From NCBI RefSeq assembly GCF_958453765.1, contig NZ_CAUDZA010000007.1, positions 19,623 through 43,622 of the forward strand: a stretch of 24,000 nt of DNA. Direction: 5' to 3'. Made by a program: the position numbers and the translations under genes. Positions 1 through 24,000 of the stretch are shown piece by piece. Numbering within the stretch: the stretch's first letter is position 1; each line of letters opens with the position of its first letter. This DNA is from Phascolarctobacterium succinatutens (GTDB lineage: Bacteria; Bacillota; Negativicutes; Acidaminococcales; Acidaminococcaceae). The notes beneath the pieces are model-generated. The model was not told the origin of the DNA. It did no database searches and was given only the letters and a program-made list of their open reading frames with translations.

Positions 1-857
1 GTGCCGAGAGTATCAAACAAATCTACAAACATGAAGGAAAGCATGATTGTAATGAAGTTAAAGGTGAAGATAGCACTGAAGTCCAACTGCATGAATGTCG
101 GTGCCAAGCTGGGAACAGAAATGCCGTTAGCAAAGCTGGGCATAACGGAGAACATGCCGAGTTTCGGATTCGGTACATAAATACCGGTCAGCTCGCAAAT
201 CATGCCTAAGCCCCAGGTAACCAGAATACCTACGAGGATACCGCCGGGAACCTTTTTCGTCATCATTACAGCGGTCAGCAGAATACCGATAAGCGCCAGC
301 AAAGCACCGATACCGGTGGACCAGAAGGTGCCGTCTGCCAAAGCAGCCTTAAACGGATACAGACCAACGAGAGTCGGTCCGGCAACAACGAGCTTGGAAT
401 TCTGCAGGCCGATAAAGGTAATAAACAGACCGATACCGCTGGTAACACCGAACTTCAGCGCAGGCGGAATGGAGTTGAACAACGCTTCGCGCACCTTAGT
501 CAGGGACAGAACAATGAACAGAATACCTTCAACAAAAACTGCTGCCAACGCAACCTGCCAGCTGTAACCCATCTGTCCTACAACAGTATAAGCAAAAAAG
601 GCGTTCAGGCCCATACCGGGAGCAAGAGCAAAAGGATAGTTAGAGAACAGCGCCATGAGCAGAGTACCAAGGCAAGCACCCAAAGCAGTAGCGGTAAATA
701 CAGCGCCCGCATCCATACCGGCAGCACTTAAAATGCCGGGGTTAACAGCTAAAATATAAGCCATCGTCATAAAGGTGGTGATACCGGCAAGAATTTCTGT
801 GCGGACATCCGTCTGATGTTCCTTCAGGCGAAATGTTTTTTCCAAAAAGTCTGTCAT
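1..857 (-). CDS. NCS2/AzgA-family purine (guanine/hypoxanthine/adenine) permease, N-terminal ~285 codons; the 3' end runs off the left edge
   Basis: Absent from the ORF track because no stop lies inside the window. Minus-strand ATG at 857-855 sits 8 nt after GGAGG (870-866). The translation MTDFLEKTFRLKEHQTDVRTEILAGITTFMTMAYILAVNPGIL...APGMGLNAFFAYTVV...GIGLFITFIGLQ is collinear with PbuG/AzgA-type permeases as I remember them and contains many hydrophobic helices. Confidence 0.85.
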   Translation of the reverse strand, partial: MTDFLEKTFRLKEHQTDVRTEILAGITTFMTMAYILAVNPGILSAAGMDAGAVFTATALGACLGTLLMALFSNYPFALAPGMGLNAFFAYTVVGQMGYSWQVALAAVFVEGILFIVLSLTKVREALFNSIPPALKFGVTSGIGLFITFIGLQNSKLVVAGPTLVGLYPFKAALADGTFWSTGIGALLALIGILLTAVMMTKKVPGGILVGILVTWGLGMICELTGIYVPNPKLGMFSVMPSFANGISVPSLAPTFMQLDFSAIFTFNFITIMLSFMFVDLFDTLG

Positions 858-948
858 TATTATAGCCTCCTATGCTATCTATTTGCCCAAGCTGCAGGGC
901 CCGGGCACAATAATAAAGATTAAGACTGCCTGCACAGCCTTCAAGCCA

Positions 949-1809
949 TTAATATGTTAAAATCTCCGGACCGTTTTCTGTAATCAGAATCTGATGCTCC
1001 CATTGAGCGGAAAGACTGCCGTCACAGGTATAAACAGTCCAGTTATTGGCTTCGTCAACAAAGATATCTCTGTGTCCCATGTTAATCATCGGCTCAATAG
1101 TAAAAATCATTCCCGGTACAAGCACCATACCGGTTTTGCGTTTGCCTACATGGCAGACGAACGGATCCTCATGGAATTCTACACCAACGCCGTGGCCGCC
1201 GAATTCTTCGACAACGGAATAGCCGTGCTTATGTGCCAGCTTGGAAACAGCAGCTCCGATATCTCCCAGAAAACCCCAAGGCTGAGCTGCTTCAATACCG
1301 CGCAGCAGACATTGCTTGGTGATTGCAACCAAATCTGCAGCCGGCTTAGCAACCTTGCCAATCATAAACATACGGGATGCGTCAGCATAATAACCATTGT
1401 AAATAGTAGAAACGTCTACGTTTACAATGTCACCGCTGCGCAGCACGTCATGCTCGCTGGGAATGCCATGGCAAACCTGGTCATTGATAGAGGTACACAC
1501 GCTCTTCGGGAAACCCTCATAACCCAACGGTGCAGGGATAGCGTTATGCGCTACTGTATATTCGTAAACGATTCTGTCGATATCAGCAGTAGTCATACCT
1601 GCCTTAATATATTTGGCAACCTCATCCAATACACCGGTATTGATTTTGCAGGCTGCACGGATACCTGCAATCTGCTCCGGGGTTTTAATCATATCGCGGT
1701 CAGGAACCTCGCAGCCCTGAGCCTGCAGCAACGCAATTTTGGCATCATTCATTTTGTGGCAATCTGCATACGCTTTACCGCTGCCACACCAACATAATTC
1801 TTGGTCCAA
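949..1809 (-). CDS. map: Type I methionine aminopeptidase with N-terminal SEC-C zinc-binding motif
   Basis: Track ORF 949..1818. SEC-C motif CWCGSGKAYADCH is followed by the MetAP fold with metal-ligand contexts (NVDVS...YYADASRMF, GHGVGVEFHE, FTIEPMI, QWEHQI). The GTG at 1818 overlaps the AAGGAG SD (1823-1818), so I place the start at TTG 1809, which gives 8-nt spacing. Confidence 0.9.
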   Translation of the reverse strand: MDQELCWCGSGKAYADCHKMNDAKIALLQAQGCEVPDRDMIKTPEQIAGIRAACKINTGVLDEVAKYIKAGMTTADIDRIVYEYTVAHNAIPAPLGYEGFPKSVCTSINDQVCHGIPSEHDVLRSGDIVNVDVSTIYNGYYADASRMFMIGKVAKPAADLVAITKQCLLRGIEAAQPWGFLGDIGAAVSKLAHKHGYSVVEEFGGHGVGVEFHEDPFVCHVGKRKTGMVLVPGMIFTIEPMINMGHRDIFVDEANNWTVYTCDGSLSAQWEHQILITENGPEILTY

Positions 1810-1919
1810 AGAAAACACTCCTTATCTAAATAATTGTTACAACTTGTACATTACAACCTTATGACTTCTATTTTACCACATATTTAAGGGAAAAATCACA
1901 TTTTTAGCTTAAAATTCTC

Positions 1920-1948
1920 TTACAACGTTCGGTTTTTTGTGTTAAAAT
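1920..1948 (+). promoter_or_regulatory. Putative sigma-A promoter for dedA
   Basis: TTACAA (1920-1925), 17-nt spacer, TAAAAT (1943-1948), with TGT immediately upstream (extended -10). It lies about 35 nt upstream of ATG 1986. Confidence 0.4.
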
Positions 1949-1985
1949 TATTTTATATGACTCAATGTTAAGAAAGGAAATTTTT

Positions 1986-2630
1986 ATGGAAGCATATGCA
2001 ATGTATTTTATCGATTTAATTCTGCACCTGGACAAGCATCTGCCGGAAATTATGATGGCCTATGGTCATCTGATTTACGCCATCCTATTCATGGTAGTGT
2101 TCTGCGAAACCGGTCTGGTAGTCACCCCGTTTTTACCGGGCGATTCGCTGCTTTTCGCCTGTGGCGCCCTTGCCGCTGCCGCACCCGAAGGCATGGATAT
2201 AAAAATTATCGTGCCCATCTTTTTAGTTTCGGCTGTGCTGGGCGACGCCTGCAATTATATGATAGGCGAGCATCTCGGTATGCACATGATTAAGAAAAAT
2301 ATCATTAAGAAGGAGCATGTCGACAAGGCCAGCGCATTTTATGACAAGCATGGTCATAAGGCTATTTTCCTAGCCCGCTTCGTGCCGATTGTTCGCACCT
2401 TTGCACCCTTCGTTGCCGGCATCGGCAAGATGCACTACCTGACCTTTGCTCATTACAATGTCATCGGTGCCGTAGTGTGGGTATTTCTCTTTGTCGGCGG
2501 CGGTTACTTCTTCGGTAACATCCCTGCCATCAAGCATAATTTTACGCTGGTAACTTTTGGCATCATCGTCTTCTCCCTGCTGCCTGTATTATATGAATTC
2601 GTAGGCAAGAAAATTTTAGGCAAGAAATAA
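1986..2630 (+). CDS. DedA/SNARE-associated family inner-membrane protein
   Basis: Track ORF 1965..2630. I prefer ATG 1986 because AAAGGA lies 8 nt upstream, whereas ATG 1965 has no SD. Signature stretches are FCETGLVVTPFLPGDSLLF and FLARFVPIVRTFAPFVAGIG, with several hydrophobic helices. Confidence 0.8.
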   Translation: MEAYAMYFIDLILHLDKHLPEIMMAYGHLIYAILFMVVFCETGLVVTPFLPGDSLLFACGALAAAAPEGMDIKIIVPIFLVSAVLGDACNYMIGEHLGMHMIKKNIIKKEHVDKASAFYDKHGHKAIFLARFVPIVRTFAPFVAGIGKMHYLTFAHYNVIGAVVWVFLFVGGGYFFGNIPAIKHNFTLVTFGIIVFSLLPVLYEFVGKKILGKK

Positions 2631-2653
2631 GAAGGTCTTGGAATTTTGGTAAC

Positions 2654-2677
2654 AGGCTCTCCCCAAGGAGAGCCTTT
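2654..2677 (+). terminator. Hairpin after dedA (weak intrinsic terminator)
   Basis: AGGCTCTCC (2654-2662), loop CCAA, GGAGAGCCT (2667-2675), a perfect 9-bp stem. Only two T residues follow, so the U-tract is poor. Confidence 0.35.
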
Positions 2678-2733
2678 ACACAGTTAAACTCCAAAGTACA
2701 TATATAAATTTTAAAAATTGAGGGTGATTTAAA

Positions 2734-3771
2734 ATGACTTATCGTTTTAACAGTGATTACACCGAAGGCTGCCATCCTGCAGTCCTTGAAAAACTCGTGC
2801 AAACCAACATGGAGCAGACCGATGGCTACGGCCTTGATCCCTACTGCGACGAAGCACGTAAATTGATTAGAGAATCCTTCGCCTGCCCGAACGCTGACGT
2901 ACATTTTCTCGTTGGTGGCACCCAAACCAACCTGACGGTTATCTGCGCCGCCTTGCGTCCGCATCAGGCTGTTTACGGCGCTGTTCCCAGCCATATTAAT
3001 ACGCATGAGGCCGGTGCGATTGAGCATGTAGGTCACCGCGTACTGCCACTTCCGAGCGAGGACGGCAAGCTAACCGCAGAGCAAATCCGCCACGAATGGA
3101 AAATGTACGATACTGATCCAAGCCGTGAGCATTGGGCACAGCCGAAAATGGTTTATATCTCCCAACCGACTGAAATCGGCAGCATGTACAGCAAAAAAGA
3201 GCTGCAGGATTTATACCAGGCCTGCAAGGACTGCGGTCTTTACCTCTTTGTTGACGGCGCACGCTTAGGCTATGTTCTCGGCGCTCCCGACAACGATATG
3301 ACTGCTGCGGATTTAGCAGCAAACTGCGACGTTTTCTATATCGGCGGCACCAAATGCGGCCTGCTCTTCGGCGAAGCAGTTGTTATTTTGAACGATGCAC
3401 TTAAGCCTGACTTCCGCACTATTGCTAAGCAATGCGGTTCTATCATGGCCAAAGGACGTCTGCTCGGCGTACAGTTTGGCGCAATTATGAAAGATGACCT
3501 TTACAGCAAAATCTGCGGTAAGGGCACACTGCAGGCGCTGAAAATCCGTGATGCACTGTTAGCCAAAGGCTTCAAGTTCGTTACTGAATCCCCCACCAAC
3601 CAGCAATTTGTGATTATGACTCCGGCACAGTTTGAAAAGCTGAGCGAGGAATTTGCTCTCAGCCACATTGCTTATCTGGAGGACGGCAATTACAGCGTGC
3701 GCATCTGCACCAGCTGGGCAACCAAGGACGAAGAGGTTGACAGACTCATTGCTATGATCAACAAGCTGTAA
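2734..3771 (+). CDS. PLP-dependent threonine aldolase / beta-eliminating lyase family enzyme
   Basis: 345 aa, with GAGGGTG SD 8 nt upstream. N-terminus FNSDYTEGCHPAVLEKL...GYGLDPYC and the putative PLP-lysine context YIGGTKCGLLFGEAVV match the low-specificity threonine aldolase-like fold-type I family as I recall it. Confidence 0.7.
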   Translation: MTYRFNSDYTEGCHPAVLEKLVQTNMEQTDGYGLDPYCDEARKLIRESFACPNADVHFLVGGTQTNLTVICAALRPHQAVYGAVPSHINTHEAGAIEHVGHRVLPLPSEDGKLTAEQIRHEWKMYDTDPSREHWAQPKMVYISQPTEIGSMYSKKELQDLYQACKDCGLYLFVDGARLGYVLGAPDNDMTAADLAANCDVFYIGGTKCGLLFGEAVVILNDALKPDFRTIAKQCGSIMAKGRLLGVQFGAIMKDDLYSKICGKGTLQALKIRDALLAKGFKFVTESPTNQQFVIMTPAQFEKLSEEFALSHIAYLEDGNYSVRICTSWATKDEEVDRLIAMINKL

Positions 3772-3773
3772 GC

Positions 3774-3801
3774 TTGACAGAAAACGTAAATTTGCTATAA
3801 T
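3774..3801 (+). promoter_or_regulatory. Near-consensus sigma-A promoter directly after the aldolase stop codon
   Basis: TTGACA (3774-3779), 16-nt spacer, TATAAT (3796-3801). No protein-coding ORF with an SD follows it. Confidence 0.5.
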
Positions 3802-3807
3802 AAAAAT

Positions 3808-3902
3808 AAAGAGAGACTCTGACAGTCGCGTGTCAGCCCTCTCTGTTGATTGTTGTTATTTGACAAAAGGCTGACATTGACCTCTAATGTCGGTCTTTTG
3901 TT
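3808..3902 (+). ncRNA. Candidate ~95-nt sRNA (possible type I antitoxin), convergent with the small toxin-like ORF
   Basis: It is bounded by the promoter above and the hairpin plus T-run at 3869-3902. An internal two-tier hairpin pairs AGAGAG/CTCTCT (3810-3815 with 3839-3844) and CTGACA/TGTCAG (3819-3824 with 3831-3836). The ends are inferred, not measured. Confidence 0.3.
3869..3895. terminator. Bidirectional intrinsic terminator shared by the sRNA candidate (+) and the small peptide gene (-)
   Basis: GGCTGACATT...AATGTCGGTC hairpin with G-U pairs. It is flanked by ACAAAA upstream and CTTTTGTT downstream, so a U-run follows the stem on both strands. Confidence 0.55.
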
Positions 3903-3917
3903 ATATTGTAAGCAAAA

Positions 3918-3995
3918 TTACTTACGTTTAGACATAATGGTCGCAACAAGCAAACCAAATGTTAACATTATCTGTAACGCTTCGGCTACTCTCAT
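3918..3995 (-). CDS. 25-aa hydrophobic peptide, Hol-Tox-like (putative holin-like / type I toxin)
   Basis: Not in the ORF track because it is too short. GGAGG (4007-4003), 7 nt, then ATG at 3995. Translation is MRVAEALQIMLTFGLLVATIMSKRK, ending in TAA. The pattern polar N-terminus + EAL-x-(I/L)M-x2-FG + hydrophobic helix + basic tail matches what I recall of the Firmicutes 'putative holin-like toxin' family (Pfam Hol_Tox). It has its own promoter and terminator. Confidence 0.55.
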   Translation of the reverse strand: MRVAEALQIMLTFGLLVATIMSKRK

Positions 3996-4002
3996 GCTCC
4001 CA

Positions 4003-4016
4003 CCTCCTTACGGAGG
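4003..4016 (-). promoter_or_regulatory. SD-sequestering hairpin in the 5' UTR of the peptide mRNA
   Basis: The minus-strand RNA reads CCUCC-GUAA-GGAGG. The 3' arm is the SD itself, the 5' arm is a perfect anti-SD, and the loop is a GNRA tetraloop. Confidence 0.5.
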
Positions 4017-4043
4017 AACCGACCTGTCAGAATCTCTAGTGTT

Positions 4044-4072
4044 ATTATAACAGCTATCTTATTTGTTGACAA
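4044..4072 (-). promoter_or_regulatory. Sigma-A promoter for the small peptide gene
   Basis: On the minus strand: TTGTCA (4072-4067), 17-nt spacer, TATAAT (4049-4044). It lies about 40 nt upstream of the ATG. Confidence 0.55.
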
Positions 4073-4090
4073 TATGTTCGCAAAAATAAA

Positions 4091-4118
4091 AAGACGGTTG
4101 CTCGACCGTCTTTTTTAT
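4091..4118. terminator. Bidirectional intrinsic terminator downstream of alaX
   Basis: AAGACGGT (4091-4098), loop TGCTCG, ACCGTCTT (4105-4112), then TTTTATTTT. An A-run precedes the stem, so it works on both strands. It lies 11 nt past the alaX stop. Confidence 0.7.
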
Positions 4119-4128
4119 TTTGCTCTTT

Positions 4129-5328
4129 TTACTTCAACTTTTCTACAACGCTCTGCAGCTTTTCCTGCCAGTCGGCGCAATAATCCGCACCGCCCTGCGC
4201 GCAATCGCTCTTGCCGCCGCCACGGCCGCCAAAGGCTTCGTTGAGCAGCTTAATAACACTACGGCAATCGCCTGCAGTATCAGCCCCCAAAGCAACTGCG
4301 TAGCTGATGCGCTCAGGCTGCACTGCTACCAAAAGGCTCAGCGTGTTTTTCAAGGCAGTAACCTTCGGCAGAAAGGCTTTGATATCCTTGGCATCGTGAC
4401 CTTCCATAGGCAAAGCCAAAACCTTTACTCCATCAGCATTCACCGGTGCAGCAGCAAACGTTTCCTGCAGCTTTTCTTCTTCAATCTTCAGCAGCTTGCT
4501 CTTGGCAATGTCAAGCTGTGCAAGCAAATCATTTTTCTGCTTATTTACGGCAGCAGGCACCTGCTCGGGCTTTACGGAAAGACTTGCAGCGACGCTAAGT
4601 AATGTGCTGTTCTTGGCATCAGCATCCAATAGCGCTCTGCGGCCGCAGACAAACTCTACGCGGCAACCACCCTTATGCTTTTCATGACGGATGACCTTAA
4701 CACTGCCCAGCATCCCTGTAAATGGTGGATGCGTACCACAGCAGGTGCAGATATCGGCGTCCTCAACCGAAACAATACGCAACGTGCCTGTCAGCTTGCT
4801 GTTGAACTTACGCATTTTATCCTTCAGCTTGACAGCCTCTGTGCTGTCCATATAGCTGATATGTACCGGGCGATTCTCCCAGATGATTTCATTCGTATAT
4901 AATTCTGCCTGCAGCAGCTCCTCGTCCGTCAGCTCCTTATCAAGGTCAATGAAAACATCATCCTCATTCATGTGGAAGCCGATATTGTTGGCCTTAAACA
5001 GCTTCCAGCAGGCGTAGGACAAAAGATGCTCGCCCAAATGCTGCTGCATTCTGTCCAGACGCACAGGCCAGTCCAGCACAGCCTCTGCCTCGGCACCAAC
5101 CTCCAACGGCTTGTCGCACTCATGGTAAATGTGACCATCCTTTTCACTTACATGGCTTACGACCGCATCAGCCAGCTTGCCTCTGTCGCTCAGCTGACCG
5201 CCTCCCTCCGGAAAGAAAACCGTCTGGTCAAGCTCAACCAGATATTTGCCATCCTTAGGCGTGCAGGCCGTAACCTTCGCCACGCACTGTTTGAGCAAAG
5301 AATTATTTTCAAAAAGCTTAATTGTCAT
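4129..5328 (-). CDS. alaX: AlaX-L type alanyl-tRNA editing protein (AlaRS second additional domain + DHHA1-like C-terminus)
   Basis: 399 aa, with GAGGGGG SD. Zinc/editing motifs HxxxH (HLGEHLL) and CxxxH (CCGTH) are present in the expected order, followed by a C-terminal GGRGGGK stretch typical of the DHHA1 region. Confidence 0.75.
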   Translation of the reverse strand: MTIKLFENNSLLKQCVAKVTACTPKDGKYLVELDQTVFFPEGGGQLSDRGKLADAVVSHVSEKDGHIYHECDKPLEVGAEAEAVLDWPVRLDRMQQHLGEHLLSYACWKLFKANNIGFHMNEDDVFIDLDKELTDEELLQAELYTNEIIWENRPVHISYMDSTEAVKLKDKMRKFNSKLTGTLRIVSVEDADICTCCGTHPPFTGMLGSVKVIRHEKHKGGCRVEFVCGRRALLDADAKNSTLLSVAASLSVKPEQVPAAVNKQKNDLLAQLDIAKSKLLKIEEEKLQETFAAAPVNADGVKVLALPMEGHDAKDIKAFLPKVTALKNTLSLLVAVQPERISYAVALGADTAGDCRSVIKLLNEAFGGRGGGKSDCAQGGADYCADWQEKLQSVVEKLK

Positions 5329-5456
5329 TTTTTATTCCCCCTCATGAAATCTATCTGTCTCTAATAACCATTATTGTATCACTAATTTGCTAAAGTGTGT
5401 TATAATCAGTTATACAAGTCCAAAAAAATTCTATTGAAGCGAATAAGGAGCAATAA

Positions 5457-6119
5457 ATGTTTCAAAATTTACTCTTTGATTTAGACGGTACCCTGACAAA
5501 TTCCGCCGAGGGTATCACCAAATGCGTACAATATGCCCTGCGCGCTCAAAATATTGAAGAGCCTGATTTGAAAAAGCTGGAGGTTTTCATCGGTCCGCCT
5601 CTGCGCGACAGCTTTATCAAATACTACGGCATGACCAGAGAAGAGGCTGAGGCCGGTGTAGAAAAATATCGTGAACGCTACACTGATATAGGCATCTGGG
5701 AAAACAAGGTTTATCCCGGTATCATGGAGCTCTTAGCTGACTTGCAGCAGGATGGCCGCCGCCTCGGCATGGCTACCGCCAAGCCGGAGGTTTTTGCGCT
5801 GAGAATTGCCAAACGCTTTGGCTTCAACCCCTATCTGGAAGATATTACCGGCTGCAGCCTGGACGGCAAAACCGATAAGAAAGCTTTAGTAGTTGCTGCC
5901 GCTCTGGAAAAATGGCAGCTTACTACACCAGAAGCTAAAAAGACTGTAGCACTTATCGGCGACCGCCGTGAAGATGTTCTTGCAGCTCACGCCAACGGCA
6001 TCGCCTGCATCGGCGCAGGCTTCGGCTTCGGCAGCTACGAGGAATTGTCGGAGGCAGGTGCCGATTACTATGTTTCTGATGTCCCGGCCTTAGCACGCTT
6101 TCTGCTGAGCAAAGCGTAA
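5457..6119 (+). CDS. HAD-IA family hydrolase (phosphoglycolate phosphatase-like)
   Basis: 220 aa, with AAGGAG SD. HAD motif I is FDLDGTLTNS, motif II is in MATAKP, and motif III/IV is around KK...IGDRREDV. Confidence 0.8.
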   Translation: MFQNLLFDLDGTLTNSAEGITKCVQYALRAQNIEEPDLKKLEVFIGPPLRDSFIKYYGMTREEAEAGVEKYRERYTDIGIWENKVYPGIMELLADLQQDGRRLGMATAKPEVFALRIAKRFGFNPYLEDITGCSLDGKTDKKALVVAAALEKWQLTTPEAKKTVALIGDRREDVLAAHANGIACIGAGFGFGSYEELSEAGADYYVSDVPALARFLLSKA

Positions 6120-6151
6120 GAACGAATTTAACACGCAAAGGTGATAATATT

Positions 6152-6844
6152 ATGCATATTTACGCAATCGGTGACCTGCATTTATCAGGCGAACCGGCGA
6201 GCAAGCCCATGGAGGTTTTCGGCGAGCATTGGCGCAACCATAAAGAAAAGGTTGCCGCTAATTGGCAAAACACCGTAACCGCACAGGATACAGTCATTGT
6301 CTGCGGTGACATTTCCTGGGCCATGACTTTGGAAGAAGCAGCACAGGATTTAGACTGGCTGGCACAGCTTCCCGGTCGCAAGCTGCTGCTGCGCGGTAAC
6401 CACGACTACTGGTGGAGCAGCCTGAGCAAAATGCAGCAGCGTTACGGTGCTCATTTTGAATTTCTGCAGAACGACTGCATTATGGTAGAAGATATTGCTG
6501 TCTGCGGCACCCGCGGCTGGCTGCTGCCCTCAGCCGAAAGCTTCAGTGACGCCGACAGAAAAATTTACAATCGCGAAGGTATACGCCTGGAGCTTTCCCT
6601 GCAGCAGGCACATAAAATGCAGGCACAGCAGATAATTACGGCCTTTCACTATCCGCCGCTTTTTGCACGCACGGAGCATACCTGCTTTACTAATCTGATG
6701 CTGCGGTACGGTGTGCAGCACTGTGTCTACGGCCACATTCACGGTGAAAACCACATTCCCGTTTTTGAAGGATTGCGCGAAGGAATCAACTACAAGCTGG
6801 TTTCCTGCGATACGCAAGGCTTTCAGCTTTACAAGGTAATATAA
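6152..6844 (+). CDS. Calcineurin-like metallophosphoesterase
   Basis: 230 aa. Metallophosphoesterase motifs appear in the canonical order: GDLHL, GDISW, GNHDYW, GHIHG. Confidence 0.8.
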   Translation: MHIYAIGDLHLSGEPASKPMEVFGEHWRNHKEKVAANWQNTVTAQDTVIVCGDISWAMTLEEAAQDLDWLAQLPGRKLLLRGNHDYWWSSLSKMQQRYGAHFEFLQNDCIMVEDIAVCGTRGWLLPSAESFSDADRKIYNREGIRLELSLQQAHKMQAQQIITAFHYPPLFARTEHTCFTNLMLRYGVQHCVYGHIHGENHIPVFEGLREGINYKLVSCDTQGFQLYKVI

Positions 6845-6872
6845 CAGCGAAACTCCGCTTAGAAACAGACAG

Positions 6873-6906
6873 GCTCCCCTGAACGAATCGTTCAGGGGAG
6901 CTTTTT
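6873..6906 (+). terminator. Intrinsic terminator of the HAD/metallophosphoesterase unit
   Basis: Perfect 13-bp stem GCTCCCCTGAACG / CGTTCAGGGGAGC with loop AAT, followed by TTTTT. Confidence 0.85.
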
Positions 6907-6912
6907 GTATAC

Positions 6913-6945
6913 AAAAACAAGCCCTCGAATTTCTTCGAGAGCTTG
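6913..6945 (-). terminator. Intrinsic terminator of guaB
   Basis: Minus-strand RNA CAAGCUCUCGAA-GAAA-UUCGAGGGCUUG forms 12 bp including one G-U, followed by UUUUU. It lies 18 nt after the guaB stop. Confidence 0.75.
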
Positions 6946-6963
6946 CTATTTACGTTCATTTAA

Positions 6964-8475
6964 TTATTTAGGATAGTTGCTGTTGGAGTTTTCTTTCAGC
7001 ATAACGTCATGTGCGCCGCCTTCAACCAAGCTGGTTGCGGAAACCAGAGTCAGCTTAGCCTTCTCCTGCAGCTCGCGGATGTTCAGAGCACCACAGTTGC
7101 ACATGGTGGAACGAACCTTTGCCAAAGTCAGGTTTACGTTATCCTTCAGGCTGCCTGCGTACGGAACGTAGGAGTCAACGCCTTCTTCGAAGGACAGCTT
7201 AGCTGCGCCGCCCATGTCATAACGTTGCCAGTTACGTGCACGGCTGGAACCTTCGCCCCAGTATTCCTTCATGTAGGTGCCGTTAATGTTAACCTTGTTG
7301 GTCGGGCTTTCGTCGAAACGAGCGAAGTAACGGCCCAGCATCATGAAGTCAGCGCCCATAGCCAGAGCCAGAGTCATGTGGTAATCATAAACGATACCAC
7401 CGTCGGAGCATACAGGAATGTATACGCCGGTTTCTTCGAAGTATTCGTCACGAGCCTTGCAAACATCAATCAGAGCAGTTGCCTGGCCACGGCCGATACC
7501 TTTTTGTTCACGGGTAATGCAGATAGAACCGCCGCCGATACCAACTTTAATAAAGTCAGCGCCAGCCTCAGCCAGGAAGCGGAAGCCTTCAGCGTCTACT
7601 ACGTTGCCTGCACCAACCTTAACGCTGTCACCGTAGTGCTCACGGATCCAGTCCAGAGTGATTTTCTGCCATGCGCTGTAGCCTTCGGAAGAGTCAATGC
7701 AGAGCACGTCTACGCCTGCATCAATTAATGCGGGAACACGCTCAGCATAGTCGCGGGTGTTGATACCTGCGCCGACGATGTGGCGTTTTTTGCTGTCCAG
7801 CAGCTCTAACGGATATTCCTTATGAGTTGCATAGTCTTTACGGAATACCATGTACAGCATACGGCCGTCATCATCAACGATAGGCAGAGTGTTGAGTTTT
7901 TTCTCCCAGATGATATCGTTAGCCTGTTGCAGGGTGGTATCTTTCGGAGCGTAAACCATTTTGTCAATCGGAGTCATGAAGTCACGAACCTTAGCATCCA
8001 TAGACATACGGCTCGGACGATAGTCACGGCTGGTAACAATGCCTTCCAGCTTGCCGTTAGCGGTACCATCGCTGGTAACAGCAACAGTGGAGTGACCGGT
8101 GCGTTCCTTCAGTGCCAGGATGTCAGCCAGAGTGCTGTCCGGACGGATATTGGAGTCGCTGCTTACAAAGCCTGCGCGATAGCCTTTAACACGAGCAACC
8201 ATAGCAGCTTCATCCTCTACGGATTGAGAACCATAGATGAAAGAAACGCCGCCCTCTTTGGAAAGAGCTACAGCCAGCTTTTCTCCGGAAACAGCCTGCA
8301 TGATAGCAGAAACCATCGGGATGTTCATAGTAATTGCCGGTTCTTCACCTTTTTTGTATTTAACCAGCGGCGTACGCAGGTCTACATTGGCGGGGATACA
8401 TTTTTCGGAGGAATAACCGGGAACTAACAGGTACTCACTAAATGTGTGAGCAGGTTCATCATAATAAAAAGCCAT
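6964..8475 (-). CDS. guaB: IMP dehydrogenase
   Basis: 503 aa. It has a TIM barrel with an inserted CBS pair and the catalytic-Cys loop [20 protein letters not shown]. The C-terminal segment is [13 protein letters not shown]...EGGAHD. Confidence 0.9.
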
Positions 8476-8597
8476 TCTTTCATCATCCTTTTCTTAATAA
8501 TTTTTTTGTTTACCACAGCCAAAGCAACTGTTAATCATGTAACATAATTACTTGAAAAAATTGCCTTTCTGCGGTCCGAGTAGGTATTTTATCTATT

Positions 8598-9875
8598 TTA
8601 CCTCTTTAAGGCTCTCCATGCAATATCTTTTCTGCAAAAAGCGCCATTAAAATTAATTTTTTCTACAGCAGTATATGCGCGGTCACGTGCAGCCTTGATA
8701 TTTGCGTCTACGGCAGTTACACCAAGCACACGTCCGCCGTTGGTAAGAACCTTAGCGCCGTCAGCCTTTGTACCTGCGTGGAATACAACAACGTCTTTAT
8801 CTGCAGCAGCGTCAGCCAGACCGGTAATTTCCATGCCCTTAGCATAGCTTTCGGGATAACCGCCGGAAGCCATTACTACGCATACAGCAGCCTTGTCGTA
8901 CCAGCCGAAATCTACCTGATCCAGAGTACCGGTAGCGCAGGCCAGCATAATTTCAGCCAAATCACCGTCCAGCAGCGGCAGTACTACCTGAGTTTCGGGG
9001 TCACCAAAGCGGCAGTTGAATTCTACAACCTTCACGCTGTCGCCCTTAATCATCAGGCCAGCATAGAGACAGCCCTGATAAGGCATGCCTTCCGCTGCCA
9101 TGGCAGCGATAACGGGCTTCAGAATCAGCTCAGTTGCTTTTAAACGCAGCACGTCGGTCATAACTGGAGCAGGAGCATAGGTGCCCATACCGCCGGTATT
9201 AGGACCTTCGTCACCGTCAAATACGCGCTTGTGGTCCTGAGAAGCAATCATCGGCACAATTGTTTTGCCGTCGGTAAATGCCAGGAGAGAAGCCTCCTCG
9301 CCTTCCATGTATTCTTCCAGAACGAGGCGTGCGCCTGCATTGCCGAATTTATGGTCAGCCATCATTTCGTCGATAGCGTCAAGTGCTTCCTGCTTAGTCA
9401 TAGCAACGACAACACCCTTGCCTGCAGCAAGACCGTCAGCCTTAACTACGATAGGTGCGCCCTTTTCTTCAACGTAAGCCTTAGCGGTTTCAATATCCTC
9501 GCAAATTTTGAAGAAAGCGGTAGGAATATTGTATTTTGCCATCAGCTCTTTGGAAAATGCCTTGGAACCTTCCAGCTGCGCTGCAGCCTTAGAAGGACCG
9601 AACACCGGCAGACCGCGGCGTTTGCAAACGTCCGCAAGACCTGCAACAAGCGGTGCTTCCGGACCTACAACAGTCAGGTCAATGCTTTTTTCCTCAGCGT
9701 AATCTGCTACGCCCTCCAGATTCTCAACATCCAGAGCGATGCATTCGCATTTAGGCAGCAGTGCCATGCCCGGGTTGCCGGGAGCAGCATAAATTTTTTC
9801 AACCTTAGGGCTTTGCGCCAGCTTCCACGCTAAAGCGTGCTCGCGGCCGCCGCCGCCGATTAATAAAATATTCAT
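8598..9875 (-). CDS. purD: Phosphoribosylamine--glycine ligase
   Basis: 425 aa. [19 protein letters not shown] at the N-terminus, ATP-grasp core, and [10 protein letters not shown] motif. Confidence 0.95.
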
Positions 9876-9877
9876 GG

Positions 9878-10471
9878 TTATTTCTCCAGTTGCTTCTTCA
9901 GATATTCGCTGATCATTGCATCGTATTCAGCAGTATGAGTGAAGGCTTCCAATGCCAGCTCCTTACGGGTGCGTGCATCAACGTCGCCTTCTTTAGCGAG
10001 CATTTCCATTAAGCCGGCATAACGGCTAGGATAGGTTACGATAACAACGTCCTTGAAGTTTTTAGCGCTGGCACGTACCATTGCCGGACCGCCGATATCA
10101 ATGTTTTCAATTGCCTCATCCTCGGTTACGCCGGGTTTGGCAACAGTTTCACGGAAGGGATAGAGGTTAACAACAACCAGGTCAATCGGAGTGATGTCAT
10201 GCTCAGCCAAAGCCTTCATATGCTCCGGATTGCTGCGTACAGCCAGGATTGCGCCATGAATTTTCGGATTCAGAGTTTTTACACGGCCATCCATGATTTC
10301 CGGGAAGCCGGTTACATCACTTACATAGGTTACAGGAATGCCTGCTTCCTTAATAGCCTTCATAGTGCCGCCGGTAGAAATAATTTCTACACCGTTGTCA
10401 CTCAGGAATTTTGCCAGCTCTACAATGCCGGTTTTATCACTAACGCTTAATAATGCTCTTTTAATTTTCAT
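9878..10471 (-). CDS. purH: Stand-alone IMP cyclohydrolase (MGS-like N-terminal domain of PurH only; no AICAR transformylase domain)
   Basis: 197 aa. [14 protein letters not shown]...STGGT...[16 protein letters not shown]...VVVNLYPF...[16 protein letters not shown] equals PurH residues ~1-197. The ORF stops at the domain boundary, and purD starts 2 nt later. Confidence 0.85.
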
Positions 10472-11073
10472 GCTTTAACCTTTACCTTTCTGCCTTCGAT
10501 TGTCAGCTTTCCTTCTGCCCAAAGCTTTAAAGCCTCCGGCATTGCGATATGCTCCTGCACCAGAATACGGTCAGCCAAAGTATCCTCGGTGTCGTCGTCC
10601 ATAACAGGAACAACCTTCTGCAGGATAATCGGGCCGCTGTCAGTGCCTGCATCGACAAAATGAACGGTGCAGCCGCTGAATTTTACACCGTAGTCCACAG
10701 CCTGCTTCTGGCCGTGCAGACCGGGGAAGCTCGGGAGCAGCGCCGGATGAATGTTAATAATTTTATGCTGCCATTTATTTACGAAATCAGCGCTCAGAAT
10801 ACGCATGAAGCCTGCGAGAACTACCAGCTCACAGCCCTCTGCCTCCAGAGCAGCGTTGATTTTTGCTTCAAATTCTTCTTTGGAAGCGCAAGCCTTACGC
10901 TCTACGGCAACGGTTTTGATATCGGCCTTTTGCGCACGTTCCAAAGCAAAAGCATCAGGCTTATCGCTGATTACAACCGCGATTTCCAGCGGCAGATAGC
11001 CATCAGCGATACGGTCCATAATTGCCTGCAGATTACTGCCGCGACCGCTTACAAGTACGCCGATTTTATGCAC
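10468..11073 (-). CDS. purN: Phosphoribosylglycinamide formyltransferase
   Basis: 201 aa. [13 protein letters not shown], then [12 protein letters not shown] and the D-containing catalytic region. There is a 4-nt ATGA overlap with the next gene. Confidence 0.9.
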
Positions 11074-12127
11074 CGAAAACGCCGCCTTTCATAATCGTTT
11101 CTTTGTGTCCGGGAACAACCTTGCCCAGCTCATAGAAGGTTTCGCCCTCAGCCTTCAGGTGAGCGCGTACAGCGTCAGCCTCAGACGGGTCAACAACCAA
11201 TACCATGCCTACGCCCATGTTGAAGGTGCGGTACATTTCAGCCCAAGGTACATTGCCCCATTCCTGCAGCTTTTTGAAGACAACAGGAACTTCCCAAGCC
11301 TCGGCATTTACCTCAGCATCGCAATCTTCGGGCAGAATGCGGGGAATATTATCATAGAAGCCGCCGCCGGTGATGTGCACCATGCCGTGCAGGTCGAATT
11401 TCTCAATCAGCGGCAGGCAGGTTTTCGGATACAGACGAGTCGGAGTCAGCAGCTTTTCGCCCAAGGTACAGCCAAATTCCGGTACTTCGGTATCCATAGT
11501 ATAACCCATAGCCTCGAAGCAGATTTTACGCACGAGGGAGAAGCCGTTGGAATGCACACCGCTGGAGGGCAGGCCCAAAAGCACGTCACCGGCCTTAACC
11601 TTATCGCCGGTAATCATCTTGCTCTTATCAACAACGCCAACACAGAAGCCTGCAATATCGTATTCGCCTTTGGAGTAGAAGCCGGCCATTTCGGCAGTTT
11701 CGCCGCCGATTAAAGCGCAGCCGCTTTCCTTGCAGGCATTGGCAACACCCTTAACAATGTTGGCAACCTTTTGGGAATCAACCTTATCTACTGCAATATA
11801 ATCCAGGAAGAACAAGGGCTCTGCGCCTTGTACCAGAATATCGTTAACGCACATTGCTACAGCGTCCTGGCCGATAGTATCATGCTTATCAGCCATGAAA
11901 GCCAGCTTCAGCTTAGTGCCTACGCCGTCAGTACCGCTGACAAGCACAGGCTCCTTGTATTTGCCGCTGTTTAAAGCAAACAGGCCGCCGAAACCGCCCA
12001 GATCACCGATAACCTCAGGTCTGTAGGTAGCACGCACGCTGTCCTTCATTAATTCTACTGCTTTATTACCAGCATCAATATCTACACCGGCATCAGCATA
12101 AGTAAGTTGTTTCTTTTCCTCGCTCAT
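11066..12127 (-). CDS. purM: Phosphoribosylformylglycinamidine cyclo-ligase (AIR synthetase)
   Basis: 353 aa. YADAGVDIDAGN, DLGGFGGLF, GTDGVGTKL and GGETAEM motifs. There is an 8-nt overlap with purN. Confidence 0.95.
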   Translation of the reverse strand: MSEEKKQLTYADAGVDIDAGNKAVELMKDSVRATYRPEVIGDLGGFGGLFALNSGKYKEPVLVSGTDGVGTKLKLAFMADKHDTIGQDAVAMCVNDILVQGAEPLFFLDYIAVDKVDSQKVANIVKGVANACKESGCALIGGETAEMAGFYSKGEYDIAGFCVGVVDKSKMITGDKVKAGDVLLGLPSSGVHSNGFSLVRKICFEAMGYTMDTEVPEFGCTLGEKLLTPTRLYPKTCLPLIEKFDLHGMVHITGGGFYDNIPRILPEDCDAEVNAEAWEVPVVFKKLQEWGNVPWAEMYRTFNMGVGMVLVVDPSEADAVRAHLKAEGETFYELGKVVPGHKETIMKGGVFGA

Positions 12128-12141
12128 GAGCCTTCCTCCTG

Positions 12142-13587
12142 TTATTCAATAATGCTTTCAGGTTCTGCTTTTATTACACTATCTGCGTTATCGGGATATT
12201 TAGCGCTGAAGCAGGCACAGCACAAACCATCTGGATCAATTTTATCAATAGCACGTTTCATGCCATCCAGAGAAATATAATGCAGACTGTCTGCCCCAAT
12301 ATAACGGCAGATTTCATTTTCCGTGCAACGTGCCGCAATCAGCTCCTTGCGCTCGGAGGTATCAATACCATAGTAGCAGCTGTCTGTTACCGGGGGAGAA
12401 GAAATGCATACATGCACCTCACGTGCGCCTGCCTCCTTCAGCAGTTTAACAATCTTGCCGCTGGTAGTGCCGCGAACGATGGAGTCATCGACCATGACAA
12501 CAGATTTGCCTTCTACAACGCTGCGTACCGGATTCAGCTTCAGACGTACTGCATTAGCACGTTGCTTTTGCGTCGGCTGAATAAAGGTACGGCCTACATA
12601 ACGGTTTTTGGTAAGACCTTCCAGGAAGGGGACACCGGCCTCCATAGCATAGCCGATTGCCGCCGGAGTACCGCTGTCAGGAACGGATATAACGATATCC
12701 GGATGAATATCAGGCGTTTCCTTAGCCAGCTCGCGTCCCATCTGGATACGTGCATCATATACAGACTGGTTGTCGATGATACTGTCATTACGAGCAAAGT
12801 AAACATATTCAAAAATGCAGTGCGCAGGCTTTGCCGGTTTGTTTTCAGCCCACATCATGCTGCGCGGCTCGGAGTTATCGCTGTCGATAATAATCATTTC
12901 GCCGGGCTTAACATCGCGTACCAGCTCTGCACCAACCAGGTCAAAGGCACAGGATTCGGAAGCAACGCACCAGCCGTTTTCCATCTTGCCGAGTACCAGC
13001 GGACGGAAGCCGTATGGATCGCGTACTGCGATAATTTTGTTATCAGTCAACAGCAGAATAGCAAAAGCGCCCTTAATCTGGTTAACAGCCTCTGCTACAC
13101 GCTCTTCAATAGTCGGACGTGCACTGTAGGCAATCAAGTTCAATACAACCTCACTGTCAACAGTAGTATTAAATACTGCGCCTTCCTTAGCCAGGTTAGC
13201 ACGCAGCTGACCGGCATTAGTCAGGTTACCGTTGTGGCTCAGCGCAAGGTTACCGCCGTCAAAATAAACCTTCAGCGGCTGAATGTTATACGGCATGCTG
13301 GCACCGGTGGTGGAATAACGTACGTGGCCGATAGCCGCATAGCCCTGCAAATCAGCAACGCCATCTTTAAAGACATCGGCAACCAGACCCATGCCCTTTT
13401 TAATTTTCATGCGCTCGCCATCAGTTACAACAATACCGGTACTTTCCTGGCCACGATGCTGCAGCGCATACAGTCCCCAATAGGTGTTGAGTGCTACATC
13501 CTCATTATGGCTGAAGATACCAAAGACACCGCACTCCTCATGCAGCTTGTCCTCGCTAAAATTTTGCTCCTCGAAAATCTGCTCCAC
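12142..13587 (-). CDS. purF: Amidophosphoribosyltransferase
   Basis: 481 aa. GTG start lies 7 nt after AAGGAG. A propeptide precedes the Ntn-Cys context ECGVFGI. PRTase loop VVMVDDSIVRGTT is present, along with C-terminal cysteines consistent with an Fe-S type enzyme. Confidence 0.95.
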   Translation of the reverse strand: MEQIFEEQNFSEDKLHEECGVFGIFSHNEDVALNTYWGLYALQHRGQESTGIVVTDGERMKIKKGMGLVADVFKDGVADLQGYAAIGHVRYSTTGASMPYNIQPLKVYFDGGNLALSHNGNLTNAGQLRANLAKEGAVFNTTVDSEVVLNLIAYSARPTIEERVAEAVNQIKGAFAILLLTDNKIIAVRDPYGFRPLVLGKMENGWCVASESCAFDLVGAELVRDVKPGEMIIIDSDNSEPRSMMWAENKPAKPAHCIFEYVYFARNDSIIDNQSVYDARIQMGRELAKETPDIHPDIVISVPDSGTPAAIGYAMEAGVPFLEGLTKNRYVGRTFIQPTQKQRANAVRLKLNPVRSVVEGKSVVMVDDSIVRGTTSGKIVKLLKEAGAREVHVCISSPPVTDSCYYGIDTSERKELIAARCTENEICRYIGADSLHYISLDGMKRAIDKIDPDGLCCACFSAKYPDNADSVIKAEPESIIE

Positions 13588-13600
13588 AATTTTTCTCCTT

Positions 13601-13719
13601 AATTTTAGTTTTTAGTTATCAATTGTCAGTTATTAGTGGTTAGTTATAAGTGATCAGTAATTAGTTATTAATGTTTAGCAGTCAGTTTCTATTCACTATC
13701 CACTACTCACTATTCACTA
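13601..13719 (-). repeat. 17 x 7-nt degenerate tandem array filling the purE-purF spacer; 16 of 17 units begin with a stop triplet
   Basis: Minus strand after the purE TAA: TAGTGAA TAGTGAG TAGTGGA TAGTGAA TAGAAAC TGACTGC TAAACAT TAATAAC TAATTAC TGATCAC TTATAAC TAACCAC TAATAAC TGACAAT TGATAAC TAAAAAC TAAAATT. The purF SD AAGGAG follows immediately. Confidence 0.85.
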
Positions 13720-14241
13720 TTACAGGTGTAAGTCCTTGAACTCCTGCGCAGGAACGCCACGCATGGAAGCCAGTTTTTCACCCTTAGCTCTTACTTCTTC
13801 ACGCATTGTTGCACGATGCTCTGCCAGTTTTTCTACCAGCTCCGGATATTTGACGGAAAGAATCTGAATCGCGAACAATGCAGCATTCTTAGCACCATTG
13901 ATAGCCATCGTTGCAACAGGTACACCGGAAGGCATCTGTACAAAGCTCAGCAGTGCATCCATACCGGCCAACGGTGTTGCGTTAATAGGAATACCGATGA
14001 CAGGAACAGTAGTAAAGGCAGCGATGAAACCACCCAGATGAGCAGCTGCGCCGGCTGCGGCAATAATTACCTCTACGCCACGGTCACGGGCACCCTTAGC
14101 AAAGTTCTGTACTACGTCCGGAGTACGGTGAGCGGAAGCAACTACTACTTCAGTTTCAACGCCAAACTCCTTCAGAGTTTTTTCTGCAGCCTCAAGTACA
14201 GGCCAGTCAGAATTACTACCCATGATAATTGCAACTTTCAT
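13720..14241 (-). CDS. purE: N5-carboxyaminoimidazole ribonucleotide mutase (class I-like PurE)
   Basis: 173 aa. [14 protein letters not shown] and AAAHLGG (class I-type AAHL(P/G)G rather than class II SNGLGP, as I recall). GGGAGG SD. Confidence 0.95.
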
Positions 14242-14362
14242 TGAAATCTACCTCCCAAAAATTACTTGTAGAAACAATAAAACCCAAGCAGAAAGCTGTT
14301 CAGTTTCGAAATCCTGTGCAAAATCTAACCCGGGTTCTCAATCACTTAAATAATTCACTTTA

Positions 14363-14391
14363 ATTATACCAATCCAACGCGTAAACGTCAA
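14363..14391 (-). promoter_or_regulatory. Sigma-A promoter of the pur operon
   Basis: Minus strand: TTGACG (14391-14386), 17-nt spacer, TATAAT (14368-14363). This leaves a leader of about 115 nt before the purE ATG. Confidence 0.55.
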
Positions 14392-14392
14392 A

Positions 14393-14439
14393 TAAACTGT
14401 GAACTTTTTAACAGTTTTTTAGAAAATCGTTCGGAAAAA
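14393..14439 (-). promoter_or_regulatory. Possible PurR-type operator (two inverted PurBox-like elements)
   Basis: Minus strand reads TTTTTCCGAACGATTTTC (14439-14422) and AAAAAGTTCACAGTTTA (14409-14393), with cores CCGAAC and GTTCAC 30 nt apart just upstream of the -35. The Bacillus PurBox as I recall it is AWWWCCGAACWWT. The second box is imperfect. Confidence 0.35.
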
Positions 14440-14453
14440 CTTCAGAGCAAAGG

Positions 14454-14497
14454 AAAAGCACCCTCCGCCGCCGCTTTCACGGCAGCAGAGAGTGCGC
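14454..14497 (-). repeat. Left copy of the direct repeat; also the intrinsic terminator of the islet's last gene
   Basis: AAAAGCACCCTCCGCCGCCGCTTTCACGGCAGCAGAGAGTGCGC matches 16649-16694 at 41 of 46 aligned columns, and the 3' 23 nt are identical. Minus-strand RNA forms a ~15-bp G-C/G-U stem followed by a U-rich run CUUUUCCUUU. Confidence 0.75.
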
Positions 14498-14505
14498 GAA
14501 AATCT

Positions 14506-15108
14506 CTATATTCCAGCGTACTTATTATGCCTATATAATTCGACGCTGCTAACTAAACCTTTACTAACAACTTTCTTCTCTTTCAACAACACAGTATATT
14601 GAGTCTGTCTCGTGCTGTAATCATACGCAGTTTCTTGAAATATAGAATTCATACAATATTTCTTGTCTGTTCTCACAAAGAAAGAAAATACTATGGGTTC
14701 ATTGGCAAGCATCCCTTTTGCTAAATAATCAGCTGTTATTCTTGTAGCAAATGCAACCCTGTTCTTATCATAAGAATAAAATTTCGTTTCCTGAGCATCT
14801 ATAACCTGTTCTAAAATTTTCAAGGAATATAAGCGTTCTTCTAATATCGAAAAATTTTTATCACTTGCAATCACATCACTTGTAACTGTTCCGTTGAGAA
14901 TATGCTCTAATATCCACGTACTAGTCCGTTGCTGAAACGAGTATCTTTGCTTTAGTTTATGAAAGCCAGCTAAATGATAAAAGTTTTCTGGCATAAAAAC
15001 GATATTCAAATCAAAAGTATTACCCTTTCTACCCAAAACAATATGATACTCAACTGCTATCAAATTTTTATATGCCTGAGCCGCCATCAATAAAATATCT
15101 CGTCCCAT
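14506..15108 (-). CDS. 200-aa protein, tentatively PBECR4-like (Barnase-EndoU-ColicinE5/D-RelE fold) predicted RNase
   Basis: AAAGGGGA SD. The ORF is clean in an AT-rich context. N-terminal AYKNLIAVEYHIVLGRKGNTFDLNIVFMPENFYHLAGFHKL and C-terminal YTVLLKEKK resemble PBECR4-domain proteins as I remember them. No alignment was computed. I am confident the ORF is real (~0.85); the confidence given here is for the family assignment. Confidence 0.5.
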   Translation of the reverse strand: MGRDILLMAAQAYKNLIAVEYHIVLGRKGNTFDLNIVFMPENFYHLAGFHKLKQRYSFQQRTSTWILEHILNGTVTSDVIASDKNFSILEERLYSLKILEQVIDAQETKFYSYDKNRVAFATRITADYLAKGMLANEPIVFSFFVRTDKKYCMNSIFQETAYDYSTRQTQYTVLLKEKKVVSKGLVSSVELYRHNKYAGI

Positions 15109-15130
15109 AAATCCCCTTTCTTAAATAAGC

Positions 15131-15317
15131 AAAATGGACACTACCGAGAAAATAGTGTCCATCTGCATTTTGCTATTTTTATGTCTGCACACGAACGTAC
15201 ATAAGTCAGGTTGAGGTTTCTATAGCAAAACCCTACATAAAGCTCCTCCAAGTCCCGCATCCTGACACGCTTCTTGGCATCACCACTTATACTGACACAC
15301 TCCGTTGCCAGTTCTCT
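15131..15317 (-). ncRNA. Candidate structured non-coding leader/sRNA (~185 nt) between its own promoter and the hairpin above
   Basis: No SD-preceded ORF is present. An imperfect ~22-bp hairpin spans 15205-15266 (GTCAGG/CCTGAC, TTGAGG/CCTCCAA, TTTCTATAG/CTACATAAA). A second helix pairs 15306-15310 with 15275-15279. G+C is visibly higher than in the flanking islet genes. The ends are inferred. Confidence 0.3.
15134..15162 (-). terminator. Terminator/attenuator hairpin 25 nt upstream of the RNase-like gene start
   Basis: Minus-strand RNA AUGGACACUA-N9-UAGUGUCCAU forms a perfect 10-bp stem, followed by UUUGCUUAUUU, then AAAGGGGA and the ATG. Confidence 0.5.
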
Positions 15318-15323
15318 ATTCAT

Positions 15324-15352
15324 ATCTTACTATACATAACTGAACTTGTCAA
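15324..15352 (-). promoter_or_regulatory. Sigma-A promoter inside the islet
   Basis: Minus strand: TTGACA (15352-15347), 17-nt spacer, TAAGAT (15329-15324). Confidence 0.5.
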
Positions 15353-15513
15353 ATTTTTCTTTCCCTACTTCTCCACCAACACCTTATACATTTTCATCAG
15401 CTCTGCTACGCACGTCGCTTCGCTGTTAAGCCTGCCCCCAAAGCCATACGCTTCCATGACAGTTATGTACTTCGCTATGTTTAGTACATTTATGTATTAC
15501 ACATTGAATATTC

Positions 15514-16458
15514 TCACTCCTCTATCTCAATCCCCATGATAGGTCCCCAATCAGCCAAAGTTCTTTCAGACGTTGGACTTTTAATATATACATGTAACTT
15601 ATCAATATCAAATTCTAATCCTCTTGCACCATTCATTCCAGCATATGTCTTTACCACTCTCTCCACAACTATTTCTTTTTGCCCCTTATTCAAATAATAC
15701 CAATTAGAATTTACATAAACAACAACAAAATATTGCCCTCTAAATCTGCATCCATCATATAGGCCATTTAGAGTATTACTAAGGACTTTATCATATGATT
15801 CTATTAATTCTTTTAATACTGCTGCATCAACAATTTTTTTCTTTTCCTCTTCTATTTCTGGCGTTTTATTTTTTGTTACGTCCACAACTCTATTTTCACT
15901 AGTTTGATTTTCTATCTTTTTATTTTCTACACTAGTTGTACAAGGAACAAATTTCACTAACAAAAACATAATTACACCAAAAATTGCATATACTGTTAAT
16001 GCAACCCATTTGGTACTTTTAAATAAATCAGGATATAATTTTTCTATCTCTACTCTTTTTTCATTATCAAATCTACGACACTTTCCAATATACTCATCAA
16101 TAGAATCCACATATTTAAATTTAAGTTCTAACTCATCTCCTAACGACTTCATCAAATCACAAAGATCTAACATCTCCAATTTAATTTCAACATTAACTTT
16201 ATCTGTTTTAAGTTTTTCCCCTTTCAAGATAGAAAATTCCTTTTCAGCATAATTTTCACACTTGTTCACTATATCAGTAATAGCTAACGTTCTATCTATA
16301 CCATAATCATTTTCTATTAACTTAAATGACATCAAAACACATTTTTTTAAATTCTTAGCAGCTTTATGTCGAGCTATCTCTCCATTTACAATGCTATTAT
16401 ATGTAGTGTAAAATACTGATTCCCAATTATCCTTTGAATACTCATCCACAAATATCAC
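15514..16458 (-). CDS. 314-aa single-pass membrane protein of unknown function
   Basis: N-terminal ~150-aa helical-looking domain, one TM helix (WVALTVYAIFGVIMFLLVKFV), a K/E/N-rich linker, and a C-terminal ~105-aa domain (GQYFVVVYVNSNWYYLNKGQKEIVVERVV...). I recognise no family. The start is uncertain: GTG 16458 sits only 1 nt after GGAAAGG, GTG 16449 is an alternative, and a strong SD+ATG at 16492 is out of frame. Confidence 0.75.
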   Translation of the reverse strand: MIFVDEYSKDNWESVFYTTYNSIVNGEIARHKAAKNLKKCVLMSFKLIENDYGIDRTLAITDIVNKCENYAEKEFSILKGEKLKTDKVNVEIKLEMLDLCDLMKSLGDELELKFKYVDSIDEYIGKCRRFDNEKRVEIEKLYPDLFKSTKWVALTVYAIFGVIMFLLVKFVPCTTSVENKKIENQTSENRVVDVTKNKTPEIEEEKKKIVDAAVLKELIESYDKVLSNTLNGLYDGCRFRGQYFVVVYVNSNWYYLNKGQKEIVVERVVKTYAGMNGARGLEFDIDKLHVYIKSPTSERTLADWGPIMGIEIEE

Positions 16459-16533
16459 ACCTTTCCAAATTGATCTATAGAAAGTATATCATTCTCCCCT
16501 CCCTAGAGTCAAATGTTTTTAACATCTATTGTT

Positions 16534-16563
16534 ATTATCAACTATAGATACTAAAATAGTCAA
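16534..16563 (-). promoter_or_regulatory. Putative promoter for the membrane-protein gene
   Basis: Minus strand: TTGACT (16563-16558), 18-nt spacer, GATAAT (16539-16534). Confidence 0.35.
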
Positions 16564-16648
16564 ACACTTTTAGGTTTCTCATCAATATCCATCTTAGAAT
16601 AAACAAGGCAAAAATGCTAAACTTACTTTAGATATGTCCACGCACACA

Positions 16649-16694
16649 AAAAGCGCACCCCCTGCCGCCGTTTTCACGGCAGCAGAGAGTGCGC
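16649..16694 (-). terminator. clpB intrinsic terminator; right copy of the direct repeat
   Basis: Minus-strand RNA GCGCACUCUCUGCUGCCG-UGAAAA-CGGCGGCAGGGGGUGCGC forms an 18-bp stem with 3 G-U pairs, followed by UUUUUGUGUG. It lies 18 nt after the clpB stop. Confidence 0.8.
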
Positions 16695-16712
16695 CAAGTC
16701 TCACAGCATATT

Positions 16713-19253
16713 TTATTTTACAACAACGTCGATGGCATCATCAGCAAGCACAACCTCAACCTTGTCGCCATTTTTAATTTCGCCTGCAACAATCTTCTTG
16801 CCCAGGATGTTTTCAACAGTGTGGACAATCAGACGTTTCAACGGACGGGCACCGAAGGCAGGATCAAAGCCGGCCTTTGCCAGGAAAGCAACAGCCTCGT
16901 CAGTATAAGTAAGCGTCAACTCAAGCTGCTTGTTCAGACGGTCGCCCAGTTCATGCAGTACCAGTTTAACGATTTCCTTAATCTGTTCTGCCTGCAGCGG
17001 TTTAAACACAACGATGTCATCAACACGGTTCAGGAATTCCGGACGGAAGAAGTTCATCAGCATCTGCTGAATCTTTTCTCTGTCCATAGAGCCCTGCGCC
17101 TTCATAATCTCGCTACTGCCAAGGTTACTGGTCATGATAATCAAAGTATTCTTGAAGTCAACGATACGGCCTTTACCATCAGTCAAACGGCCATCGTCCA
17201 GAACCTGCAGCAATACGTTAAAGACATCTGCATGTGCCTTTTCGATTTCGTCCAACAGGATTACGCTGTACGGATGACGGCGTACAGCCTCGGTCAGCTG
17301 ACCGCCTTCGTCATAGCCGACGTATCCGGGAGGCGCACCGATCAGACGAGATACGGTATGCTTCTCCATGTATTCGCTCATATCGATACGAACCATGTTG
17401 CGTTCATCATCAAAGAGCACCTCGGCCAAGGTCTTAGCCAGCTCAGTCTTGCCGACACCGGTAGGACCAAGGAAGATAAAGGAACCAATCGGACGGTTAG
17501 GATCCTTGATACCGGCACGTGCACGGATAACAGCCTCGCTGACAGCCTTGACTGCTTCATCCTGACCGATAACATGCTCGTGCAGGATTTCCTCCAGGTG
17601 AACAAGTTTAGCACGTTCACCGGTGCCTAAGCGAGCAACAGGAATGCCGGTCCAGGTGCTGACAACTTTGGCGATATCCTCTTCGTCAACCTCTTCCTTG
17701 AGCATAACATTGTCATTGCCGTTTTCATCCTTCTTGGACAAAGCAGCCAATTCCTTCTGCAGCTCAGGCAGACGGCCGTATTTCAATTCAGCCATTTTAT
17801 TCAGGTCATAGTCGCGCTCAGCCTGCTCCATCTGGTTTTTCACAGCATCGATTTCCTTCTTTACCTCACGCACGCGGGCAATAGAAGCCTTTTCTGCATC
17901 CCAGCGTTTAACAAGCTCGTCATTTTCCTTACGCAGCTTTGCCAGCTCCTCATTCAGCTTAGCCAAACGATCCTTGGACTGAGCATCCTCCTCTTTGCCC
18001 AAAGCCTGAGCTTCGATTTCCAGCTGCAGGATACGACGTTTGCTTTCATCAAGCTCGGTCGGCAGCGAATCAATTTCGGTACGCAGACGGGCAGCAGCCT
18101 CATCTACCAGGTCAATAGCCTTATCAGGTAAGAAACGGTCATTGATATAACGGTTAGAAAGCACAGCAGCAGCCACCAGGGCAGCGTCTTTAATGCGCAC
18201 GCCATGATGTACCTCATAGCGCTCACGCAGGCCACGCAGGATGGAAATTGTATCTTCAACGCTTGGCTCCTTAACCATTACCGGCTGGAAACGACGCTCC
18301 AGTGCACTGTCCTTTTCAATATACTTACGGTATTCGTTCAGCGTAGTTGCACCGATGCAGCGCAGCTCGCCACGTGCCAGCATCGGTTTCAGGATATTGC
18401 CTGCATCCATAGCACCTTCAGCAGCACCAGCACCGACAACGGTATGCAGCTCATCAATAAACATGATAATCTGACCGGCGCTTTCGCTGACAGCCTTCAA
18501 TACTTTTTTCAGACGCTCTTCGAACTCACCACGGTATTTGGCACCGGCAACCAGAGCTGCCAGGTCCAGAGCATACAGGGTTTTATTCTTCAGGCTCTCC
18601 GGTACATCGCCGGCAATAATACGTCTTGCCAGACCTTCGACGATGGCAGTTTTACCAACGCCAGGCTCACCGATAAGCACCGGATTATTTTTCTTACGAC
18701 GCGAAAGGATTTCAATCGTACGACGGATTTCCTCATCACGGCCGATTACCGGATCCAGCTTGCCTTCTTTAGCTTTTGCCGTCAAATCCTGGCCGTATTT
18801 TTCCAGCGTCTTTTTAGTTTCATCATTTGCTTCGCTATTTTGATACTGCATAAATGCCGCCTCAACTTTTTTCTTGTCTATACCATATTTACGGAAGAGC
18901 GATACTACATCGCTGTCACCGTCACTTGCCATAGCCGCAACCAGCTGGCCGATGCCGATTTCTTCCTTACTTTGTCCCAAAATAGCCATTACTCTGGCAA
19001 AGCCGGTACCCATCATCAGCTGACGGTCCTGACCTTTAACTCCGGGGATTTTCTTTACTAAAGCCTTAGCATCCTTGCTGAAAGCATTTTCATCAATGTG
19101 CAGGCTCTGCAGCAAATATTTAAAGAAGCCGTCGCTGCCGCACAATGCTGCCAGAACATGTGCCGTTGTCAGCTCCTGGTGATAGTTCATAACTGCCTGC
19201 TGCTGAGCAGCCTCCAATATAGCCTTTACCTCTTCACTGTAGCGTTCATTCAT
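16713..19253 (-). CDS. clpB: ATP-dependent chaperone/disaggregase ClpB
   Basis: Two AAA+ modules (Walker A GEPGVGKT and GPTGVGKT), a long coiled-coil middle domain, and an N-terminal Clp_N repeat. The track ORF starts at 19292, but ATG 19253 (MNERYSEEV...) lies 9 nt after GGAGG, so I use it. Confidence 0.95.
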
Positions 19254-19345
19254 CACGCTGCACCTCCTTCTATCAGGTTCAATAGCAGTCAATAACCGAA
19301 TGGACTCTTTTCCATTTCCGGACCACTATTCACTTTCTAATTGCT

Positions 19346-19373
19346 ATTATATCAGCAAAAGTCAAAAAGTCAA
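19346..19373 (-). promoter_or_regulatory. Sigma-A promoter of clpB
   Basis: Minus strand: TTGACT (19373-19368), 16-nt spacer, TATAAT (19351-19346). Confidence 0.5.
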
Positions 19374-19374
19374 A
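19360..19374. promoter_or_regulatory. Tandem AGTCAAA heptads overlapping the clpB -35 and spacer (CtsR-like operator?)
   Basis: The plus strand reads AGTCAAA-A-AGTCAAA. The CtsR consensus as I recall it is RGTCAAA-NAN-RGTCAAA, so the half-sites match but the spacer is 1 nt rather than 3. Confidence 0.3.
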
Positions 19375-19476
19375 TAGTTTTCTGTGTTAATTCAGTGAAA
19401 AATTACCATCATTTTGTTGACATATTGTTAGCTTTGTGGCAATATTAATAGCATGTCGTTCTGTCGGCCAAGTACC

Positions 19477-19550
19477 CTTAACCCCAAAGACCATCGGCTA
19501 ACCCCGGCCGTTTTGACCTTTATGCGTACTTCCACCAACAGGTCTATAAT
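19477..19550 (+). promoter_or_regulatory. Direct repeats CTTAACCCC / GCTAACCCC (20-nt period) upstream of a -35-less TATAAT before lrgAB
   Basis: Repeats lie at 19477-19485 and 19497-19505. TATAAT lies at 19545-19550 with no TTGACA-like hexamer at 16-18 nt. This geometry is typical of an activator-dependent promoter. Confidence 0.3.
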
Positions 19551-19586
19551 TATATTATTTGTCATGTTTTATGAGGAGGAAACAAA

Positions 19587-19949
19587 ATGTCACCCACCAG
19601 CTTATTGCGCGGTATTGCCTTTTTGCTGCTTTTGCAATGGGTATCCACGCTTATCATCAACGCCCTCGGCGTACCATTTCCGCCCGCTCTTTTGGGAATG
19701 CTGATTTTAACGGCACTTCTCTGCGGCAACGTTATTCCGGCAAGCTCCATCGAGGGCATCTGCGATATCCTGATTTCCAAAATGGGCATGCTGTTTTTAC
19801 CGGCAGGCGTCAGCGTTATATTATATGTAGATGTTATCAAAGCTGAGCTGCTGCCCATTACTGTTACCATTGTTGTCTGCAGCATTGTCGTTCTGAGCAT
19901 TACAGCCTTCTTTATCGAAGCAATGCTTAAAGGAAAGGAGAGTCAATGA
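19587..19949 (+). CDS. lrgA: CidA/LrgA family holin-like membrane protein
   Basis: 120 aa with four hydrophobic helices. GAGGAGG SD lies 7 nt upstream. It is translationally coupled (ATGA overlap) to the LrgB-family gene. Confidence 0.85.
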   Translation: MSPTSLLRGIAFLLLLQWVSTLIINALGVPFPPALLGMLILTALLCGNVIPASSIEGICDILISKMGMLFLPAGVSVILYVDVIKAELLPITVTIVVCSIVVLSITAFFIEAMLKGKESQ

Positions 19950-20662
19950 TGCTTTTTCCTGACGTTTTACTTAACTCACCGCTCTTTGGCATCGGTCTGA
20001 CAGTTATCCTGTACGTTATCAGCGAAATCATCATCGACCGCTTCAGCCTGAACATCATTCCGCCCTTCGTTATCGCCTGCCCTCTGGTCATTGCTGTCAT
20101 CGTTCTGGCGCCCGGCGTAGAGTACAAACAGTACGAGGCAGGTGCGGAATTCATTAACTTTCTTTTAGGACCGGCAACCATCGCTCTGGCCCTGCCCCTG
20201 TACAAGAATCGTGAACTCATCATGGCCAAGGCCGGTGCTATTGCCGGCGGCGTTACATTGGCAACGCTTTCGGCTATCATAGTGGTTTACTTCTGTGGCA
20301 AGGCCATGGGTACCAGCGAGCAGGTTCTGCTTTCGCTCATCCCCAAATCCATTACCACGCCAATCGCCATTGACGTTTCCAAAACCATCGGCGGCATTCC
20401 GGCATTGACTACGGCTGCTGTTATCTTTACCGGCATGCTGGGTTCAACCTTTAATCACAAGCTGCTGCGTCTTCTGGGAATCAAAAGCCATTTGGCTGCC
20501 GGCCTCGCTATCGGCGCCTCCAGCCACGGCCTCGGCACCAGCGTCTGCGCCAATGTCAGCCCCGTTCAGCTGGCTATCGGCGGTGTAGCGATTGCCCTTA
20601 CCGGCATCAGCACCTCTATCCTGGCACCGATTTTACTGCCGATTTTAAAAAGCATCTGGTAA
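19946..20662 (+). CDS. lrgB: LrgB family membrane protein
   Basis: 238 aa, polytopic. Conserved stretches LLGPATIALALPLY, SLIPKSITTPIA and GASSHGLGT are typical of LrgB/CidB. Confidence 0.9.
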   Translation: MMLFPDVLLNSPLFGIGLTVILYVISEIIIDRFSLNIIPPFVIACPLVIAVIVLAPGVEYKQYEAGAEFINFLLGPATIALALPLYKNRELIMAKAGAIAGGVTLATLSAIIVVYFCGKAMGTSEQVLLSLIPKSITTPIAIDVSKTIGGIPALTTAAVIFTGMLGSTFNHKLLRLLGIKSHLAAGLAIGASSHGLGTSVCANVSPVQLAIGGVAIALTGISTSILAPILLPILKSIW

Positions 20663-20676
20663 GCAGATAAAGCAAA

Positions 20677-20723
20677 AGCCCAAATTCTCACATACATTTC
20701 ATGTGGGAATTCGGGCTTTTTTT
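20677..20723. terminator. Bidirectional terminator between lrgB and the 86-aa gene
   Basis: A 17-bp stem AGCCCAAATTCTCACAT / ATGTGGGAATTCGGGCT with one mismatch and one G-U. TTTTTTTGTTTTT follows on the plus strand, and an A-run precedes it, giving a U-run on the minus strand. Confidence 0.75.
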
Positions 20724-20727
20724 GTTT

Positions 20728-20988
20728 TTAGAGATGCGGAATAATCCCGCGCAGCTCGGAAAAAATTACTGCCGCCTTATCTGCAGGATATACGCTGCAC
20801 GGCAGCTGCCGCAGATCCTCCGTGCGCCAGCCTTTGTTTTCTTCCGCCAGCTTGGTCAGTGCTTCTTCCAAATCATGTGCGAGCACAACAGCAATCGCAT
20901 CAAGATAAAATTCGCTGTTGACGCAGGGCTCATCAATCATACTGTGACTGTGATATGTTTTGTTGTGTCGCCAAACGTAAATGTTCAT
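20728..20988 (-). CDS. 86-aa hypothetical protein
   Basis: GGAGGG SD lies 7 nt before the ATG and the composition is host-like. I recognise no family (MNIYVWRHNKTYHSHSMIDEP...). Confidence 0.6.
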   Translation of the reverse strand: MNIYVWRHNKTYHSHSMIDEPCVNSEFYLDAIAVVLAHDLEEALTKLAEENKGWRTEDLRQLPCSVYPADKAAVIFSELRGIIPHL

Positions 20989-21076
20989 GCAGCATCCCTC
21001 CGTTCATGGTGATATTTGTTTAATTCTTGGGAGGGAGCAGTTTTTCCTGCTGAAAGACCCCAAAGTCGAAACAACG

Positions 21077-21111
21077 TAAAAAAGGACTACCACGCTAAGC
21101 ATGATAGTCCT
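21077..21111 (-). terminator. Intrinsic terminator of metH
   Basis: Minus-strand RNA AGGACUA-N15-UAGUCCU is followed by UUUUUU. It lies about 20 nt after the metH stop. Confidence 0.6.
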
Positions 21112-21130
21112 CAAATTATCTGTATATAAA

Positions 21131-23488
21131 TTATTTGCCCAGGATTTCGTTGACGTAGTTTACCGCACTGACAGCGTTCGGTGCATAATGCTCGGCACCG
21201 ATGGTATCAGCGTATTCCTGCGTGAGCACCGCACCGCCGACAACAACCTGACAGTCACATTCATTATGCAACGCAGCAATAGTTTCTTCCATTGCGCCTA
21301 CTGTCGTTGTCATCAATGCAGATAAACCGACAACCTTGGCGTCAGTTTTCTTGGCTGCCTCCACAACTGCTTCCACAGGCACATCCTTGCCCAAGTCAAG
21401 CACGCGATAACCATAGTTTTCCAACAGTACCTTAACGATGTTTTTGCCGATATCATGGATATCACCGTGGACGGTAGCAATAATCACTGTTTCTCCCTGT
21501 GTTTCACCCACGCCGACAGCCTCACGGATAACCTCAAAGGCTGCCTTCGCCGCATCAGCGCTCATCAGAAGCTGCGGCAGGAAGAGAGTTTTCTTTTCAA
21601 AGCCATGACCGACAAAATCAAGCGCAGGAATCATATACTTGTTAATGATATCCAAAGGCTTTTCGCTTTCCAGAGCCTTGGCTGCGGCCTGACGCGCAGG
21701 TCCCTGCAGTCCTTTGACAATGGCATCGTAAAGACCCATTTCGCTTACTGTTGTTGCTGCAGCCTTCGGTGCATCTGCATAATGCTGCACGTATTCCTTG
21801 CAACCCTCGTCATAGCCTGCCAGCGCACGATAACCGTAATAAGCATCCATCATCGGCTTGCTCTGCGGATTGATAATGCCACAGGAAAGGCCTGCTGCCA
21901 TCGCCATGCTGAAGAAGGTGCTGTTGACGGCATCACGGCCGGGAAGACCGAAGGAAATATTGGAAACACCCATAACAGTGTTGATGCCGCGTGCCTTCAT
22001 CGTGCGGATAACCTCACAGGCAATCGCCGCGTTATCGGCACCGGTGGAAATCGTCAGTGCCAGCGGGTCCACAACTATATTGCGGCTTTCAATGCCGTAT
22101 TCGGCCGCACGGGCGATAATTTTTTCGGCCACAGCGATACGTCCTGCTGCAGTAGCGGGAATACCGCTGTCATCAAGACACAGTGCAACCAGCACAGCGC
22201 CGTATTTTTTAGCCAGCGGCAGCACATGCTGCAGGCTGTCCTCCTTGCCGTTGACGGAATTGAGCATCGGCTTGCCGTTATAAAGGCGCAGTGCTTTTTC
22301 CATTGCTTCGTAATTAGATGTATCAATCTGCAGCGGGGTATCGGTAATCGCCTGCAGCGCCGGCACAGCCTTTGCGGCCATTGCCGCTTCGTCAATGCCC
22401 GGCGTTCCAACGTTAACGTCCAGAATCTGCGCGCCTACGCCAATCTGCTCCAGACCGAGGCGGCACACATAATCAAGGTCACTGTTGACCAATGCTTCCT
22501 TCAAACGCTTTTTGCCTGTAGGATTGATGCGTTCGCCGATAATTATAGGACCTTCGCCAAGATGCACTGCCTTGCCGTAGGAGGATACCGCCGTCAGACG
22601 GCAATCACGCGTACCTCCGGGCTGCAGAGTTTTGCATTTGGCAATCATCTGCGCAATATGCTCCGGCGTTGTACCGCAGCAGCCGCCGACGATGCTTGCT
22701 CCCTTGCCTGCAAGCTCGTACATCAGCTCCGCATATTCCTCCGGGCCGACATCAAAGCAGGTCTTGCCGTCACGCTGTACCGGCAGTCCGGCATTCGGAT
22801 TGATAATCAATGGCAGGCTAGTTGCCGCCAGCATCTGCTGGAACAGCTTACCCACCTGCACCGGTCCCAGACCGCAGTTAAAGCCGATGGCATCTACGCC
22901 CAGGCCTTCGCACATCAGAGCGGCAGCCTCTACCGTAGCACCGGTCAACAGCTTGCCATCCTCGTCAAAGGTCATGGTCACGCAAATCGGCAAATCACAG
23001 TTTTCCTTAGACGCCAAAACCGCAGCTTTGATTTCATAGGTGTCGCTCATCGTTTCGATAAGAATAAGATCCGCACCGGCAGCAGCACCGTAACGTACCA
23101 TTTCGCCGTAGGCTTCTACTGCCTTTTCAAAAGGCAAATCGCCATAAGGAGCCAACAGCTTGCCTGTCGGTCCCAAATTCAGCGCAACAAATTTATTTTC
23201 CCTGCCACCGCAGGCCTTCTTGGCAATCGCCACAGCCGCTTCGATGGTTTCCTTGCAATCCAGGCCGGAGCCTGCCAGCTTCAACGGATTAGCGCCGAAG
23301 GTATTGGATTTTACGATATTGGAGCCTACATCAAGATAACTGCGATGCACAGCCTCTACAATATCGGGGTGTGTAAAATTCCAGCTTTCGGGCAGCTCAC
23401 CCGGCTGCAGACCGCGTGCCTGCAGCTGTGTGCCGGTGGCACCATCAAAGAACAGCATTTGCTTGCCTAACAATTCCTTAAAATTCAT
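21131..23488 (-). CDS. metH: Cobalamin-dependent methionine synthase core (Hcy-binding + pterin-binding + B12-binding domains; lacks the reactivation domain)
   Basis: 785 aa. Hcy S-methyltransferase domain with the Zn-ligand pair GGCCGTTPEHI, a pterin-binding barrel, a B12 cap, and the DxHxxG motif (GDIHDIGKN). The protein ends right after the Rossmann B12 domain. Confidence 0.9.
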   Translation of the reverse strand: MNFKELLGKQMLFFDGATGTQLQARGLQPGELPESWNFTHPDIVEAVHRSYLDVGSNIVKSNTFGANPLKLAGSGLDCKETIEAAVAIAKKACGGRENKFVALNLGPTGKLLAPYGDLPFEKAVEAYGEMVRYGAAAGADLILIETMSDTYEIKAAVLASKENCDLPICVTMTFDEDGKLLTGATVEAAALMCEGLGVDAIGFNCGLGPVQVGKLFQQMLAATSLPLIINPNAGLPVQRDGKTCFDVGPEEYAELMYELAGKGASIVGGCCGTTPEHIAQMIAKCKTLQPGGTRDCRLTAVSSYGKAVHLGEGPIIIGERINPTGKKRLKEALVNSDLDYVCRLGLEQIGVGAQILDVNVGTPGIDEAAMAAKAVPALQAITDTPLQIDTSNYEAMEKALRLYNGKPMLNSVNGKEDSLQHVLPLAKKYGAVLVALCLDDSGIPATAAGRIAVAEKIIARAAEYGIESRNIVVDPLALTISTGADNAAIACEVIRTMKARGINTVMGVSNISFGLPGRDAVNSTFFSMAMAAGLSCGIINPQSKPMMDAYYGYRALAGYDEGCKEYVQHYADAPKAAATTVSEMGLYDAIVKGLQGPARQAAAKALESEKPLDIINKYMIPALDFVGHGFEKKTLFLPQLLMSADAAKAAFEVIREAVGVGETQGETVIIATVHGDIHDIGKNIVKVLLENYGYRVLDLGKDVPVEAVVEAAKKTDAKVVGLSALMTTTVGAMEETIAALHNECDCQVVVGGAVLTQEYADTIGAEHYAPNAVSAVNYVNEILGK

Positions 23489-23504
23489 AAATTAAATCTT
23501 CTCC

Positions 23505-24000
23505 TCAAACTTTCTTAATATCAGTATCTCTGTAAGGACAGTTTATATTACTGCAGGTCATACATTTATTCTGCACGCAGGCAGCATCTTCCGATAAGCC
23601 GATGATTGCCGTCACCGACTTGGACGGAGCCATCATCAGTCCGTCCGTCAGCGTCAGGCCGATGCGTTTGGCGCAGTTCAGCACTGCGAACAGCTGACGC
23701 TGCTCCTCCAGCGGCCAATCTCCGTAACCAGGCGAAAAGCGCGGACGCTGCAGCAGACCGCCGGTTTCAGCCTGCGCCTGCACTTCATCGCAATAGCTTT
23801 CAATCAGCGCCGCTGCCACAGCCTGAGCCGCCGCACCTTCAGCAACGCTGATGAGCGCAAGGCGGCGGATGGCTGCGTCCACCCTGCTGCCGAGTGTTGC
23901 ACCCATAAGCAGCACAGTGTCGCAACCCTTTAAATGACGCGCCAACGCACGCGAATGAAAGCGTACGCCGCAGTCCAGCGTTACGCCTGCCTCATCTGCC
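23505..24000 (-). CDS. Separate methionine synthase activation (AdoMet-binding/reactivation) domain protein, 5'-partial at the window edge
   Basis: The reading frame stays open to position 24000; the track's start at 23945 is only an internal TTG. RPRFSPGYGDWPLEEQ resembles the RxxxGY AdoMet-binding motif of the MetH C-terminal domain. There is a C-terminal Cys-rich tail, and the gene stops 16 nt before metH. Confidence 0.8.
   Translation of the reverse strand, partial: ADEAGVTLDCGVRFHSRALARHLKGCDTVLLMGATLGSRVDAAIRRLALISVAEGAAAQAVAAALIESYCDEVQAQAETGGLLQRPRFSPGYGDWPLEEQRQLFAVLNCAKRIGLTLTDGLMMAPSKSVTAIIGLSEDAACVQNKCMTCSNINCPYRDTDIKKV

Follow-up and report, generated by a model that had tools for sequence, protein, structure and literature searches.

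What is carried by a 2.2-kb islet that sits between two core genes, clpB and purE, in some strains of Phascolarctobacterium succinatutens, and do its two protein genes belong together? The islet lies in the window analyzed here (the whole stretch of DNA, 24,000 nt in length). An earlier note on the same DNA, made from its letters, had read the islet as a horizontally acquired two-gene module of the toxin or defence kind, consisting of a BECR-fold RNase and a single-pass membrane protein. We followed up that reading by comparison with other strains, species, plasmids and viral contigs.

The clpB-purE slot

The islet is a strain-variable insertion of about 2.2 kb in the clpB-purE intergenic region (Table 1). 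The earlier note had predicted an ancestral empty site with a single terminator, and its suggestion to align the region across relatives brought up both empty sites and different cargo in the slot. The empty-site pattern is matched by 17 gut-metagenome contigs (L103-L119), and in the eight of the 17 that were inspected the clpB stop is followed directly by one terminator and the pur promoter. Relative to these empty sites, the window carries an insert of 2158 nt (14491-16648) plus a 39-nt duplication (14452-14490 and 16649-16687). The sharp AT-richness first noticed by spot counts holds for the whole insert, with a G+C content of 0.33 overall (0.295 in the 314-aa gene, 0.333 in PBECR4 and 0.434 in drum) against 0.49 in clpB and purE. 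As in the note, no integrase, transposase, other recombinase or long inverted repeat was seen among the open reading frames and domain matches of the interval, and no tRNA was found in the window.

Other strains fill the slot with a pair consisting of a 92-aa protein and a DUF4160 protein, or with a YadA-like adhesin pair, and in the sister species a DpnII restriction-modification system stands where the 314-aa gene stands in the window. The slot alleles thus include the empty site and at least four different cargos, restriction-modification genes among them, and range in size from 0 to 3.5 kb; exchange at the slot takes in flanking core genes. Presence/absence polymorphism, a precise empty site and flanking direct repeats of 39-43 nt, looked for as signs of a genomic island, are all present. 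Judged by these comparisons, the islet is a horizontally exchanged segment in a hot spot, and the horizontal acquisition proposed earlier agrees with the empty sites and alternative cargos.

The islet also holds the 3' end of a restriction-modification gene of the MmeI family, a relic that forms the left edge of the segment common to the window and the sister species. The relic in locus L097 matches PF20467 (MmeI_C) with 28 bits (cut-off 27, E=2.6e-6); the relic of the window by itself has no Pfam match. Because the slot holds restriction-modification genes or their remnants, it has the character of a defence island. Known integration hot spots and small defence islands between core genes likewise combine one site, an empty allele and varied cargo, but the clpB-purE slot differs from them in being very small, in having no recombinase and in having its junction inside a duplicated transcription terminator.

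Table 1. Features of the islet and its borders, in window coordinates.
Feature	Position	Strand	Basis or remark
Left (purE-proximal) terminator copy	14448..14500	-	hairpin of 17 pairs + T-run; 91% identical to right copy
PBECR4 gene, 200 aa; predicted metal-independent endoRNase, putative toxin	14506..15108	-	PF18813
Intrinsic terminator between drum and PBECR4	15122..15164	-	14-pair stem + T-run (hairpin 15164-15132)
drum RNA (Rfam RF02958); putative antidote or partner of PBECR4	15167..15288	-	covariance-model match
Promoter of the drum unit and 29-nt leader	15290..15352	-	-35 TTGACA 15352-15347, -10 TAAGAT 15329-15324 (promoter scan)
MmeI-family (type IIL) restriction-modification gene, relic 3' end (...VMEAYGFGGRLNSEATCVAELMKMYKVLVEK, stop)	15370..15460	-	homology with L097 starts at window 15460
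Orphan 314-aa single-pass membrane protein gene	15514..16458	-	independent passenger gene
Two promoter-like sites upstream of the 314-aa gene	16483..16563	-	10/12 matches each; consensus matches only
Right (clpB-proximal) terminator copy = clpB terminator	16642..16697	-	hairpin of 20 pairs + T-run

A duplicated clpB terminator at the islet ends

The direct repeats seen at the islet ends in the earlier note extend over 43 ungapped nt (14458-14500 and 16655-16697), and a 23-nt run, TTTCACGGCAGCAGAGAGTGCGC, is identical in both. Each copy is a hairpin with a T-run, in the role that the note had assigned to it: the right one terminates clpB and the left one the last gene of the islet. The left copy ends the PBECR4 transcript and shields the pur promoter. 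The 24-kb window holds exactly two instances of a 22-nt core of the repeat, where chance would give 0.00. In the fetched loci there is one copy where the islet is lacking and two copies in 9 of 10 islet-carrying loci, with one exact match in the tenth (L011). A genome-wide REP-like family was considered as an origin of the repeat and rejected, as neither the window nor the flanks searched (about 16 kb, in 34 loci) hold further copies. Compared arm by arm, the left copy has a 5' arm of islet type and a 3' arm identical to that of the empty-site terminator. Sliding identity to the empty-site allele is only 73% over the right copy and about 100 nt preceding it, against 93-100% in the rest of both flanks.

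Two unrelated units within the islet

The 314-aa protein consists of a helical N-terminal domain, a transmembrane segment near residues 150-170 and a C-terminal domain. It has no match in Pfam, PADLOC or NCBIfam, and its relatives among 5.8 billion proteins are those of its own cluster; the C-terminal domain has 58 remote relatives, which belong to no Pfam family. Its AF2 model (pLDDT 52) is too poor for a structure search. The gene was seen in same-species loci only, and never beside PBECR4 outside P. succinatutens.

In the window allele, the membrane protein and RNase genes are adjacent, co-oriented and enclosed by common flanking repeats, which would suit a two-protein toxin/immunity or abortive-infection cassette moving as a 2.2-kb unit. 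We give this reading very little credence: no other drum-PBECR4 locus has the membrane protein, the DpnII system takes its place in the sister species, its gene is split, frameshifted or truncated in L012, L014 and L015, strains in which PBECR4 is intact and identical, and it has promoter-like sites of its own and a different, lower G+C content. For the same reasons the 314-aa protein was rejected as a partner or immunity protein of the RNase. The interpretation proposed earlier stands in part: the restriction-modification cargo and the MmeI relic give the context a defence flavour, but the "two-gene module" has to be given up. The drum-PBECR4 part adjoins purE in the sister species too, with 77% identity, and the part upstream of it differs. 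On this evidence the islet is a composite of two unrelated units, an orphan membrane-protein gene and a drum-PBECR4 module.

Anatomy and conservation of the drum-PBECR4 unit

Read along the minus strand, the unit consists of a promoter, drum, an intrinsic terminator, a ribosome-binding site and PBECR4. The unit described in the note, a predicted RNase of the BECR fold preceded by promoter, structured RNA and terminator, was confirmed part by part. The protein (exact match WP_302291478.1, P. succinatutens) matches PF18813 with 86.1 bits (threshold 27, E=5e-24), residues 5-183 aligning with profile positions 1-178 of 188, and the RNA scores 64.5 bits (gathering score 43) over model positions 1-112 of 112. 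The note had been unable to match the cargo to any named system, and here it needs correction, since both parts have names, drum in Rfam for the RNA and PBECR4 in Pfam for the protein; what is undescribed is the functioning of the two as a pair. No PADLOC model matches PBECR4.

A 29-nt leader, TAGAGAACTGGCAACGGAGTGTGTCAGTA (15318-15290, minus strand), starts at the predicted transcription start and is shared without change by the window, L097 and L098. The terminator that follows drum agrees with the 3' Rho-independent terminator expected of the motif in the article of Weinberg et al. (2017), and the ribosome-binding site of PBECR4, AAGAAAGGGG, comes after it. The RNA region appears to have been read through in the N-terminal 'extensions' of two homologues, P0019 and P0022. 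No tandem repeats were found in 15100-15400, where drum is present as a single copy. A 60-aa open reading frame (15141-15323) was considered as a small antitoxin and rejected; it overlaps drum and has no family match.

Across 17 drum sequences, the expected pairs are formed in 91% of cases in helix P1, 79% in P2 and 97% in the pseudoknot; double changes occur in 24 of 29 pairs, and the observed covariation score was reached by none of 500 shuffles. MAFFT aligned the 3' helices poorly, and RNAalifold run on its alignment gave the pseudoknot helix only; the nested structure from Rfam was supplied by hand for model R1. The RNA has many invariant unpaired bases and no variable segment able to serve as a guide. 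It is identical to the sister-species copy at 104 of 122 nt (85%), while the synonymous sites of the adjacent gene differ at 67%, near saturation. In PBECR4, whose AF2 model has a pLDDT of 93, H45 (in a YHLAG motif) is invariant in both alignments and R92 across the family; T172 is invariant among close relatives and is replaced by Ala in the distant members L066 and L093. With a dN/dS of 0.09 for PBECR4 against the sister-species copy, the comparisons show that both drum and PBECR4 are under purifying selection.

An islet that consists of decaying remains of earlier insertions and no longer has a function would agree with the MmeI relic inside it, with the broken 314-aa gene of some strains and with a minority of PBECR4 alleles that are C-terminally truncated (174 or 184 aa). 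Strong purifying selection on PBECR4, a drum RNA conserved between species, promoter, terminator and ribosome-binding site all intact, and the same architecture across phyla and replicon types make this a very improbable account of the locus.

Every testable full-length PBECR4 gene has a drum RNA

Described in 2017, the drum motif (RF02958) has remained an orphan that is known from several phyla and from phages. The article that introduced it noted a 'compelling association' with a nearby protein gene whose side and orientation relative to the RNA both vary (Weinberg et al., 2017, PMC5737381). The supplementary text of that article gives the name of the protein; the literature searched, this supplementary text aside, leaves it unnamed and proposes no function. 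In our loci the partner is PBECR4, and in contrast to the description in the article its order and strand are fixed. Drum lies 27-170 nt upstream of PBECR4 on the same strand in 16/16 full-length PBECR4 loci of species genomes and in 5/5 and 20/20 testable viral contigs. The same placement is seen in seven metagenome lineages (L097, L098, L102, L141, L144, L146 and L148) and on all three plasmids from cultured Enterococcus and Streptococcus (E. faecalis pKUB3006-2, E. faecium pP47-61 and S. suis pID32563-SS1). The architecture is thus kept across phyla and across chromosomes, plasmids and phages, and a hairpin with a U-run separates drum from PBECR4 in 27 of 30 modules.

No conserved protein neighbour of the module was found across 25 non-redundant loci, the sole three-locus cluster being one of generic ABC ATPases, and the drum RNA is therefore the only constant partner of PBECR4. 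The neighbours on plasmids are AbiH and MazF, or TIR plus an AAA ATPase, and elsewhere the module is found at the integrase end of a prophage and in a conjugative element. Co-location with defence genes comprises the DpnII system in the sister slot, the MmeI_C relic and the AbiH, MazF and TIR genes of the plasmids; in the window itself it is limited to the relic. These genomic contexts fit conflict systems.

drum RNAs without PBECR4

A drum search made independently of PBECR4 gave 31 phage drum RNAs. Seven precede PBECR4; 13 lack it and are embedded in phage tRNA arrays, on the same strand as the tRNAs and sometimes only 2-6 nt from one; and 11 phage copies adjoin neither PBECR4 nor tRNAs. Some of the free-standing copies adjoin integrases or lysis genes, with no downstream open reading frame. 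The Negativicutes drum subtype has no phage copy in IMG/VR, and GenBank phages gave no tblastn match for PBECR4 and no blastn match for two drum sequences. Since drum occurs without PBECR4 in tRNA arrays, it is a discrete RNA acting in trans, with a role that needs no protein in cis. The linkage in these loci is thus obligatory but one-sided: every testable full-length PBECR4 has drum, and drum is often alone. Such an asymmetry is typical of toxin-antitoxin pairs.

These copies bear on two other explanations. One is that drum is a cis-acting leader only, riboswitch-like or a protein- or tRNA-sensing attenuator, controlling read-through into PBECR4. Its constant place 5' of PBECR4, on the same strand and with a terminator in between, would suit such a leader, as would the fact that no promoter-like site was seen in the 58-nt gap between drum and PBECR4 of the window. 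However, the free-standing copies in phage arrays are flanked by tRNAs instead of a terminator and open reading frame, others stand beside integrases or lysis genes with nothing to control downstream, and motifs of this kind are judged improbable riboswitches in the article of Weinberg et al. (2017, PMC5737381). We regard a purely cis-acting role as improbable.

A somewhat stronger contender, although still unlikely in our judgement, is a working ribonucleoprotein in which the RNA is scaffold, cofactor, specificity element or substrate and the complex is the active agent; for example, PBECR4 could mature drum, or drum could present or recruit a target such as tRNA. The obligatory linkage, the lack of a protein partner and the presence of drum within tRNA arrays all speak for it, as does the complexity of the RNA (a pseudoknot and invariant unpaired bases), which the same article regards as usual for RNAs whose biochemical functions are sophisticated (Weinberg et al., 2017, PMC5737381). 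Against it, many phages carry drum without PBECR4, drum has no guide-like variable segment, and the terminator between the two suits a design with antidote in excess.

A proposal for the drum-PBECR4 module

The reading that we favor, at a little under an even chance, is a toxin-antitoxin or abortive-infection system resembling type III, in which PBECR4 is the toxin and drum its RNA antidote. The anatomy of the unit, the polymorphism of its slot, the one-sided linkage and the purifying selection on both parts are seen directly; toxicity, neutralization by the RNA, the target and the defence role are inferred, in a rough scheme. One promoter would give a transcript of about 190 nt (the 29-nt leader plus drum) that mostly stops at the intrinsic terminator, and read-through would give the PBECR4 mRNA. 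An antidote kept in excess would call for a terminator that limits protein relative to RNA, as seen in 27 of the 30 modules. Drum, abundant and pseudoknotted, would bind the RNase and neutralize it. When the supply of drum is lost, through phage transcription shut-off or loss of the element, the RNase would be freed and would cut an essential RNA, possibly tRNA. Phages with a lone drum in their tRNA arrays may supply a decoy antidote. More tentatively, and with less confidence than in the antidote role itself, the whole could represent a new RNA-protein toxin-antitoxin or abortive-infection family, with PBECR4 as toxin, drum as antidote and the tRNA-array drum of large phages as a decoy, possibly acting alongside tRNAs that replace those cut.

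Relation to known systems

Type III systems (ToxIN, AbiQ-antiQ, CptIN and TenpIN) have the same succession of promoter, RNA gene, intrinsic terminator and endoRNase gene on one strand, have no protein antitoxin either, and are likewise found on plasmids, phages and chromosomes. Their antitoxins are tandem repeats of 34-36 nt that are processed by the toxin. Two differences argue against a type III-like reading: drum is a single pseudoknotted RNA of 110-120 nt with no repeat array, and PBECR4 belongs to the BECR family and not to the ToxN/AbiQ fold. Also counting against it are the 11 phage copies of drum beside neither PBECR4 nor tRNAs, the lack of phage copies of the Negativicutes subtype in IMG/VR, the looser arrangement reported by Weinberg et al. 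(2017) and the lack of a PADLOC model matching either islet protein. PBECR4 is the sole significant family match of the RNase, which falls outside the ToxN, AbiQ, CptN and TenpN families. Phages with an RNA-only drum copy are comparable to the escape phages with pseudo-ToxI reportedly described by Blower and colleagues in 2012.

PBECR4 shares membership of a metal-independent RNase superfamily, and probably a conserved His in an N-terminal helix, with the other PBECR nucleases, colicins D and E5 and the BECR toxins of CDI systems. Its relatives are deployed in genetic conflicts, and several cut tRNA. PBECR nucleases occur in polyvalent proteins of phages and conjugative elements (Iyer et al., 2017, PMC5512222); unlike these, PBECR4 stands alone in every case here, as a protein of about 200 aa that is no part of an injected polyvalent protein, and has no protein immunity gene. 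Compared with drum as first described, there is also a second population of the RNA, in phage tRNA arrays.

In summary, these comparisons document a recombination hot spot at the clpB-purE terminator of a gut species prevalent in humans, and tie the orphan RNA drum to one specific predicted RNase in a fixed layout of promoter, RNA, terminator and gene. If the proposal is true, type III-like systems would include antitoxins other than repeat arrays and toxins other than those of the ToxN type, current defence finders would be missing a defence or addiction unit, and there would be a rationale for some of the non-tRNA genes found in phage tRNA clusters.

The clpB-purE slot and its alleles

The AT-rich islet of about 2.2 kb between clpB and purE has a G+C content of 0.33, against 0.49 for clpB and purE, and is bracketed by two terminator copies that share 91% identity over 43 ungapped nt, with a 22-nt core that occurs exactly twice in the 24-kb window against zero occurrences by chance. 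A tRNA scan of the window returned no tRNA genes, and no recombinase was found among the ORFs and domain matches of the interval. The earlier note, made from the sequence alone, had described just such a low-G+C islet, free of tRNA and recombinase genes and bracketed by a duplicated clpB terminator, and in these respects it was correct. Between the left terminator and the pur promoter lies TTTTCCGAACGATTTTC, a sequence similar to the Firmicute PurBox, AWWWCCGAACWWT; it is kept in all alleles, empty sites included.

Features of the clpB-purE interval (window coordinates) and drum copies without PBECR4 in tRNA gene arrays
Feature	Position	Strand	Remark
clpB	19292-16713	minus	other callers: start ~19253
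clpB-proximal hairpin terminator	16695-16652	minus	
314-aa ORF	16458-15514	minus	
MmeI-family remnant	15370-15460	minus	also L097:5600-5745
Promoter-like site	15352-15324		TTGACA, 17 nt, TAAGAT
Leader TAGAGAACTGGCAACGGAGTGTGTCAGTA	15290-15318	minus	also L097:5793-5821; L098:5793-5821
drum structured RNA	15288-15167	minus	between 314-aa and 200-aa ORFs
Hairpin and T-run	15164-15132		14 pairs; 3' of drum
200-aa ORF (PBECR4)	15108-14506	minus	
purE-proximal hairpin terminator	14495-14458	minus	
PurBox-like sequence TTTTCCGAACGATTTTC	14419-14440	minus	
pur promoter	14391-14363	minus	then purE, purF
Orphan drum copies, large phage contigs	L055:10537-11897, L086:2101-3033, L067:3640-4699, L069, L080, L084, L085, L088, L090, L092, L064	tRNA strand	within tRNA arrays

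The exact PurE and PBECR4 proteins (the latter WP_302291478.1) identify the species as Phascolarctobacterium succinatutens. On most contigs encoding an identical PurE, the slot holds a 92-aa gene and a DUF4160 gene (L001-L010, about 7237-7750); L008 (5815-7709) carries a YadA-head/YadA-anchor adhesin pair there, and L011-L020 carry a 311-314-aa gene with PBECR4. The islet allele is in the minority, since an exact-protein index of the collection places PBECR4 in 1,258 blocks and PurE in 20,806, although the ratio is rough. The alternative cargoes (the DUF4160 pair, the YadA pair and the DpnII-type set of the sister-species locus L097) each end in a hairpin of their own, with a 3' arm and T-run, GGTGCTTTTTT, that match the end of the clpB terminator. 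The different cargo in the same slot that had been expected is therefore present, and so is the predicted empty site with a single terminator: a pattern written for it matched 17 human-gut metagenome contigs, and in the 8 inspected the clpB stop is followed without a break by one terminator and the pur promoter.

Relative to this empty site, the window has gained 2158 bases (14491-16648) and a 39-nt terminator duplication. Its purE-proximal terminator copy joins a 5' arm of the islet type to a 3' arm of the empty-site type, and the clpB-proximal copy, taken together with about 100 nt that precede it, shares just 73% identity with the empty allele, against 93-100% for the remaining parts of both flanks. 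The simplest reading is that the islet allele would have been acquired through homologous exchange with a diverged lineage whose cargo already lay between terminator copies. The slot is a terminator-centred hot spot, which also collects restriction-modification genes.

The 314-aa gene

The 314-aa gene is confined to same-species loci, and its product, compared with 5.8 billion proteins, matches its own cluster alone and belongs to no Pfam, PADLOC or NCBIfam family. An exhaustive HMMER scan recovered 58 remote relatives, proteins of 120-510 aa that mostly match through a C-terminal domain, which had no Pfam family in any relative tested. The AF2 model is poor (pLDDT 52), with a helical N-terminal domain, one transmembrane helix and a C-terminus that is not resolved. 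The gene is split in L012 (6660-7595), cut down in L014 (6659-7282) and altered N-terminally in L015 (6777-7595), in each case with an identical PBECR4 and an unchanged drum. This orphan membrane-protein gene behaves as an independent passenger, and its restriction to one species and its breakage beside an intact PBECR4 argue against a role as the RNase's partner. Of the two-gene toxin or defence cassette proposed earlier, the predictions about the site thus held but the unit did not: the islet is the orphan gene plus a separate drum-PBECR4 module of RNA and RNase.

The drum-PBECR4 module

The 200-aa protein belongs to PBECR4 (Pfam PF18813; 86 bits, E=5e-24), a family of predicted RNases, and the RNA upstream is a full-length drum (Rfam RF02958; 64.5 bits against a gathering score of 43). 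A promoter-like site lies upstream of the 29-nt leader, and the Shine-Dalgarno sequence and ATG of PBECR4 follow 58 nt past the RNA. Because a promoter scan found no promoter-like site in this gap, we infer that PBECR4 is expressed by transcription that reads through the drum terminator. The leader begins where transcription is predicted to start, carries a further copy of the GUGUCAG found in the pseudoknot-forming loop, and is 100% identical across three lineages (the window, L097 and L098, another metagenome lineage) whose PBECR4 proteins share 64-77% identity. In this clade the functional RNA may reach past the 5' end of the Rfam model.

The true module is the RNA with the protein. In a survey seeded with PBECR4 proteins and scoring drum directly upstream on the same strand, drum was present at 16/16 full-length loci on one-genome-per-species contigs (Dialister, Anaerovibrio, Selenomonas, Phascolarctobacterium, Ruminococcus, Peptococcaceae, Lachnospiraceae, other Clostridia and a spirochaete), on all five viral contigs of a first IMG/VR scan, and on 20 of the 21 of a broader viral scan, the 21st having no upstream DNA. 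The same arrangement was found in seven metagenome lineages and on plasmids of S. suis, E. faecalis and E. faecium. Three weak partial PBECR4 matches (L035, L038, L039) had no clear drum, L035 giving a 25-bit drum-like match. A hairpin and U-run separate RNA and ORF in 27 of 30 modules, and no conserved protein-coding neighbour was found across 25 non-redundant loci. Two tandem modules occur in L031, a Ruminococcus MAG (2825-3579 and 3707-4450), with an 87-nt promoter/leader repeat of 99% identity.

PF18813 is the sole Pfam domain in the 91 family members recovered (about 90-270 aa, mostly 180-250), except in P0182, which adds PF00294. PBECR4 is under strong purifying selection (dN/dS 0.09, pS 0.67), and drum is 85% identical across the same divergence, with covariation supporting P1, P2 and a pseudoknot in which the P2 loop pairs with the CCUGAC segment. 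Some minority P. succinatutens alleles (P0107; P0114, 174 aa; P0103, 184 aa; P0115, 167 aa) end prematurely just past the conserved QYTVL; they may represent toxins that have lost activity, or contig ends may have truncated some of them.

Drum without PBECR4

A reverse search with a pattern from conserved drum positions, in which PBECR4 was not used, gave 52 viral stretches, with 40 matches above 50 bits to our own covariance model that reduce to 31 distinct instances. PBECR4 follows in 7 of the 31, 13 lie within tRNA gene arrays, and 11 have neither. From these counts the linkage is one-sided: PBECR4 is always with drum in full-length testable loci, drum is often without PBECR4, and drum is produced as a stand-alone RNA as well. 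These free-standing phage copies speak against the rival view of drum as a purely cis-acting leader.

All tRNAs within 1 kb of an array copy share the strand of drum, and in L055 and L086 a flanking tRNA lies just 2-6 nt from drum, in the place otherwise taken by the terminator; in L055, tRNA-Gln, Phe, Tyr and Thr genes are interspersed with three copies of drum. Within the sensitivity of the PBECR4 scan, the viral PBECR4 loci include no tRNA-array contig. Neighbours of the other 11 include integrases, lysis genes, a HipBA pair, an AAA_21 ATPase, a GIY-YIG gene and an IS200-like gene. Drum abuts tyrosine integrase genes in phage or prophage contigs (L079:613-1919, L095:1441-2747, L096:4711-5852), and, like tRNA genes, drum genes could possibly act as attachment sites.

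A composite islet

In a sister species (about 84% identity in clpB and the pur genes) the slot reads clpB, a 94-aa gene, a DpnII-type restriction-modification system of three genes (Dam-like methylase, DpnII and N6/N4 methylase; L097:2671-5576), drum, PBECR4 (77% identical to the window copy) and purE. Since homology begins at 15460, 172 nt upstream of drum, the segment from about there through PBECR4 into the pur promoter region is common to both species, with a different part upstream; by this comparison, the islet is composite. A dead gene's 3' end forms the shared left edge, and its sister-species version matches Pfam MmeI_C (28 bits, cut-off 27; E=2.6e-6). It is what remains of the C-terminus of a type IIL restriction-modification enzyme of the MmeI family, and it abuts the drum promoter immediately upstream.

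In L097, about 45 nt of the MmeI-like gene end are repeated on either side of the module (5711-5753, 6616-6658). Direct repeats also flank it in L021 (2627-2684, 3687-3744) and L024 (64-84, 1068-1088); such repeats are 20-60 nt long and copy a gene end or a piece of terminator, like the window's terminator duplication. Their recurrence across lineages hints at a common insertion route.

Discussion

The module has the layout of a type III toxin-antitoxin system (promoter, RNA, terminator and endoRNase gene, with no protein antidote), and its one-sided dependence is that of toxin-antitoxin pairs. The RNA-only phage copies are reminiscent of pseudo-ToxI. However, the type III families have a repeat-array antitoxin and a ToxN-like toxin, whereas drum is not a repeat array and PBECR4 is not ToxN-like. 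Drum-PBECR4 is thus not a member of those families as defined; our claim is that it works like type III, not that it is a relative of ToxIN.

In our preferred model, drum RNA would neutralize PBECR4, a putative toxin, and the RNase would be set free once drum synthesis stops. A rival explanation is that the two form an active RNA-protein complex. As a guess, the target could be tRNA, given the BECR relatives colicins D and E5 and the tRNA-array context. The surroundings of the module fit genetic conflict: restriction-modification genes share its slot in the sister species, AbiH, MazF and TIR neighbours accompany it on plasmids, and it is also found at the integrase end of a prophage and in a conjugative element. 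On L150 (E. faecalis pKUB3006-2, 2841-6504) and L151 (E. faecium pP47-61, 444-3585), its neighbours are either genes for AbiH and the MazF toxin or a TIR-domain/DUF6414/AAA-ATPase trio.

Both parts belong to named families. The 2017 work on drum reports its association with a nearby protein gene and gives no function (Weinberg et al., 2017; PMC5737381); the pairing may thus be documented in part already. Within the searchable literature, we found no paper tying drum to PBECR4 or giving it a role. The orphan RNA drum now has a directly testable hypothesis, and the plasmid-borne modules of cultured strains (pKUB3006-2, pP47-61) can be used for experiments.

Follow-up and report, generated by a model that had tools for sequence, protein, structure and literature searches.

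A conserved drum RNA–PBECR4 module in Phascolarctobacterium succinatutens with a type III toxin-antitoxin-like layout

The window analysed in this study is a stretch of 24,000 nucleotides from Phascolarctobacterium succinatutens, in which the polymorphic slot between clpB and purE holds an AT-rich islet containing a small two-part module on the minus strand (Table 1). The islet is flanked by 43-nt direct repeats (14458-14500 and 16655-16697) that share 91% identity and carry near-identical terminator hairpins. In contigs encoding an identical PurE, the slot is occupied by a pair consisting of a 92-aa gene and a DUF4160 gene in eight of the ten places listed, and in the other two by the 92-aa gene alone or by a 224-aa gene together with a YadA-anchor gene. 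As the contents of the slot differ between strains, the module is strain-variable accessory cargo. Within the islet, the RNA region lies on the minus strand between an ORF of 314 aa (15514-16458) and one of 200 aa, which encodes a PBECR4 protein.

Table 1. Features of the drum–PBECR4 module, in positions of the window.
Feature	Position	Strand	Remarks
Promoter, sigma-70-type, TTGACA-17-TAAGAT	15324..15352	-	10/12 matches; predicted start near 15317
5' hairpin P0: ACUGGC / loop AACGGAGUGU / GUCAGU	15291..15312	-	Outside the Rfam drum model; conserved
Drum RNA core, Rfam RF02958, full-length match	15167..15288	-	64.5 bits, gathering score 43
Pseudoknot PK1, 5' arm GUCAGG, in the P1a hairpin loop	15261..15266	-	Pairs with 15205-15210
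Pseudoknot PK1, 3' arm CCUGAC	15205..15210	-	Pairs with 15261-15266
Intrinsic terminator, stem-loop 15164-15132 and U-rich tail	15121..15164	-	
Shine-Dalgarno sequence AAAGGGG of the PBECR4 gene	15113..15119	-	Read from sequence
PBECR4 gene, 200 aa, predicted BECR-fold endoRNase	14506..15108	-	Pfam PF18813
Module-closing terminator, the right-hand copy of the islet-bounding 43-nt direct repeat	14458..14495	-	

The segment from 15121 to 15352 is a self-contained small-RNA gene, comprising a promoter, a 5' hairpin, a drum core with its pseudoknot, and a terminator. The initial annotation of this DNA had reported the promoter and the terminator, and both are present. The terminator stem includes a perfect 10-bp helix (15162-15153 with 15143-15134), extends to as many as 14 pairs over its stem-loop, and is followed directly on its 3' side by UUUUGCUUAUUU. 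The PBECR4 gene starts downstream of the small-RNA gene, with its Shine-Dalgarno sequence and ATG (15108) placed as annotated, the ATG being 25 nt past the terminator stem. It has no promoter of its own; the gap between terminator and Shine-Dalgarno sequence in the window is too short for any promoter. It was also confirmed that the RNA region contains no ORF preceded by a Shine-Dalgarno sequence, the sole ORF there being one of 60 codons (15323-15141). The ATG of this ORF abuts the -10 hexamer and so precedes the point where transcription is expected to begin.

The RNA was said to be richer in G+C than the genes of the islet, which agrees with the values obtained: the RNA stands at 0.43, the PBECR4 gene at 0.33, the 314-aa ORF at 0.295, and the neighbouring purE and clpB genes at 0.49. 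The description of the region as structured is consistent with the folding of a 198-nt stretch, which was better than that of shuffled versions (z = -2.4; 3 of 200 equally good). No tandem repeats were detected in the RNA region by TRF at a minimum score of 30, as had been concluded by eye.

An Rfam scan returned a single match across the whole 24-kb window, to the drum motif (RF02958; E 3.3e-10, model positions 1-112 of 112), and no match to ribozyme families. This full-length match places the RNA in the drum family, so that it is not a novel element. Weinberg et al. (2017; PMC5737381), who first described drum, singled it out as one of a few widespread bacterial RNAs with a conservation that they read as pointing to a "sophisticated biochemical function". 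[quoted passage not shown] The earlier remark that no example of such a pairing had been described was therefore too strong, the RNA itself being a published motif. No later functional work or experiments on the drum RNA or the PBECR4 protein were found in the literature, and the one paper naming PBECR4 lists a plasmid gene as upregulated and nothing more.

Two additions to the published drum model are suggested by alignments of 27 (A2) and 43 (A3) distinct copies of the RNA, these being a conserved 5' hairpin, P0, and a covarying loop-to-tail pseudoknot, PK1. P0 was identified by RNAalifold on A2 as a pairing of 15312-15307 with 15296-15291, and sits between the transcription start and the start of the Rfam model. 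All six of its pairs covary on A2 and five of the six on A3, with 78-85% of alignment cells paired and a loop consensus of AAC...GUGU, and it is found in orphan phage copies of drum too. PK1 closes over the Rfam hairpin P1a; its six pairs all covary, 85-86% of cells are paired, and most pairs show 13-16 double changes. The imperfect hairpin of about 22 bp originally assigned to 15205-15266 thus survives in part, in that the six pairs at its base covary, but the element is a pseudoknot over P1a and not a plain hairpin. A 5-bp helix that had been proposed between 15306-15310 and 15275-15279 competes with P0, and it is P0 that is the conserved pairing. The two copies of GTGTCAG once taken as a possible weak repeat are instead the 3' arm of P0 and the pseudoknot loop.

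The structure that was scored against the alignments is a proposal built from the window sequence and the Rfam consensus. Paired cells amounted to 81.7% in A2 and 77.6% in A3, compared with 64.3 and 61.5% in column shuffles, figures that are somewhat favoured by the derivation of the scored structure from one of the aligned sequences. None of 500 column shuffles reached the observed pairing, and slid partners reached 50.5% at most. The Rfam helices P2 and P3, which were poorly aligned by MAFFT, were 41-58% paired, and a further GGG/ACC pairing (15231-15233 with 15215-15217) is conserved with nearly invariant bases. No covariation across clades was seen for a contact of the terminator loop with drum. 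The drum RNA contains at least one covarying pseudoknot, along with many invariant bases.

The protein encoded downstream matches Pfam PF18813 (PBECR4) over residues 5-183 with 86.1 bits against a gathering score of 27 (E 5e-24), by which it is assigned to the PBECR4 family. The same scan, extended to E values of up to 1, gave only one other match, by chance, and no similarity to DUF3800. The family has approximately 1,230 representatives at 50% identity, and among the matches listed these are mostly stand-alone proteins of around 200 aa. Across 24 homologues, residues H45, H50, K51 and T172 are invariant, with H45 and H50 lying in or just past a predicted helix (40-47) and T172 in a predicted strand (169-182). 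The four residues agree with the active site of a His plus a Thr/Ser that has been put forward for BECR-fold RNases, which are common toxins (PMC5512222), and H45/H50 and T172 are candidate catalytic residues. An AlphaFold2 model of the protein has a pLDDT of 93. Neither its fold (Foldseek) nor its sequence profile has a significant relative in the PDB, and the RNase assignment therefore stays a prediction; RelE-like Foldseek matches to HP0894, BrnT and ParE2 had E values of 0.4-1.5 and were set aside as evidence. PADLOC gave no match for the protein and NCBIfam nothing useful, whilst PHROGs gave one family of unknown function (E 2e-4).

Homologues of the protein were gathered by an alignment-based search, which yielded 88 protein-first loci from species-representative genomes, metagenomes, IMG/VR and the plasmids of PLSDB; no relative came from searching the species-representative genomes with a pattern based on a single protein, and tblastn against a phage GenBank collection found no match. 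The Rfam scan covered 67 of the 88 loci. At 59 of these, a drum RNA scoring above the gathering score lies directly upstream of PBECR4 on the same strand, ending approximately 40-80 nt before the start codon, and this linkage persists down to around 27% protein identity. The remaining eight comprise four loci with a sub-threshold drum at the same spot, one cut contig, one without a match, and two (L018 and L019) where a different conserved RNA-like element replaces drum in the same slot. Together with a third locus, L112, these two carry an RNA distinct from drum ahead of divergent PBECR4 genes. Among homologues with intact upstream sequence, none was seen without an RNA-like element upstream, although for one (L071) this comes from reading of the sequence only. 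A lack of conservation or covariation upstream of homologues, which the initial annotation would have counted against its reading, is thus not what is seen, given the 59 loci and the covariation of P0 and PK1.

The module is found on chromosomes, plasmids and phage contigs, with hosts of drum–PBECR4 pairs including Dialister, Anaerovibrio, Selenomonas, Phascolarctobacterium, Ruminococcus, Lachnospiraceae, Peptococcaceae and Spirochaetales, and with a range that covers Negativicutes, Clostridia, Bacilli, Spirochaetales, plasmids of Enterococcus and Streptococcus, and phage contigs. One locus (L011) has two modules in tandem, and the plasmid copies adjoin AbiH and recombinases. Most related loci have a -35/-10 pair whose end is 29-38 nt from the start of the Rfam model, on its upstream side. 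In nearly all of 39 distinct loci, the drum model is followed by a terminator hairpin with a U tract, which precedes the Shine-Dalgarno sequence, the space between the two being too short for a promoter; the stems vary by lineage. The order of promoter, drum, terminator, Shine-Dalgarno sequence and PBECR4 is conserved far beyond chance. An all-against-all comparison of flanking ORFs found no other protein neighbour conserved across lineages, from which it follows that the module consists of the RNA and PBECR4. The 314-aa ORF does not qualify as a third component, as it accompanies PBECR4 in the same species only. In the sampled loci, drum is strictly upstream and on the same strand. PBECR4 is a candidate for the protein family associated with drum by Weinberg et al. 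(2017).

A search in the opposite direction, using a pattern from the 3' core of drum against IMG/VR, recovered 13 contigs, all of which were confirmed to carry drum (65-100 bits). PBECR4 stands beside the RNA in three of these contigs and is absent nearby in the other ten, also when a broadened HMM is included. Some of the orphan copies have their own promoter and terminator, with neighbours that include an integrase and a HipA kinase. On five contigs, representing three distinct sequences, drum is embedded among the genes of a phage tRNA array and has the same orientation as the tRNAs, either starting 4 nt past the CCA end of a tRNA or ending 2 nt before the next tRNA; in L095, a skipping-rope RNA and drum occur in one such array. 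Drum can thus exist and be made without PBECR4, whereas every PBECR4 gene seen with intact upstream sequence had an RNA-like element ahead of it, an asymmetry that is expected for a toxin and its antidote. The orphan copies in tRNA arrays could, however, equally mean that the RNA functions on its own.

The conserved layout of promoter, RNA, terminator and predicted RNase makes a reading akin to type III toxin-antitoxin systems the best available. We consider the chances about even that the module is a type III-like toxin-antitoxin or abortive-infection system with a single, non-repeated RNA antidote. The type III-like layout named in the initial annotation holds as far as the conserved order and the predicted RNase are concerned, but the module does not belong to a canonical family, having no repeats and a putative toxin that is not ToxN-like. 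In such a system, most transcripts would end at the terminator, and an RNA of approximately 190 nt would accumulate in excess. A minority of read-through transcripts would provide PBECR4, presumed here to be a toxic, metal-independent endoRNase. The drum RNA would bind PBECR4 and keep it inactive, as an inhibitor or as a pseudo-substrate. Should transcription of the module stop, for example through phage takeover or loss of the element, a labile RNA would decay and the RNase would be freed. Orphan drums in phages may in turn be decoys directed against host modules.

Several observations count against the type III-like reading. The complexity of drum seems more than a simple inhibitor needs, there are no repeats, the protein has neither a PADLOC match nor a significant match among solved structures, and at L019 a promoter-like site is present between the terminator and the gene. 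The placement of the associated gene on either side and either strand, as given in PMC5737381, does not fit a strict operon. A more specific version of the type III-like reading, which is on balance doubtful, holds that a BECR RNase of the colicin-D type, maybe one that targets tRNA, has in drum the first antidote or pseudo-substrate to be a pseudoknotted RNA present in single copy. The phage orphans, some of them released by tRNA processing, would then be decoys, and the RNA of L018, L019 and L112 would be a second class of antidote arising from an arms race. It is known that phages can counter defences that target tRNA by means of tRNAs of their own (PMC10264068, PMC11555353).

Of the other explanations, the most plausible, although an unlikely one, is that drum is an obligatory subunit of PBECR4, serving as scaffold, sensor, activator or specificity element of a complex that is itself active, e.g., as a phage-triggered nuclease. 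The strict co-occurrence of RNA and protein would agree with this, as would the covarying pseudoknot, the riboswitch-like complexity of the RNA and the biochemically demanding role suspected by the authors of 2017 (PMC5737381). Two indirect arguments speak against it: ten of the 13 phage copies from the RNA-first search have no PBECR4 nearby, and the excess of RNA that the terminator would bring about suits an inhibitor better than a stoichiometric subunit. It is more unlikely still that drum acts in cis only, either as a riboswitch or as a PBECR4-bound autoregulatory 5' UTR with no role in trans. At all protein-first loci the RNA does occupy the same-strand 5' leader with a terminator after it, and RCd22, the RNA partner of abiF, reduces abiF expression in cis (10.1101/2025.04.15.648962). 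However, in the 39 distinct loci the terminator hairpin is predicted to begin 3' of the drum model. It has no part in the conserved fold, and hence no antiterminator that would exclude it can be made out; terminators are lineage-specific whereas drum is conserved. Drum also occurs free-standing or in tRNA arrays, where it is not followed by a gene that it could regulate, and motifs such as drum were called improbable riboswitches in PMC5737381. The attenuator-type leader offered in the initial annotation is weakened accordingly, and a riboswitch agrees neither with the position of the terminator nor, as regards a consistent 5' UTR location, with the ten copies that lack a nearby PBECR4.

Far less probable is a catalytic or self-processing RNA whose product is needed by the mobile element, with PBECR4 a mere helper, for instance in end trimming; the highly conserved nucleotides and the pseudoknotted fold would suit such a role, but no ribozyme family was matched. 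Least credible of all, and to be dismissed for practical purposes, are a gene for a 60-aa peptide at 15323-15141 and an accidental adjacency of RNA and gene. The ORF is present and some database gene calls (P0019 and P0022) run through the RNA region, but its start abuts the -10 box and has no Shine-Dalgarno sequence. The indels in the alignments are not multiples of three, which means that the frame is not conserved, and conservation tracks base pairs. PBECR4 gene calls that begin within the terminator or the RNA are wrong annotation. An accidental adjacency is incompatible with the linkage at 59 of 67 loci.

The module gives the question of what drum does a testable form, being a two-gene unit of approximately 850 bp with a named partner that has candidate catalytic residues, RNA ends predicted on the basis of promoter and terminator, and a tested analogue in RCd22/AbiF. 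If the toxin-antidote reading is true, the BECR RNase fold and complex RNAs in single copy would both come within the range of type III-like systems, and the presence of drum, and perhaps of skipping-rope, among phage tRNA genes would be explained. Confirmation of the mechanism would add a novel variant to the type III toxin-antitoxin systems.

Compared with drum as published (RF02958; PMC5737381), the copy in the window is the same in kind; what is new is P0 and PK1, the fixed distance of the promoter, the naming of PBECR4 as the partner protein, and the strict same-strand order in the sampled loci. RelE, colicin D/E5 and CdiA-CT have the same predicted fold and His plus Thr/Ser pattern as PBECR4 and act in conflicts (PMC5512222), but they are countered by a protein antitoxin or immunity protein, whereas PBECR4 has no protein-coding partner on either side. 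A type II system of the RelE/ParE kind would have the gene of a small protein antitoxin next to the toxin, but there is no upstream ORF with a Shine-Dalgarno sequence and no conserved neighbouring protein. The DUF3800-associated motifs and skipping-rope are likewise structured, carry a terminator at the 3' end and each go with a single protein family on mobile elements (PMC5737381). Several unrelated RNA folds accompany the DUF3800 family, to which the RNAs of L018, L019 and L112 offer a parallel. DUF3800 is reported to have an RNase H-like fold (PMC10910872), whilst the PBECR4 model has no significant match to a solved structure, and a link between the two families is unsupported by the Pfam scan and the PDB fold search.

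In AvcID, a small-RNA antitoxin without repeats, AvcI, binds and inhibits its protein, and transcription shut-off activates the system (PMC10511110), which resembles the role supposed here for drum. The toxin of AvcID, however, is a dCTP/dCMP deaminase, and avcI is not separated from avcD by a predicted terminator. ToxIN, CptIN and TenpIN share with the drum–PBECR4 module a single unit of promoter, RNA, Rho-independent terminator and endoRNase gene, a metal-independent RNase (predicted in the case of PBECR4), and carriage by plasmids and phages, and for ToxIN a phage-borne mimic is known, a pseudo-ToxI RNA that overcomes the system (PMC3475682). Their antitoxins are tandem repeats, in contrast to the single-copy drum, and PBECR4 is not a ToxN/AbiQ, CptN or TenpN protein; Foldseek against the PDB found no ToxN-like match for the PBECR4 model. 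With repeats and toxin family both differing, the module is not ToxIN, CptIN or TenpIN, but it may still work alike.

The closest tested analogue is RCd22/AbiF of Clostridioides difficile phi027, a type III-like toxin-antitoxin system that acts in cis and in trans (10.1101/2025.04.15.648962). The two differ in their RNA, RCd22 having two simple abiF hairpins (RF03085) where drum is a single pseudoknotted element, and in their protein, AbiF being Abi_2/HEPN-like and PBECR4 having a predicted BECR fold. They agree in their architecture, each with a sigma-A promoter, an RNA of around 100-130 nt belonging to an Rfam motif from Weinberg et al. (2017), a Rho-independent terminator, no second promoter, a ribosome binding site and a gene for the toxin, which for PBECR4 is a putative one. 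Both are carried on mobile elements, and for RCd22/AbiF neutralisation of the toxin by the RNA has been demonstrated in cis as well as in trans.

Modules in which the drum RNA (Rfam RF02958) and a terminator precede a gene for PBECR4, a predicted BECR-fold RNase, can occur in tandem, as immediately 3' of the first PBECR4 gene of locus L011 there is a second drum (3707-3814), a terminator and a PBECR4 paralogue that is apparently frameshifted. On Streptococcus suis and Enterococcus plasmids (L086-L088), drum is again found upstream of annotated PBECR4 genes, in shorter versions without the P3 hairpin, and the neighbours of these modules include AbiH, an AAA ATPase with DUF6414, recombinases, ssb and a Y-family polymerase. 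Drum was also observed within phage tRNA gene arrays, on the same strand as the tRNAs (see table), where it adjoins tRNA ends, either with a CCA end 4 nt before drum or with the next tRNA 2 nt after it. The L095 array additionally contains a skipping-rope RNA (RF02924; 6142-6233), and a group I intron is present in L097 (3360-3610).

Divergent PBECR4 genes of three loci (L018, L019 and L112) are preceded by another conserved RNA-like element, of ~130 nt, in the promoter-to-terminator slot. This element starts at its 5' end with ACGGGAGNUGGUAGCCCCAGCCUAGCUUCGGCG and forms two hairpins, the stem sequences of which vary with pairing kept; it had no match in Rfam 15 at E-values up to 1. Locus L019 also has a TTGCAA-17-TATAAT site, which follows the terminator and precedes the PBECR4 gene.

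Terminators of the Negativicutes clade (window 15132-15164; L001, L003, L009, L029, L052) keep the loop YUUCUC on a variable stem. This loop sequence complements both the GAGAA conserved at the RNA 5' end (window 15314-15318) and GAGAAG in hairpin P1a; no covarying counterpart of the loop/GAGAA complementarity was found in the other clades.

Coordinates of drum copies, RNA-like elements and islet features
Feature	Location	Positions	Strand	Remark
drum in tRNA array	L091	127-234
drum in tRNA array	L093	4035-4142
drum in tRNA array	L098	4842-4949
drum in tRNA array	L095	4289-4397
drum in tRNA array	L097	2850-2956
non-drum RNA-like element	L018	about 2010-2140
non-drum RNA-like element	L019	about 2765-2890
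non-drum RNA-like element	L112	around 4146-4169	-
43-nt direct repeat	window	14458-14500
43-nt direct repeat	window	16655-16697
314-aa ORF	window	15514-16458	-	one predicted membrane helix; G+C 0.295
30-codon ORF	window	in spacer 15353-15513	-	between 314-aa ORF and promoter

The 2.2-kb AT-rich islet of the window is flanked by 43-nt direct repeats (91% identity), which are near-identical terminator hairpins. Strains with identical PurE carry different cargo in the clpB-purE slot, namely a pair of a 92-aa and a DUF4160 gene, or a 224-aa gene together with a YadA-anchor gene. The 314-aa ORF, without a match in Pfam, PADLOC, PHROGs or NCBIfam, was found beside the module only within the same species, and the 30-codon ORF of the spacer (MEAYGFGGRLNSEATCVAELMKMYKVLVEK), which had no family match, may be a gene remnant.

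Public gene predictions place the starts of some PBECR4 homologues (P0009, P0011, P0019 and P0022) within the terminator hairpin or drum, giving misplaced N-termini such as 'MDxIFSVVSILF...' and '...GFRYANLNLT...'. Such additions at the N-terminus are RNA sequence read as codons, not real protein.
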